A DNA stretch of 64,000 nucleotides from a bacterium endosymbiont of Escarpia laminata (GTDB taxonomy: Bacteria > Pseudomonadota > Gammaproteobacteria > Chromatiales > Chromatiaceae), in the NCBI GenBank assembly GCA_003660235.1, contig QGON01000065.1:87897-151896 (forward strand), read 5' to 3'. Positions within the stretch are counted from its first letter, which is position 1; the number at the start of each line of letters is the position of its first letter. Both the position numbers and the translations under genes were made by a program. This document shows positions 1-64,000 of the stretch, piece after piece. Under the pieces are notes generated by a model. The model made no database searches. It had not been told where the DNA came from and saw only the letters and a list, made by a program, of their open reading frames with translations.

Positions 1-788
1 CCACTTTTGGCATCCAGAATTACCACTGATCCGGAAACCGCTTTGTGGGCCATCACCGCCTTCTTGAGTTCCCGATAAGCGAGAAACTGCAGGCGCCGGT
101 CGAGACTCAATACCAGATCATTCCCCGGCCGTGGGGACTGGATATTCTCCACCTCTTTGATCACCCGGCGGCGACCATCCATGATGACCCGCTTGGCGCC
201 ATTCACTCCGGAAAGCCACTCGTTGTAGGCCAGCTCCATCCCCTCCAGTCCCTGATCGTCAATGCCCGTCAGCCCGACCATATGGGCCATCACCTCGCCA
301 CTGGGATAGTAGCGCCGGTGCTCCGACTCCAGGCCAATCCCTTCCAGATCCAACGCCTTCACCTGCTGTGCCACATCCGGATTGACGCGCCGTTTGAGAT
401 AGACAAATCCCCGGTCACTGGCCAGCAGACGGCGTACCCTGTCAGGATTCAAATCCAGGATAGAAGCAATCGCACCAATCGTTTTACTGTCGGCCTTGAG
501 TTTGCGTGGGTTAGCGAAAATGCTTTTCACTGGGGTACTGATCGCCAGCGGTTCGCCATTCCGGTCGGTTATCATGCCGCGGCTCGCCCGCACCTTCATC
601 GGTTTCAGATAACGCTTCTCCCCCTGCTGCTGCAGGAAGGCGGTCTCGAATACCTGCCGATCAACCGAACGCCAGATCAGAGAACCGAAGGCAAAAGCAA
701 ACACAGCAAGCAGAAAAAGGCGACGAGCTTTGTAGCTCGGCACCTTGATCTTCTCAGCATGTCTCCGCTTTTTCTTCGATCCCGCCAT
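1..788 (-). CDS. ftsI: Penicillin-binding protein 3 / peptidoglycan D,D-transpeptidase, 5' part (runs off window)
   Basis: Manual minus-strand translation from ATG at 788: MAGSKKKRRHAEKIKVPSYKARRLFLLAVFAFAFGSLIWRSVDRQV...RASRGMITDRNGEPLAISTPV. N-terminal TM plus the RG-I-DRNG-LA-S PBP dimerisation motif; directly downstream of ftsL. Confidence 0.95.
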   Translation of the reverse strand, partial: MAGSKKKRRHAEKIKVPSYKARRLFLLAVFAFAFGSLIWRSVDRQVFETAFLQQQGEKRYLKPMKVRASRGMITDRNGEPLAISTPVKSIFANPRKLKADSKTIGAIASILDLNPDRVRRLLASDRGFVYLKRRVNPDVAQQVKALDLEGIGLESEHRRYYPSGEVMAHMVGLTGIDDQGLEGMELAYNEWLSGVNGAKRVIMDGRRRVIKEVENIQSPRPGNDLVLSLDRRLQFLAYRELKKAVMAHKAVSGSVVILDAKS

Positions 789-790
789 CT

Positions 791-1063
791 TCAACGCCTG
801 ATCACCACAACATCACCCCATCGCGGCCGGTGCATTTTCAACTCCCGATCCGCAGCCTTTTCAACTTTTGCATGGGTCGCCAGGGTGCTCTCCTCCAACT
901 GCAGACGGCCCCACTCAACATCGATCTGCCGCCTCTCGGCATGCAGCACCTGCAGCTCCACAAATGCCTTGCGACTCAAATACTTGGCATAAACGACACT
1001 GACGCCGGAGAGCACTACCGCCAACATCAATCCAGCCAGCGGGAGAAATTTGAAGTAGCTCAT
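791..1063 (-). CDS. ftsL: Cell division protein FtsL
   Basis: 90 aa, single TM plus leucine-zipper-like LQLEESTLA; lies between rsmH and ftsI. Confidence 0.95.
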
Positions 1064-1998
1064 GAGAGCCGCTCCGCCACCCGCAGCACCGCACTGCGGG
1101 ACCGGGGGTTTTCCTCTAACTCTGCCTTGCCGGCCCGGATGGCCTTGCCCAGCAGCCGTAACTTTGGATCCAGCTGGGCCTGGGTCACAGGCACGCCTGA
1201 CGGAAAACGGTCACCCTTCGCCTGATCGCGCATGAAACGCTTTATCATTCTGTCCTCAAGGGAGTGAAAACTGATCACTGCCAACCGCCCGCCCGGGGCC
1301 AACACTTCCAGCACCTGATCCAGAAAACGCTCCAGATCCTCAAGCTCCCGGTTGATAAAGATCCGGATGCCCTGAAAACAACGGGTGGCCGGATGTTTAC
1401 CCTTCTCCCAGGAGGGATTGGCCGCACTGACGATCTCGGACAACTGGCGTGTGGTCCTGATCGGCTGCTCCTGACGGGCTGCCACAATCGCACGGGCGAT
1501 ACGCCGCGCATGACGCTCTTCGCCAAAGGTTTTAAGCACATCCGCAATCTCCTTCGTCTCCGCACCCATCAGCCACTCGGCGGCGCTAAACCCCGCCTCC
1601 GGATCCATGCGCATATCGAGTGGACCCTCCTGCATAAAACTGAAGCCCCGCTCCGCCTGATCCAGTTGTGGTGAGGAGACACCCAGGTCGAGTAAAATGC
1701 CATCGACCTTACCGGTCACTCCCTGCTGTTCTGCAATCTCCGCCAACAGAGCGAAGCTGCCCCTCTCAATAACAAACCGGCCATCCCCAGCAAATACCTC
1801 CTGAGCATGGGTTATGGCCTCCGGATCCTTGTCGATACCGATTAAACGGCCGGCCTCACCCAAACCATCCAGAATCTGGCGGCTATGGCCACCACGTCCG
1901 AACGTTCCATCGATGTAGACGCCATCAGGACGAATAGCCAGTGCTGCCACCGACTCGTCCAGAAGTACCGGTCGGTGTGCTCTCGGTTCTTCCATCAT
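1060..1998 (-). CDS. rsmH: 16S rRNA m4C1402 methyltransferase
   Basis: Motifs [60 protein letters not shown]. Confidence 0.98.
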
Positions 1999-2453
1999 CA
2001 GAGCGAGAGCGATTCCAGCTCGTCAGTCAGTTCCAGCCCTTCCTCATCGATCTTATTGAGCCAGTCATCAAGCTGCCGGCTCCAGACCGCCTCATCCCAG
2101 AGCTCGAATTTGTCCCCCTGTCCCACCAACGCCACCTTTTTGTCGAGACTGGCGAACTCTCTGAGTTCTGTCGGCAGGAGAATACGCCCCTGGCCATCCA
2201 TATCAGTTTCATGGGCGTATCCGATATAGAGTCGCTGTAGGTTCCGGGCTGATCTGCTTAAGGCGGAAAGCTTTTTGAGTTTCTCTTCAATCACCAACCA
2301 AGCTGGTTTAGGATAGATCAACAGACAACGATCTTTATCCCCAGTAATCACCAATTGAGAGGCACAGGTCTCCACCAGCCCGTCGCGATACCTGGTCGGT
2401 ATCGCCATACGGCCTTTAGCATCCAGATTGAGCTTGGAGACACCACGAAACAA
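1998..2453 (-). CDS. mraZ: Division/cell wall cluster repressor MraZ (probable TTG start at 2453, shorter than the track ORF)
   Basis: (M)[18 protein letters not shown] and D-QGRILLP-ELREFA motifs; 151 aa from the TTG. Confidence 0.95.
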
Positions 2454-2479
2454 AAAACTCCCCCCTTGGGTAAAATTTT

Positions 2480-2506
2480 CCCTATTTACCCACTTTATCC
2501 CACTTT
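2480..2506 (-). promoter_or_regulatory. MraZ operator direct repeats
   Basis: Minus strand AAAGTGGGAT-AAAGTGGGT-AAATAGGG: two exact GTGGG boxes at 10-bp period plus a degenerate third, upstream of mraZ. Confidence 0.7.
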
Positions 2507-2713
2507 CCATTCATCTTAGGAGTCGACACCCGGACCTGTCAAGGTCAATTAGGGAAAAATTCGTTTGCGTTCAGAGGGTTACAAGAGGAAGTTACACAGG
2601 AATAAGCAGTGAATTTCCATTGAAAATACAGCAGATTAAAGCTCAAAGCTAAAGTGGAGTATCAAGAAAACCGGGGGAAATCCGGACCAACGGGAAGAGA
2701 GGGGAGAAAAGTG

Positions 2714-3062
2714 GGAGCCGGCCTGTAAGCCGGGTTCTGTCGAGAACAGTCATTCATCTGGGATGTGCGTCGCCGCACACCTCAAGCAACCTACCCGGGA
2801 ACAGTGCGGGCCGCACCAATGTTCCCCTATTTGGTCTTGCTCCGGGTGGGGTTTACCCTGCCACTATCGTTACCGACAGTGCGGTGCGCTCTTACCGTCA
2901 CCATTTCACCCTTACCGGCCTCCGAAGAGGCTTAGGCGGTATATTTTCTGCGGCACTTTCCGTAGGCTTTCGCCTCCCAGGCGTTACCTGGCACCCTGCC
3001 CTATGGAGCCCGGACTTTCCTCCGCTTCACCAAGGTAAAACAGCGACTGTCCGGCCGACTCC
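2714..3062 (-). ncRNA. rnpB: RNase P RNA (bacterial type A)
   Basis: Minus strand contains GAGGAAAGTCCGGGCTCCATAGGGCAGGGTGCCAGGTAACGCCTGG near the 5' end and GACAGAACCCGGCTTA near the 3' end, with complementary termini. Confidence 0.98.
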
Positions 3063-3158
3063 CACAAGCAAGCTAATACGCTTCCCAACGAATTGCAAAT
3101 GTAATCCATCAAGAGAAACCATAATCCTGCCGAAAGAATAACTATGATATAAAAACCC

Positions 3159-4604
3159 ATGCAGGAAAAAGACTCCACAATGACAATAATACGCACCTCC
3201 AGCGCTGAGATCATCTCGGCTCCATTGGCTATTTTTTTTGCGTTTGCGCTAAATGGCCGGCTCTCAAAACTGTTCCTCTCGGGATACAACCTCTACGACA
3301 CCAAACGGATCCTGGAAATAGTCTTACTGCTGGGAATATGCCTGTTATTGCTTTTTTCCCACAAGCAGCGCCAGTTTTGGCTTACCCTCTTCTCCCAGTT
3401 AACCCGTCAAACAAAACTGCTGATCACCGGCATTATCATTTTCGGCGCAATATCTTCCATCGTTGCACCCATCCCGCAAGACGCTTTTCTCTCCCTTAGC
3501 CATGTAGTCCTTCTTTTCTTCTTTACACTGTTTATTGCAGTCCAAAGGCAGCATTACGGCGATTCATACGACAAGATACTGGTTCTCATCATTGTGCTCG
3601 CCGTAATCATCTACGAAGGTGCATTTATAAAATCATTTATTGATCATGCTGTTCAGGACAGGATTTTCTATTTTCACCCGGTTTTTGTAAACAGCCGCTT
3701 TCTTTGCCAGTTCCTAACCTGGACGCTTCCTCTGATCACGCTGCCAATATTCCTTGCACAGGAAAGCACACCGTCCAGGCGTAAACTGATCTTTTTATCC
3801 ACGCTATTGATCGCCGGGATCTGGTGGGCTACCGCCATTGCCAATGGGTCTAAAGGGAGTCTGTTTGGTCAACTCATTGGATGGATAGGGATTGCTATCA
3901 TCTTTCGCAACCGAGGTAAAGATTGGCTTCTCGTACAAGCTTACGCCCTGCTGGCCGGACTCTTTATCTTCTTCGTCTTCTTTGTGCCGGAACTCCGCTA
4001 CGACAATTTCGCCGCTGTTTCCCAGAGTCTCGTCAGCCGGATGGCATTGTGGGAACAGGCACTCCAGCTCATCAAGGACAATCCGCTTCTGGGCGCAGGC
4101 CCCTTGCACTACGCATATTTTCGTAACCCCTATGCTGCACACCCGCATAACAGCATGCTGCAAATCGCCTCTGAATGGGGAATTCCAGTACTGCTGATGG
4201 TCTCTCTTCTGGCTATCACCAACTTCACCACCTGGGTAAAACGAATCACGGCAAACCCGGTCCATCTTTCGCTGACTGCATCACTGCTCGCCGCTACATT
4301 TCACTCACAGATCAGCGGTGTATTAACCACGCCATTGAGCCAGATAATGATGTGTCTGGTCATCGGTTGGATGTACGGCATACGGCAACCTTTACAGATT
4401 GCACCAGACAGCTCAGTCAGTAACACCGCGAAGTGGGCTTTTTTGTTTGTTATGCTGCTCTCCATCGCAGGCGTGGCGCAGGGCATATTCCCTGAGGTTT
4501 TTTCTCTATCGGAACTAGGGATAGAGTGGCTAAACAGCCACGAGCGTTTCGAGGGCCATGCAACTTTCAATCCTCGTTTCTGGGGCCAAGGCTGGTTACG
4601 TTAA
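3159..4604 (+). CDS. O-antigen ligase / O-oligosaccharyltransferase family (Wzy_C) membrane protein
   Basis: Polytopic membrane protein with SRMALWEQAL...PLLGAG...HPHNSMLQIASEWG, the Wzy_C signature. Confidence 0.85.
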   Translation: MQEKDSTMTIIRTSSAEIISAPLAIFFAFALNGRLSKLFLSGYNLYDTKRILEIVLLLGICLLLLFSHKQRQFWLTLFSQLTRQTKLLITGIIIFGAISSIVAPIPQDAFLSLSHVVLLFFFTLFIAVQRQHYGDSYDKILVLIIVLAVIIYEGAFIKSFIDHAVQDRIFYFHPVFVNSRFLCQFLTWTLPLITLPIFLAQESTPSRRKLIFLSTLLIAGIWWATAIANGSKGSLFGQLIGWIGIAIIFRNRGKDWLLVQAYALLAGLFIFFVFFVPELRYDNFAAVSQSLVSRMALWEQALQLIKDNPLLGAGPLHYAYFRNPYAAHPHNSMLQIASEWGIPVLLMVSLLAITNFTTWVKRITANPVHLSLTASLLAATFHSQISGVLTTPLSQIMMCLVIGWMYGIRQPLQIAPDSSVSNTAKWAFLFVMLLSIAGVAQGIFPEVFSLSELGIEWLNSHERFEGHATFNPRFWGQGWLR

Positions 4605-4638
4605 CATCTAATCCTTCTACCGCGTCCATCATCGACTC

Positions 4639-6768
4639 ATGCAAACCGCACCAGACATCTTTTCCTACCGGCCATATTGGGCTAAACGCTTCGGCATCGC
4701 GCCGGTACTACCCATGTCCCGGGAGGAGATGGACGACCTGGGCTGGGACAGTTGCGATATCATCATCGTCACTGGCGATGCCTATGTGGACCATCCCAGT
4801 TTCGGCATGGCGCTGGTGGGCAGACTGCTGGAGGCCCAGGGTTTTCGTGTCGGCATCATCTCCCAACCAAATTGGCGCAACAGCGAAGACTTCCTGCGAT
4901 TGGGGCAACCCAACCTCTTTTTCGGCATCACCGCCGGAAATATGGATTCGATGGTCAACCGCTATACCTCAGACCGGCGCATCCGCAGCGACGACGCCTA
5001 CACACCGGATGGCGAGGGCGGCAAACGCCCGGATCGTTCCGTGATCGTCTACGCCCAGCGTGCCCGTGAGGCGATCAAGGGCGTGCCGATCATCATCGGC
5101 GGCATCGAAGCCAGTCTACGCCGCATCGCCCATTACGACTATTGGTCGGACAAGGTACGCCGCTCCATTCTGCCCGACTCCAAGGCCGACCTGCTCATCT
5201 ACGGCAACGCGGAACGGGCGCTGGTGGAAGTGGCTCACAGACTGGCAGCAGGGGAGAAGATCAGCGAGATCACGGATATTCGCGGCACCGGATTCATGTC
5301 GCAACAGATTCCGGCTGACCGGACGGTCATCGACTCAACTGAACTCGACACACCCGGTCCCAAAACCTTCCATCCCGACCCTTATCAGGCTGCACCTGAC
5401 TGCCCACAGCCTCAGGTAGTCATACCCCACAATCGTCCCCGCAAGCTCGATCGGGAGAAGACCCTGGTGCGACTCCCCTCCTACGATCAGGTTGTCGAGG
5501 ATGAAGTAATCTACGCCCACGCCTCCCGTGTATTCCACCTGGAGACCAACCCCGGTAACGCCCGCGCATTGGTGCAACGGCACGGAAACCGGGATGTCTG
5601 GCTCAATCCGCCACCGATCCCCCTAACCACCACAGAACTCGACCGGATCTACGAACTGCCCTACACCCGCAAACCCCACCCTGCCTATGGGGTGGCGAAG
5701 AACCCCGCCTGGGAGATGATCCGTTTCTCCATCAACATCATGCGCGGCTGCTTCGGCGGCTGCACCTTCTGCTCAATCACCGAGCACGAGGGACGCATCA
5801 TCCAGAGCCGCTCGGAAGACTCCATCATCCGCGAGGTGGAGACGATTCGCGACCAGGTTCCAGGCTTCACCGGCAACATCTCCGACCTTGGCGGCCCCAC
5901 CGCCAACATGTACCGGCTCAGTTGCAGGGACGAAAAGATCGAGGCCGCCTGTCGGCGCCTCTCCTGCGTCTACCCGGACATCTGTCCAAACATGGGCACC
6001 GACCACCGGCCACTGATCAAGCTCTACCGGCGCGCCCGCAAACTGCCCGGCATCAAACGGGTGTTCATCGCATCCGGCCTGCGTTACGACCTGGCGATAC
6101 GTTCGCCGGAATACATCAGGGAACTGGTCACTCACCATGTCGGCGGGTATCTGAAGATCGCCCCGGAACACACTGAATCCGGCCCGCTGGAACACATGAT
6201 GAAACCGGGGATCGGCAGCTATGACAAATTCAAAAAGCTGTTCGACAAATACTCTGCCGAGGCTGGCAAGGAGCAGTATCTGATCCCCTACTTTATCGCC
6301 GCGCATCCGGGCACATCAGACAAGGACATGCTCAACCTCGCCCTCTGGCTGAAACAAAACGGATTTCGACCGGATCAGGTGCAGGCCTTCCTGCCGACCC
6401 CTTTGGCCATCGCCTCAGCCATGTACCACACTGGCCACAGTCCACTGAAGAAGGTTCGACGGAATTCAGTCCGGGTTCCGGTTGCCACAGGTCTGAAACA
6501 GCGCCGCCTGCACAAAGCCTTTCTACGCTATCATGATCCGAAAAACTGGCCGCTATTGCGGGAAGCGCTGAAAAGTATGGGACGGGCAGACCTGATCGGC
6601 AACGGCAAGCGACACCTGGTGCCTGGCTGGCAGCCGAAAGAGGGGAGAAGAGAGGAAAACAGCAAAGGCAGGGGTGGCAAACGTTCTAACGTCGGATCGG
6701 CCCAGCCACAAAAAACAGGCCGGACTCAGCGCGGAAATAAAACGAAAAAAACTCGTCAAAAACGCTAG
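4639..6768 (+). CDS. ygiQ: YgiQ family radical SAM protein (UPF0313)
   Basis: [19 protein letters not shown]-terminus and [10 protein letters not shown] radical SAM motif. Confidence 0.93.
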
Positions 6769-6853
6769 CCGGATCAGACTGAAAAAACATTTTGGCAGTC
6801 AGTTTTATTATTAATAATTTGTAACCTGAAGTTTCACTGAAATTCTTACCATC

Positions 6854-7721
6854 CTGAAAGTTGGCACTCAAGCCACCATGCGTAAGAGGAGTGAGACGAA
6901 AGTATTTTGCCGGGGATTGCGATGGCTGGGCCAAAGCCTGAGAAAATCCGCTGACAGTGCGTTATTGGCAATCAGCCTTCGCACATCGGAGAAGGCGAAA
7001 CTGGTTCGACCCTTTACGATATGACGCCGTTCAGGGTCGGCCTTGATGCGATCGGCATAAATCCAGGTAATCGTGGCGGCCATCATACAGAAATTCAGGT
7101 GATTGCTCACGGCATGGGCGTTACGCGTCTGGCTGCGGGCGCTGCCGATCTCCTGCTTGATCTCCTTGAAACCGGATTCAATCTTCCAGCGCGCCCCATA
7201 ATACTCGATGATCTTCTCAACACTTAGCGCCAGATCGGTGGTGAAGAATACGACCCAGCGGCTTTTACGATAGACCCACACCACCCGCACAGGGCAGCGC
7301 AGATTCTTGAGCATGAGCACTTGATCGTGGGCCAACACCTCTCGGTGCTTACCGTAGAGGAAGACCGGTAAAGAACGAGCCTGTTCCCGATAGTGAGTCG
7401 CCATATCTGCCACTGATCCCAGACGCCGGCCATACTTACGGGGCCGTCCACGCTGTCCGGCGCAAGGCGCCGGTGGCTGCTCGCAGAGCGTGATATTGGC
7501 CCGCAGTCGCGACAGCAACTCGAAGGAAGAGGTGGACTCACAGAGAGGTCGCCATAATCCAGCATTGCCAAACCAACTATCGGCCACCACCAATACCGGG
7601 GTATCGACAAAGTGTGCGGCCACTGCCATAAGCATCTCTGCAGCCTGGGTCATTTTGGATTGGAAGGCCACAGTACAGCCATCCTTCTGGGCCGTCTTGG
7701 CATTAGCCTTGAGGTCCTGCT
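6854..7721 (-). mobile_element. 5'-truncated IS4/IS701-like DDE transposase with one probable terminal repeat
   Basis: VLVVADSWFG and YGARWKIESGFKEIKQEIG motifs. The stop is followed immediately by GTGCCAACTTTCAG (6867-6854), a probable IS end. N-terminus is replaced by a non-coding structured segment; no partner repeat seen. Confidence 0.8.
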
Positions 7722-7920
7722 TCGCCACACCATTGCTTCGCTCGGTGCAGGCTACACAGCACTCCCTCAAATAATGGCGTGTCGGATGCGCTCTGCATAT
7801 TGCCTCCGCAGGCTACGGGATCTACGATCTCTTCGCCACTGCGGCAATACGCTCGCACCTACGCCTCCCGGGGACTACGCGCCTTCGCTTCGCTCTCCCT
7901 GGCGCGCAGCGAAGGAAGGG
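7722..7920. repeat. Structured non-coding element, copy A
   Basis: Several bulged hairpins; 7868-7913 matches 26822-26867 at 41/46 nt ungapped. Confidence 0.7.
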
Positions 7921-7997
7921 TAAAACGAAAAGGCACGAGAGGCTAATGAACGGAAAGAGCAATCTAATCAGATTGAGTGTCGCAGGACAGATATAAG

Positions 7998-8468
7998 TCA
8001 GACCTGACCCATGGCGTCCTGAACAAGTAACTCCAACTCATCGAGGTCGGGAATAAGCGCTGATTCACCACCAACGATTACCGGTTTCTGTATCACAACT
8101 CCCATCTCTTCATCTGTAGAGGCGGGTAGAATATTGTCACTGGTTACACGCACCAAACGGGGGATTGCCTGAGCAACCAAACCAATATATGGCAGCTCCT
8201 CATCACCATTCAGGGTATGGGTCACGATAATTCGGCCACGATGACCAGGGGCCTGAATCGGCTTGCCCATCAACCCTTCAAAAGAAACCACTGGAATGTC
8301 ATACTGTCGCCACTCGATAAATCCAAGCAGCCAGTCCGGCAGATTTGCCTCGGGTTCAGGTTTCCGGTAACCGACCACTTCCGCCACTGCGGCATTCGGC
8401 AGCAACAGCCGTTCCGATTCGAGCGGTATCAGAACGCTTCGCACCTCTGATGAGACAGCTTCACTCAT
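7998..8468 (-). CDS. chpC: CheW-like protein ChpC
   Basis: VRSVLIPL...LLLPNAAVAEV CheW-type fold; ATGA overlap with the chpA stop. Confidence 0.85.
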   Translation of the reverse strand: MSEAVSSEVRSVLIPLESERLLLPNAAVAEVVGYRKPEPEANLPDWLLGFIEWRQYDIPVVSFEGLMGKPIQAPGHRGRIIVTHTLNGDEELPYIGLVAQAIPRLVRVTSDNILPASTDEEMGVVIQKPVIVGGESALIPDLDELELLVQDAMGQV

Positions 8469-11400
8469 GTACTGCCTTCCGCCAGTACTTCATTGATATT
8501 CTCCAACAGATCGCTCTCCTGGAATGGCTTGCCGAGGCAGCGTTTTACACCAAGATCGAAGGCCCGCTGACGGTGTTTTTCACCAACGCGAGATGAGATC
8601 ATGATGATAGGTACCTTTTTATATTCAGCTGAGTTGCGCATATGACGCGCCAACTCGAAACCATCCATACGTGGCATTTCGATATCCAACAACATGATAT
8701 CGGGAACCTGTTCCTGCAACAGCGCCACCGCATCCACCCCATCTTTGGCGGTCACCACATCCATTTCATGGCGCTCCAGGAGGCGGGTGGTGACTTTTCT
8801 CACCGTGATCGAGTCATCCACGACCAAAACCCGCAGTCGTTCTTTTTCAACCCCAGCATCCGCAGCCTTGACAGCATCCGGCACTGCAAGCGCGTGAGCA
8901 GCACCCAAGCGTACCAACGTACCGGTATCAAGGATCAGGGCCACCCGTCCGTCCGCCAGAATTGTTCCACCGGTAATCCAGGGCACACTGCTTATTTGCT
9001 TGCCCAACGGCTTCACTACAATCTGGCGCGTACCCAACAATCCGTCAACCTGCAGCGCCACCTGATGTTCACCTGTATGAACAAGCAACATGGGGAACCA
9101 CTTGGCACTCTCATGCAGTTCGGGGGCACCCGCCATCATTAGCTGCCCCATGTTCTCGACTTTGTAGCTTCTGCCAGCGTAACTGTACCCCGTCTGCTTC
9201 TCAGCGTAGCAAGCACTCAATTCCTCGTGACTGATTCTGACCACACCCTCCACACTGCCGTGGGGAATGGCATAGACTTCTTCGCCAATCTGCACCAAAA
9301 GCGCATCTGTGATGGCCAGGGTCAGCGGCAGTCGAATGGTAAAACTGGTGCCGCGACCGGGTTGTGAGTCGATGCTAAGCGTACCGCCCAACTGCTTTAC
9401 CTCACTGGATACGACATCCAGCCCCACACCGCGGCCAGCAATCTGAGTCACCTCATCTGCTGTAGTAAAGCCGGGCATCAACACACACTGCATCAGATCA
9501 TCATCACTGATCTCCGCATCCTGGACAATCAGGCCGTGGTCGACAGCCTTGGCCTTGATGGCATCGATATCCATCCCACGCCCATCGTCTGAGATTGTCA
9601 GTACGATGTCGCCCGCTTCCCTCACCATGTAGAGCGAGACCACGCCTTGCTCGCCCTTTTCAGCCTGGGCTCGTTCAGAAGAACGCTCAATCCCGTGGGA
9701 AACCGCGTTGCGCAACAGATGCTCCAGGGCGGGAATCATCCGGTTGAGTATGCTTCGATCCATCTCGCCATCAGCGCCGAAGCTATCGAGACGCGCCTTT
9801 TTCCCTAACTGATCGGCAGTCTGCCGAACCACGCGCTGCAGCCTGGGCAACAACTGCGCAAAGGGAACCATGCGGGTGCGCAACAGACCGTCCTGTAGAT
9901 CGGTGGAAATACGCGACTGCTGTAGCAACAGTGTGTCTGTCTCACGCTGAAGATCGTCCATCAGGTGATAGATACTGTCGAGATCGCTAACCGTTTCAAT
10001 CAGTGCTCTGGAGAGCTGCTGCATATTGGAGAAACGATCGAGTTCCAACGGATCGAAAGCCGCCTTGTCCACATCGTCCTTCTCGTAGTCATCCCTTTCC
10101 CAACGATAGAGAATCTGGGCTTCTGTCTCTATCTCCAGCTTGCGCAGCTGATCGTGCAGACGGGCCACGGTCTGCTCCAACTCAGTCAGGTTAAACCCGA
10201 GCACACTGTTCTGTTGCTCCAAACGGGTGCGATAGATACTGATCTCACCGGCATTGTTAACCATGCGATCCATCAGTATGGAGCTGACACGCACTTGGTC
10301 CCGGGCCGGTCGAAAGATCGAACCGGACTCATCGGCCAGGGGCTCGACATCAGTCTCACCTTTAAACAGAGAAAAGGCTTTCTTCCAGACATCGGCTGGC
10401 GGCACACCCTCCTGCAGAGGCTCCGTCTCGTCAGGCTGTGTTGCCTTCTCCTCAACATTCGGGGATGGCGCTTCAGCCTCCTCCGTTTCCGGCAGAATCC
10501 GTTCGCCATCAACCTCTGCCAAACCCTTTTCCGACAGCAGGTCTTCAAGCTCACCTATCAGATTTTGAGGTTGATGTACCCTGCCGATACTGCCCGCCTC
10601 ATCCACCTGGGTGGCCAATCTATCCAGTGCTTGGCGCGTCAGATCAGTGACTGACTCGCTAGCTGGCAGCTGACGGTCAGCGACTCCGGTAAAAACAGTC
10701 TCCAGGGCATGGCTGAGATCCCCTACGGGCAGAATGCCAGCCAGCCGCGCACTCCCTTTCAGGGTATGAAGTGTACGTTGAATATCATCAATGAGCGTGT
10801 CGTTTTGAGAATCCCCCATCCACTGCTGGTAGGTGGACTCGATGGATTCGAGCAGCTCTCTTGCTTCCTCAACGAAAATCTCGATCAGCTCCGGGTCGTC
10901 GCCAACCTCGAACAGCGGCTCTTCCTGCATCAGCGGCAGAGAGATATCCTCACGGCCAGCCTCTGCTGCAATATCCTCTTCAACGTCCTCTGCAGAAACC
11001 GGTTCAAGCTCAATCGTCTCGGAGATTTCAGCCTCTTGGACATCGTCCTCCATCTGCCCGTCCTGCAGGGCATCAGATGTTTTCTCTCTGTCCTCTTCTT
11101 TTTCGAGCAGTTCGTGAGCGTGGTCGAGGCGATGCAGAAAATCCTCGGTCTCCGGTTCCTGCAGATTATGGTCAAGAAGCCACGCCAGCAGACCACGGAT
11201 AAGTGAGGCACCATCGTCAATAAAGGCAACGACCCCCTCATTGGCAACCTGATGATGAGACATCAGCGAATTCACATAGTATTCGAGCGCCTTGCTCAGA
11301 CCCGCAATGGATATGACGCCCGCCATGTGAGCACTACCGTGGAGGGTATGCAAAGCGCGTGAAACCTTTTCGGTCAGCGGAATGCCTTCAGCACTCGCTT

Positions 11401-14137
11401 TCGCCCGTGTAACAAACTTATCCAGGGTTTTGAGATGCGCCGCCGACTCCGCTTCAAAAATCTCAAGCAACTCGGTATCGAGTTCAATTTCCAGGTCCGC
11501 CGCCGGCAACCCTTCCTGTGGCACTTCGGCTTCAGCTTCCAGGGAAGCATCAACAACTGATTCTTCTATTGCAACTTCGTATCCGGCAACCTCGTCTCCA
11601 GTATCCAGATGGGCCAAGGCTTCATCAATCTGATCCAGTGCCGGTGATTCCATCACTGGCTCGGTAGAGTCAGCATCCTCTGACGCTTCAAAACCAGCCA
11701 CTGCGAGCTGATCTGTATCGACGAGTATCTCTTCCCCGGCGGATGGGTAGTACTCAGAAGGAGTGGACTCCTCCCCCTGCTCAGGCAGCGGTTTCACCTC
11801 TTCCGTTTTGGCAGTTGCCGATTCCGCCGCACGCCCTTCGGACAATGCGAAAGCGCGATTGATAACAGCATCGACATCAACTGTCGGCAACACCGAGCGT
11901 TCCTGACAATCGATGAGCTCCGGCATGATATTCTGCACGGTATCGAGCAGATCGAAAATCCCGGGGGTAATCTCAATGGTCTCGTCAATCACCCGGTTGA
12001 TCATATTCTCTACCGACCAGGCCAGTTCACCGATGATCTTTGCACCCACCAACCGCCCACTACCCTTCAGGGTATGGAACGAGCGACGAAAAGTGATGAG
12101 GGCGTCTTTGTCATCATGATTCTGCTGCCAGCGAGGCAGGTATTCCTGAATAACCTCCAGCTCTTCCCGGGCCTCTTCGATAAAAATCTCCAGGATTTCC
12201 GAGTCGATATCCTCGAGCGCCGGTTTGTCTGCCGACGGGATCGGGATCTCCTGAATCGACGCCTCAATATCAGCCTGTTCCACTTGCTGGGAGATAACAT
12301 CACCGGGGGATGGGGCTTCCAGGGCTTCACCCGGAACGGCTTCTTCAGCCTCTGACGCCTCGGCAGGATTTATCTCCGGGGATACGGGGAGGGGAACCAC
12401 CGGTGCCGGCACATCGCTGACAACTTCAGCCTTTTCAGAGGGCAGTGCACCACGCCTCTCAAGTAGGCCAGCCAGCGCCGCTCTTGCAATGCTGACAATC
12501 TCATTGCGATCACCCGCACCGTCGATCAGGGATTCGAGGAAGTACTCAATACTGCTTATGACATCAGCCAATGAATTCAGCTGTTGGCGTTCTGGAATCT
12601 GCCCGTCTTCTATAAGGCGAGCACGGATAAAGTCTGCCGTCAGGCCAAGTATCCGTGCGGGCTCAAGCAGCCCAAGCAGATTCAGGGCGCCGTAAACCCG
12701 ATGAAATTCATCGTAGACATCCTCAAGCACCGAGGCATCATGTGCCGTTTCGGTATAGCTGATGATCGCCTCTTTGGCTTTCGCAATGTCCACTTTTGCT
12801 TCGCGGACAGTTTGCTTGACCAGACTTTCATATTCGCCTTGGGGCAGGTCCTGTCCCCAGCCGCCATCATCGACTACGTGATCGATGGGGGCCTTTCCAC
12901 TGTGAATATTGCTCAGAGACGATTCGACAAACAGCAGGTCGCCCGCCATTTCCATCAGTTCAAACTCTTCCGGCAGAGTCTCCCGCTCAACGATAGAGTG
13001 GACACGGTCTGCCTGCCGAATCAGACGGGTACGAAGCGCGCCTTGGCCGATCATGCCAAGGGTGTCCCCCAACTTGCGCAGGGGGGTCTCCATCTTCGCC
13101 AGCGCACCGGGTTGGGACTGCTCTCCGCGCATGAACAGATCAAGGATATCCTTGACGTGGGTAAGTTCAATGTGGATAGCATCCCGAACCGACTCGGCAA
13201 GTTCCTCATTCGCTCCGGTCAGGCCCTGCCTGCCCAGCGCCAGATCCGCCTCGCTGGGCAGTACCTCATTCAGATGGTAGGCCTCTTTGACCTCCAGAAT
13301 ACGAGGATTGCCGGAATCGGCGCGGGCAACATAGTAGAGAAGATTTTTTATAAGGTCTTTCGGTGGGTCATTCACCAATGACGACTCACCTTCATCCACG
13401 ATATGTTTGAGTTGGCGGTCCAGCTTGCCAAGCAATTGTTTGACCGCGATACCGGAATCGATGGTGAATTCACGCAAACCCCGGATCAACGCGCCGGCAA
13501 CCCACATAAGGCGGTGGACCTGTTCAGTCCCGGCACTACGTTCCAGCTCGTCAACCACATCCTGCAGATAGCCCCAGCCTTTCTCAACATTCAGTTTGCG
13601 GTACCAGTTGAGTAGACCGAGATGGAACTTGTGCCGTGAACGGCGGGCCAAGGCGGGGAGATCCTCATTGGGCTCCCCTGTGATACGGCCAGCTACCTGG
13701 ACATCATCCAGATCAGGATTGAACAGCGCAGCCTCAGAAAGCAGCGGTGCCTCCCGCACGGCACGGAGATCATTCAGCAGTGGTAAAACGATGAACGGAA
13801 TGTCCGAATCACCAGCCTGCAGTTTTTCCAGATAGTCAGGCAGCTGTATCAGCGCCAGCATCAATGCTTCGGCAGCGTCATCGATCTGCCGCACCTTTCC
13901 GCTATACATCGCCCGTGCGACCTGCTCCATCTCTTCCGCAAGCATGCCGGGGCCATAAGCCTGAACCATCTGCAGTACACCAGATATCTGGTGCAGCCGA
14001 TCGGCGCAAACCTCCAGAGATAAGGCCTCGCCCTCGCCCTCGATCCGTTCCTCAAGCGCCTGTCGCGCCTGACGAAGGGTCTCGTCAATCTCTTCTTTGA
14101 CCCAGTTCAGGGCGCCAAAATCGTGAATGTTGGTCAC
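8465..14137 (-). CDS. chpA: Pil-Chp chemosensory histidine kinase (multi-Hpt, HATPase, CheW, REC)
   Basis: Several Hpt motifs (SFHTLKGSGR, LHTLHGSAH, LHTLKGSAR), HLLRNAVSHGIE, GRGVGLDVV and a C-terminal receiver domain. Confidence 0.96.
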   Translation of the reverse strand: MTNIHDFGALNWVKEEIDETLRQARQALEERIEGEGEALSLEVCADRLHQISGVLQMVQAYGPGMLAEEMEQVARAMYSGKVRQIDDAAEALMLALIQLPDYLEKLQAGDSDIPFIVLPLLNDLRAVREAPLLSEAALFNPDLDDVQVAGRITGEPNEDLPALARRSRHKFHLGLLNWYRKLNVEKGWGYLQDVVDELERSAGTEQVHRLMWVAGALIRGLREFTIDSGIAVKQLLGKLDRQLKHIVDEGESSLVNDPPKDLIKNLLYYVARADSGNPRILEVKEAYHLNEVLPSEADLALGRQGLTGANEELAESVRDAIHIELTHVKDILDLFMRGEQSQPGALAKMETPLRKLGDTLGMIGQGALRTRLIRQADRVHSIVERETLPEEFELMEMAGDLLFVESSLSNIHSGKAPIDHVVDDGGWGQDLPQGEYESLVKQTVREAKVDIAKAKEAIISYTETAHDASVLEDVYDEFHRVYGALNLLGLLEPARILGLTADFIRARLIEDGQIPERQQLNSLADVISSIEYFLESLIDGAGDRNEIVSIARAALAGLLERRGALPSEKAEVVSDVPAPVVPLPVSPEINPAEASEAEEAVPGEALEAPSPGDVISQQVEQADIEASIQEIPIPSADKPALEDIDSEILEIFIEEAREELEVIQEYLPRWQQNHDDKDALITFRRSFHTLKGSGRLVGAKIIGELAWSVENMINRVIDETIEITPGIFDLLDTVQNIMPELIDCQERSVLPTVDVDAVINRAFALSEGRAAESATAKTEEVKPLPEQGEESTPSEYYPSAGEEILVDTDQLAVAGFEASEDADSTEPVMESPALDQIDEALAHLDTGDEVAGYEVAIEESVVDASLEAEAEVPQEGLPAADLEIELDTELLEIFEAESAAHLKTLDKFVTRAKASAEGIPLTEKVSRALHTLHGSAHMAGVISIAGLSKALEYYVNSLMSHHQVANEGVVAFIDDGASLIRGLLAWLLDHNLQEPETEDFLHRLDHAHELLEKEEDREKTSDALQDGQMEDDVQEAEISETIELEPVSAEDVEEDIAAEAGREDISLPLMQEEPLFEVGDDPELIEIFVEEARELLESIESTYQQWMGDSQNDTLIDDIQRTLHTLKGSARLAGILPVGDLSHALETVFTGVADRQLPASESVTDLTRQALDRLATQVDEAGSIGRVHQPQNLIGELEDLLSEKGLAEVDGERILPETEEAEAPSPNVEEKATQPDETEPLQEGVPPADVWKKAFSLFKGETDVEPLADESGSIFRPARDQVRVSSILMDRMVNNAGEISIYRTRLEQQNSVLGFNLTELEQTVARLHDQLRKLEIETEAQILYRWERDDYEKDDVDKAAFDPLELDRFSNMQQLSRALIETVSDLDSIYHLMDDLQRETDTLLLQQSRISTDLQDGLLRTRMVPFAQLLPRLQRVVRQTADQLGKKARLDSFGADGEMDRSILNRMIPALEHLLRNAVSHGIERSSERAQAEKGEQGVVSLYMVREAGDIVLTISDDGRGMDIDAIKAKAVDHGLIVQDAEISDDDLMQCVLMPGFTTADEVTQIAGRGVGLDVVSSEVKQLGGTLSIDSQPGRGTSFTIRLPLTLAITDALLVQIGEEVYAIPHGSVEGVVRISHEELSACYAEKQTGYSYAGRSYKVENMGQLMMAGAPELHESAKWFPMLLVHTGEHQVALQVDGLLGTRQIVVKPLGKQISSVPWITGGTILADGRVALILDTGTLVRLGAAHALAVPDAVKAADAGVEKERLRVLVVDDSITVRKVTTRLLERHEMDVVTAKDGVDAVALLQEQVPDIMLLDIEMPRMDGFELARHMRNSAEYKKVPIIMISSRVGEKHRQRAFDLGVKRCLGKPFQESDLLENINEVLAEGST

Positions 14138-14245
14138 AGGCGTACCTCAGTAGCCCATTCACGTATCGCAAAAAAAACTTTGCTCAGCATTTTGCCCCTA
14201 ATACCCCTAACCACCATTGAACTAAAAAAATGAAACGCCCCGTCT

Positions 14246-16276
14246 TTACGGAAGACGGAAACCGGCAACAGTTTTCTGCAGTTCATCAGAGAGATCAGCC
14301 AGCTCTCCGATGGATTGCGCGGTCTGGTTGGTACCCTCAGATGTCTGGGTAGTGATCTCCTGAATAACCGCCATGGTGTCATTGATCCTGGCGGACTCAT
14401 CGGACTGTATCTTGGCTGAACTTGAAATCTTCTCAGTCAGGTCAGAGATATACTGAGAGACGTTCTCGATCTCCATCAGGGCTTCACCGGCATCCTCTGC
14501 GAACTTGGCGCCTTTCACTACACCTGCGGTACTGGCATCCATGGAGATAACTGCCTCGTTGGTATCCGCCTGGATGGTTTTAACCAGCGCCTCGATCTGC
14601 TTGGTTGCGTTGATGGAACGTTCAGCAAGACGCTGTACCTCGTCCGCAACCACCGCAAAACCACGACCCGCCTCACCTGCCATCGCCGCCTGCATAGCAG
14701 CGTTCAGGGCCAGAATATTCGTCTGATCAGCAATGTCATCGATCAGCTCTACGATATCCCCGATCTCCTGAGAGCTTTCACCCAATCGTTTGATACGTTT
14801 CGAGGTTTCCTGAATCTGCTCGCGGATCGCATCCATGCCCTGGATAGTATTGCGCACGGTGTCGGCACCCGTGTTAGCGATATCAACCGAGCGCTTCGCA
14901 ACCTCGGCCGTCTCCGCTGCGTCCTTCGTCATCTGATCGATAGCGATCGTCATCTCCTTGATGGAGGCATTCGCCTGGGTGATCTGCTCTGCCTGATGCT
15001 CACTCGCTTCTGCAAGATGCATTGCGGTTGCGCGACTCTCCTGTGTCGAGGACGAGACCTGTTCCGAGGTGGCATTGATGGTGGTAACCAGTTCCCGCAG
15101 GGCCTCGATAGCATAGTTGATGGAGTCGGCAATGGCACCGGTAATATCCTCGGTGACGCTGGCGGTCACTGTCAGGTCACCATCCGCCAAGTCGCCCATT
15201 TCATCCAACAGACGTAGAATCGCCTTTTGGTTGTTTTCGTTCTGCTGCTTACTCGCTTCTTCACGCCGGCGGGCATCAACTATGAGCTGCACGCCCAACA
15301 GGATTAGAAACAGTGCCGCTGCGGCGCCAAATAGTGCCACCGCACCTGGACCAACCTTGATGCCAAGCAACTGAAATCGTCCGGGAGACTCACCAAAGGC
15401 CTTGATCAGTTGTTCCGCTTTGTCACTGGTTCGGTCACTGATCGCGTCGACCGTAGATGCCGCCTCAAGTGCCGGCAGTACCGCCGGAATACTGTCGATG
15501 ATCTCTTCTGCATGATCGTTGATGGTGCCGAACAAGGTGGCAACATCCCGTAAACTTGCAGCTGCGGCAGGATTCGTTACTTTTTCCACGCCCAAGTCAG
15601 GATCACCCTCCAACAACCCGTCCAATACACGGCCAAAACGATCGCCATCCCGGCTAAACTGATCAATGGCGGATGCTGTCTCCTGCCCACCAAGCAATAC
15701 TGCATTCACCTTGGTATCGATTCGCTGTGCCAACATCAGCTGTTCAGTGGCGATATAAATTTGGCGTGGCGACGCCTGCTCGTTGATCAGGCCCTGCACA
15801 ACCTCATTTGAAAGATCCTGTAGCTGAGGAATAAATTCTGAAATGACGCTGGAAAACTCGCCAATTGCCAAGGTGGGTTCTTTCGCGGCAATAATCTCAT
15901 CCGCATTCTGGCGCAATTCAAGCCAGGTATTTTCAACCTCACGAAGGATTGGGCGCACCTCGTCCGGCGCTGGAGGCAATCCCTTTGAGCGTACGCCATT
16001 CTTGAGTTCCCACATGATCTGCTCAAAGCGATCCCGGACGTTCTGCAGGGAACTGAATGCCTGTCGCTCGCCACGAGCGGCCAAGAGGGAAAATTTAGCC
16101 AGTCGCTGAGCCAGAATCCTCTGTTCAGCGGCTCTCAACAGGTACTGTTCGTCAAACGCCTCTTGCCTGGTGGTATGCACAAAGGTCAACAGCGCCAGAA
16201 CCAATGACACCAACAGTAGTATGGAAAGTACCGTTATGGCCCTGTTTGACGGTGATTTAGCACCTCTTACTTTCAT
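14246..16276 (-). CDS. pilJ: Type IV pilus methyl-accepting chemoreceptor PilJ
   Basis: Two TMs and MCP hairpin [31 protein letters not shown], in pil operon position. Confidence 0.95.
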
Positions 16277-16335
16277 TACTCTTTCTCCTGAAAGCGCATC
16301 TTCAAGCCCCGCTGCAAGCGGTGCGTGACACGGAC

Positions 16336-16902
16336 TTACACGGCCGCAACCTGAAAAGCAGGATCCTGCGCCAATGAAAACAGACTTAAAACCGGCCAGA
16401 CTTCACCATCCAGGTCAAATCCAAACCGTACATATTTTTCCATACGACCAACAACACCATGATTGGCGATTGCCATCGTTTCGCTGAAATGGCGCATACC
16501 CACCATTTCACCCACCAGGACACCGGTAAAAACGTCATGATGAGCAAAAACCAGTACCCGGCTGCGCCGGCCACGTTCTGTTTTATTTCCGACAAGATAG
16601 GATTGCAAGTCGATAACGGGAATCAGATTGCCGCGAACATTTGCCACACCCAGCATCCAGGATTTCGTTCCAGGGACTGGGGTAATATTGCTGGGATAGT
16701 TAAGGATCTCTTTTATCTCATCGAGTGGAGCGACCAGTCTTTGCTCACCAACGAAGAACATGACGCCTTCCCACTGCGCCTCGGCCTGCTCCTGCTGGGG
16801 AAGCCCCCGGGCAAACTCTCTGCTGCGATGTTCGATAACCTGTAAAAGCTGCAGCAGCTCTTCAGGATCATCAAACATTGGGTCAGAAAGCATTTCAGCC
16901 AT
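16336..16902 (-). CDS. pilI: CheW-like PilI
   Basis: [26 protein letters not shown]; lies between pilH and pilJ. Confidence 0.93.
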
Positions 16903-17335
16903 TCAGCAACACCTTGATCTTGGCCAGCAAGTCTGCAGGCGCCACCGGCTTGACCAGGTATTCACTGGCCCCCTGGCGTTTCCCCCAGCTCCGGTCCGTC
17001 TCCTGATCTTTCGTAGTCACCATGATCACAGGAATTTTTGCGGTCCCCTCGTCGTTCTGCAACTGCCGGGTCGCCTGAAAACCATTCAGTATAGGCATCA
17101 CCACATCCATCAATATCAAATCCGGATGTGTGCGCTTTGCCGTATCGACACCCTCCTGACCATCACGCGCCACCAGAACCTGAAAGCCCTGCTTTTCCAG
17201 GATCTTCTTCAGAACATGCACCTCCGTCGGGGAATCATCCACGATCAATATCGTAGCCGCGTCTGCCCCAGGTACCACAGTGGCCTGATCAAGCTCTTTT
17301 GGAGTCCTGTCTCTATTAAAAAATCTTCTTATCAT
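16895..17335 (-). CDS. pilH: Response regulator PilH
   Basis: ILIVDDSPTE...DLILMDVVMP..NGFQATR; has an approx. 25-aa N-terminal extension. Confidence 0.92.
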   Translation of the reverse strand: MIRRFFNRDRTPKELDQATVVPGADAATILIVDDSPTEVHVLKKILEKQGFQVLVARDGQEGVDTAKRTHPDLILMDVVMPILNGFQATRQLQNDEGTAKIPVIMVTTKDQETDRSWGKRQGASEYLVKPVAPADLLAKIKVLLNG

Positions 17336-17407
17336 CGATATAAAGCGCCGAAAGCTCTCATGCTCGCTGGCCGCAGTCTATGCGACCCCCATAATCATAT
17401 ACTCTGA

Positions 17408-17812
17408 TCAGGCTGCCTTAGTGGCGTATCGCCTTATCGCACCCAAGAGTTCATCCTTTGTAAAAGGCTTGGTCAGGTACTGCTCAGAACCAACAATACG
17501 CCCGCGTGCCCGGTCAAAAAGACCATCTTTACTGGAGAGCATGATGACAGGAATGCCTTTATAAACTTCATTATGCTTTATCAGCGCGCAGGTCTGGTAA
17601 CCATCGAGACGCGGCATCATGATATCGACAAAGATAACGTCGGGATGATGGTCGGCAATCATCGCCAGCGCCTCAAAGCCATCAATAGCGGTCATAACTT
17701 CACAACCGGCTTTTTTCAGAAGACTTTCAGCAGTACGTCGGATGGTCTTACTGTCATCAATGACCATCACCTTGACCCCTGAAATATCCGTCTCCGTATC
17801 TTCAGCACTCAA
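17408..17812 (-). CDS. pilG: Response regulator PilG
   Basis: KVMVIDDSKTIRRTAE...LSSKDGLFDRARGRIVGSEQYLTKPF. Confidence 0.96.
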   Translation of the reverse strand: MSAEDTETDISGVKVMVIDDSKTIRRTAESLLKKAGCEVMTAIDGFEALAMIADHHPDVIFVDIMMPRLDGYQTCALIKHNEVYKGIPVIMLSSKDGLFDRARGRIVGSEQYLTKPFTKDELLGAIRRYATKAA

Positions 17813-17859
17813 CTTGACATCCTCTCGATAATGGGGCGACGCAGCACATAGTAGGCCAA

Positions 17860-18591
17860 CTATTTGTTAGGAATTACAGTTGTCAGGCCCCACAACTGCC
17901 ACAACTGCATACCTCCCCGGTAGTAAAAAAGCCTTTCCGGTGGATATCCCACTTTCAATAGCCCCTTTATCGCCCTGGGAGATTGGCCACAAGATGGACC
18001 ATTACACCCCAACACCAGGTCCTTGGCTTTGGAAAAATCCCATTTACCGCTCTTCAACTCCCCATCCATGAACCCCATCTCTTCTATTTTACGGGTGAAA
18101 AAACCTACGCTGGAACGCCGTATGACGCCAAACGACTCCAGCGCCTTCACCATTTCCGGGGCGTCCACATCTTTGGAAAGAGTGGTGAAAGGGATGTTGA
18201 CGGAGCCGGGGATAGTTCCACGCTGATGCCACTGGGGAGTTCTGGCATCGATCAGCAGCCCCTCTCCATCCCGCAATTTTGTCTCCATAAATTCGAAGAT
18301 CTCGACTTCACCGATGGTCGACACCCGCGGATCCGCCTGCTCCGGCCTGATACAAAACGGCGGACATTTACGCACCGTCCTGGCAAAATAACCTCTGAGT
18401 TCGTAGTCGGGATCCTGAACCCGCTGAATCTTTACGGAACGTCCCTCATGCATGACATGAAGATAGGGTTTATCGGCAGTCAAACCAACCACACCGCTGC
18501 TTTCACCTACCTCTAACTCATCTGCCAAAGCGGCTCCCGCCATAATCAGCAGAAGAAAGATGACGAAAGTATATTTAACGAATAATTTCAT
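17860..18591 (-). CDS. Exported rhodanese-like domain protein
   Basis: Signal peptide, LLIDARTPQW...GTIPGSVNIP and CNGPSCGQS active-site loop. Confidence 0.85.
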   Translation of the reverse strand: MKLFVKYTFVIFLLLIMAGAALADELEVGESSGVVGLTADKPYLHVMHEGRSVKIQRVQDPDYELRGYFARTVRKCPPFCIRPEQADPRVSTIGEVEIFEFMETKLRDGEGLLIDARTPQWHQRGTIPGSVNIPFTTLSKDVDAPEMVKALESFGVIRRSSVGFFTRKIEEMGFMDGELKSGKWDFSKAKDLVLGCNGPSCGQSPRAIKGLLKVGYPPERLFYYRGGMQLWQLWGLTTVIPNK

Positions 18592-18667
18592 GCCTGTCCC
18601 CGTAATTCTATTCTTATTTTGAGAAATTCAAAGCCGCTGCCCTCGGTATTCGAAAGTACCCTCATGT

Positions 18668-19066
18668 TTAGCGATGCAGGAACCGGTCCATGATCTTTTT
18701 ACGAATGTCTCCGATGGAGGCCCCGCTCTTGTAATCAAGATAGATCTCCTCCTGACTTCTGCCAGGCAACTTTCTATAAAAAGTAAAACTGCCCAGGTAA
18801 CGACTCTTCAGGTTAGCCTCAAATTCCTCCTGGGTTGGCCCACCTTCAGCCAATGGCGCCTGTTCACTCTGCCCACCAACGTCGCCCCGCTGCTCCACCT
18901 TCTTGGCTTCTTCAGCGATGGCGGAGAGGAAGGCATCATCCTCATCCTCCGCTGTGACCACGCCGCTGACAAATATGAGAATAAGAAAGAACAACCACCG
19001 AAAACCCGGTCGCAGCATCGCCAAACCGCTCTGACGGCTGAATCCTACCGGCATAGCGCACCTCAA
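18668..19066 (-). CDS. Hypothetical exported protein (start may be ATG at 19018)
   Basis: Signal-peptide-like hydrophobic stretch followed by a charged helical region; no recognised domain. Confidence 0.6.
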   Translation of the reverse strand: MRCAMPVGFSRQSGLAMLRPGFRWLFFLILIFVSGVVTAEDEDDAFLSAIAEEAKKVEQRGDVGGQSEQAPLAEGGPTQEEFEANLKSRYLGSFTFYRKLPGRSQEEIYLDYKSGASIGDIRKKIMDRFLHR

Positions 19067-19341
19067 ATAATTAATGATTTAACAATTGCGGCTCGCTGCC
19101 CTTCTCACACTGCCAGGATGAACAACGAATCTCTTTATTATACGGCCGAACCCCTTCAGCCTACACCAACCATCCTGGATTCGCTCAAAATAGCAAGATG
19201 TTCACCCCGCATCAAGGTTAGCCTTCCTCGCATCAGGTTTGAAGGATCTTTGTCGATAACCGTGACCTCCTCGCTGTTTTATTGCATGAATAAAGCAAAG
19301 TCGCTTAAAACCATCCCGATTCCAAAGTAAACTGTGACACC

Positions 19342-19545
19342 ATGAAGATCAGAATTGGCGTAGTCATGGACCCTATCGGGTCCATCAATATTAAAAAAGA
19401 CAGTACTTTTGCCATGCTGCTCACAGCTCAGGCCCGGGGGAATCTGGCCGCCGGTGGCCGAGGAGAGGGTGTCCCACTGTCGGAGCGGGATCGCTGGATT
19501 GCCGGCGATCTGATGAATGCCATCCAGGGGAAACTGCAACAATGA
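19342..19545 (+). pseudogene. gshB: Glutathione synthetase remnant with two in-frame internal deletions (67 aa)
   Basis: Three GshB segments fused in frame: N-terminus MKIRIGVVMDPIGSINIKKDSTFAMLLTAQARG, internal (RG)NLAAGGRGEGVPLSERDRWIA and C-terminus (IA)GDLMNAIQGKLQQ. Expected syntenic position. Confidence 0.92.
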
Positions 19546-20606
19546 GATCCGTCTGCATCAGAGTCTCCCAACAACTCCCGCTTGCCCTCCTCATCCTGTT
19601 CACGCTGATAGTCGCGGGCTGTCATGGAGAGCACCAGCCCATCCACCACAGCCGGTTCCTCGCCTTTGGCACCCTGGTCGACCTCGACATCGTCGGCGCA
19701 GATCGGGAAACCGCAGAACGGGCCAGCGCAGCCATCCAGGCCGATTTCAACGATATGCATCAAGCTTGGCATGCCTGGGATCCCGGCCCACTGAAACGTG
19801 TTAACCTTCTGATTCAGAAGGGGGAACAGTTTGCCATCCCGCCATCGGTGCAGCCCCTGATCGAACAGTCCAGCCTGCTCTCCGCCCAGAGCAACCATCT
19901 TTTCAACCCCGCCATTGGTCATCTGATCGATCTCTGGGGTTTTCAGAAGAGTCCCGAGCAGTGGGAGCCTCCTCCGCAGGAGGCAATCGACAAACTGCTC
20001 ACAGCCAATCCGCGCATGTCGGATCTGCAACTGGACGACATTCTGCTGCAATCATCAAATCCGTCAGTCAAACTCGATTTCGGGGCCTTCGGCAAGGGGT
20101 ATGGCATCGACCTGGCCATAGAACATCTGCGCGAATTGGGTATCCACAGCGCCATCCTCAATTCCGGGGGTGATCTGCGAGCTATCGGCAACCGTGACGG
20201 ACGCCCCTGGCGCATCGCCATTCGCCGGCCCAGCGGCCACGGTGTCTTTGCCATGGTGGAGGTGGATGGGGACGAAAGCGTCTTCACCTCCGGCGATTAC
20301 GAGCGGAACTTCATGTATGAGGGCCGTCTGTATCACCACATCATCGATCCCCGCACTGGTTACCCCGCCACAAAATCCCATTCTGTCACCGTCATCCATC
20401 AAGATGCCGCCACCGCCGACGCTGCCGCCACCGCACTCTTTATCGCCGGGCCGGATGAGTGGCATGAGATCGCACAGGCAATGGGGATAAAATTTGTCCT
20501 TCTGGTGGGCAGCGACGACCGCATTCATATGAACCCGGCGATGCAGAAACGGGTCATACTGGTGGACGAAAATCATCAGGAAATCGTCGTGAGCAAGCCG
20601 CTCTGA
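19542..20606 (+). CDS. apbE: FAD:protein FMN transferase (ApbE family lipoprotein)
   Basis: Lipobox IVAGC; LDFGAFGKGY, TSGDYER, YHHIIDPRTGYP and ADAAATALF motifs. Confidence 0.93.
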   Translation: MRSVCIRVSQQLPLALLILFTLIVAGCHGEHQPIHHSRFLAFGTLVDLDIVGADRETAERASAAIQADFNDMHQAWHAWDPGPLKRVNLLIQKGEQFAIPPSVQPLIEQSSLLSAQSNHLFNPAIGHLIDLWGFQKSPEQWEPPPQEAIDKLLTANPRMSDLQLDDILLQSSNPSVKLDFGAFGKGYGIDLAIEHLRELGIHSAILNSGGDLRAIGNRDGRPWRIAIRRPSGHGVFAMVEVDGDESVFTSGDYERNFMYEGRLYHHIIDPRTGYPATKSHSVTVIHQDAATADAAATALFIAGPDEWHEIAQAMGIKFVLLVGSDDRIHMNPAMQKRVILVDENHQEIVVSKPL

Positions 20607-20635
20607 ACGAGGGAGCCCCGGAAACCGAATAACCT

Positions 20636-21517
20636 ATGGGTATGACCGCATCACTCCCACAGACCGACCGCTTGGGGATCACCCTGTTTGTAGCGGCCTG
20701 TCTGCATGCCCTGCTCATCCTTGGCGTCACCTTCAAATTCGAAGATAGAAAACCACCGGATCACCGTCAGCAGAGCCTTGAAATCATGGTGGTCAGACAA
20801 CCACAGGCACCACCAGAGAAAGAGGTGAAGGCCGACTTTCTTGCCCAAGTAACGCAATCAGGTGGCGGCAGCGAAAAAACGCCAAAAAAGCCAGCTACCG
20901 AGGCGATAGCGCAGCCGGCGCCGGAACCCGCACCTAAACAGACCCGATCCGCGCCAAAGATGAGTCTGCCCCAACCCTCCCCAAGAGCGGAAAAAAAACT
21001 CATCACCCAGACGAAATCAACAATCAAACTCAAAGCCGAGCAGGCTCAGCCTGAACCCAAAAAACGTCTGACGGCTGCTCAATTGCTGGCCAGCAAAAAC
21101 CTTGAGATCGCCCGCCTTACCGCTGATCTGGAAGAGAAATCCCGGGCCTATGCCAAACGGACCCGGCGCAAGGCGGTCAGCGCCAGCACAAAGGAGTATA
21201 AATATTCGGCCTACCTGGAATCCTGGCGGCGCAAGGTGGAGCGCATCGGCAATCTGAACTATCCGGATGAAGCCAAGCGCCAGCGGCTCTACGGCAATCT
21301 GGTGTTGCATGTTGCGGTCAAGGCAGACGGCACCATAGAGCGGGTCCGCATACTGCACTCATCCGGACACAAAATGCTTGATGACGCAGCAGTCCGCATC
21401 GTCAGACTGGCGGCCCCCTACTCACCTTTTCCAAACAACATCAGAAAAGAGACTGATGTGCTCGACATCACCCGCACCTGGCAATTCCTGCGCAGCAACA
21501 GATTGGACTCGGAATAG
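20636..21517 (+). CDS. tonB: TonB family energy transducer
   Basis: N-terminal TM, Pro/Lys-rich linker and C-terminal TonB_C (NYPDEAKRQ...SSGHKMLDDAA); same position as in Pseudomonas gshB-tonB-algH. Confidence 0.85.
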   Translation: MGMTASLPQTDRLGITLFVAACLHALLILGVTFKFEDRKPPDHRQQSLEIMVVRQPQAPPEKEVKADFLAQVTQSGGGSEKTPKKPATEAIAQPAPEPAPKQTRSAPKMSLPQPSPRAEKKLITQTKSTIKLKAEQAQPEPKKRLTAAQLLASKNLEIARLTADLEEKSRAYAKRTRRKAVSASTKEYKYSAYLESWRRKVERIGNLNYPDEAKRQRLYGNLVLHVAVKADGTIERVRILHSSGHKMLDDAAVRIVRLAAPYSPFPNNIRKETDVLDITRTWQFLRSNRLDSE

Positions 21518-21578
21518 TCCCTGTCGCGGAAAAAACCTCTTCTATTTGGTTGCAGACAGGACGCCACGATCAGATACT

Positions 21579-22148
21579 ATGGGGATGGATCCTAAAACCA
21601 GCCTGACAAATCACTTCCTTATTGCGATGCCGGCGCTGACCGATCCCAATTTCTTTCATGCCGTCACCTATATCTGTGAACATAGTGAGGAGGGGGCGAT
21701 GGGTATCATGGTCAATCGCCCCATCGAACTGCAACTCACCGACGTCTTTGAACAGTTGGATATCAAGGTCACCGACGGAAACCTCTCCGAACAGCACGTC
21801 TATATCGGCGGCCCGGTTCAGACCGACCGTGGCTTCGTCCTGCACACCGCCTCCTCAACCTGGGACTCCACCCTCAAGGTGGCGCCGGAGATCAGCGTGA
21901 CCACATCACGGGATATTCTGGAGGCCATAGCTACCGGCAAAGGCCCCGACCAGGCATTGGTCGCACTGGGTTATGCCGGTTGGGGGCCGGGGCAACTTGA
22001 AGGCGAAATTGCCGAAAACGCCTGGCTGAGCGGCCCGGCAGACAACAATATCATTTTCCGACTGGAGAACGCTGCCCGCTGGCAGGCTGCTGCGGATCTA
22101 CTCGGTGTAGACATCAATCTGATGAGTGGTGATGCCGGCCATGCCTGA
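21579..22148 (+). CDS. yqgE: YqgE/AlgH family protein
   Basis: NHFLIAMP, GGPVQTDRGFVLH and LGYAGWGPGQLE motifs; start moved to ATG 21579 (21585 also possible). Confidence 0.93.
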   Translation: MGMDPKTSLTNHFLIAMPALTDPNFFHAVTYICEHSEEGAMGIMVNRPIELQLTDVFEQLDIKVTDGNLSEQHVYIGGPVQTDRGFVLHTASSTWDSTLKVAPEISVTTSRDILEAIATGKGPDQALVALGYAGWGPGQLEGEIAENAWLSGPADNNIIFRLENAARWQAAADLLGVDINLMSGDAGHA

Positions 22149-22151
22149 AAA

Positions 22152-22556
22152 ATGATCAGCCGGGTACTTGGCTTTGACTATGGCACCCGTAAAATCGGTG
22201 TTGCTGTAGGGCAGACCATCACCGCCACCGCCACCGCGCTGGAGACCCTTCTGCCGGTAAAGAACAAGCCCGACTGGCAGCGCATCTCACAGTTGATCGA
22301 CGAGTGGAAACCGGATGCTCTGATCGTCGGTCTGCCGCTGGATGTGGACGACACCGAGACCGATGCCACTGCCCCGGCCAAACGCTTCTCACGGCAGTTG
22401 GAGGGACGTTACCGATTGCCGGTAGTGATGACGGATGAACGCTTCACCTCCTTCGAGGCCAGAGACCGGCTCGGTCACAAGGTAAAACGTATCGAGGAGT
22501 ATGATGCCGTGGCGGCAAAACTGATCATTGAGACATGGTTGAGTGAAAATTCGTAG
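22152..22556 (+). CDS. ruvX: Holliday junction resolvase-like / pre-16S rRNA nuclease YqgF
   Basis: VLGFDYGTRKIGVAVG, VGLP, DERFTS and DAVAAKLI motifs. Confidence 0.95.
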   Translation: MISRVLGFDYGTRKIGVAVGQTITATATALETLLPVKNKPDWQRISQLIDEWKPDALIVGLPLDVDDTETDATAPAKRFSRQLEGRYRLPVVMTDERFTSFEARDRLGHKVKRIEEYDAVAAKLIIETWLSENS

Positions 22557-22627
22557 GCGGCCGGGATATCAATCAGGTGGTAAGCTACGACAGAACAATT
22601 TTCCAACAGATTCAGAAAAGGTAAAAA

Positions 22628-23188
22628 ATGCAGTCAAAGAGCTTTATGAACGCGGATGCGGTGGAATCGCTGGTCGATGAAATGGCGGGAAAACTCTGGT
22701 CTCTGATGAATGAACGGGGAATCCAGGCGCCCCTCCTGGTGGGGATTCGCACAGGTGGCGTCTGGCTGGCCGAGATGCTGCATCAGGAACTGGGTCTGGA
22801 AGAGCCCCTCGGCACCCTGGATATCTCCTTCTACCGCGACGACTTCACCCGCATCGGCATGAATCCGGAGGTCCACCCCTCCGACCTGCCGGTACCGGTG
22901 GATGACCGCCATATCGTCCTCATCGACGATGTGCTGCATACCGGCCGCACCATGCGCGCGGCCCTCAACGAAATCTTCGACTACGGCCGGCCCGCCTCCG
23001 TTATCCTCGCCTGTCTGGTGGAACGCAAGGGCCGGGAGCTGCCGATTCAGCCCGATGTCGTCGCCCTGCACAAGGAGATGAAGCCGGGAGAACACATCAC
23101 CCTCACCGGCCCGGAACCACTCGGACTGGTGATTGGCACCGAGTCCAACCGGGAATCACGCAATGGAGAGAGTGGAGCCGAGACATGA
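22628..23188 (+). CDS. pyrR: PyrR pyrimidine regulator / uracil PRTase
   Basis: [32 protein letters not shown] and RELPIQPD motifs. Confidence 0.95.
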
Positions 23189-24171
23189 GCAGGGGACCCA
23201 GTCTGCAGTTGGACGACGCCGGTAGGCTGCGGCACTTTCTCACCATCGATGGACTGAGCCGGGAGCTGTTGACCGAGATTCTGGATACCTCTGAGGGTTT
23301 TGCCGGCGTCTCTGAACGCACTGTGAAGAAGGTCCCGCTCTGCCGCGGAAAGATCGTCGCCAACCTTTTTTTTGAAAACAGCACCCGCACCCGGACCACC
23401 TTTGAGCTGGCGGGTAAACGGCTCTCCGCCGACGTGCTGAATCTGAACATCACCGCCTCCTCCACCTCCAAGGGGGAGACCCTGCTTGATACCCTGCGCA
23501 ACCTGGAGGCGATGCATGTCGACATGTTCGTGGTGCGTCATGCGGTCAGTGGCGCAGCCCATTTTATCGCCAAGCACGCGGCTCCCGGCGTCGGTGTAAT
23601 CAATGCCGGTGACGGACGCCATGCCCATCCAACCCAGGCGATGCTGGATATGTTCACCATCCGCCGCCACAAGGGAGAGTTCACGGGTTTGCGGGTCGCC
23701 ATTATCGGCGACATACTCCACTCCCGGGTCGCCCGCTCCCAGATTCTCGCCCTCAACACCCTGGGCGTCTCCGAAGTCAGGGTCATCGCCCCACGCACCC
23801 TGCTGCCCATAGAGGCCCGCAGTCTCGGCGTCCACATCTATCACGACATGGACGAAGGCATCCGCGATGTGGATGTGGTGATCATGCTGCGGCTGCAGAA
23901 GGAGCGCATGCAGGGGGCGATGCTGCCCAGCGAACACGAATATTACCGCCTCTTCGGTCTGACTGAAGCACGTCTGGCCGCAGCGGATTCAGAGGCCATC
24001 GTAATGCACCCCGGCCCCATCAACCGGGGTGTGGAGATGGCTTCGGAAGTGGCTGATGGTTCCCGCTCAGTGATCCTGCAACAGGTCAGTTACGGCATAG
24101 CAGTACGCATGGCGGTGATATCGATCATCATCGGCACGCAAAACCAACAGAGCCAGGATAACAAGGGATGA
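23185..24171 (+). CDS. pyrB: Aspartate carbamoyltransferase catalytic subunit
   Basis: [25 protein letters not shown] and MHPGPINRG motifs. Confidence 0.97.
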
Positions 24172-25457
24172 ACAGCACCGATAAGATAACCATCCTCCAG
24201 GGACGCCTGATCGACCCGGCCAACGGTATCGACACGGTTACCGATGTCCATATCGAGAACGGCAAAGTCGCAGCGATCGGAGAGGCACCAGCGGGTTTTC
24301 AGACAGCAACCATCATTGATGGAAACGATAAGGTAGTCTGCCCCGGCATCATCGACCTCTGTGTCAATCTGCGGGAACCCGGGGCGGAATACAAGGCGAC
24401 TATCGCCAGCGAGACGGCAGCTGCAGCCCATTCCGGCATCACCACCCTCTGCTGTCCACCGGATACCCTGCCGGTGATAGATACCCCGGCGATAGCGGGC
24501 CAGATCAAACACAAGGCCCGTAAGGCAGGCTACTGCCGGGTGCTTCCCCTGGGTGCTCAGACTCAGGGATTAAAAGGTGAAAAACTGAGCGAAATGGCGG
24601 CCCTGAAAGAGGCCGGGTGCATTGCCATCAGTAACAATTACGCCCCACTTGCGAATACCCTGGTACAGCGCCGCGCCCTGGAGTATGCCGCCACCTTCGA
24701 CCTGCTCACCATTATCCGCTCCAATGACAGGCACCTGAGCGATCAGGGCTGTGCCCACGAGGGAAAAGTCGCCGGCCGGCTCGGACTGCCGGTCATCCCT
24801 GAAGCCGCTGAGACTGTCGCCGTTGCCCGCGATCTGGCACTGGCGCAAACCACCGGCGCGGCGATCCATTTCCACACCCTCTCCAGCGCCAGCGCCGCCC
24901 GCACCCTGGCCTGGGCGCGGCGGGAAAAACGCCGGGTCACCGCCGATGTTGCCATCCACCAACTCCATCTGACGGAGATGGATATTGAGGGATTCGACAG
25001 CAATACCCACGTACTGCCCCCACTGCGCTCAACGGGAGACCGGGACGGACTGCGTCAGGCGGTGGCTGAGAACATCATCTCTGCCATCTGTTCCGACCAC
25101 CAGCCCCATGAGGCCGACGCCAAGGCGGCGCCTTTTCCAGCCACCGAGCCAGGTATTTCCGGGCTGGACACCCTGCTACCCCTAACCATAAAACTGGTTC
25201 ACGAGGGCGTGATGGATCTCAGTACCGCGATTGCCCGTCTTACCATTGGACCCGCCGAGATACTCGGACTGCCGTTGGGCAGACTGCAGGTGGGGGCGAC
25301 AGCGGATATCTGCATCTTCGATCCGGATACCTATTGGACGGTGGTACCGGATCAACTGACGAGCCAGGGGAAAAACACACCCTTTGGCAACTGGGAACTG
25401 CCCGGCATCGTCACCCATACACTGTTGAAAGGCCGCATTGTTTATCAACGAGACTAG
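24168..25457 (+). CDS. pyrC: Dihydroorotase-like protein PyrC' (probably catalytically inactive ATCase partner)
   Basis: Amidohydrolase fold, but the metal-binding DxHxH motif reads [10 protein letters not shown]. Confidence 0.85.
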
Positions 25458-25474
25458 CGAACCGGTACTAACCT

Positions 25475-26344
25475 ATGAACAAACCCCACCGCGATACCCT
25501 CTATCTGGAAAATGCTGAAATCCTCTCTCACGAAGCCTTCGCGGGTGAGCAGTTCATCCTGCGGGTAGCGGCCCCTGAGTGTGCCACCAAAGCACAGCCC
25601 GGCAGCTTCGTACACCTGCAGTGCGATCCGTTACAGCCGATGCGCCGCCCCATCTCCATCATGCGGGTATCGCCGGAAGATGGCTGGGTCGACCTTCTCT
25701 ATAAACGGGTGGGCACCGGCACCACACTGCTTTCCAGGCGTCAGCCCGGAGAAAGCGTCAGCCTGCTCGGACCCATCGGCCACCCTTTTCGCCCCGACCC
25801 CTCCCGCACAAAACCGCTGTTGATCGGCGGCGGTGTCGGCATGCCGCCAATGGTCTTTCTGGCGGAGTCTCTCTACCAGGAACGAAAGAAACAGCCCTTT
25901 GTGATACTCGGTTCCGAAGTCCCGTTCCCTTTCAACCCCCAACCCTCACAACTGCTTTTACCAGAACTGCCTGCCGACGTGATTGCAACAATGCCGCTGA
26001 TGGACGACTGGGGCATTCCCTGCCGTCTGGCCAGCCAGCAGGACTTCGCCGGCTGCTTCCAGGGTTATGTTACCGAGCTTGCCAGACACTGGCTGACATC
26101 TCTGAATAAGCAGGCCAGGGGCGAAGTGGAGATCTTCTCCTGCGGCCCGCATCCCATGCTGGAGGCAGTGGCTGAACTGGCAGCGGAGTTCGATCTGCCC
26201 TGTCAGGTCTCACTGGAAGAGTTCATGGCCTGTGGCGTCGGTGGCTGCGCCGGCTGCGTGGTTGAGGTGCAAACAGCAGAAGGTCCGGTTATGAAACGTG
26301 TCTGCGTGGATGGGCCTGTATTTGAGGCCAGCAAGGTTTTCTGA
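25475..26344 (+). CDS. pyrK: Dihydroorotate dehydrogenase electron transfer subunit
   Basis: RRPISIM FAD motif, GGGVGMPP and MACGVGGCAGC...C 2Fe-2S motif. Confidence 0.9.
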   Translation: MNKPHRDTLYLENAEILSHEAFAGEQFILRVAAPECATKAQPGSFVHLQCDPLQPMRRPISIMRVSPEDGWVDLLYKRVGTGTTLLSRRQPGESVSLLGPIGHPFRPDPSRTKPLLIGGGVGMPPMVFLAESLYQERKKQPFVILGSEVPFPFNPQPSQLLLPELPADVIATMPLMDDWGIPCRLASQQDFAGCFQGYVTELARHWLTSLNKQARGEVEIFSCGPHPMLEAVAELAAEFDLPCQVSLEEFMACGVGGCAGCVVEVQTAEGPVMKRVCVDGPVFEASKVF

Positions 26345-26609
26345 CTTATCTCCAAGCCTATTCAATAATATTCAAATAGGATTTCAAACCCCTAATAATC
26401 TTGCGGATTTAATGCTATAAGTTTACTGTTGGGGTGAGATTGTAGGAAGGCTGATCCGGCGAAATTGATGCCGCTCAGCAAAACAAAAACAATGGCTTGG
26501 ATTCACATCGCTTTCAAATCATGCAGCTGCGCCCGCTGCAAACCCGCTATGTGTTGCCACCAATTAAAAATATTATAAATTGGCCAAGTGAGTCTTCGAC
26601 CTCGTGATA

Positions 26610-26870
26610 GATTTTGGGACATCCCAGTCCCCAAAATCGACTCGGCCTTCGACAACCTGTTTGTGCCCCGGCCGTCCCGGTCACTGGCACTACGCGACAA
26701 CCTCGCAAGCTCGTTGCCGCTCCGTTGCCAGCTCCCGATGACTGGACGCCGCGCTCGGATGCCTACTTTGCTTCCCCTCTGGCGCAAGGCACGCCGGGTA
26801 AGCAGTGCGGCCTCGCGGCTACCGGGGACTACCAGCCTTCGCTTCGCTCTCCATGGCTGGCAGCGAATGG
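26610..26870. repeat. Structured non-coding element, copy B
   Basis: Inverted repeat GATTTTGGGAC/GTCCCCAAAATC (26610-26638), long bulged hairpin 26669-26751, and the 46-nt core shared with 7868-7913. Confidence 0.7.
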
Positions 26871-26890
26871 AAAAATCAGTTATTAGTGTT

Positions 26891-29011
26891 ATGTTGGAAT
26901 TGGATGCGAGCAGGCTTCCATCCGTTCCTCACGTACTTCTTCAATTAATAGACATCTGCAATCATGCCGACGTCTGTTTTAGCGACCTGGAAAATATCAT
27001 CCGCCAGGACGCTGCCCTCTCATCCAAGGTCCTTGCGGCAGCAAATTCTCCGATTTATAGACAGTGGGAATCCGAAGCCAACCTTGGACGATTACTGGTT
27101 GTACTGGGCTTAAATACCGTCAAAACCATCGCCATGACAAGTGCGGTGCAAGACCTGTTCTCCCAGGTCGACGACTCTGTCAGTCAATATATGAATGAAA
27201 TCTGGCTGCACTCCCTGACATGCGCTCATACAGCACGCGCAATTGCACGTTTAACCACCTACCAATCACCCGATGAGGCCTACATTGCCGGGCTGTTACA
27301 TCGCGTAGGACAATTGGTCCTGCTACGGAACTTCCCCACTGAATACTCGGGCATTTCCGTGGAGCCCTTTTCCGGGCAGGAACTGGAAAAACTTGAGAAT
27401 GAAAAACTGGGCTTCACCCACAGCGAGGTAGGGGCCTACCTGATCGACAGCTGGCACCTGCACTCTTTCATGGCCGATGCCGTGCACTACCAGTACGAGC
27501 CTGCTGTACTGATTCAAGACAGCACACCCCTGGTAAAAATCATTAACCTTGCAAGCCAGTTAAGCAGCCTCAACGGCACTCCGGACAACACAGTTTTCAA
27601 ACAGGCTGATGAGCTGTTTGGATTGACCCAGCCACTGCTCGAAGAGATGTTGAACAGCGTTGATGAGCAGGTCAGCAGCACCGCCAAAAGCCTCGGAATC
27701 TCACTAACGAAATCAGCAAAGACCGGTAATAGGGGGATAGACACGACTCCCGCACGCAAGCAGCTGAAAGAGCAGTTAAAAGAGCGGATAAAAACGGCGG
27801 CCATCGTCGGCATGGCCTCACATCGAACCGGACCACAGGTTTCATTAAGTGAGACACTCGCCTCTATTGTCCAAAATGCCCGTATCCTTTTCGACCTGAC
27901 CCCAATCAGGGTTTTTCTCTATGATCAGGAGCTGAATCAACTCACATATACCCCTTCAGAAGAGACCGAGCCTGGACCTTTCGCTGGCATCTCAATTTTC
28001 CTGGAAGCTGGCAGAAGCATGATTACTGACTCCCTGCTGCAGGGCGAGCCGAGGCATTGGCTCGAAAACAGCGAAAACAGATCCATCTCTATTGTGGATC
28101 GCCAGATCCTGACCCTTATGAAAAATAACGGGTTACTTTCGATTCCCTTGATAACTGAAGGGCGTATCGTCGGCGTTCTGGTCGCTGGCATTGAACAGGT
28201 GGACTGGAACAGAATCGAGTCCCACCTTATGCTGGTATCAACCTTTGCCGATGGGGCAGCAAAATCCATCCAGCAACAAATTACCATCATCCGCTCCGAA
28301 GAGGAGCGGATTGAAGAAGCACGATCAGAATTCCAGCTGCACGCAAGAAAAATCATTCACGAAGCCAACAACCCTCTCGGCATCATTAACAACTACCTGC
28401 ATATTCTTGGCACGAAACTGGGAGAGGATCATGCTGCTCACGAGGAACTTCGTATCATCAAGGATGAGATCGAACGTGTAGGAAATATCCTTCTGCGCCT
28501 GCGCGACATGCCTTCCGACAACGGACTTGAGCAAGGATTCGTTGACCTCAATAGTCTGATCCTGGATGTCGAAAAGATTTTTCACACCTCACTTTTCGTA
28601 ACCCATGACATCAGTGCCCAGCTTGACCTAGAAACCTCTCTGCCTCCGGTTGCCGGCAGTCGCAATACCCTTAAACAGATACTCACCAACCTGATAAAAA
28701 ATTCGGTTGAAGCGATGAGTGATGGAGGGGAGATTACTTTAATCACGAAAGATAAAATCAACATGAATGGTAAGCACTACGTTGGGATAGAGGTCATTGA
28801 TAACGGACCAGGCATTCCCGACGAGATCATGGAGAATATTTTTTCGCCGGTAAAGAGCACCAAGGGAGCCGATAATGCAGGCCTTGGTCTCACCATCGTA
28901 AAAAATCTTATTAACGAACTTTCAGGCTCCATCAGTTGCACCTCAAGCCATGAAAAAGGCACAGCATTCCAGATTCTCTTACCCAGGAGAATCCCCATGG
29001 GGGACACGTAG
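26891..29011 (+). CDS. HDOD-GAF-histidine kinase
   Basis: Start moved to ATG 26891 (MLELDASRLPSVP). HDOD motifs (IIRQDAALSSKVLAAANS, AGLLHRVGQL), H-box HEANNPL and a HATPase domain. Confidence 0.88.
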   Translation: MLELDASRLPSVPHVLLQLIDICNHADVCFSDLENIIRQDAALSSKVLAAANSPIYRQWESEANLGRLLVVLGLNTVKTIAMTSAVQDLFSQVDDSVSQYMNEIWLHSLTCAHTARAIARLTTYQSPDEAYIAGLLHRVGQLVLLRNFPTEYSGISVEPFSGQELEKLENEKLGFTHSEVGAYLIDSWHLHSFMADAVHYQYEPAVLIQDSTPLVKIINLASQLSSLNGTPDNTVFKQADELFGLTQPLLEEMLNSVDEQVSSTAKSLGISLTKSAKTGNRGIDTTPARKQLKEQLKERIKTAAIVGMASHRTGPQVSLSETLASIVQNARILFDLTPIRVFLYDQELNQLTYTPSEETEPGPFAGISIFLEAGRSMITDSLLQGEPRHWLENSENRSISIVDRQILTLMKNNGLLSIPLITEGRIVGVLVAGIEQVDWNRIESHLMLVSTFADGAAKSIQQQITIIRSEEERIEEARSEFQLHARKIIHEANNPLGIINNYLHILGTKLGEDHAAHEELRIIKDEIERVGNILLRLRDMPSDNGLEQGFVDLNSLILDVEKIFHTSLFVTHDISAQLDLETSLPPVAGSRNTLKQILTNLIKNSVEAMSDGGEITLITKDKINMNGKHYVGIEVIDNGPGIPDEIMENIFSPVKSTKGADNAGLGLTIVKNLINELSGSISCTSSHEKGTAFQILLPRRIPMGDT

Positions 29012-29013
29012 CG

Positions 29014-31221
29014 ATGACGATCATCAAGCATTCGACATCAAGACTACAAGGAGGTAACGCGCATCAGGCATCACAGGTAAAGGAGCAGACCAAGAGCAAC
29101 AGAGAAAGGGATCCTGCCCGTATTTTAATAGTCGATGATGAACCCCGGGCCAGCGAAAGTCTGAGAGCGATCCTGCAATTCTCCGGCTATACCATAGTCA
29201 TTGCGAATGGTGGACGAGAGGCGATTGATGTGTTGAAAACAGACACATTTGATTTGGCGCTCCTTGATCTGAATATGCCGGATATCGATGGCCACCAGGT
29301 AATGGAATTCATCAAAAGCGACAACCACCACACCAGCATCATCGTAATCAGCGGGGAATCGGGCTTCGACCATGTGGCCAGTGCACTGAGAAAAGGCGCA
29401 AAGGATTTCATCCGCAAACCATACATGGCAGACGAACTGTTGCTATCGGTATCCAATGCATTGGAGAGACAACACCTGACGAATGAGAACAGCCGTATTC
29501 AGGATAAATTAAGACGCTCAGAAACGCTTCACCGTTTTCTCGTCAACAACTCCCCCGATCTGATTTACATGCTGGACCAGGAAGGAAGATTTACCTTCGT
29601 AAACAATCAATTTGAAAAAAACCTTGGGTTCGCTGCTGGGGAACTTCTGAAACAACCTTACACCTGTTTGATACCTCCAGACGACCTTGAAAAGGCAAAA
29701 TACATCTTCAATGAAAGGCGCACAGGCGACCGTACAACTCGCAATACGGAACTTAGACTGAGAAGCAAAGACTTCGATTCCCCCAACTACGTCGATGTTC
29801 GTTCTGTCGCTATCGAGCTGAACTCAATGGGCATCTACTCCACCCGGTTAAACAGCAAAAAAAAATTCGTCGGTACTTATGGGGTCGCACATGATATCAC
29901 TGAACGAAAACAGTCCGAGGAGTTGATAAAATATCAGCTTTACCATGACCTGTTGACCAGCCTTCCAAACCGAACACTGTTCCGGGACAGGCTCAACATC
30001 GCTTTAGCCCAGGCAAAACGAAACAAAAAAATGCTGGCTGTTCTCTACCTTGATATGGACAGCTTCAAAATCATCAACGACACTCTGGGGCATCTTGCGG
30101 GGGATGAGTTGCTACAGTCCATTGCCGCACGCTTAAAAGGCTGCCTCCGCGAGGCTGATACCCTGGCGAGGGTCGGGGGGGATGAATTCAATCTCTTGTT
30201 GCCAGAGGTTAGCGATAGAGACGATATAACCACAACTGCAAACAAGATTCTGAAAGAGCTTGAGAAGCCATTCCACCCCAGCCTGCAGGAAGTGTTCGTT
30301 ACCTTCAGCATCGGCATCGCCGTCTATCCCAATGACGGCGATTCCAAAGAGATGCTGGTGAAAAATGCCGATATGGCAATGTATCAGGTCAAAAACTCCG
30401 GTAAGAACGGTTTCGCATTTTTTGCCGACCACATGAAGGAACAGTTTCACAAGAGACTGGATATTGAGAACGGCCTGAGGCGGGCACTCCTCAACAATGA
30501 GCTGAGACTCCATTATCAACCGAAAGTAGAGTTAAAAAGCAGGAAAATCGTTGGTGCGGAAGCCCTTGTCAGATGGCAGCACCCTAATCTGGGACTGTTG
30601 CCGCCCTCCGAATTCATCCCCATTGCCGAAGAGAGTGGACTGATTATCCAAGTTGGTGAATGGGTATTAAGACAAGCCTGCAAAGATGCATCTAACTGGA
30701 TGAAGCTTCACACCCATCCCGTAAATCTGTCAGTCAATCTGTCTGCTCAGCAGCTCGAATCAGACAATTTCACCGCTACCGTGCTAGGGATTACCAGCGA
30801 GTTCAACCTTCCCAGGCAACTCCTCGAACTGGAGATCACCGAAAGTTCAATCGTGCAAAATATGGAAAAGGCCGTAGAGAATCTTGGCATTCTGCATCGC
30901 TATGGTATCCGTGTTGCAGTGGACGATTTCGGCACAGGGTACTCATCACTTGGCTATCTTCAGTCTCTCCCGCTTCACACCCTTAAAATCGACCGCTCCT
31001 TCATTCATGCGATAAAATCACAGAGTGATGAACATTCTATAATCGAGGCGATAATCGCCATGGCAAAAGGGCTGGGACTGGACCTCATTGCAGAAGGCGT
31101 GGAGAATGAAGATCAACATCATTTTCTGCACAACGCCGGGTGTTCGATGGCCCAAGGCTATCTATACAGCCATCCTCTCCCAGAAACCGATTTTCGACAG
31201 CTGTTATCCAAAACCATTTGA
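29014..31221 (+). CDS. REC-PAS-GGDEF-EAL diguanylate cyclase/phosphodiesterase
   Basis: ILIVDDEP receiver, PAS, READTLARVGGDEF (RxxD I-site), EALVRW and VDDFGTGYSSL. Confidence 0.93.
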   Translation: MTIIKHSTSRLQGGNAHQASQVKEQTKSNRERDPARILIVDDEPRASESLRAILQFSGYTIVIANGGREAIDVLKTDTFDLALLDLNMPDIDGHQVMEFIKSDNHHTSIIVISGESGFDHVASALRKGAKDFIRKPYMADELLLSVSNALERQHLTNENSRIQDKLRRSETLHRFLVNNSPDLIYMLDQEGRFTFVNNQFEKNLGFAAGELLKQPYTCLIPPDDLEKAKYIFNERRTGDRTTRNTELRLRSKDFDSPNYVDVRSVAIELNSMGIYSTRLNSKKKFVGTYGVAHDITERKQSEELIKYQLYHDLLTSLPNRTLFRDRLNIALAQAKRNKKMLAVLYLDMDSFKIINDTLGHLAGDELLQSIAARLKGCLREADTLARVGGDEFNLLLPEVSDRDDITTTANKILKELEKPFHPSLQEVFVTFSIGIAVYPNDGDSKEMLVKNADMAMYQVKNSGKNGFAFFADHMKEQFHKRLDIENGLRRALLNNELRLHYQPKVELKSRKIVGAEALVRWQHPNLGLLPPSEFIPIAEESGLIIQVGEWVLRQACKDASNWMKLHTHPVNLSVNLSAQQLESDNFTATVLGITSEFNLPRQLLELEITESSIVQNMEKAVENLGILHRYGIRVAVDDFGTGYSSLGYLQSLPLHTLKIDRSFIHAIKSQSDEHSIIEAIIAMAKGLGLDLIAEGVENEDQHHFLHNAGCSMAQGYLYSHPLPETDFRQLLSKTI

Positions 31222-31296
31222 TGCACCGGGTATTGGTCAGTATTTTTTCGAGTGGCGCTATAATTTCGTACCCAGACAAATCAATCGGACGAGGTT

Positions 31297-31614
31297 ATGA
31301 CAATACAGACATCCATTCAGCAGAAACTTCAGGCGGCGCTTTCGCCGACCTTTCTGGAAGTGAACAACGAAAGCCATATGCATGATGTGCCTGAAGGATC
31401 AGAGTCCCACTTCAAGGTCGTCATCGCGAGCAAACGCTTCGAAGGGGAAAAACTGCTCAACCGCCACCGCATGATCAATAAAATCCTGGCCGACGAGTTG
31501 CAGGGAGGCGTGCATGCACTGGCACTACACACCATGACACCAGAAGAGTGGTTCGAACGTAACGGCAGCGTACGGGATTCACCAGAGTGCCTTGGTGGTT
31601 CCAAGGCTACATGA
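31297..31614 (+). CDS. bolA: BolA family protein
   Basis: EVNNESHMH, SHFKVVIAS, RHRMI and HALALHT motifs. Confidence 0.93.
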   Translation: MTIQTSIQQKLQAALSPTFLEVNNESHMHDVPEGSESHFKVVIASKRFEGEKLLNRHRMINKILADELQGGVHALALHTMTPEEWFERNGSVRDSPECLGGSKAT

Positions 31615-31618
31615 CGCA

Positions 31619-31957
31619 ATGCTGGATATCATAAAAAAGCTTCTGGGTGCCGCCGCGCCTATACAAAGAAGTATGGACGTGCAACAGCAAGTCGATGAGG
31701 AAACCCGCCAGCTTGCACTCTATCAGTTCTCTACCTGCTCTTACTGTATAAAGGTTCGCAGGGTCATCAAGCAGCTGGACCTCAATATCGAATATCGCGA
31801 TGCATCCAACAATCAGCTGTGGAAGCAGGCGCTCATCAGAGAGGGAGGCCTCTATCAGACACCCTGCCTGCGCATTGAGCATCAGGATGGCTCAGTGCAG
31901 TGGATGTATGAATCTGCAGATATTATACGATATCTCAAACGACGTTTTTCCACCTGA
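31619..31957 (+). CDS. Glutaredoxin-like protein
   Basis: LYQFSTCSYCIKV CxxC motif, TPCLRI and WMYESADII. Confidence 0.85.
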   Translation: MLDIIKKLLGAAAPIQRSMDVQQQVDEETRQLALYQFSTCSYCIKVRRVIKQLDLNIEYRDASNNQLWKQALIREGGLYQTPCLRIEHQDGSVQWMYESADIIRYLKRRFST

Positions 31958-31958
31958 C

Positions 31959-34613
31959 TCAAACCGTCATCTGCTCGACCCCGGCAAGCTCATCGAGCAA
32001 TGCGGTACGCACCGCAACAAACTCATCATTGATCTCTTCCATCATCTCTTTTACGGCATCAACATCGCCGTGTTCACCCAGCACTTCCATCTCTCTGCAC
32101 TTTTTGGAGAGTTGCAGTGCTCCTACATTGGCGCTACTGGACTTGATACTGTGGGCTGCCTCACGGACGCCTTCTCCATCATTGGAAATAATTGCCTGAT
32201 GCAATTTCCTTATCAAGCTGGGGGTGACATCAAGAAAGAGATTGACCACTCTGCTGATTATGTCTGACCTCCCCGGCTGTTGTAAGGCTCTGATCTTATC
32301 CAGCACAAGAACATCGATGACCGCTTCGTCATCCACTGAAGAGGGATCTGCTGTTCCCGCTGATTTTTCCAACTGTAACCAGTGGGACATTACAGTCCAT
32401 AACTCATCCGTGGAGAAAGGCTTGCCAAGCAGGTCATCCATACCCGCCCGGAGACACTGCTGACGGATACCCTTCTGCAGATCGGCGGTCAATGCAATGA
32501 TGGGAACCCGCCTTCCCTCGCCCTGTTGTGATTCATACAGACGAATCCCCTCGGTTGCTCTGAAACCATCCATCTCTGGCATATGGCAATCCATCAGCAC
32601 CAGATCAAAGACATCCAATTTCATCGCATCCAGCGCCTCCAGTCCATTCTCCGCGACCACAATATGGCACTTCTGCAATTCAAGCATACCCAGCGCCACT
32701 TCCTGGTTGACCGGGTTATCCTCCACCAGCAGGATTTTTACACCGATCCATCTGTCCTCTCGTACCTGTTGGGGAAAGAGTTCTGTCTCTCTTCTTACAG
32801 ACACGGGTTCTCTATCAAAGACGACATTCAAACAACGCAATAGTTGATCCAAGCGCACCGGCTTGGTCAGCTGAAAATGCACAAGTCCATTCGGCACCTC
32901 GGACAGTTGCTGATTCAGTGGACTCAAAATCACGATTCGGGTAGCCGCCAGCGCTGGTTTCTCTTTAATCATCCGGGCCAGCACCGCGCCACTGGCTCCA
33001 GTCATCTGCCGGTCGAGCATAGCAATATCGTATGGATTTCCCATGTCGGCAGCGGTATTCAGCATGGACAAGGCCTGGCTCCCATTATTCGCGATATCAA
33101 CCGACAGACCCAATGCGCTGATCTGATTCAGCAAATAAGCACACACCGTCGCATTGTCATCAACAATCAGAAGGCGCCTATGCAGTAGATCTTCATCCAA
33201 TGCAGGTTCCGGAGAAAACGCTCCTCTCTCTATGTTCAGCCGGAGATCGAAGTGAAAGCAGCTTCCCCGTCCTAATTCACTCTCAACCTTCAGTTTCCCA
33301 CCCATTAGTCCAAGAAGCTGATTGGAGATATTCAGTCCAAGACCAGTACCGCCATATTCACGTGTAATTGAACCATCTGACTGCGTAAAGGCCTTGAAGA
33401 TGCGCTGTTGGTTACCGGCATCGATACCAATGCCTGTGTCTTTTACCTTGAATGAGAGACGAGCTTCGTCGTCAGACAGTTGCATCACCACCAACTCCAA
33501 TACCACTTCACCCACCTGGGTAAACTTGATGGCATTTCCCAACAGATTGACCAGTACCTGCTCCAGGCGTACAGGATCACAGCTGAAATAATCGGGCATG
33601 TTGGGCGGTAACACTGCAGTCAACTCAAGGCCTTTTCTATAGGCCCGATCGGCCAGCAGTTCTACTGCGTCCTCAATGAGGTGCCGCAGATTGACTCTTT
33701 GCAGCTCCAACTCCAGCCTGCCGGCTTCAATTTTGGAAAAATCCAGCACATCATCGATCAGTTGAATCAAGCGGCCGCCTGAACGCTTGATGGTTTGGGC
33801 AAAGTGGCGCTGACGTTCATTGAGACTGCTCTCCATCAGCAGCTCCGCCATGCCCAACACACCATTCATTGGCGTACGGATCTCATGACTCATTTTAGCA
33901 AGAAAGGAGGACTTGGCGGCATTGGCCGATTCAGCCGTACTTTTAGCCTGCAGGAGACTCTTGATCAGTGCCTCTTTCTCATATTGCAACAGGAAATTGG
34001 CACGCAAGGTCCTGTTCTGCTTACTCACGACGATGATCATAAACAGACTGTAAGCCAGCACCATGTAAACGATATGCAACAACCCATCCGGACTGCTGGA
34101 ATAGAATTGCAGAGCGATGAGTATTGGAGCCGGCAAAATGTAAAAGATCGCCGCCACTGAACTGATTGCCAGGACATGAACCCCCGCCGATATCATGCCT
34201 GCGACAACAAGCACAACCATCATCACACCAGCAGAATTGCCCTGAAGCATCGACAAAAGCACCCAGGCAACCAGACCCCAGCTCAGCCCCACCAACGCAG
34301 TCAGAAAGACGTAGATCCTCACCCAGAAATCTGTCGTCCCAAATTTCGTCCGGTAGTTCCCATAGGCCCATACTGCCAGCAGGCGCGCCAGCACCAACAG
34401 ATTCATTGGGACAAGCCAGACCAGGATCGACTCCATGGGCAAAAGCGGGGCAAAATATAAAGCCAGCAAAACACTAACAAACGCAACGATCAGATTAGGC
34501 AGCAATGCACTGCTGTACAGCACCCGAGCCTGCTCCAATCTAAATAAAGCACCCAGTTCCACACTATCCTGCGGCTGAGATGATCCCGGTTTCTTCTCTC
34601 CGTCCATCCTCAA
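31959..34613 (-). CDS. Membrane hybrid sensor histidine kinase (TMs-HisKA-HATPase-REC-REC-Hpt)
   Basis: [19 protein letters not shown], two receiver domains and Hpt [12 protein letters not shown]; BarA/GacS-like architecture. Confidence 0.92.
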
Positions 34614-34676
34614 CTGTCACCCGTGCAGGAAGAAAGAGCACTCACTAAAAGTTGCCTGTAGAATCAACACAGACAG

Positions 34677-36713
34677 TCACCCGCTCGCCACACAATTTCG
34701 CCCTCTATCCTTGGCGGAATACAACGCTTTGTCAGCAGCCTTCAACAATTGTTCATAACTCTCATCTTCGCTACTGACGGCAGTAACACCGAGACTCACA
34801 GTCACCTGTTCATTGAAATTTCTAGCCCCGAAAGAGTGATCGGCCACGGCGCGGCGCAGTCGTTCAGCCATCTGATTGGCCGCGTCGATATCCAACCCGA
34901 TACTGAACATCAAAAACTCTTCTCCGCCGATGCGGCCAATGACATCATATGTCCGGGCGGTCATACGCAGTACCCCGGCCAATTCACGTAAGACAATGTC
35001 TCCCACCAGATGGCCATGGGTATCGTTGATGCGCTTGAAATAGTCGACATCCACCAGAGTGCATGAAAAGGGAAGCTTGTTTCGGCGCGCCTCTGCCAAC
35101 CCCTGCTGCATTCGTTCCAGTGTGTGACGGCGGTTGGGCAACCCCGTCAGTGCATCAGAGATAGCCAGTTCGTTGACCCGTTCGAAAGCTGCGGCAGCCC
35201 GCAGAAGATAACGGATACGCTGCACCAACACCGGCCACACCACCGGCTTTGTAACAAAGTCGGTGGCTTCAACCGCGTAAGCCTTTTCAATCGCAGGCAG
35301 ATCATCATGACCGGTCACCATGATCACCGGCAGATGTTCTCCGCCAGGAAGCAGGCGCAACCTCTCACAGACCTGGAGACCATCAAGTTCAGGCATTTCC
35401 AGATTGAGCAGCATGACCGCAGGTTTGTCTGTGAAGAAGCGATCGAGAGCTATGCGACCGTTCTCGGCAAGCACCACATCGAAGCCTCCCTCCTGCAGCA
35501 GGGATTTCGCCATCTCCCGCTCGGTCGAGTCATCGTCAACCACCATCACTCTTGGCCGCCGCTCCCCATCAACCAGTTCTTGGCCGGCGATGTCCGCGTC
35601 CACCAGATAGGGGCTTGCCAGCTTACTGTCCTGCTCCCGGTCGATCTGCCAGGGCTCATCCTCCGGCAATTCAGTAAGCACCACTTCCAAAGCCTGGTTG
35701 ACACGGGAAAACTCATGCCGAATCGCCCGCAACTGTTTTTCTCCCTCCAGAACCTTGCCGTCACGGGCCTCTTTTTCCAGATTCCTGCAGAGGGCCGAAA
35801 GCCGGAGGGCCGTCAGATTGGCACTTGACGATTTCAGGCTGTGCGCAAGCTGAAACAGCGCTCTCGCATCCCGCCTGTCGAAAGTCTGTTCCATCTTTTC
35901 CAGCAGCGTCTCGGCACTGGAGAGATAGGTATGGATCAGCTGCGTGAGACGGCCTGCCCGCAAACCCTGAAAATTATTCTTCAAAACCAATAATTTTTCC
36001 GCATCGAGCGGTTCTGACACTGTCGTCACCAAGCCAGTGCTGTTTTCGCCAAGAGCGGATACCGCTGATCCCAGCCGGGTTGAAGACACAGAGGGGAGTT
36101 GATGCACCCTCCAGTCGATCAGCCTGATCAAGAGCGCACTGCCGGCTACCGTCAGGCCCGCCGCCATCAGCAAAATCATGGCCAGTGAGAGCGCAGAGTT
36201 ACGTGCCAGTTCCAGCGCAGGCGTCTCACTGAGAATCAGGTCAACATAGCCGAGAGGCATGTTCCCTGCCGTCCACTGTTCCGGCGGGATCGGTGTAAGA
36301 AAACGGATATAGGGTTCACCGGTGATGGGATCAGGAAACCGATCGACCACAACCCTCGCCTCTCCTGGCGTGATACCTGCAGGAGGCGCTGTCAGTGACA
36401 AACGGGTCGCCGTCCAGTGGGAGAGAATAGTCTGGTCGGGACGCAACACGGCCAGATAGAGCGGTTCAGTTTGGTTCGCCAGACCTAAAAAACGCTGTAG
36501 ATCCAGGTCACGGTTTTCGCGCAGGGGGGGTTCAACAAGCTGTGCGACTGCCCGTGAAAACTCCACTCCACGCAGTTGCAGTGCATCCAGGTCTGCCTTT
36601 TTTTGCCAGTCCATCCAAAGCAGCACCACGCTAGAAAGCACTAGCAGCAACACCAAAACCGGCGCACGGCGCTTCAATACCAGCAGAATTTTTTTGTTGT
36701 TATCTGTTTTCAA
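34677..36713 (-). CDS. TM-sensor-Hpt-REC-GGDEF diguanylate cyclase
   Basis: Two TMs, Hpt AHSLKSSSANL, receiver VMVVDDD and RTYDVIGRIGGEEF; no kinase core. Confidence 0.85.
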   Translation of the reverse strand: MKTDNNKKILLVLKRRAPVLVLLLVLSSVVLLWMDWQKKADLDALQLRGVEFSRAVAQLVEPPLRENRDLDLQRFLGLANQTEPLYLAVLRPDQTILSHWTATRLSLTAPPAGITPGEARVVVDRFPDPITGEPYIRFLTPIPPEQWTAGNMPLGYVDLILSETPALELARNSALSLAMILLMAAGLTVAGSALLIRLIDWRVHQLPSVSSTRLGSAVSALGENSTGLVTTVSEPLDAEKLLVLKNNFQGLRAGRLTQLIHTYLSSAETLLEKMEQTFDRRDARALFQLAHSLKSSSANLTALRLSALCRNLEKEARDGKVLEGEKQLRAIRHEFSRVNQALEVVLTELPEDEPWQIDREQDSKLASPYLVDADIAGQELVDGERRPRVMVVDDDSTEREMAKSLLQEGGFDVVLAENGRIALDRFFTDKPAVMLLNLEMPELDGLQVCERLRLLPGGEHLPVIMVTGHDDLPAIEKAYAVEATDFVTKPVVWPVLVQRIRYLLRAAAAFERVNELAISDALTGLPNRRHTLERMQQGLAEARRNKLPFSCTLVDVDYFKRINDTHGHLVGDIVLRELAGVLRMTARTYDVIGRIGGEEFLMFSIGLDIDAANQMAERLRRAVADHSFGARNFNEQVTVSLGVTAVSSEDESYEQLLKAADKALYSAKDRGRNCVASG

Positions 36714-37015
36714 TCTTGTGTCCGTAAAATCAGTTTTTCACGCTACCACTCAGAGAACGATAGAGAGATACACGGGTACCGCTCGCGCAATTTGGCACTG
36801 GACGGAAACCACTCCTGGCATCTGTCCTTCAGCGATTCATCGCGTTCCTGAAAATATTTCGCGTGAGATGGGCTGCAAGGTGGAACCCAGCCCCCCAAAC
36901 CAGTGGGACTATGGCAACAGTCCGATAGGAATATCCCTATAAAGAATAGGGTGCATACTATCAAAATGCGACATGGATCACTCGGAATCTATTTCCTGCC
37001 TTGAGTGTTTGTGAA

Positions 37016-39122
37016 TTAACCGCACTCTGCAGCCAGAACACAGCGCAAAATGCCGTAATCCCAAGCCCCGTCGAGGGCCTCGTAGAGCGGCTTCAAACGC
37101 CCCTCTTCACAGACATCCAGATGCTCCATAAGCCTGACGATCTGGGTATACTCTTCAGCCTCGAGGGGCAACACATCGGTAACATCCAGCAACCCGACCT
37201 CCAGCGCCTCGGCGAAGTGCGAAAATACCGTGGTGAGTTTGAGTTCCCGCTCTTGGGCGATACCTTGTGCATCCTTGCCGCTGTTGAACAGATAGAGGGT
37301 TTCGTTGACAGTGTCGCTGAGATTGTTGCGCAGCAGATCGGGCAGGGGATATTCACGGATATGCAGCAGAAATTGCTGGCCATAGCGGGCCAACTTGCTC
37401 TCGCCCACGCCGCTGATGGCGGCCATTTCATGCAGTGAGGCAGGGCGTCGACGCGCCAGTTCGGTTAGCGTGGCATCGTGAAAAATGACGTAGGGCGGCA
37501 CCCCCTGTGCCTCTGCCAATTCCAGTCTCAGGACTCGCAAGGACTCGAAAAGAGGACGATCAAAGGCCCGCAGTCCTGAGAGTTTGCGCTCCCGCTTCGA
37601 CTTCTCTTTTTCAACCTTGCGCTGACGACGCAGCATCAGCCCCTGCTCACCCCGCAACAGTGGCCGGCTCTTTTCTGTCAGCCGCAGTGAACCGTGACCC
37701 GCCACATCGATACCGAGATACCCTTGGGCAATCAACTGACGGAACAGGGAGCGCCACTCACTGATGGAGAGGTCAGCCCCGATACCGAAGGTACTGAGCC
37801 GGTCGTGGCCAAAACGCCGGATGCGATCATCCTCCTTGCCCCGCAACACATCGACCACATAGTTCACACCGAATCGCTGACCTGTGCGGTAGACACAGGA
37901 GAGCGCCTTGCGGGCCGCTTCCTGGGCGTCCCAGGTCTCCGGCGGCAGCAGACAGTTGTCGCAATTGCCGCAGGGCTCCGGCAAAGTTTCACCTAAGTAG
38001 GCCAGCAGTGCCTGACGACGGCAGCCGGTCAACTCGCAAAGCCCAAGCATCGCCTCCAGTTTGTGGTGAGCGACGCGTTTGAACTGGTCTTCCGAGTCCG
38101 AGGATTGGGTGAACTGGCGCAGGGTGATCACATCCTGCAGTCCGTAAGCCATCCAGGCATTGGCCGGCGCGTCCGGTCTCCTGATAGTAGGCCTCGACAC
38201 TCTTGGGCAGGTTCAGATGGGCGACAAAGCGAACATCCGGCTTGTCGATCCCCATGCCGAAGGCGATGGTGGCAACGATAATGACTCCATCCTCCCGCAG
38301 GAATCGGGACTGGTTGTTGCGCCGCTCGGCATCGGATAGTCCTGCATGATAGGGCAGCGCTTTGCGTCCCTTGGTACTCAACCAGTCGGCGACCTGCTCC
38401 ACCCGCTTGCGGAAGAGACAATAGACGATTCCGGCATCGCTCGGATGTTCACGCAACAGGAACTGCCATAGCGCCTCTTTCGCATTCTGACCCTCTGACA
38501 GTGCATAACGAATGTTGGGCCGGTCAAAACTATTGGTGAAGATCGCTGCACTCTGTAGACCGAGTTGCTCAATGATCTCCAGCCGGGTGCGCTCATCCGC
38601 CGTCGCGGTCAGGGCGATACGGGGCACCCCGGAAAAGCGTTCCTGCAGTATCGACAGCCGTTGATAATCCTTGCGAAAGTCATGACCCCATTGAGAGACG
38701 CAGTGTGCTTCATCAATGGCAAAGAGCGCCAGCGGCACCTGCTCCAGCAGTGAAAGCGTCCGCTCATTGAGCAACCGTTCCGGTGCGATATAGAGCAGAT
38801 CCAGCTCCCCGGCCAGGAGCGCCTGCTCAGTGGCACGGATGGATCCCATATCAAGTGTGGAATTCAGAAATGCAGCGTTCAGGCCAAGTTGGGTCAGGGC
38901 ATCCACCTGATCCTGCATCAGCGCAATCAGAGGGGAGATCACCACACCCACCCCTGACCTTATCAAGGCCGGAATCTGGTAGCAGAGCGACTTGCCGCCG
39001 CCGGTGGGCATCAGGGCCAGGGCATCCTGCCCTCCAAGCAGCGTTTCGATGATGCCAGCCTGATTATGGCGGAAGGATTCGTAGCCGAAAATATTGTTGA
39101 GGATTTTGAGGGCACTTTGCAT
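37016..39122 (-). pseudogene. recQ: DNA helicase RecQ, frameshifted near 38162-38168
   Basis: Upstream frame carries [26 protein letters not shown] and YYQETGRAG. The downstream frame continues PANAWMAYG...CRRQALL..., RQC, HRDC and helix-turn-helix. The RDGL linker is missing. Confidence 0.92.
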
Positions 39123-39207
39123 GGGGTATTGTAACTTTTTTGCCTTGCCCAAGTGGACGAAAAACGACTGAGTGCCCGTCCGGAAACAGGTATAAAGGAC
39201 GCAAAAC

Positions 39208-40548
39208 TTACTTGTTGAAATAATCCCGCGTCAGCCCAAATACCACCGGACTCAACAACAACAACGCCAACAGATTCGGCAACGCCATCAGCGCGTTCAA
39301 AGTATCCGCCACCAGCCAGACGAAATCGAGCTGCTCCTGCGCCATCGCACCCACCGGGATCATGATGATCCAGAGCGCGCGGAAAGGCGTGATCGCCCGC
39401 ACACCAAACAGATACTCCACGCACTTCTCGCCGTAGAAACTCCAGCCCAACAGGGTGGTGAAGGCAAAGATCACCAGTCCAAAGGTCACCACGTACCCCC
39501 CCACACCGGGCAACGCCTGTTCAAAGGCCATGGATGAGAGCGCCGCCCCGGTTTCACCGCTGGTCCAGGCGCCGGTCACCACAATGGCCAGGCCGGTGAT
39601 GGTGCAGACGATCAGGGTATCGATGAAGGTTCCGAGCATGGCGATGGTGCCCTGCCGTACCGGATTGTCGGTAGCCGCCGCCGCATGCGCAATCGGCGCA
39701 CTGCCCAGCCCCGCCTCATTGGAGAAGATGCCGCGGGCCACACCAAAACGTATCGCGGCCCAGATCGCCGCGCCGGCGAACCCCCCTGTGGCCGCCGTCG
39801 GTGTAAAGGCGTGCTCGACGATCATGACGACCGCAGACGGAATCTCGCCAAAATGGGTAAACAGCACCATCAGACCACCCACAACATAGGCAATCGCCAT
39901 AAAGGGCACCAACTTGCCGGCAACGTCCGCAATCCGCCGCACACCACCAATCAGCACCAGTGCGGCAAGTATCGCCATTACACCACCGGTCACCGCAGCA
40001 GGTATCGCCAGATTGGTCTCCAGCACGTCGGCCACCGAGTTGGCCTGCACCGTATTGCCAATACCGAAACCCGCCAGTGCGCCAAATATTGCAAACAGGG
40101 TGCCGAGCCAGGCCCAGCGCCTGCCGAGACCATTTTTGATGTAGTACATGGGACCACCGATGTGATTCCCCGCCTCATCCACTTCGCGGTAGCGCACTGC
40201 CAGTACGGCTTCGGCATATTTGGTAGCCATACCCACCAGCGCGGTACACCACATCCAGAAGAGTGCGCCCGGACCACCCAAGGCGATGGCAGTGGCGACG
40301 CCGGCGATATTGCCGGTGCCGATGGTGGCGGAGAGAGAGGTCATCAGGGCGTTAAAGGGGCTGATCTCACCTTCCCCCTGGTCTCTGCGCCCCTGCCACA
40401 ACATGCGGAAACCGTGGCCCAAACGCGTCAGGGGAATGAGCCTCAGGCCCAGCATGAGAAACATACCGGTACCGAGGATCAGCACCAGCATCACCGGTCC
40501 CCAGACGATGCCATTCAGCCCTTTGACAAGTTCGGTAACACTCTCCAC
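39208..40548 (-). CDS. Alanine/glycine:cation symporter (AgcS/AlsT family)
   Basis: [31 protein letters not shown] and [14 protein letters not shown] motifs. Confidence 0.94.
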
Positions 40549-40744
40549 GCAGATCCTCCTCGATAGTTCTTATTGATTCCCGGCCTGCAGACACTGGGTG
40601 ATCCGCCCACTATACACTCGACGAAGAAGTGGTCACACTGACCGAGTTTTGACTTGACTTTTCACCATATTCGGGTAACCGTAGAGTTTACTGAAATCAC
40701 CACACAGGTTGAGCCGCGTAGAACCTGACTGAGAGGCCACCGCC

Positions 40745-41107
40745 ATGTCTGTCTGTAAAAGCATCAAAGGGTATACCCGTCAGCATGAACGCCTGGCGGA
40801 TTTCTTCTCTCTGATGGCTGTTGCCCTCTTCTTTGCCACCCTGTTTCTCAGCCTCTCCTACCACTCCTTGATTCTCAACTGGATTATGGCCAACGTCGTC
40901 GTTCATGGCTTACTGGTCGTTGCCGGGCTGGTGCTTGATGTGGCTCTGATCTTCGTCTTCCTGAATTTTGGCGCCGCCCGTTTTTCAGAAGAGGAGGAGG
41001 GCTGCTTCCACACCTTCAAAGGTCGGCGCGCAGGCACCGGCTCCCTCGGGCTGATGTTCAACAGCTGGTTGCATCACATGGAACACGTTGGTAAAAAGCA
41101 TCGTTGA
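40745..41107 (+). CDS. Hypothetical membrane protein (2 TMs)
   Basis: RBS GAGAGG before the ATG; two hydrophobic segments. Confidence 0.65.
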   Translation: MSVCKSIKGYTRQHERLADFFSLMAVALFFATLFLSLSYHSLILNWIMANVVVHGLLVVAGLVLDVALIFVFLNFGAARFSEEEEGCFHTFKGRRAGTGSLGLMFNSWLHHMEHVGKKHR

Positions 41108-41163
41108 GGCCGCTTTTATATTTTGAAGCGGTATCCTGAAACGTACTTTTCCAGCGGGTCCAC

Positions 41164-42015
41164 ATGGCCAGACGATTCCCAACTATCAAAACCACCGCGT
41201 TTGGCCTCTTCCTGCTACTGATCTCGGGCTGCACCTCTATGGCGACCAACCGGCTGGCGGGTAACCTCTCCAGTGCGATGCTGAATCAGTCAGACCCGGA
41301 GATCGTCCGCAGCGGCGCACCGGCCTATCTGCTGCTGCTCGACTCCCTGATTGCCGACGATGGTGATGACCCGGCGCTGCTGTTTGCTGGTGCCAGACTG
41401 TATAGCGCCTATGGAGGCGGACTGGTCAGCGACACTGCACGACGGAAAGGTTTGGCGGACAAGGCGCTGGACTATGCAAGCCGGGGACTCTGCCAGTCCC
41501 AGCCGGATATCTGCGCCGCCATGGACAAACCCTTTATCGAGTTCGAGCCGAATGTGCTGAAGGTGGACTCATGGGATATCGAAGGGCTCTACGTTTTCGG
41601 CACCAGTTGGGCAGGCTGGATTCAGGCCAACCTGGATGACTGGAATGCCATCGCTGAACTGCCAAAAATCGAAGCTGTGCTGCAGCGGGTCATCGATCTC
41701 GACCCAGCCTACGAGGCGGGGCGCGCGCACCTCTATCTTGGCGTAATTCGCACCCAACTCCCTCCTGCCCTTGGGGGAAAACCCGAAATCGGGCGCAAAC
41801 ATTTCGAACTTGCCATCCGCTACTCAAAAGGTAAAGATCTCATGGCAAAGGTGGAGTTCGCCCGCCGCTATGCCCGTCTGCTGTTCAACCAGGAGCTGCA
41901 TGATCATCTCCTGCACGAAGTCATCGCAGCAAACCCATCCGTCCCCGGCCTGACCCTCAGCAACGTTATCGCACAGCGCCAGGCCAGGGAGATGCTGAAC
42001 GACGACTATTTCTAA
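41164..42015 (+). CDS. TRAP transporter TatT component (TPR lipoprotein)
   Basis: Lipobox LISGC, helical repeats and LPPALGGKPE motif; directly upstream of dctP. Confidence 0.85.
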   Translation: MARRFPTIKTTAFGLFLLLISGCTSMATNRLAGNLSSAMLNQSDPEIVRSGAPAYLLLLDSLIADDGDDPALLFAGARLYSAYGGGLVSDTARRKGLADKALDYASRGLCQSQPDICAAMDKPFIEFEPNVLKVDSWDIEGLYVFGTSWAGWIQANLDDWNAIAELPKIEAVLQRVIDLDPAYEAGRAHLYLGVIRTQLPPALGGKPEIGRKHFELAIRYSKGKDLMAKVEFARRYARLLFNQELHDHLLHEVIAANPSVPGLTLSNVIAQRQAREMLNDDYF

Positions 42016-42077
42016 TCAGCCCACACCCATCTACAATATCCATTTTTCCAGTTATCGCCTGTAGTAAGGAGTTACCT

Positions 42078-43073
42078 ATGATCCGCGTGATCATAACGCT
42101 GTTATTTTGCCTGAGTCTGACATCCGTCACCCACGCCACCACCCTCAAGATCGCCACCTTGGCACCAGACGGCACCGCCTGGATGAAGATCATGCGGGCA
42201 GCAGCAGGAGAGGTAAAAAAGAAGACCGACGACCGCGTCAAGCTGCGCTTCTATCCCGGCGGCGTGATGGGCAACGACAAAAGCGTACTACGCAAGATCC
42301 GGGTCGGCCAGCTTCATGGCGGCGCCATCACAGGCGGCGGACTGGCGGGGGTCTATCCAGATGCCCAGCTCTACAACCTGCCTTTTCTGTTCCAAAACCT
42401 GGATGAAGTGGACTATGTGCGGGCGCGTATGGATCAGGAGATCATCCACGGGTTAAGCGAGAAGGGGTTTATCAGCTATGGACTTGGCGAAGGTGGCTTC
42501 GCCTACCTGATGTCAAACAGTCCTGTGCGAGAGAGTGCGGATCTGAGAAAACAGAAGATCTGGATACCCGAAGGTGACCGGGTCAATAGTGTCGCCTTTA
42601 AAACCACCGGCGTCTCTCCCATCCCTCTGCCCATTACCGATGTGCTTACCGGCCTGCAGACAGGACTTATCGACACCGTCGCCAGTTCGGCCATCGGCGC
42701 CATCGCCCTGCAGTGGCATACACGAGTGAAGTATCTGACCGATGTCCCTCTGATCTACCTTTATGCCACATTGGTAATCAAGGAGAAGGCACTAAAAAAA
42801 CTCTCCTCAGAAGACCGCAAGATTCTGCATACTGAACTGGCATCAGCATTCCAGGCACTCAACTCCCGTAATCGCGAGGATGAGAAAAAAGCGCTGCTGG
42901 CACTGAAAAAACAGGGCATAGAGTTCATTGAGCCGACCACCCAAGGCAAACAGGAGTGGGCACAAACCGCTGCGGCCACGGTGAAGGCACTGGAGAACGA
43001 CGGACTCTTCTCTCCCGAACTGTTTAGAAAGGTTCAGGGGCTACTCGATGAATATCGTCAATCCAGCCACTGA
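42078..43073 (+). CDS. dctP: TRAP substrate-binding protein DctP (TatP-like)
   Basis: LKIATLAPDGTAW, FYPGGVMG, RKIRVGQLHG and LQTGLID motifs. Confidence 0.92.
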   Translation: MIRVIITLLFCLSLTSVTHATTLKIATLAPDGTAWMKIMRAAAGEVKKKTDDRVKLRFYPGGVMGNDKSVLRKIRVGQLHGGAITGGGLAGVYPDAQLYNLPFLFQNLDEVDYVRARMDQEIIHGLSEKGFISYGLGEGGFAYLMSNSPVRESADLRKQKIWIPEGDRVNSVAFKTTGVSPIPLPITDVLTGLQTGLIDTVASSAIGAIALQWHTRVKYLTDVPLIYLYATLVIKEKALKKLSSEDRKILHTELASAFQALNSRNREDEKKALLALKKQGIEFIEPTTQGKQEWAQTAAATVKALENDGLFSPELFRKVQGLLDEYRQSSH

Positions 43074-43155
43074 CCACATCCACAGGTTAGCGTGGTGCCT
43101 GATCCGCTTCATTTGATCAGACACCTGCAAACCCAGCATATTTTGGTGCTATTTC

Positions 43156-43470
43156 GTGCAAAATCTGTTTAAACCGGAAAAAGCCCCCGCAGAAGAAGAG
43201 TCGTTCGAAACATTGCTGCAGTGTGGCAATGTCTTAATAGAAAAGATTCAGAGTCCCCCATCGACCCGCACCGAAACCTTCGACCAGGCTCAGGATGAGT
43301 GGATCGCCCTGCTCCAGGGTCAGGCCTCTCTGCAGATAGAGGATCGCATTGTCACCCTGCAGAGTGGTGATACCCTGTTTATTCCTGCCCGCACGCCCCA
43401 TCGGGTGCTGGAAACCAGCACCGATCCAACCTGCATCTGGCTGGCGGTACATATTCATGCGTCGTCTTGA
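43156..43470 (+). CDS. Cupin domain protein
   Basis: DQAQDEWIALLQG...GDTLFIPARTPHRV...WLAVH. Confidence 0.85.
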   Translation: MQNLFKPEKAPAEEESFETLLQCGNVLIEKIQSPPSTRTETFDQAQDEWIALLQGQASLQIEDRIVTLQSGDTLFIPARTPHRVLETSTDPTCIWLAVHIHASS

Positions 43471-43526
43471 TGATAAGCCCTAGGAGGCTATAGTTTCTGC
43501 ACAGATACGCCGTATAATGGCCGATC

Positions 43527-44015
43527 ATGGAAGTCAAACTAAAGCGCGTCAGAGCGTTCATACTGCTTGCCGAGGATGGTGTAATGACGCTTCTCCTGAC
43601 GGCCATGATCCTGCTTGCAGTCGCCCAGATCCTGCTGCGCAATTTTTTCGACTCCGGCATTATCTGGGCCGACCCCACCCTGCGCATGCTGGTCCTCTGG
43701 GTCAGCCTGATGGGCGCCATCGCCTCCACTCGGGAGGATCGGCACATCCGTATTGATCTGCTCTCCCGCTATCTATCCGGTACAAGGCGCAGTTTCATCC
43801 AGGCTATCACCGATCTTTTCAGCGCCACTGTATGCGGCCTCATCGCCTGGCACGCTGCGCGCTTCGTCGCCTTTGAGTACGAAGACGGCTCCCTTCTGTT
43901 CGGCAGCTTCCCGGCTTGGGCCGGAGAGATCATCATCCCCATCGGCTTCGGCATCATGACCCTGCGCTTTCTGTTCAATATGCCCCTACGCTTCCAGGCG
44001 GGGGAGAAACAGTAA
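43527..44015 (+). CDS. dctQ: TRAP small permease DctQ
   Basis: Four TMs; RMLVLWVSLMGA..A....RHIRIDLL motif. Confidence 0.9.
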   Translation: MEVKLKRVRAFILLAEDGVMTLLLTAMILLAVAQILLRNFFDSGIIWADPTLRMLVLWVSLMGAIASTREDRHIRIDLLSRYLSGTRRSFIQAITDLFSATVCGLIAWHAARFVAFEYEDGSLLFGSFPAWAGEIIIPIGFGIMTLRFLFNMPLRFQAGEKQ

Positions 44016-45289
44016 TGCTCATCGCGGTGGGTCTCATCCTGGTCGCCCTGTTCGGCGCCCCGCTGTTTGCCGTCATCGGCGCCAGCGCCCTGATCGGCTT
44101 TCACCAATCTGAGATCGACCTCTCCGTGGTCGCCATCGAGTTTTACCGCATCGCCGAGATGCCGGTGCTGCTGGCGATCCCGCTCTTCACCTTCGCTGGA
44201 TATCTGCTAAGCGAAAGCAATGCCCCTCACCGGTTGGTGCGCGTCACTCAGACGCTGCTGGGATGGATGCCCGGCGGACTCGCCTTCGTGGCGCTGATCG
44301 CCTGCGCCCTCTTCACCGCCTTTACAGGCGCCTCCGGCGTCACTATCGTCGCCCTCGGCGCCCTGCTCTATCCGGCCCTCACTGAAGCGGGTTACCGGCA
44401 GAATTTCAGTCTGGGGCTGGTCACCACCTCCGGTAGCCTGGGACTGCTGTTCGCCCCGGCGTTACCGCTCATCCTATACGCCGTGGTGGCGCAGCAGCTC
44501 GGCATCGGCGGCTCCATCACCGTAGACGACATGTTCCTGGCCGGCATCCTGCCGGGGCTGTTGATGTTGCTGATTCTGGTGGCCTGGAGCCTCTGGTCGA
44601 GCCGCGGCGTCAAACTGACCACTTTTTCCAAGGCAGAGGCGTTGTCGGCCATCAGGGAAGCTGCCTGGGAGATTCCACTGCCGATCATCGTGCTCGGCGG
44701 CATCTACAGCGGCTATTTCGCCATCTCCGAAGCCGCTGCGGTCACCGCCTTCTATGTGCTTGTGGTCGAAGTCTTCATCCTTCGGGAGATCTCCCTGCGC
44801 AGGCTGCCACAGGTCATGCGCGAGGCGATGCTGCTGGTGGGCGGCATCCTGATCATCCTCGGCATGTCCCTGGCCTCCACCAACTATATGATCGACCAGG
44901 AGATTCCCGCCAAGCTTTTCGACTGGATCCGTGAACGGGTATCGGACCCGCTAACCTTCCTGATGCTGCTCAACCTCTTTCTGCTGGTGCTGGGCACCAT
45001 GCTCGACATCTTTTCGGCACTGGTGCTGATGGTGCCGCTGCTGCTGCCGGTAGCCCTCCAGTACGGCATAGACCCTGTACACCTCGGCATCATCTTCCTC
45101 GCCAACATGCAGATCGGCTACTTTACCCCACCAGTGGGCATGAACCTCTTTATCGCCAGCTACCGTTTCAACAAGCCAGTGACACAGATCTACCGCGCCA
45201 CCCTGCCCTGGTTCTTCCTCCTTTTCGGCGCGGTATTGATCATCACCTACTGGCCATCCCTCTCCCTGGCCCTGCTCGACCGGGGTTGA
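44015..45289 (+). CDS. dctM: TRAP large permease DctM
   Basis: Start moved to ATG 44015 (TAATG overlap with dctQ). LLAIPLFTFAG, GASGVTI, SEAAAV and TPPVGMNLF motifs. Confidence 0.92.
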   Translation: MLIAVGLILVALFGAPLFAVIGASALIGFHQSEIDLSVVAIEFYRIAEMPVLLAIPLFTFAGYLLSESNAPHRLVRVTQTLLGWMPGGLAFVALIACALFTAFTGASGVTIVALGALLYPALTEAGYRQNFSLGLVTTSGSLGLLFAPALPLILYAVVAQQLGIGGSITVDDMFLAGILPGLLMLLILVAWSLWSSRGVKLTTFSKAEALSAIREAAWEIPLPIIVLGGIYSGYFAISEAAAVTAFYVLVVEVFILREISLRRLPQVMREAMLLVGGILIILGMSLASTNYMIDQEIPAKLFDWIRERVSDPLTFLMLLNLFLLVLGTMLDIFSALVLMVPLLLPVALQYGIDPVHLGIIFLANMQIGYFTPPVGMNLFIASYRFNKPVTQIYRATLPWFFLLFGAVLIITYWPSLSLALLDRG

Positions 45290-46155
45290 GGCCAGAACCG
45301 GCTGCCCAGTTCAAAACCGAGCAGCCCAAACGCAATCAGCAGGGTACCGAACCAGACCCGGCCATCCACCAACTCTCCGTTAAACCACTGCCCGACCAGC
45401 AAAGCGATCACCGGCGTTATCAGGGTAATCAGTGCCACACGCATCGTCTCCACATGACGCAACAGATAGAAGTAGAGCGCAAAACCCAGCACCGACCCGA
45501 TGACCCCGAGGTAGACAATCGAGGAGATTACCCGCTCATCGACGTCAGTTGGCCATGTCTCGCCCTGCAGAAACCAGGTCAAGAGAAACAGCGGCACCGC
45601 AACCATCAGCCCACCGCTGGTGACCACCAGACCGTGTAGTTCAGCATTGATACGCTTCACCCATACCGCACTGGCAGAGTGCACGACGACTGAAAACAGT
45701 ACACCGATTACCCCCCAGGCCATCTGCACACCTTGGTCCAATCCGGCACTGAAGATCATTGCCAAACCGGAGAGTGCAATCAACACGGCAAGCAGGCGCA
45801 TTGGCGTCAACCCCTGCTCGGTCAACCAGAATCGGGCCATCAGTCCAGTCGCAATGGGGGTCAGACCAAACAGCACCGCAATCCAACCGGAAGGGATAAA
45901 CTGTGAGGCCCAGTAGACCGACAGCATCGCCACGAAGATGCCGAGACCGGCGGCCAGATAGGTGTGGCGCGCCACGCGATGCCAGGGCATGCGCAACCGC
46001 ATCAGCTGTACCAGCGCCAATGCCAGCACCACACCAATAACCATGCGCCCGGTAACACCGAACAGATACCCCACACCCTCACCACTCCACTTGATTGCAA
46101 GCGGTGTGGTGCCCCAGATCAGAATAACCCCCAGATAGGCGGCCGGCACGGACAT
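45247..46155 (-). CDS. EamA/DMT family transporter
   Basis: Ten TMs; starts MSVPAAYLGVILIWGTTPLAIKW with RBS GGAGG before ATG 46155. Confidence 0.9.
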   Translation of the reverse strand: MSVPAAYLGVILIWGTTPLAIKWSGEGVGYLFGVTGRMVIGVVLALALVQLMRLRMPWHRVARHTYLAAGLGIFVAMLSVYWASQFIPSGWIAVLFGLTPIATGLMARFWLTEQGLTPMRLLAVLIALSGLAMIFSAGLDQGVQMAWGVIGVLFSVVVHSASAVWVKRINAELHGLVVTSGGLMVAVPLFLLTWFLQGETWPTDVDERVISSIVYLGVIGSVLGFALYFYLLRHVETMRVALITLITPVIALLVGQWFNGELVDGRVWFGTLLIAFGLLGFELGSRFWPQPRSSRARERDGQ

Positions 46156-46181
46156 GACAAATTCCTCCAAATTATATTGCG

Positions 46182-46222
46182 CCAAACAAAAAAGGCCGCA
46201 GATGTTTCCATCTGCGGCCTTT
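46182..46222 (-). terminator. Intrinsic terminator in the EamA 5' leader
   Basis: Perfect 14-bp stem AAAGGCCGCAGATG/CATCTGCGGCCTTT with GAAA loop, followed by TTTGTTT on the minus strand, about 30 nt before the EamA start. Confidence 0.85.
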
Positions 46223-46354
46223 CGGAATCTTGCTTATTCAGTAGATCAATCGCTGATCTTTTCCTCCAGACACGCAGACGGCATGACCACCGCCCAAAGG
46301 GACAGTCGGCGCATGACGAACAGATGTTTAACGTGTAAAGGAATCATGGAAGAC

Positions 46355-46383
46355 AGCATGCCCCGCTATTACAGCGCCGTCAA
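46355..46383 (-). promoter_or_regulatory. Putative sigma70 promoter of the EamA leader
   Basis: TTGACG-17 nt-CATGCT on the minus strand. Confidence 0.5.
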
Positions 46384-46387
46384 CGGC

Positions 46388-46570
46388 TTATTTTTTATTC
46401 CGGCGTTTCCAGAGCCCCACGCCAATCGTAGTGAGACCCAGGGCGAAACCGGTGGAAAGCGCCATGCGCGCCAGCCACTCCGGCCAGGCCGGATTTGGGG
46501 TTATCAGGGCAAAAACACCGATGATGATGAGCCAGAATGAGAGCTTGCCGAGTAGGGCTGATTTCAGCAA
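46388..46570 (-). CDS. Small hypothetical membrane protein (2 TMs)
   Basis: RBS GGAGG then TTG: (M)LKSALLGKLSFWLIIIGVFALITPNPAWPEW...GLWKRRNKK. Confidence 0.65.
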   Translation of the reverse strand: MLKSALLGKLSFWLIIIGVFALITPNPAWPEWLARMALSTGFALGLTTIGVGLWKRRNKK

Positions 46571-46744
46571 ATACCTATCCTCCAATATCACTGACAATGA
46601 CAGGGTCACTCATTCGCAATTGAGCGACTTCATCACTGCATCCAGAGTTATTTTGAACGCGTCTTGCAAAGCTAACACAAACAGAAAATTTTTTAGTGGA
46701 GGATAGCACTGCACAGAACAAGAAAAATAGACACACTAATTTTC

Positions 46745-46771
46745 TAAAGTATTTACCAAGCCAGCCGAAAG
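46745..46771 (+). promoter_or_regulatory. Sigma28 (FliA) promoter
   Basis: TAAA-N15-GCCGAAAG against consensus TAAA-N15-GCCGATAA, upstream of a chemoreceptor gene. Confidence 0.65.
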
Positions 46772-46855
46772 GCGCATAGAGAGATGCATTTTCCAAGAAT
46801 CTTGGATTTCTCAAGTACACCTCAATCAATACCAATAACAAATTACCAAAGGGAT

Positions 46856-48517
46856 ATGGTTATGAATATTCTAAATAACTTAACGATCAAAACCCGCCTG
46901 ATCTTTCTGGTCGGTTTTGCGGCGGTTTCGATGGTGATCATCAGCCTGCTTGGCATCAACGCCATGCACCATGCCGAAGCGTCTCTAAAGACGGTCTATG
47001 AAGACCGGCTGATACCCACAGGCCAGATCAGCCAGATCATTGAGCTGATGCGGGAGAACCGCAGTCAGCTACTGTTTGCACTACAACACAAACCAGGCTC
47101 GGAAACGGCACCCTTTCATAAGCACGACGTAACCCGGCATACCGACAAAGTTTACAAAAACATCGATGAGATCACCCGGATTTGGAAGGCATACATGGCC
47201 ACCTACCTAACCCCAGACGAGAAAGTGTTGGCTGCTGAGTTTACCAAAGCGCGGGTTCTCTTCGCTAATGAAGGGCTGAAGCCTGTGATGATTTTTTTAA
47301 AGGAGGAGAACTACCTGAAAGCGGCCCTCCATTTGGCGGAAACCACCAATCCTACTTTCAAATCAGCTCATGAGCCGGCAGAAAAACTTTTGCAGCTGCA
47401 ACTCGATGTCGCCAGGGCTGCCTACGATGAAGCAGTAGCGCGTGATCAGTGGGCGAGCAGTATCGCCATTGGTCTCCTGGTCATAGGCATCTCACTACTG
47501 AGTCTGCTGGCCTTTGTCACCATCCGGGGCATCACCAATGTTGTGGATCGGCTTAATGTGGCTGCAGAACAGATGGCAGCTGGAGATTTGACCGTACGTT
47601 GTGAACATCACTCCAAGGATGAACTGGGCCAGGTCGCAGCCGCCTTCAACAGAATAGGTGAAAAGTTTCACTCTGTGATTCAAAAACTAACGGAATCCAC
47701 CATCCAACTTGCATCTGCGTCGGAACAGGCTGCGACGATCACGGACGAAACCAGCAGCCGTATCCGGCAGCAGCAGTCTGAAACCGAACAGGTGGCAACC
47801 GCCATGAACGAGATGACCTCCACTGTACAGGAGGTGGCGCGTAATGCTTCTGTCGCAGACCAGGCGGCTCAGGAGGCAGATGTCAAAGCATATGAGGGCA
47901 TTCAAGTCACCGCAAAGGCACTGACAGCGACGCGCAATCTGGCAAACGAGATGCAACAAGCCGCCGAGGCGGTGCGCGTACTGGAAGTGGAAAGCGACAA
48001 CATCGGGGGCGTCCTTGATGTGATTCGGGGAATTGCCGAGCAGACCAATCTGCTGGCGCTCAATGCCGCCATCGAAGCGGCCCGCGCCGGTGAACAGGGA
48101 CGGGGGTTTGCGGTGGTAGCCGATGAAGTGCGCACCCTGGCGGGACGCACCCAGGAATCGACACAGGAGATCCAGGGCATGATCGAGCGGCTGCAGCAGG
48201 GGGCTAAAGGGGCCACGCGGGTGATGGAACAGGGGCAATCCAAAGCGCAGGACACGCTTGAGCAGGTGGAACAGGCGGATCACACCCTGAAAGAGATCAA
48301 CCTGTCAGTCGCGCGCATCAAGGAGATGAATACACAGATCGCCACGGCGGCGGAAGAACAGGGTGCGGTGGCCGAAGAGATCAACCGCAATGTGGTGGCG
48401 ATCAATGACCTTTCGTATCAATCAGCGCAGGGCGCGGATCAAACAGCTGTGGCCAGTAGCGAACAGGCCCGCCTGGCAGTGGGCCTGCAGACAATGGCCA
48501 ACAGATTCAGGGTCTGA
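46856..48517 (+). CDS. Methyl-accepting chemotaxis protein (Tar-like ligand-binding domain, HAMP)
   Basis: Two TMs, HAMP and [34 protein letters not shown]; start at ATG 46856 or 46862. Confidence 0.93.
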
Positions 48518-48518
48518 C

Positions 48519-48635
48519 AAGGGAGTCAATCAAGATGTAAATCAGGCGTTGGGAAAAGGCGTTGGAGTGGATGCGTATGTGCCGAAATTTGAACCTCTTG
48601 AGTTGGCGAAGACGCTGGATGAATTACTGTCTTGA
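48519..48635 (+). pseudogene. cheV: cheV remnant (RBS plus last approx. 33 codons)
   Basis: Start-less frame DVNQALGKGVGVDAYVPKFEPLELAKTLDELLS* matches the CheV receiver C-terminus. It is preceded by RBS AAGGGAG and an out-of-frame ATG-TAA. Confidence 0.7.
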
Positions 48636-48705
48636 CCTCGCATATCGGAAACAGTTATTCCCGATCAAAGGAATATTTATTCGCAAAATTAAAGGAACAT
48701 GAAGT

Positions 48706-51096
48706 ATGAAACAGTTATTAGGATCCCTGCGAATCAATCTCAAAATCTGGTTGGGATTTGGGCTGGTACTATCAGTATTGGCCGTCATATCTTCTTTGAC
48801 GCTGGTCAGCCTGAGCGGCGTAGAGGGACGAGTCACTGAAGTGGTGGAGGCGCGTCAACCTACCCTCATACTCTCCAAAGAGTTGGCAACCCAACTGCAG
48901 CAGTCAGCAAGTGCGCTGGGATTCTATCTCCTCAGCAAGGAGGAGACTCATAAGACCGCCTACCAGCAAGGGCTTGCCCGGGTGGATAAAGTGATCGCCT
49001 CGTTGAAACAGTTACCTGCCATTGACAAGGATACAGAGGCCCTGGCACTGGTAGAAGCGATCAATACCGACGTGCAGCGTTTCCGCGCTCTTGAGGCTGG
49101 CCTGTTTGAAGCGGCAGCCAATTCCGAGAAGAATTTCCCCGGCATCGCCTTCGCCAATGCCAACATCAACCCCATTACCCGAACCATGGCACAGCTCACC
49201 TCGCAGATGATTTTATCCGAACTGGAGGAAGAGTCTGATGAGATGCGCAAACAGCTTCTGGCCGATATCGCCGATCTGCGCTACGTCTGGAGCAATGTGA
49301 TGAACGGTATTCGTGGTTACCTGGCGTTTCGGAGTGAATCCGCGCTAACGGATATGGAACTGTATATTCAACAAGCAGACAAATTGGTCGTGAAAATTTC
49401 CGGCTATGGAGATGAATTGACGCTGGATCAGGCAGATGCGTTGGAACAGATCAAGGCGGGAACGCCGCTCTTCAAGGAGCATTTGAAGCAGTTACACACC
49501 ATCCATGGCAGTCAAAAATGGCGTACCGATGCCTGGTTGATACGCAGTGAAATCGGTCCGCTGTTCAGGGACATAGAAGCTAAACTGGATACCCTGGTAA
49601 AAGAACAGGAATACAAGATTAAACAGACCAGTAATGCCCTGCTGGCTGATGCCTCGGGTACAACCCGGCTTGTCTGGGCATTGTCTGCTTTTGGCCTGTT
49701 GGTCGGTTTGCTGATCGCCTGGATTATCGCCCGGGTGATCTGCAAGCCGTTGCGGCATGCTGCGGCTACCATGAATGAAATTGCCTGTGGGGATGGTGAC
49801 CTGACACGCCGCCTGTTTAAATGTGGCGATGACGAGATTGGTCAGCTGGCCGATAGTTTTAATGCCTTTGCCGACAAGATCCGGGATCTGGTCGGTGAAG
49901 CTGCACGTTCTACCAGCGGAGTGATCGCGGCAGTGACACAGACTGAGGAAAAAACCAGCCAGATCACGCGCCGGATTTGTCAGCAGGAAACCGTTACAGA
50001 ACAAGTAGCCACCGCCATGAATGAGATGACAGCAACCATTGTCGATGTTGCCAAAAATGCCGCAACGGCTGAAAGAGCGGCACAGGCGGCAGGGAAAGAG
50101 GCGAGTGCCGGGCGCGATATTGTCGCTGAAACTGCCGACGCCATCCAGTCGCTTGCGACCGAAGTGCGAACTGCTGAATCGGTAATTGGACAGGTTGAAG
50201 CGGACAGCAAAAATATCGGCGCGGTGCTGGACGTGATCAAAAGCATTGCCGAACAGACCAACCTGCTGGCGCTCAATGCGGCCATCGAGGCGGCCCGTGC
50301 CGGCGAGCATGGACGGGGTTTTGCCGTGGTTGCGGATGAGGTTCGCAGTCTGGCCAACCGGACGCAGGAATCGACGGGTGAAATCGAGGCGATGATCCAG
50401 CGCCTGCAAACCGGCACACACCGTGCGGTTTCCGTGATGGGCGCAGGCCGGGAAAAAGCCGAGACCAACGTCGAGCAGGCTAGACAAACACTTGAATCCT
50501 TGCAAAGGATCACTGAGGCGATCAGCACCATCAACACCATGAACACCCAGATTGCCACGGCTTCAGCTCAACAGCGCACCGTTGCTGAGGAGATCAGTTT
50601 TAACATCGCCAACATCAGCAAGGTCAGCAAGGAAACAGCTCAGGATGCCCGTTTGACGACAGAAATTACGGATAGACTGGGCAATCTGGCCGCAGAACTC
50701 CAGGGTAACATTCAGCAGTTTACGATTGCAGGTGGGAAGCATTTGGATTTTGAGTCCGCTAAGTCCGCTCATTTAGCCTGGAAGGCCCGGCTGCGGGCTT
50801 TCCTCGACGGCAGAGAGTCGCTCTCTCACAAAGAAGCGGTATCGCATCACGATTGCGTGTTGGGTAAATGGTATTATTCTGAAGGGATCAAGACCTATGG
50901 TGATATCCCACAGGTGAAAGCGATAGATAAACCCCATGCGGAGATGCATCGCATCATCAAGGATATCGTCACGCTGAAGGAGAAGGGGCAAACGGCTGAT
51001 GCGGAGACTCTATATCAAAAGGTCGGACCACTTTCCGATGAAATCATTGGGCTACTGGGAAGGGCCGAGGTCGTGATTCTGGATCGTGGATCTTAA
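48706..51096 (+). CDS. Methyl-accepting chemotaxis protein with C-terminal CZB domain
   Basis: Large periplasmic domain, HAMP, MCP hairpin, then HLAWK...[12 protein letters not shown]...HAEMH. Confidence 0.92.
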
Positions 51097-51213
51097 ATTT
51101 TATCGCAACGGTAGTTGACCTGCTTCAGGCTACGAGTAGTCTGTTGGAAAAGATGGCACGCCAGTGTCATATTTCTCTCTGAAGGCAGGGCAAATTTGTC
51201 ATGAGAGAATAAC

Positions 51214-53886
51214 GTGTCGGGTCATCGCTTGGAAGGGACGGATCGATCAGTGCAGTACGATGTCAAATCCTGGTTTATCGGCTTGGCGGCTGCATGGACA
51301 TTGTGCATCCTGAGCGCCCTTGCCTGGGGTGTCCACCATGAGTACCAAGATATTCAGGAGCAGGCTCGAACCCAACTACGCACCAATTTCTTCAAGGATC
51401 TCGCCTTCCGGCGCTGGGGCGCCAAACACGGCGGCGTCTATGTACCGGTTACCGAACAGACCCAACCCGATCCACTATTGGCGGACTATCCGGAACGGGA
51501 TGTGACCACTCCGTCCGGACGTCTCCTGACCCTGATCAATCCGGCTTTGATGACACGCCGGTTCTACGAACTGGTCGATGAGGGTGACACGGGGGTACGT
51601 GGCCATATCAGCGGACTAAGGCCGTTAAACCCGGCAAACAAGCCAGATACCTGGGAGGCCGAGGCGATGGAGGCCTTCAAAGGCGGAGCCAGGGAGGTCA
51701 CCGCTGTCACAGCGTTGGATGGGCAACCCTATCTGCGTCTGATTCGGCCATTGATGATGACGAAGCCCTGCCTCAAATGCCATATTCAACAGGGTTTCAA
51801 ACTGGATGATCTCAGTGGCGCTATCAGCGTATCTATACCCATGGCCCGGCTTGAAGAGGAGGCCAGACATCATACACAGGTAATGATAGCCATACTTGTT
51901 ACGATCTGGCTGGTTGGTATGGCCGGTTTGGGGATGGGTTACCGCCGTCAGTCCCTGCATATCCGGGAACGGGAACAGGCGGAATGCAATCTGCGGGAAA
52001 GTGAGAAAAAGATCCGGCAGGATTACCACTCGCAGAGGGTGCTCTCCTCTATTCTCAAAATCTCCATGCAGTCCGTTCCATTGAAGGAGAAGTTGAAGCA
52101 ATCCCTCGATCAGATACTTTCCATCCCTTGGTTCCACATTCAGAAGAAAGGCTGCATCTTTCTTGTAGAGGGCGACGATCCTTCGTTGATAATGCAGGCA
52201 CAGCGGGGATTATCAAAATCCCTGCAAACGGCTTGCGCAACGGTGCCTTTCGGAAAATGTCTTTGTGGTCGTGCAGCACAGAGTGATGAAATAATCTTTA
52301 CGGATTGCGTGGATGAGCAACATCTGAATACCGGTTTACCAATGGCAGACCACGGCCACTACTGCGTTCCCATTCTCTCCAACGATAGAACCATCGGCAT
52401 ATTGAATCTCTATGTTGAAGCGCACCACCGGAAAAGCGAGGATGAAGTCCAGTTTCTAATGGCTGTAACCCACGTGCTGGCAGGTATGATCATGCAAGAT
52501 CAGGCTGAACAGGAGCTGCAGCAACATGCCTTTTACGATGTTTTGACCAAACTACCGAACCGGGCTCTGTTCATGGAGCGGTTGGATCGTTTGATACAGC
52601 ATTCTAAGCGGCATCCTGACAGCCTGTTTGCGGTTCTTTTCCTGGATCTTGACCGGTTTAAAAATATTAATGACAGCCTCGGTCATACGGCAGGTGATCA
52701 ACTGCTGATCGTTGCATCGGAACGGCTGCAGGCATGCATTCGCCCCAGTGATACGGTGGCACGTCTGGGGGGTGACGAATTCATCATTCTGCTGGATGAG
52801 ATCGATGACGTCGCCGAACCCTATCGTATCGCCGGTCGCATACATGAGATGTTTAAACGCCCATTTGAATTGGCGGGACACGAGGTCTTTTCCACCACCA
52901 GCGTGGGTATTGCCCTCGCCAAGCCGAATGGTCAGGATGCGGAGAAACTGCTACGCAACGCTGATAGCGCGATGTACCGTGCCAAGAACCAGGGCTCTGG
53001 GCAGACTGCAGTGTTCGACAGCGAAATGCATGCACAGGCAATCATGCTGCTGAACAAAGAGATAGATCTGCGCCAGGCGGTGGAAAATGAAGCATTGCAG
53101 GTCCATTATCAGCCTATTATCGGCATAGAGTCAGACCGTCTTGTCGGTTTCGAAGCCCTCGCCCGTTGGGATCATCCAATATACGGCATGGTTTCACCGG
53201 ATGAGTTCATCTGGATCGCTGAAGAGAGTGGTTTGATCCAAGCACTTGGAGCGCAGATATTAGGCAAGGCCTGCCGGCAGATGCAGCGATGGATTAGCCA
53301 ATCCCCCTCCCAGGCTGACCTGTACGTGAGCGTCAACCTTTCACTGAAACAGGTTCTTTTCCCCGGGTATATCGATTGGTTGGAGAATGTACTGCGGGAA
53401 ACGGGGTTGCCGCCCAAAAGCTTGAGACTTGAGATCACCGAGAGCATTCTGATGGAGGATGTGGAAACCACTTGCGCTATCCTCGACCAGATCAAGCAAC
53501 TCGGAGTAGGCCTCTATATCGATGATTTTGGCACCGGCTACTCATCGATGAGCTACCTGCACCGTTTTCCGTTCGACGCACTGAAGGTTGACCGCTCCTT
53601 CGTATCAAACATCGGCAAGGGTACTCAATATGCCGACCTGATAGGGGGCATCATTGCCGTCGCAAAAAGTTTCAGAATGGATGTAATTGCCGAGGGAGTG
53701 GAGAGGCAGGAGCAGTTGGAAAAACTTCAGGAACTGGGTTGCAACAGCGTTCAAGGCTATATCTTCTCTCCACCTGTAACGTCGAAAGAAGCCGAGAAGT
53801 TGTTGACCAGGAAATCAGGTTGGATGGTACCGGCCCCCACTGGAACCGGTACCAAACATCATTCTCAGCCTTTCAGATTGGCCTGA
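51214..53886 (+). CDS. DUF3365/Tll0287-like heme-c sensor-GAF-GGDEF-EAL protein
   Basis: Periplasmic CLKCH, GAF (CLCGRAA), RPSDTVARLGGDEF and EALARW. Confidence 0.88.
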   Translation: MSGHRLEGTDRSVQYDVKSWFIGLAAAWTLCILSALAWGVHHEYQDIQEQARTQLRTNFFKDLAFRRWGAKHGGVYVPVTEQTQPDPLLADYPERDVTTPSGRLLTLINPALMTRRFYELVDEGDTGVRGHISGLRPLNPANKPDTWEAEAMEAFKGGAREVTAVTALDGQPYLRLIRPLMMTKPCLKCHIQQGFKLDDLSGAISVSIPMARLEEEARHHTQVMIAILVTIWLVGMAGLGMGYRRQSLHIREREQAECNLRESEKKIRQDYHSQRVLSSILKISMQSVPLKEKLKQSLDQILSIPWFHIQKKGCIFLVEGDDPSLIMQAQRGLSKSLQTACATVPFGKCLCGRAAQSDEIIFTDCVDEQHLNTGLPMADHGHYCVPILSNDRTIGILNLYVEAHHRKSEDEVQFLMAVTHVLAGMIMQDQAEQELQQHAFYDVLTKLPNRALFMERLDRLIQHSKRHPDSLFAVLFLDLDRFKNINDSLGHTAGDQLLIVASERLQACIRPSDTVARLGGDEFIILLDEIDDVAEPYRIAGRIHEMFKRPFELAGHEVFSTTSVGIALAKPNGQDAEKLLRNADSAMYRAKNQGSGQTAVFDSEMHAQAIMLLNKEIDLRQAVENEALQVHYQPIIGIESDRLVGFEALARWDHPIYGMVSPDEFIWIAEESGLIQALGAQILGKACRQMQRWISQSPSQADLYVSVNLSLKQVLFPGYIDWLENVLRETGLPPKSLRLEITESILMEDVETTCAILDQIKQLGVGLYIDDFGTGYSSMSYLHRFPFDALKVDRSFVSNIGKGTQYADLIGGIIAVAKSFRMDVIAEGVERQEQLEKLQELGCNSVQGYIFSPPVTSKEAEKLLTRKSGWMVPAPTGTGTKHHSQPFRLA

Positions 53887-54506
53887 ATGGTCTCGACAAC
53901 GACGTCGCTGGAGGTGGCGTTGATGTCCCACAGCATGCCTTCGCCCTCGTAAAAACCAGCCAGCGGTGCGGTCTGCTCGTTGAAGACGTCCAGACGCTTG
54001 GAGATCGCCTCTTCGGTCTCGTCGTCACGCTGTACCACGGCACCGCCGCAAGCGTCGCACCTACCCTCTTCCTTCGGCGGGTTGCTCTTGACATTGTAGA
54101 TGGCGCCGCAGTCCACGCAGGTACGACGGGTGGTCAGACGGTCGAGGATCACCTCACGGGGCACATTCAGGTTGACCACGCCGTCCAGCGCGATGTTCAA
54201 CTTGGCCAGCAGCTCTTTCAGCGCCTCTGCCTGGGGGATGGTGCGGGGAAAGCCGTCCAGCAGGAAACCGGCCTTGCAGTCATCTTCCAGCAAGCGCTCA
54301 CCCATGATACCCATGATCAGGTCGTCGGAAACCAGCTCACCGGCGGTCATGGCAGCTTTGGCCTTCTTGCCCAGTTCGGTGCCGGCCTTGACGGCGGCGC
54401 GCAGGATGTCGCCGGTGGATATCTGCACGGAACCGTCGATAGCGGTCAACAGTTTGGCTACAGTGCCCTTGCCCGCGCCGGGCGCACCCAGAAGAATCAG
54501 TCGCAT
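53865..54506 (-). CDS. adk: Adenylate kinase with 4-Cys zinc LID
   Basis: LLGAPGAGKGT, ISTGDILR, LDGFPRT and LID CVDC...CDAC. Confidence 0.96.
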   Translation of the reverse strand: MRLILLGAPGAGKGTVAKLLTAIDGSVQISTGDILRAAVKAGTELGKKAKAAMTAGELVSDDLIMGIMGERLLEDDCKAGFLLDGFPRTIPQAEALKELLAKLNIALDGVVNLNVPREVILDRLTTRRTCVDCGAIYNVKSNPPKEEGRCDACGGAVVQRDDETEEAISKRLDVFNEQTAPLAGFYEGEGMLWDINATSSDVVVETIQANLKG

Positions 54507-54734
54507 AGTCTTACCCTTTTACTTAAGATGGTGAATCGAGTTGATGAGCTGTTTCCCCCGCTCACACGGGAATAGGGCGCAGATTGTGTCGCTACTGGGG
54601 GAAAAAATCAAAAATGTCTGCAAATAGACCGCCCCAACGGTGGATTTTCGTCGCCCATTCTGGTGAAATTCGCCGTCTTCCTGCTCGTTTTGCAGACGGA
54701 TTCTCCAACCTAACAAGGTCGACCTGGACGCAGC

Positions 54735-55457
54735 ATGAACTCCCCTGACCCGACAACCCACGATGAACCCGCCTCCGGCAAGCCGCGCCGCGGCAATGGG
54801 CGTATCAGGCTGATCCTGGCACTGGGGGCCGTTGCCCTGCTGATCTTCTGGTTCTACCCGATGCTCTTTACGGAAGAGGTAAGTCCCGGGATACCGCAGG
54901 AAGAGATCGACCCTATCATCCGCGCCCAGATCGAAGCGGCCAGGCAGCCAGATGGAGAACCGGCAGAATCGGCGCCGCTAGAGATTGAGTCCAGACCCGA
55001 AACGATCGATACCCAGACGGCGAAGATAGAGATGCCGCAGACTCTCCCCCCCCCTATGCGGGATCTGGAAGAGGGTGAGGCCGCGAGAATCCTTATCGCC
55101 TCCATCCGTCATGGCAGGGAGAACCTGGAATTGGACCAGTTGAGCCAACGAGCACACACATTCCAGCAGGAGGGAAAAACCACTGACGCCTATCTGCTCT
55201 ATTTCTTCGCCGCCCGGCAGGGTCACGCGAACTCGGCCCTAATCCTGGGCAAGATGAACGACCCGGCCACGTTCGACGCCGACACCGACATACTCGAACG
55301 GCCTGACCCGACCCAAGCCTTCAAGTGGTACTCCATGGCCGCCGGGAATGGACTCAGCGAGGCACAGACCCGCCTCGCCACACTACACGACACCCTCGAG
55401 CAGGCGGCTGCCAATGGAGACCCCCAAGCACAACGGCTGCTGCTGAACTGGCAATGA
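54735..55457 (+). CDS. Membrane-anchored Sel1-like repeat protein
   Basis: Single N-terminal TM; AARQGHANSALILGKMND and AFKWYSMAAGNG Sel1-type motifs. Confidence 0.75.
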   Translation: MNSPDPTTHDEPASGKPRRGNGRIRLILALGAVALLIFWFYPMLFTEEVSPGIPQEEIDPIIRAQIEAARQPDGEPAESAPLEIESRPETIDTQTAKIEMPQTLPPPMRDLEEGEAARILIASIRHGRENLELDQLSQRAHTFQQEGKTTDAYLLYFFAARQGHANSALILGKMNDPATFDADTDILERPDPTQAFKWYSMAAGNGLSEAQTRLATLHDTLEQAAANGDPQAQRLLLNWQ

Positions 55458-57478
55458 CTATGCAACTGCGAATCCTCTCACTCATTCTGCTCCTCAGCCT
55501 GACGAACGGCCCGCTGTTTGCCGCGCTGGAAACCCCTCTTCGCCCCCTTCTGATGCCGGACAAACAGTCGCTCTATCAGCGTGTGTTGGCCAAACCGGAC
55601 GCACTTATCCACGCCGCCCCGGAGAGTGAAGCGCGGGAGAAAGCCGTCCCCTTTACCGCCTTTTATGTCTATGCACGGCGGGAAGTCAACGGCGGGGGCT
55701 GGCAGCAGGTGGGACATAACCGCCACGGCCAGCTTGCTGGCTGGATCAGGGAAACGGATCTGATCCCCTGGAATCAGGGGCTGACCATCGCCTTTCGAGA
55801 ACCCCTGGGCAACGACCGCGTCCTTCTGTTCAGAGACAAGGAGGGACTCAAATCACTTGTGGACAGCTATGACCTGGAGCATTACAAGCAGGTCTATGCA
55901 GAGGCTGAAAGCGGCAAACTGACCGCCGAATCTCCGGTCATCGCCATCCAGCCAAAAATCCATGTGGACATACTCAAGGATTTCTATCTGGTTCCTATCC
56001 GCAGCCATGAGGATGTCTATCTCGGCAGTGAGCAGGCGCGTATCCTGCAAGTCTCCAGCGTACCCTTGCAGACAACCAAAAAGCGGCAACCGAAGAGAGA
56101 GCAGGCTAAACCGGCCAACCCAACAGCAGCACCGGCCAAACGATTCCGCTCAGGCGTGGTCTTTGTCATCGACGCCACCCTCTCCATGGATCCCTACATC
56201 GACCGCACCCGCGAGGCAGTGCGCAAGGTCTACGAAACCATCACCAAAGAGGCGCTGACCGGCGATGTCAGCTTTGGTCTGATCGCCTTCCGGGACAACC
56301 CCGAAAGCGTGCCGGAACTGGAGTACCTCACCCGCACCTACGTCACGCTGGAACAGGGACAAAACGCCGACAGTTTCTTCAGGCAGGTCTCTTCGCTGAA
56401 GGCCGCCATCGTCTCCAGCAAAGGATTCATCGAAGACAGCTTTGCCGGTATCAACGAGGCCATCGACAACATCGACTGGGAGGGTCAGGATGCCCGCTAT
56501 GTCGTGCTGATAACCGACGCTGGCCCGCGAGACGCCTCCGATCCGCTCTCCGGCACCGGTCTCAATGCCGAAAGCCTCTCCCGGCTGGCACGCGACAAAG
56601 GTATCGCCCTCTCGGTGCTGCACCTGCTGACCCCGAGCCAGTACGCCAACCACGAAGGCGCTGCGGAACGCTACAAGGCGCTCTCCTACTACCCCGGCAT
56701 CGGCAGTTTCTACTTTGGCGTCAAGACCGGTGACGTAAACCGCTTTGGCCGCGTCATGGACGCCCTGGCCCACCAGATCACCGACCAGGTAAAGGTCACT
56801 GCCATCGCCGCAGCGGGTAAAGCCCTCCAGCGCCAGCCGGCCCCTGCACCTGATAAAAAAGAGCCGGATGAGGAACCGGATCAGCTGGCCCAGTTCCAGG
56901 CCAAGGTCGCAAAGCTCGGTTATGCCCTGCGCATGCGCTATCTGCAGCAGGGCGAGGCAGAGCAGATCCCCAGCGTTTTCAATGCCTGGCTGGTGGATCG
57001 GGATTTTAAAAACCCGGAACGCCAGACCCTGGACGTGCGCGTCCTGCTGACCCGCGACCAGCTGAGTGATCTGCACAGCATCATGCGTCAGGTGCTGGAA
57101 ACTGCGGAGGAGGGTCTGCTCTCCCCTCGCAGTTTTCTCAATGATCTGAAGAGTCTGGCCGCCACCATCTCACGGGATCCGGAGCAACTCGGCAGCACCA
57201 CCCGCGTCAGCGGCGCCCTCGAAGGCAATCTGGCGGACATGGGTTTCATGCGCGAATATATCGAAGACCTGCCCTACACGGGGGAAGTGATGAGCCTCTC
57301 CCTGGAAGACTGGCAGGACTGGCCGGCGAGGGATCAACTCGCCTTCATCCACCGGATGGAGGAGAAGATCAACTACTACCAGGTGCTGCACGACCATACC
57401 GACCTCTGGGTCTCCCTCGATGGCAGTTCGATTTCCGGCGACTCAGTATTCCCTATCGCGCTGGAAATGCTGCCTTAA
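55454..57478 (+). CDS. Exported vWA-domain protein resembling the periplasmic part of PpkA
   Basis: Start moved to ATG 55454 (ATGA overlap). Signal peptide, VVFVIDATLSM MIDAS motif, VLLTRDQLSDL and C-terminal FPIALEMLP. Confidence 0.8.
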   Translation: MTMQLRILSLILLLSLTNGPLFAALETPLRPLLMPDKQSLYQRVLAKPDALIHAAPESEAREKAVPFTAFYVYARREVNGGGWQQVGHNRHGQLAGWIRETDLIPWNQGLTIAFREPLGNDRVLLFRDKEGLKSLVDSYDLEHYKQVYAEAESGKLTAESPVIAIQPKIHVDILKDFYLVPIRSHEDVYLGSEQARILQVSSVPLQTTKKRQPKREQAKPANPTAAPAKRFRSGVVFVIDATLSMDPYIDRTREAVRKVYETITKEALTGDVSFGLIAFRDNPESVPELEYLTRTYVTLEQGQNADSFFRQVSSLKAAIVSSKGFIEDSFAGINEAIDNIDWEGQDARYVVLITDAGPRDASDPLSGTGLNAESLSRLARDKGIALSVLHLLTPSQYANHEGAAERYKALSYYPGIGSFYFGVKTGDVNRFGRVMDALAHQITDQVKVTAIAAAGKALQRQPAPAPDKKEPDEEPDQLAQFQAKVAKLGYALRMRYLQQGEAEQIPSVFNAWLVDRDFKNPERQTLDVRVLLTRDQLSDLHSIMRQVLETAEEGLLSPRSFLNDLKSLAATISRDPEQLGSTTRVSGALEGNLADMGFMREYIEDLPYTGEVMSLSLEDWQDWPARDQLAFIHRMEEKINYYQVLHDHTDLWVSLDGSSISGDSVFPIALEMLP

Positions 57479-57485
57479 ATTAACT

Positions 57486-58265
57486 GTGAGCAGTTTTTCC
57501 AATGAGCCGCCGGGGGCACCCAACCCCACCGGCAACAGGATACTCATCTACCATTTGCGCGACGTGGTAAAGACCCGTGAGGCAGAGGGCGCGGCCTTCC
57601 GCCTACGCGTACCCAGCCTGCAGATCGCCTTGGGGGAGAAGGTCGCCCTGATCGGCGAGAGTGGCAGTGGCAAGAGCACCCTGCTCGACATGCTCTCCAT
57701 GACCCTCAAACCCAGCGAGATCGGCTCCTTCCGCTTTCGTCCCGGTGCCGGTGCAGAACCCGTGGATATCGCAGAGCATTGGCGCAAGAATCGGCTCAAC
57801 CGGCTTGGCGACCTGCGCCGTCAGCGTATCGGGTATGTCATGCAGACAGGTGGACTGCTGCCCTATCTCACGGTGCGGGAAAATATTGGTCTCTCGCGGC
57901 GGCTGCTCAATATGCCGGGGGATGAAACGATCGAAGAACTCGCCGGCAATCTCGGTATTCGGCGCCATCTCGACAAACTGCCGCACCTGCTCTCCGTAGG
58001 TGAACGCCAGCGGGTTGCCATCGGCCGCGCTCTGGCTCATCGCCCCTCCATCGTCATCGCCGACGAACCGACCGCCTCCCTCGATCCGATCGCCGCTGAG
58101 AAGATCATGTCCCTCTTCATCGAATTGGTGGACGAGCTCCATATCACCGTCATCATCGCCAGCCACGCTTGGCGGCATATCAACCGGCTAGGTCTGCGTC
58201 ATCTCTCCCACGTCACGCGGCGCGAGGAGAATGGCCATACCACCGAAACCGTGGTGAGTGGGTAG
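57486..58265 (+). CDS. ABC transporter ATP-binding protein (TagT/LolD-like)
   Basis: GESGSGKST, LSVGERQRVAIGRAL and IADEPTASLD; start uncertain (GTG 57486 assumed). Confidence 0.88.
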   Translation: MSSFSNEPPGAPNPTGNRILIYHLRDVVKTREAEGAAFRLRVPSLQIALGEKVALIGESGSGKSTLLDMLSMTLKPSEIGSFRFRPGAGAEPVDIAEHWRKNRLNRLGDLRRQRIGYVMQTGGLLPYLTVRENIGLSRRLLNMPGDETIEELAGNLGIRRHLDKLPHLLSVGERQRVAIGRALAHRPSIVIADEPTASLDPIAAEKIMSLFIELVDELHITVIIASHAWRHINRLGLRHLSHVTRREENGHTTETVVSG

Positions 58266-59484
58266 AACACTAGTGCTGCGCCGCTTCAAAAACGTCTTCT
58301 GGCTCGCCAATCGCGATTACAAAAACGAATGGCAGATGTCCAGCTTCTTCGTGATCGCCCTGGCCGCCGTGCTGGCTCCAATGATGATCCTCTTCGGACT
58401 CAAGTTCGGCATCATCGGCAGCATGTTGGACAATCTGATCGAAGATCCCCGCAACCGGGAGATTCGTCCCATCGGCAGCGGCCGCTACGACCGGGCCTGG
58501 ATCGAAAATCTGCGCCGCCAGGACGGCGTCTACTTCATCGTGCCCCGCACCCGTGCCATCGCCGCCACCATTCAGCTCAAAAGCAAAAATGCCACTCGCA
58601 TCCTGTCGGTGGAGATGCTGCCCACGGATCGTGGTGACCCACTGCTGAACGAACTCGATATACCCATCGGGCTGCATCAACTCGTCCTGTCCAAATCTGC
58701 GGCACGCAAACTCAAGGCTAGCAAGGGCGACAAGATAAGCGGCAGCCTGGCCCGGAGATTCCGTGGCCGCAGCGAACGGGTGCATATCGAACTGACGGTT
58801 GTGGATATCGCCAAACCGGGGGCATTCAGCCGTGACGGCGCATTCGCCCCTGTCTATCTGGTGGAATCGGCAGAGGCGTTTCGTGACGGCCAGGCGGTGC
58901 CGGCGCTGGGCTGGAAGGGCAACAAACCGGAAGGCGCGGGGCGAACCTACCCCAGTTTTCGGCTCTATGCCCGCTCCATCTACGATGTCGAACCTATCAG
59001 CAAGATACTGTTGCAGCAGGGTATAGAGGTGCGTACCCGCGCGGCGGATATCGAGATCGTCCGCAACATGGATCGTAATCTGAGTGCGGTGTTCTGGCTG
59101 ATCGCCGTGATCGGCCTGATCGGCTTCTCTTTCTCTCTCGGCGCCAGTTTATGGGCCAATGTGGATCGCAAGCGCAAAGAGTTGAGCGTACTGCGGCTGG
59201 TGGGATTTCGCACCGGTGATATCATCTGGTTCCCGGTAATCCAGTCACTTTTTACCGGCATCCTCGGCTGGGCCAGTGCATCTCTGATCTACCTGGGTGT
59301 CGCCTATACCATCAATGAGATGTTCGCCTCACAACTGGAGAGTGGCGACACTGTCTGCCGACTGTTGCCTGAGCATTTTCTCATCGCTCTGGGACTGACC
59401 TGCACCGCCGCTATCCTCGCCGCCACCCTGGCGGGTTACCGTGCTGCCAGAGTAGAGCCTTCGGAGGGCCTGCGGGATATCTAA
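58258..59484 (+). CDS. ABC permease, FtsX/MacB-like (TagS-like)
   Basis: One TM, large periplasmic loop, three TMs; RKRKELSVLRLVG motif. Confidence 0.86.
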   Translation: MGRTLVLRRFKNVFWLANRDYKNEWQMSSFFVIALAAVLAPMMILFGLKFGIIGSMLDNLIEDPRNREIRPIGSGRYDRAWIENLRRQDGVYFIVPRTRAIAATIQLKSKNATRILSVEMLPTDRGDPLLNELDIPIGLHQLVLSKSAARKLKASKGDKISGSLARRFRGRSERVHIELTVVDIAKPGAFSRDGAFAPVYLVESAEAFRDGQAVPALGWKGNKPEGAGRTYPSFRLYARSIYDVEPISKILLQQGIEVRTRAADIEIVRNMDRNLSAVFWLIAVIGLIGFSFSLGASLWANVDRKRKELSVLRLVGFRTGDIIWFPVIQSLFTGILGWASASLIYLGVAYTINEMFASQLESGDTVCRLLPEHFLIALGLTCTAAILAATLAGYRAARVEPSEGLRDI

Positions 59485-59485
59485 C

Positions 59486-59551
59486 GTAGGAGCGGCGCCT
59501 CGCCGCGAAAACTCGATTCCAGTTCCATTCGCGGCGGGGCGCCGCTCCTAC
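59486..59551. repeat. GTAG-type REP doublet (inverted pair)
   Basis: GTAGGAGCGGCGCCTCGCCGCGAA (59486-59509) and its inverted copy (59528-59551) match at 23/24 nt; located between convergent genes. Confidence 0.85.
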
Positions 59552-59555
59552 AGGA

Positions 59556-59903
59556 TTATCCCGCATAGCCGGTTAGAAAAAAATAGACCCCAAAACAGAG
59601 CCAGGAGAGCAGCAGCAATATCCAGGGCAGTTTGCTGTTTTTCGCCGGGGTGATTTCCGCTACGGCTTCCGGCTGTGTGGGTTGCGGTGCTGCTGAAACC
59701 GTGGCTTTTTTCAGTTTTTTATCGAGTTCCCGCGCCTTGACCTTGTGTTGTTTCTTATAGAGGTCAATGCCCTTCTGGATGCCCTGAGCAATCAGCTTCG
59801 TCTGCTCCTTGGTCTGTCCCGGTTTTTGCGTCCCGCGCGCAATCTTCATCGCTTCGTCCCTGGTTTCATCCGAAACCACCGCTTTTTTGGAATATTTTGC
59901 CAT
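59556..59903 (-). CDS. DUF2956 family protein
   Basis: EAMKIARGTQKPGQTKEQTKLIAQGIQKGIDLYKKQHK and C-terminal TM LPWILLLLSW. Confidence 0.85.
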   Translation of the reverse strand: MAKYSKKAVVSDETRDEAMKIARGTQKPGQTKEQTKLIAQGIQKGIDLYKKQHKVKARELDKKLKKATVSAAPQPTQPEAVAEITPAKNSKLPWILLLLSWLCFGVYFFLTGYAG

Positions 59904-59906
59904 AGA

Positions 59907-62111
59907 TCAAACCCCCCGTTTGACGTCCATCACGTCAGGCAACTGCTCGACCTTGGTCAGCAGACGACTGAGCTGTTCCACATCGTTCACTTCGACGGTG
60001 AATTGCATCGTGGCGGTATCGGTCTTGCGGTCACTGTTCGTTGTGACGCCGATGACATCAACCTCGTCGCCGGAGAAGATCGATGAGATATCACGCAGCA
60101 GTCCCTTACGGTCTGCCGCAAGGATACGGATATCGACCGGGTAGGTTGACTCTTCATGCTGATCACTCCAGCACACCTCCACCAGACGCTCCAGTTCGTC
60201 CTCATCCATCGCACGGATATTGGAGCAATTCCGCCGATGCACCGTCACACCCCGGCCGCGGGTGACATAGCCGACAATAGAATCATAAGGGACCGGCTTG
60301 CAGCAACGGGCCATGTTGGTCATCAAATCATCGACCCCATCCACTACCACTTCGCCTTTGATCTGCGCTTTTGCATGCGCCTTTTCCACGGGCAGTTCGG
60401 CCTGCTCCGACTGCTTTTCTCTTATCCCGGAACCGGCCACCTGTACGGGTGACAGCTCACCACGACCGATGGCGGCATAGACATCATCAACCTGTTTGAG
60501 ATTGTGTCTCTCCGCGACTTCTTCCAGATCGGGCTTTTCGATCACACTGAGACGGATGATCTCCCTATCCAGTGCCGCACGGCCAAGCTCGACATAGTGC
60601 TCATAATCGAGGTGTTTGAACCATTGACGCACCCGGCTTCGCGCCCGACTGCTCTTCAGATAGCCGAGACGAGGATTGATCCAGTCCCGGCTGGGCGTGC
60701 CGTTCTTCGAGGTCAACACTTCAACGATTTCACCGCTCTTCAGAGGACGCGTGAGCTGCACGATGTAGCCATCCACCTTCGCTCCCTTGCATCTGTGCCC
60801 GATATCGGTATGGATCGCATAGGCGAAATCGAGCGGCGTCGAGCCTATCGGCCACTCGACCACCTTGCTCTGCGGCGTGAGGACATAGATGCGGGTCGCC
60901 TCCATCTCCGTGTCGAGATGTTGGAAATAATCGCTGTAATCGTCACCACTGTCCTTCAGCTCCAGCCACTGGCGCATCCAGACAACGCGCAGCTCGAAAT
61001 CTGCATCATGTTTGGCGTTCTCCTTGTAGCGCCAGTGGGCTGCAACACCCAATTCCGAATGGTGATGCATATCCTGTGTGCGAATCTGTACCTCCAGAGT
61101 CTTATCCTCAGGACCGATCACCGCAGTGTGAATGGATTGATACATGTTCGCCTTGGGTGTGGCGATGTAGTCATCGAATTCGCCGGGGATGTGTTTCCAG
61201 AGTCCGTGCACAATGCCGAGCACCTCATAACACTGGGCAATGTCACTCACCAACACCCGCACCGCACGCAGGTCGAAGATCTGTTCGATATCCACCGCCT
61301 TGCGCTGCATCTTCCTCCAGATAGAGTAGATATGCTTGGGACGGCCACTGATATCCGCCTCTATACCCTGTTTGCGAAACTCCCCGTCGAGCAGTTCAAT
61401 CACTTCGCTGATAAATTGTTCCCGCTCCTCGCGCCGTCCATCCAGTTGACTGGCCAGACGCTTGTAATCATCCGGATTGAGAAAACGTAGCGACAGGTCT
61501 TCCAACTCCCATTTGACCTGCCAGATGCCCAGCCGGTTGGCCAGTGGCGCATAGATGGCGCGGGTCTCCTGCGCCAGACGCAGACGGGTCTCTTCGGGAA
61601 GCTCTCGGGCAATGCGCATCAGATGCAACCGCTCGCCCACAACAACCAACACGACGCGGACATCTTCCGCAATCCCCAGCAAGAGTCGCCGCAGGTTCTC
61701 TGCGTGCTCCGCCTCATCGGCATGATTGGTTTCGGAGGATAGACCGGTCAGGGCGCCGATACGGGTGAGGTCATCCACCATGGTGGCAACACTCTTGCCA
61801 AAGCGCTCTTCCAGCTGCTCCAGAGTGATCGTTGAATCGGTCAGCGACCCAAGCAGTATCGCCGCCGCAAGGGTCTCGCGGTCGAGGCGCATGCCCAACA
61901 GAATCTCCGCCACCGACAGGCCATGACGCAGCCGGGTCTCACCCGAGGGAAGAAAGACGTCGCCACCCGCATCCAGCGCCACTTCACAGGCGTCCCGCAG
62001 ATAGTCGACATCCTCCCGACTGTTTTCCTGTCCATACGCCTCCAGCCAGGCATCTATGCCCTGCTGATCGACAGACGTTCCTGCGGGCAGACTGGTGGTT
62101 ACACTGACCAT
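59907..62111 (-). CDS. relA: GTP pyrophosphokinase RelA
   Basis: GRPKHIYSIWRKM, YQSIHT, EVQIRT and AAHWRYKE motifs, TGS and ACT domains, degenerate HD. Confidence 0.96.
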   Translation of the reverse strand: MVSVTTSLPAGTSVDQQGIDAWLEAYGQENSREDVDYLRDACEVALDAGGDVFLPSGETRLRHGLSVAEILLGMRLDRETLAAAILLGSLTDSTITLEQLEERFGKSVATMVDDLTRIGALTGLSSETNHADEAEHAENLRRLLLGIAEDVRVVLVVVGERLHLMRIARELPEETRLRLAQETRAIYAPLANRLGIWQVKWELEDLSLRFLNPDDYKRLASQLDGRREEREQFISEVIELLDGEFRKQGIEADISGRPKHIYSIWRKMQRKAVDIEQIFDLRAVRVLVSDIAQCYEVLGIVHGLWKHIPGEFDDYIATPKANMYQSIHTAVIGPEDKTLEVQIRTQDMHHHSELGVAAHWRYKENAKHDADFELRVVWMRQWLELKDSGDDYSDYFQHLDTEMEATRIYVLTPQSKVVEWPIGSTPLDFAYAIHTDIGHRCKGAKVDGYIVQLTRPLKSGEIVEVLTSKNGTPSRDWINPRLGYLKSSRARSRVRQWFKHLDYEHYVELGRAALDREIIRLSVIEKPDLEEVAERHNLKQVDDVYAAIGRGELSPVQVAGSGIREKQSEQAELPVEKAHAKAQIKGEVVVDGVDDLMTNMARCCKPVPYDSIVGYVTRGRGVTVHRRNCSNIRAMDEDELERLVEVCWSDQHEESTYPVDIRILAADRKGLLRDISSIFSGDEVDVIGVTTNSDRKTDTATMQFTVEVNDVEQLSRLLTKVEQLPDVMDVKRGV

Positions 62112-62139
62112 TGGCGATTCACTGTGTTAGCGCCTAACA

Positions 62140-63381
62140 CTAGTCGAGTACATGGCTCACAAGTCCATCCGCCAGCTTGGGCTCGAACCAGGTCGATTTG
62201 GGGGGCATCACCTCCCCGGCATCGGCTACCGCCATCAGGTCTTCCATCCCGGTGGGAAAGAACGAGAAGGCGACCTGCATCTCACCGCTGTCCACCCTTT
62301 TCTCCAGACCAACCAGACTGCGAATGCCGCCGACAAAGTCGATGCGGCTGTCACGGCGAGGATCGGAGATCCCAAGAATCGGCTCGATCAGATTGTTGGC
62401 TAACAGACTCACGTCCAGCCGGCCCACCGGGTCGTCGCTGGGGATACTTTCACCACTCAGGCGCAGCCGGTACCACTGCTTGTCCAGATACATGCCGAAT
62501 TCGGCAGGCTGCGACGGCTTAACCGGTAAATCGCTGGCCTCGACACTGAAGGCCTCACCGACCTGAGAGAGAAAGGCAGCCGGATCCAGCCCGTTGAGAT
62601 CCTTCACCACCCGATTGTAGTCGAGGATCTGCATCTGATTGTGGGGGAAAATCACGGTCAGAAAGTAATTATAGGACTCGTCGCCGGTATGGTTTGGATT
62701 GTCCGCCTTACGGGCGGCACCCACCCGGGAACCCGCCGCCGAGCGGTGGTGGCCGTCGGCCACGTAGAGGGCATCCATGGCATCGAAAGCATCGGTCAAG
62801 CGGGCAACCGTGTTCTCATCGTCCACTACCCATATCTCATGCCGTACACCATCAGCGGCGGTGACATCCATATCCGGCGTGGCCCCGGAAACCCTGGCAA
62901 GGGTGTCGTCAACACTGGGTGTGCTGGGGTAGACCAGAAACACTGGACCTGTCTGGGCGTTGAGGGCATCGACCTGGCGCACCCGGTCATCCTCTTTCGC
63001 AGGGCGGGTGAATTCATGTTTCTTGATGCGGTTGCTGTCGTAGGCCTCAACCGAAGCCGCCGCTGCCAGACCGGTCTGCACATGCTCACCCATGGTCAGT
63101 CGATAGACGTAGTAGCAGGGCTTCTCATCCCGCACCAGTACGCCTTCATCCTCCATCTTCGCCAGATTTTCCGCCGCCTTGGCATAGACCTCGGGCGCGT
63201 AAGGGTCAGTACCTTCAGGCAGATCCACCTCTGGGCGGGAGATATGCAGGAAACTCCAGGGACGGCCCACCACCATCTCGCGGGCTTCCGCTTCATTCAT
63301 TACATCGTAAGGTGGGGCAGCCACATCGGCTGCACGACCAGCAGCGGGACGCAGCCCTGGAAATGCTCTGATCAACGGCAT
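62140..63381 (-). CDS. DUF1015 family protein
   Basis: PPYDV, IKKHEFTR, YVADGHHRSAA and MPPKSTWFEPKL motifs. Confidence 0.93.
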   Translation of the reverse strand: MPLIRAFPGLRPAAGRAADVAAPPYDVMNEAEAREMVVGRPWSFLHISRPEVDLPEGTDPYAPEVYAKAAENLAKMEDEGVLVRDEKPCYYVYRLTMGEHVQTGLAAAASVEAYDSNRIKKHEFTRPAKEDDRVRQVDALNAQTGPVFLVYPSTPSVDDTLARVSGATPDMDVTAADGVRHEIWVVDDENTVARLTDAFDAMDALYVADGHHRSAAGSRVGAARKADNPNHTGDESYNYFLTVIFPHNQMQILDYNRVVKDLNGLDPAAFLSQVGEAFSVEASDLPVKPSQPAEFGMYLDKQWYRLRLSGESIPSDDPVGRLDVSLLANNLIEPILGISDPRRDSRIDFVGGIRSLVGLEKRVDSGEMQVAFSFFPTGMEDLMAVADAGEVMPPKSTWFEPKLADGLVSHVLD

Positions 63382-63492
63382 GTTGAAATCCTTGAAGTTC
63401 AGGTAGGAGAGACGCTATGGCGCCAACATAAAGTTAGACCCGGGGATTGTTTCAAATGCACGAGCCACAGATCAAGCACATTCGCTGATCCA

Positions 63493-63510
63493 TGTCAGGA
63501 AATTCCTACA
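63493..63510 (+). promoter_or_regulatory. GacA/UvrY/LetA binding box
   Basis: TGTCAG-GAAATT-CCTACA against consensus TGTAAG-N6-CTTACA (10/12), about 55-72 nt upstream of the proposed sRNA start. Confidence 0.7.
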
Positions 63511-63564
63511 GAAATCCCGGAATTTTCCCGCAGATATAACTCGGTTCAAATGCCATGATTAAAT

Positions 63565-64000: not shown

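Follow-up and report, generated by a model that had tools for sequence, protein, structure and literature searches.

Two nearly identical 46-nt sequences lie at 7868–7913 and 26822–26867 of a 64,000-nt stretch of DNA from the endosymbiont of the tubeworm Escarpia laminata (the whole stretch is referred to as the window), and they raise the question whether such a repeat is an RNA gene, a regulatory element or a piece of mobile DNA. A preliminary description saw in them a structured repeat family with compensatory covariation, and the observations on which it was based are confirmed: the two sequences are identical at 41 of 46 positions without gaps, four of the five differences form two compensatory pairs (GCGCC/GGCGC vs CAGCC/GGCTG), the minus strand can form a 10-bp stem with two G-U(T) wobbles around a purine-rich loop, and the word GTAG occurs on that strand five times in the first copy (copy A) and four times in the second (copy B). 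The repeat is, almost certainly, one end of a small mobile DNA element that is gene-less and non-autonomous.

A 281-nt element and its insertion sites

A census of the source genome (G000) revealed 47 copies of the element, of which 46 are identical and one has a single substitution. Its boundaries were set by alignment of the 47 copies and by comparison with empty sites in sister genomes, so that the copy at 26585–26865 of the window is exactly 281 nt long, its functional strand being the minus strand, 5'-CGCTGCC...CACTTG-3'. A pattern search of the genome allowing up to 3 mismatches returned 50 matches, against 0 with a reversed control, far in excess of chance. The 46-nt unit originally proposed is correct for 44 nt, which are the element terminus, but its last two bases (AA) are flanking DNA, as the element ends with ...GCAGCG. 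Similarly, the two copies do belong to one family but are not equivalent, copy B being complete and copy A, which belongs to a sister subtype, being truncated to 198 nt; and the architecture said to be shared by the adjoining 150–200 nt is a true likeness, that region simply being the remainder of the same element. The features concerned are:

26585..26865, minus strand: complete type-B element (copy B), 281 nt, minus-strand 5'-CGCTGCCAGCC...GACTCACTTG-3', one of the 47 genome copies
26866..26869, minus strand: target-site flank, 5'-C-N-N-N just before the element, with the C (plus-strand G at 26869) invariant in 46/46 copies
7714..7911, minus strand: copy A, the 5' 198 nt of a type-A element, with an IS701-family transposase fragment adjoining its truncated 3' side
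6868..7713, minus strand: N-terminally truncated IS701-family DDE transposase gene (NCBIfam NF049999, 227 bits, profile positions 157–404 of 412)

Type-A elements have a full length of about 305 nt. Copy A is 95% identical to a type-A copy on contig C39, the similarity being confined to 7714–7911, and judging from this alignment it is a truncated relic of the sister subtype, fused to the IS701 transposase fragment. The listed ORF of the fragment extends to 7770 by reading into copy A. The fragment itself was rejected as an IS source for the element, as it is unique in the genome, unrelated to the element and outside its family.

At 19 loci, a sister genome has an empty site that corresponds to the joined flanks with zero gaps, and the insertions have not duplicated their target; for copy B, six sister genomes have an empty site that matches the joined flanks exactly. 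The two termini (CGCTGCC... and ...CACTTG) show no inverted-repeat relationship. A classical MITE was rejected as an interpretation, since there are neither terminal inverted repeats nor target-site duplications. The only strong constraint on the target is the C at -4, which also precedes 29 of 32 insertions in other taxa. As the empty sites contain it too, this C reflects a preference for certain targets and does not belong to the element. Beyond it there are only weak preferences (T/G at -5, T at -1). The element's own 3' end, C(T/C)TG, likewise has a C at -4. An in-frame cassette or intron of 285 nt (95 codons) was discarded as an interpretation because NNNG belongs to the target, leaving an element of 281 nt, and because ORFs are entered in both orientations.

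About one third of the copies interrupt long ORFs, with the two orientations about equally represented, and the insertions are polymorphic between isolates. Some copies sit just upstream of start codons.

The mobile character of the sequence, which had been preferred to a riboswitch from the outset, is thus borne out by the empty sites in sister genomes and by the unrelated genes that flank the copies. A stationary functional RNA gene or a cis-regulatory RNA (riboswitch, sRNA) maintained by selection would account for a conserved fold with covariation and for those copies that precede start codons, but it has to contend with 47 near-identical copies, one third of them in long ORFs, with unrelated neighbours and with insertions that differ between isolates. 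We assign it scarcely any probability, and as the sole explanation it is refuted by the empty sites. Nor do the data support an independent class of ncRNA genes, as had also been considered: copies are found in both orientations inside ORFs as well as in intergenic DNA.

The family extends well beyond this genome. The repeat is present at >108 loci of other Gammaproteobacteria, and the element was found in 31 of 301 sampled gammaproteobacterial genomes belonging to many families, the highest copy number in a genome being 143. Its length in other taxa varies from 111 to 310 nt, and even the 111-nt variants are multi-copy. A search of the whole window against Rfam at gathering thresholds yielded RNase P only, and a search with the element at E up to 10 yielded only a chance match to psRNA2 in the flank, in agreement with the initial view that no Rfam family is involved. 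The element had no blastn match in a plasmid collection, and the literature searched on tubeworm or lucinid symbionts and transposable elements contained no description of it. It constitutes a new, widespread element family.

The conserved fold of the minus strand

The complete copy B can be divided into four parts, all on the minus strand:

26828..26865, minus strand: 5' terminal hairpin P1, a 10-bp stem including invariant G.U/T pairs, with the conserved loop AUGGAGAGCGAAGCGAAGG; the core of the 46-nt sequence
26630..26827, minus strand: internal domain, closed by helix P2 (CCCCGG/CCGGGG) around two or three long bulged hairpins; lower boundary approximate
26610..26638, minus strand: 3' subterminal hairpin, GAUUUUGGGGAC-UGGGAU-GUCCCAAAAUC, with a strongly covarying stem
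26585..26609, minus strand: 3' tail, UAUCACGAGGUCGAAGACUCACUUG, ending with C(U/C)UG at the element boundary

Fourteen divergent copies share this multi-helix fold, which comprises 52 consensus pairs, 23 of them with double (compensatory) changes, in line with the covariation originally proposed. In the alignment, 94.6% of cells are paired, compared with 83% in shuffles (0/500 shuffles reach 94.6%) and 35–48% when the partners are slid. In P1, pairs 7-33 and 8-32 covary (CG/GC/AU), while the purine-rich loop of 19 nt (also written GGAGAGCGAAGCGAAGG) is invariant in 14/14 divergent copies, as are the wobbles G2-U38 and G5-U35. The hairpin is followed by an invariant GUAGUC; an invariant GTAG lies 5' of helix P2. 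The internal domain differs in sequence between subtypes and keeps its architecture, as judged by consensus fold and pair counts. The 3' subterminal hairpin (helix 10) has double changes at 7 of 10 pairs, and the 3' tail is partly paired with sequence 5' of this hairpin (GUC/GAC helix).

The fold is specific for one strand. Folding z-scores are -3.2 (RNA parameters) and -2.3 (DNA parameters) for the minus strand, compared with -0.2 and -1.25, respectively, for the plus strand, and the two invariant G·U/T pairs work on the minus strand only, which fixes the strand that folds.

The 3' hairpin is also where an unrelated mobile element comes into play. Contigs C39 and C70 carry an IS110-family transposase gene (NF033542, 348 bits) about 330 nt downstream of the 44-nt terminus and, as IS110 elements possess structured non-coding ends and insert without target duplication, the repeat might be taken for an IS110/IS1111 end or a bridge RNA, with the 281-nt copies as deletion derivatives. 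This is extremely improbable and effectively refuted by the organisation of the two loci, where an IS1111-like IS with its own ends, complete with subterminal inverted repeats (GGTCTCCTCCC) and, on either side, a TG core, has been inserted at GATTT[TG]GGGAC of the 3' hairpin, the remainder of the hairpin and the tail resuming after the IS. Furthermore, there are two IS copies but 47 elements; a bridge RNA would be expected to impose a common target of about 11–14 nt, whereas the 46 targets share one base only; and elements in other taxa never carry this transposase gene. The IS110-family transposase is thus found at only 2 of about 51 copies, as a nested insertion. The situation resembles that of IS1111/IS110 elements which target repeated hairpins (REP, attC, Tn21 ends), in that one defined position in the 3' hairpin of two diverged copies has been used, but the IS is a guest in the element and not its driver. 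The preliminary description did not recognise that the 46-nt sequence is itself a transposon terminus, nor that copy A is a truncated relic.

Replication strand and candidate mobilising enzyme

The copies are oriented with respect to replication. In the source genome, the folded strand is carried by the G-rich strand, i.e. the lagging-strand template, in 38 of 47 copies (p=2.5e-5), and in sister genomes this is the case for 12–13 of 18–19 copies. The bias recurs, at about 80–88%, in an unrelated complete genome with 143 copies (G067), where it holds for 56 of 64 copies on the positive-skew replichore among those listed (43 of the 143 copy positions lie outside the list) and for 32 of 40 copies in sampled windows. 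Because orientation relative to interrupted ORFs is about even, the replication bias is not secondary to gene orientation.

We favour an explanation where a folded single strand is moved in trans by a Y1 HUH enzyme, with TIRYT (TnpA-Y1 subclass 2.1) as the leading candidate; taken as a whole, it has in our view about an even chance of being correct, while its more general component, a single-strand mechanism coupled to the replication fork, is probable. The active strand would be the minus strand of the window, folding into the 5' hairpin with its conserved 19-nt loop, followed by GTAG, the variable central domain of conserved architecture, and the 3' hairpin with its 25-nt tail, and this fold would draw the two ends of the element together. 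A trans-acting single-strand nuclease/ligase would cut after the C(T/C)TG 3' end of the element and after a target 5'-CNNN, and the element would be precisely spliced in, mainly at replication forks and into the lagging-strand template. We infer the single-strand intermediate, the HUH chemistry and the identity of the enzyme from comparative sequence data. Neither a circular junction nor a product of excision was seen in the assembled contigs, which counts against this explanation.

The logic would be that of the “peel-and-paste” transposition of the IS200/IS605 family. These elements and the derived PATEs share with the new family precise insertion without target duplication, the lack of inverted terminal repeats, asymmetric subterminal hairpins, and insertion in one orientation, apparently 3' of a short target word, with a Y1 HUH enzyme as the presumed catalyst. 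They also share the preference of the active strand for the lagging-strand template, which Ton-Hoang et al. in 2010 reportedly found to be strong. Lavatine et al. 2016 (PMC5027513) likewise describe this preference. In contrast to IS200/IS605, the new element has no autonomous partner with the same ends, its left and right hairpins are unrelated, the left hairpin begins within 1–6 nt of the boundary, only one base of the target (C at -4) is constrained in place of a defined word of 4–5 nt, and a large internal fold is retained. The dissimilar hairpins, the position of the left one and the one-base target speak against the favoured explanation. In IS200/IS605-type transposons, the tetra- or pentanucleotide doubles as the left cleavage site, and the similar hairpins of the two ends are shared with an autonomous IS that encodes a TnpA of subclass 1.1. 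A further difference is that TnpA(IS200) is only fragmentary in the genome, and TnpB absent, despite the recent burst to 47 copies.

That the element could be an HUH substrate had been suggested at the beginning, and of the original proposals this one fits best, given the precise insertion without duplication, the asymmetric hairpin-bearing ends and the orientation towards the lagging-strand template; the accompanying notion of IS91-type rolling-circle mobilisation is unsupported. Elements of the IS91 (rolling-circle) class have a CTTG/GTTC target abutting one end. Here, CTTG is the end of the element and the target is CNNN, and the IS91 Y2 transposase (PF04986) is absent from the source genome despite its 47 fresh copies, so that this class was rejected. 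A carrier of a TnpB guide RNA (omega RNA) was also rejected, as none of the 8 genomes of the genus has TnpB (PF07282) and there is no Rfam match, whereas such a carrier would be expected to match the HEARO or IS605-orfB RNA families. Sister genomes have canonical TnpA loci, and these are without the ends of the element.

Alternatively, a structured minus-strand RNA may be reverse-spliced or reverse-transcribed into single-stranded DNA at the fork, in the manner of endonuclease-less group II introns; the element would then be a new small retro-element or ribozyme. A strand-specific fold with G-U pairs and the better score under RNA parameters (z=-3.2) would be in line with this, as would two conserved termini and precise insertion without duplication. 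A bias for the lagging-strand template is also known for some group II introns, group II intron reverse transcriptases are encoded in the genome, and RNA-seq assemblies of a relative contain the element sequence. We nevertheless consider an RNA-mediated process quite unlikely. Group II introns begin with 5' GUGYG, end with 3' AY, contain a domain V, are at least 400 nt long and lie in sense orientation in host genes. The element, with ends CGCUGC and CUUG, lacks both a GUGYG start and a domain V and matches nothing in Rfam at E up to 10, its multi-copy variants of 111 nt are too small for known kinds of self-splicing ribozyme, and its copies in ORFs are equally distributed over both orientations, so that a group II or other self-splicing intron was rejected. 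Many copies are located where no promoter is expected, and the target shows no conservation of the kind seen with exon binding. The RNA-seq contigs of the relative (an empty site and pieces of the multi-copy element) are unstranded and may include DNA. An apparent correlation of reverse transcriptase abundance with copy number was dismissed, since the extra matches are animal R2-like and Gypsy retrotransposons on small host-derived contigs; most reverse transcriptase matches in this assembly belong to retrotransposon contigs of the animal host. The conserved, complex internal fold is more than known HUH transposons need, and as such it speaks against our favoured explanation and hints at a role for RNA or at a different enzyme.

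The element does not bring its own enzyme along. Although an HUH, RT or transposase gene had been anticipated beside other copies, no consistently neighbouring ORF was found in any genome at the 32 loci examined, and the ORFs downstream of 32 copies from many taxa, considered as possible autonomous partners, turned out to be unrelated host genes. No autonomous copy exists in this genome or among the 108+ other loci, and no second copy of the 3' module was found outside known elements. The enzyme would thus act in trans, and the chances that it is of the Y1 HUH type appear balanced.

The genome encodes four Y1 proteins of 239–285 aa with NHVH and YIELNP motifs, at C20:26653–27408, C22:273205–273921, C7:36805–37533 and C19:760–1614. 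They score above the cut-off for Pfam Y1_Tnp and below that for NF047646 (69–72 bits vs 80). Their motifs are the signature of subclass 2.1/TIRYT, which is characterised by NHVH, YIELNP and a length of about 238 aa with a C-terminal extension (PMC6006769). TIRYT genes are flanked by a GGGGWSAS motif (PMC3733652), and two of the four are flanked by GGGGACAG repeats that fit it. The apex of the element's 3' hairpin, GGGGACUG, resembles the same motif, and as GGGGACTG it fits at 7 of 8 positions, although GGGGAC is not kept in all subtypes (Coxiellaceae, G067). A TIRYT-like gene is present in 10 of 11 class-level genomes with at least 3 copies of the loop motif, compared with 129 of 289 others (p about 0.003 by a statistic that ignores phylogeny). 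This co-occurrence is only modestly significant, as TIRYT-like genes are common (46% of sampled genomes) and occur also in a sister genome (G003) that is almost without copies of the element. In addition, the element has landed three times independently in TIRYT-like genes, namely in another isolate of this symbiont, in a Chromatiaceae MAG and in G067, and in all three cases the folded strand is the sense strand of the gene. For RAYT of subclass 2.4, cognate repeats inside the own tnpA genes are documented (PMC6006769).

TIRYT specifically may be named as a tentative candidate for the enzyme, with the similarities to TIRtrons/TIRYT (Di Nocera et al. 2013, PMC3733652; Quentin et al. 2018, PMC6006769) consisting of the Y1 proteins of this genome, the GGGGWSAS-type repeats at two of their genes, the apex sequence, the co-occurrence and the three insertions. 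The element is not a copy of the inverted repeats at TIRYT genes, and by blastn-short the flanks of the Y1 genes of this genome have no similarity to it. The functional link is a putative one.

It is also conceivable, if rather unlikely, that a DNA-level non-autonomous element is moved by another protein: a different single-strand recombinase, a classical RAYT, an integron-like tyrosine recombinase or an uncharacterised protein. Integron integrases are tyrosine recombinases that act on folded single strands, and all of the anatomy described here suits any enzyme that acts on such strands at the fork, TIRYT being linked to the element by statistics only. A classical RAYT is in fact encoded in the genome (C11:471029–471490), together with a GTAG REP family, and the element has its invariant GTAG 5' of P2, but that RAYT is already flanked by its own cognate family of 23 REP copies. 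Integron-type recombination would be expected to show as conserved core sites, which the junctions lack. The targets have too little in common for an IS110-family transposase, which is thereby excluded as driver, neither IS91 nor TnpB is present, and no other candidate showed an association with the element.

Another precedent for the favoured trans-acting Y1 enzyme is offered by the REP/REPIN systems. Their short, gene-less repeats are likewise presumed to depend for movement in trans on a single-copy domesticated Y1 HUH transposase (RAYT), have a GTAG word 5' of the stem and sometimes lie within tnpA (subclass 2.4, PMC6006769). In contrast to REPs, which are palindromes of 20–40 nt, and REPINs, which form symmetric doublets about 100 nt in length, the element measures 281 nt and is multi-helix and asymmetric, the reverse complement of its 3' end being unlike its 5' end. 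REPs are extragenic and flank the RAYT gene, whereas the element is often found within ORFs and flanks no Y1 gene.

Implications for symbiont genomes and, possibly, for TIRYT enzymes

The element family breaks assemblies and disrupts genes. In the tubeworm symbiont, a very recent burst has led to 47 copies, about one third of them in long ORFs, which makes the element a concrete agent of genome erosion in host-restricted symbionts. It also serves an insertion sequence of the RNA-guided IS110 family as a natural landing pad. With its clean insertion, its target rule of one base, its replication-strand bias of about 80% and its conserved multi-helix fold, it would widen the known range of single-strand (“peel-and-paste”-like) transposition.

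The TIRYT enzymes of subclass 2.1 are an “orphan” HUH class, encoded by some 15% of bacterial strains. For these enzymes, the literature describes inverted repeats by the gene but no mobile substrate, whether REP-like or dispersed (PMC3733652; PMC6006769). From the sequence comparisons above, the element family may possibly be this long-missing mobile substrate, a tentative assignment that provides a large HUH family with a substrate hypothesis testable at the bench. If true, TIRYT enzymes would be active, trans-acting single-strand transposases with a one-base target rule, and they would recognise a folded single strand of 100–300 nt, its internal architecture included, beyond its ends.

Extent and fold of the repeat

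The preliminary description had claimed a repeat family with compensatory covariation from two 46-mers, at 7868-7913 and 26822-26867. The observation is confirmed: both lie where stated, are identical at 41 of 46 positions, and differ by two compensatory pairs in four of the five remaining ones. The pattern gave 50 matches in the whole assembly of the symbiont (G000; 4.25 Mb, 71 contigs, of which C65:87897-151896 is the window), compared to none for a reversed control. The proposed boundaries required correction: the first 44 nt belong to the element, while the last two bases are flank, identity ending after GCAGCG when all copies are aligned. The same alignment shows that 47 copies have a further 237 nt in common upstream of the 46-mer, giving a unit of 281 nt. 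These type-B units are identical in 46 of 47 cases, the exception carrying a single substitution. Two copies lie in the window.

26585-26865, minus strand: copy B, one of the 281-nt units
7714-7911, minus strand: copy A, truncated and belonging to the sister subtype type A; its similarity to the type-A copy of contig C39 is confined to 7714-7911

Copy A adjoins an IS701-family transposase gene that lacks its N-terminal part and covers profile positions 157-404 of 412. At the 3' end of this fragment, 86 nt (6826-6911) recur with 99-100% identity at the ends of contigs C65 (1-86), C41 and C6; they probably form the terminus of an IS701-family IS whose multiple copies break the assembly. Copy B ends one base upstream of the ATG of an HDOD/histidine-kinase gene (26866-26872; real start at about 26867). 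Read on the plus strand, copy B has no in-frame stop after a GTG at 26588, and ORF callers may add 93 spurious codons to this gene. The window also encodes a full-length bacterial RNase P RNA of class A (2710-3062, minus strand; 349 bits, E 7e-114).

A structure alignment of 14 divergent copies (323 columns) yielded a consensus fold of 52 pairs in 10 helices, with 23 pairs changed on both sides. Paired cells amount to 94.6%, compared to 83% in column shuffles (none of 500 reached 94.6%), and fall to 35-48% when partners are slid by 1-3 columns.

Parts of the fold, 5' to 3' on the minus strand
P1: 10-bp hairpin with invariant loop AUGGAGAGCGAAGCGAAGG
P2: invariant GUAGUC, then a helix CCCCGG/CCGGGG closing a multi-hairpin domain of variable sequence and conserved architecture
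3' hairpin: GAUUUUGGGGAC-UGGGAU-GUCCCAAAAUC, with strong covariation
Tail: 25 nt, ending in CUUG, part-paired with sequence 5' of the 3' hairpin

P1 is the 10-bp minus-strand stem with two G-U wobbles and a conserved loop noticed initially, and both wobbles and loop proved invariant in the 14 copies; if the other strand folded, A-C mismatches would replace the two invariant G.U/T pairs. The minus strand folds better than shuffled sequences (z=-3.2 with RNA, -2.3 with DNA parameters); the plus strand folds no better than its shuffles (z=-0.2 and -1.25, respectively). The Rfam search suggested at the outset returned no match to the element.

Insertion sites and strand preference

The element is almost certainly a non-autonomous mobile DNA element, and a non-autonomous HUH substrate is the better of the two initial readings, the other being an undescribed RNA class. 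Six sister genomes lack copy B and have its two flanks joined directly, which leaves the boundaries unambiguous. A pooled query of 26 joined flanks aligned without gaps to another 18 empty sites across two sister genomes, so that insertion adds exactly 281 bp without target duplication or loss. Comparison of the element ends revealed no inverted repeats. The sole invariant feature of the minus-strand flank is a C 4 nt before the element (46 of 46 copies), which also occurs in 29 of 32 insertions in other taxa and is already present in empty sites, i.e. before insertion; preferences for T/G at -5 and T at -1 are weaker. The element's own 3' end, C(T/C)TG, carries a C in the same register as the target C. 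About one third of the copies break ORFs of more than 250 codons, which is consistent with a recent burst in a symbiont restricted to its host. An intron can be excluded, as these copies occur about evenly in both orientations.

In the transcriptome assembly of a related organism (X18/X19, compared with window 26400-27100), the copy B locus has the empty form, with exactly 281 nt skipped. Separate element-like contigs, about 95% identical, occur there at 7-11x flank depth (>100x in some bins), in unstranded data and for a multi-copy sequence.

In the symbiont, the folded strand coincides with the locally G-rich strand in 38 of 47 copies (p=2.5e-5), a result unchanged with windows of 20, 50 or 100 kb. 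The G-rich strand has the leading-strand sequence and is therefore the lagging-strand template. Among older copies in sister genomes, 12-13 of 18-19 show the same placement. In G067, a genome from a different family, the plus strand is the folded one in 56 of the 64 copies among those listed for the positive-skew replichore (about 0.6-2.2 Mb by GC skew), and 32 of 40 copies in nineteen sampled 20-kb windows follow the rule. As orientation relative to interrupted genes is even, we attribute the bias to replication rather than transcription. Ton-Hoang and colleagues reportedly described, in 2010, single-stranded integration of IS608 and ISDra2 into the lagging-strand template. The element resembles both in that its folded strand favours this template, and it probably moves at the replication fork in the form of a folded single strand. 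PMC5027513 and PMC6006769 likewise describe such integration for IS608 and ISDra2.

Candidates for the mobilising enzyme

A gene associated with other copies, for which a search had been proposed, did not emerge: no consistent neighbouring ORF recurs among the 32 loci whose downstream sequence was long enough, so the family is non-autonomous wherever examined.

An IS of the IS110/IS1111 family (NF033542, 348 bits) occurs near the 44-mer on contigs C39 and C70. It was rejected as the driver: it has its own subterminal inverted repeats with a TG core on both sides, and is nested in the 3' hairpin, the rest of which resumes after the IS. RNA-guided targeting of the element is excluded because identical copies have 46 different targets. 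To judge from these junctions, the element is instead a landing pad for the IS. Its two 97%-identical copies (C39:2710-4114 and C70:592-1935, both outside the window) encode a 338-aa transposase and have subterminal inverted repeats GGTCTCCTCCC and a non-coding 3' end of about 280 nt. Each interrupts the 3' hairpin of a type-A or type-D element at an identical TG (GATTT[TG]GGGAC), and they represent a natural case of an RNA-guided IS with the element family as target.

Other movers were likewise rejected. The symbiont has no Y2 transposase of the IS91 type and only two fragments of canonical IS200 TnpA, and TnpB is missing from all eight genomes of the genus. As to reverse transcriptases, the many extra matches trace to R2-like and Gypsy elements of animal type, carried by small contigs of host origin. 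Contigs C42, C47, C48 and C64 (3-6 kb, outside the window) carry R2-like non-LTR elements with zinc fingers, reverse transcriptase and C-terminal endonuclease in frames of 800-1300 aa, and Gypsy-like Gag/RT-RNaseH-integrase; by their gene content they are tubeworm host DNA binned with the symbiont. Reverse-transcriptase counts for this assembly and for genome G007 are inflated for this reason.

There remain one classical RAYT (REP-associated Y1 transposase) and four Y1 proteins (239-285 aa) that carry the motifs NHVH and YIELNP. The RAYT gene (C11:470979-471535, outside the window; 154 aa, NF047646, 143 bits) has the REP ATCGCGGCGAGGCGCCGCTCCTACA, GTAG-headed on the other strand and present in 23 genomic copies, on both sides, by this arrangement a textbook REPtron beside the 281-nt element. 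The four Y1 proteins are assignable from their sequences to TnpA-Y1 subclass 2.1 by the criteria in Table 1 of Quentin et al. 2018 (PMC6006769); Di Nocera et al. 2013 (PMC3733652) named the members of this subclass TIRYTs, and no dispersed REP-like substrate is reported for it in the literature.

Three observations may link the element to these enzymes, short of proof. Repeats and hairpins containing GGGGACAG flank two of the four TIRYT genes and conform to the GGGGWSAS motif (PMC3733652); the apex of the element's 3' hairpin, GGGGACTG...GTCCC, agrees with 7 of the 8 motif positions, though not in every subtype. A TIRYT-like gene (E<=1e-15) is found in 10 of 11 genomes with at least three copies of the loop motif, compared to 129 of 289 others (binomial p of about 0.003, uncorrected for phylogeny). 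Finally, three independent insertions interrupt TIRYT-like genes, the folded strand always being on the sense strand of the gene.

Insertions into TIRYT-like genes
At the HUH motif: another isolate of this symbiont
After residue ~40: a Chromatiaceae MAG
After residue ~182: G067

About 0.2 such cases would be expected among about 290 insertions, as these genes make up <0.1% of a genome. Insertion of cognate repeats into their own tnpA, described for RAYT subclass 2.4 (PMC6006769), would be expected if the enzyme acts preferentially near its site of synthesis. Against the link, TIRYT-like genes are common and occur also in a sister genome with almost no element copies. We consider the chances of mobilisation by a Y1 HUH enzyme to be even; a specific role for subclass 2.1 is a tentative and rather doubtful proposal.

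In the first of the three cases listed, in the Lamellibrachia anaximandri symbiont (isolate Eratosthenes 1, contig 40), a type-B element breaks the TIRYT gene at the HUH motif (...HAYVLMTN/HVHLL). The gene is intact in our assembly (C20:26653-27408), an insertion polymorphism within the symbiont population.

Distribution and relation to known classes

One protein of the symbiont matches, at 100% identity, a contig from the gammaproteobacterial endosymbiont of the tubeworm Lamellibrachia anaximandri. An exact-pattern scan of species-representative genomes detected at least 108 loci, the matches listed including that symbiont, Chromatiaceae, Sedimenticolaceae, Methylomarinum, Coxiellaceae, Acidiferrobacterales and others. 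Many symbiont loci are at contig ends, indicating that the element breaks assemblies. Of 301 genomes sampled evenly from the class, 31 contain the 17-nt loop motif (at most one mismatch), 11 of them in multiple copies, with a maximum of 143 copies in the complete 3.45-Mb genome G067. Full-length relatives measure 230-310 nt, and in one lineage of Coxiellaceae there is a miniature form of 111 nt that comprises just the 5' module, a single hairpin and the 3' tail.

The element falls outside the definitions of IS200/IS605 PATEs (non-autonomous derivatives), REP/REPINs, MITEs, IS91, IS110 ends and group II introns, yet in its mode of action it comes closest to the first two. What intrigues most is its conserved internal architecture, for which no known HUH transposon accounts.
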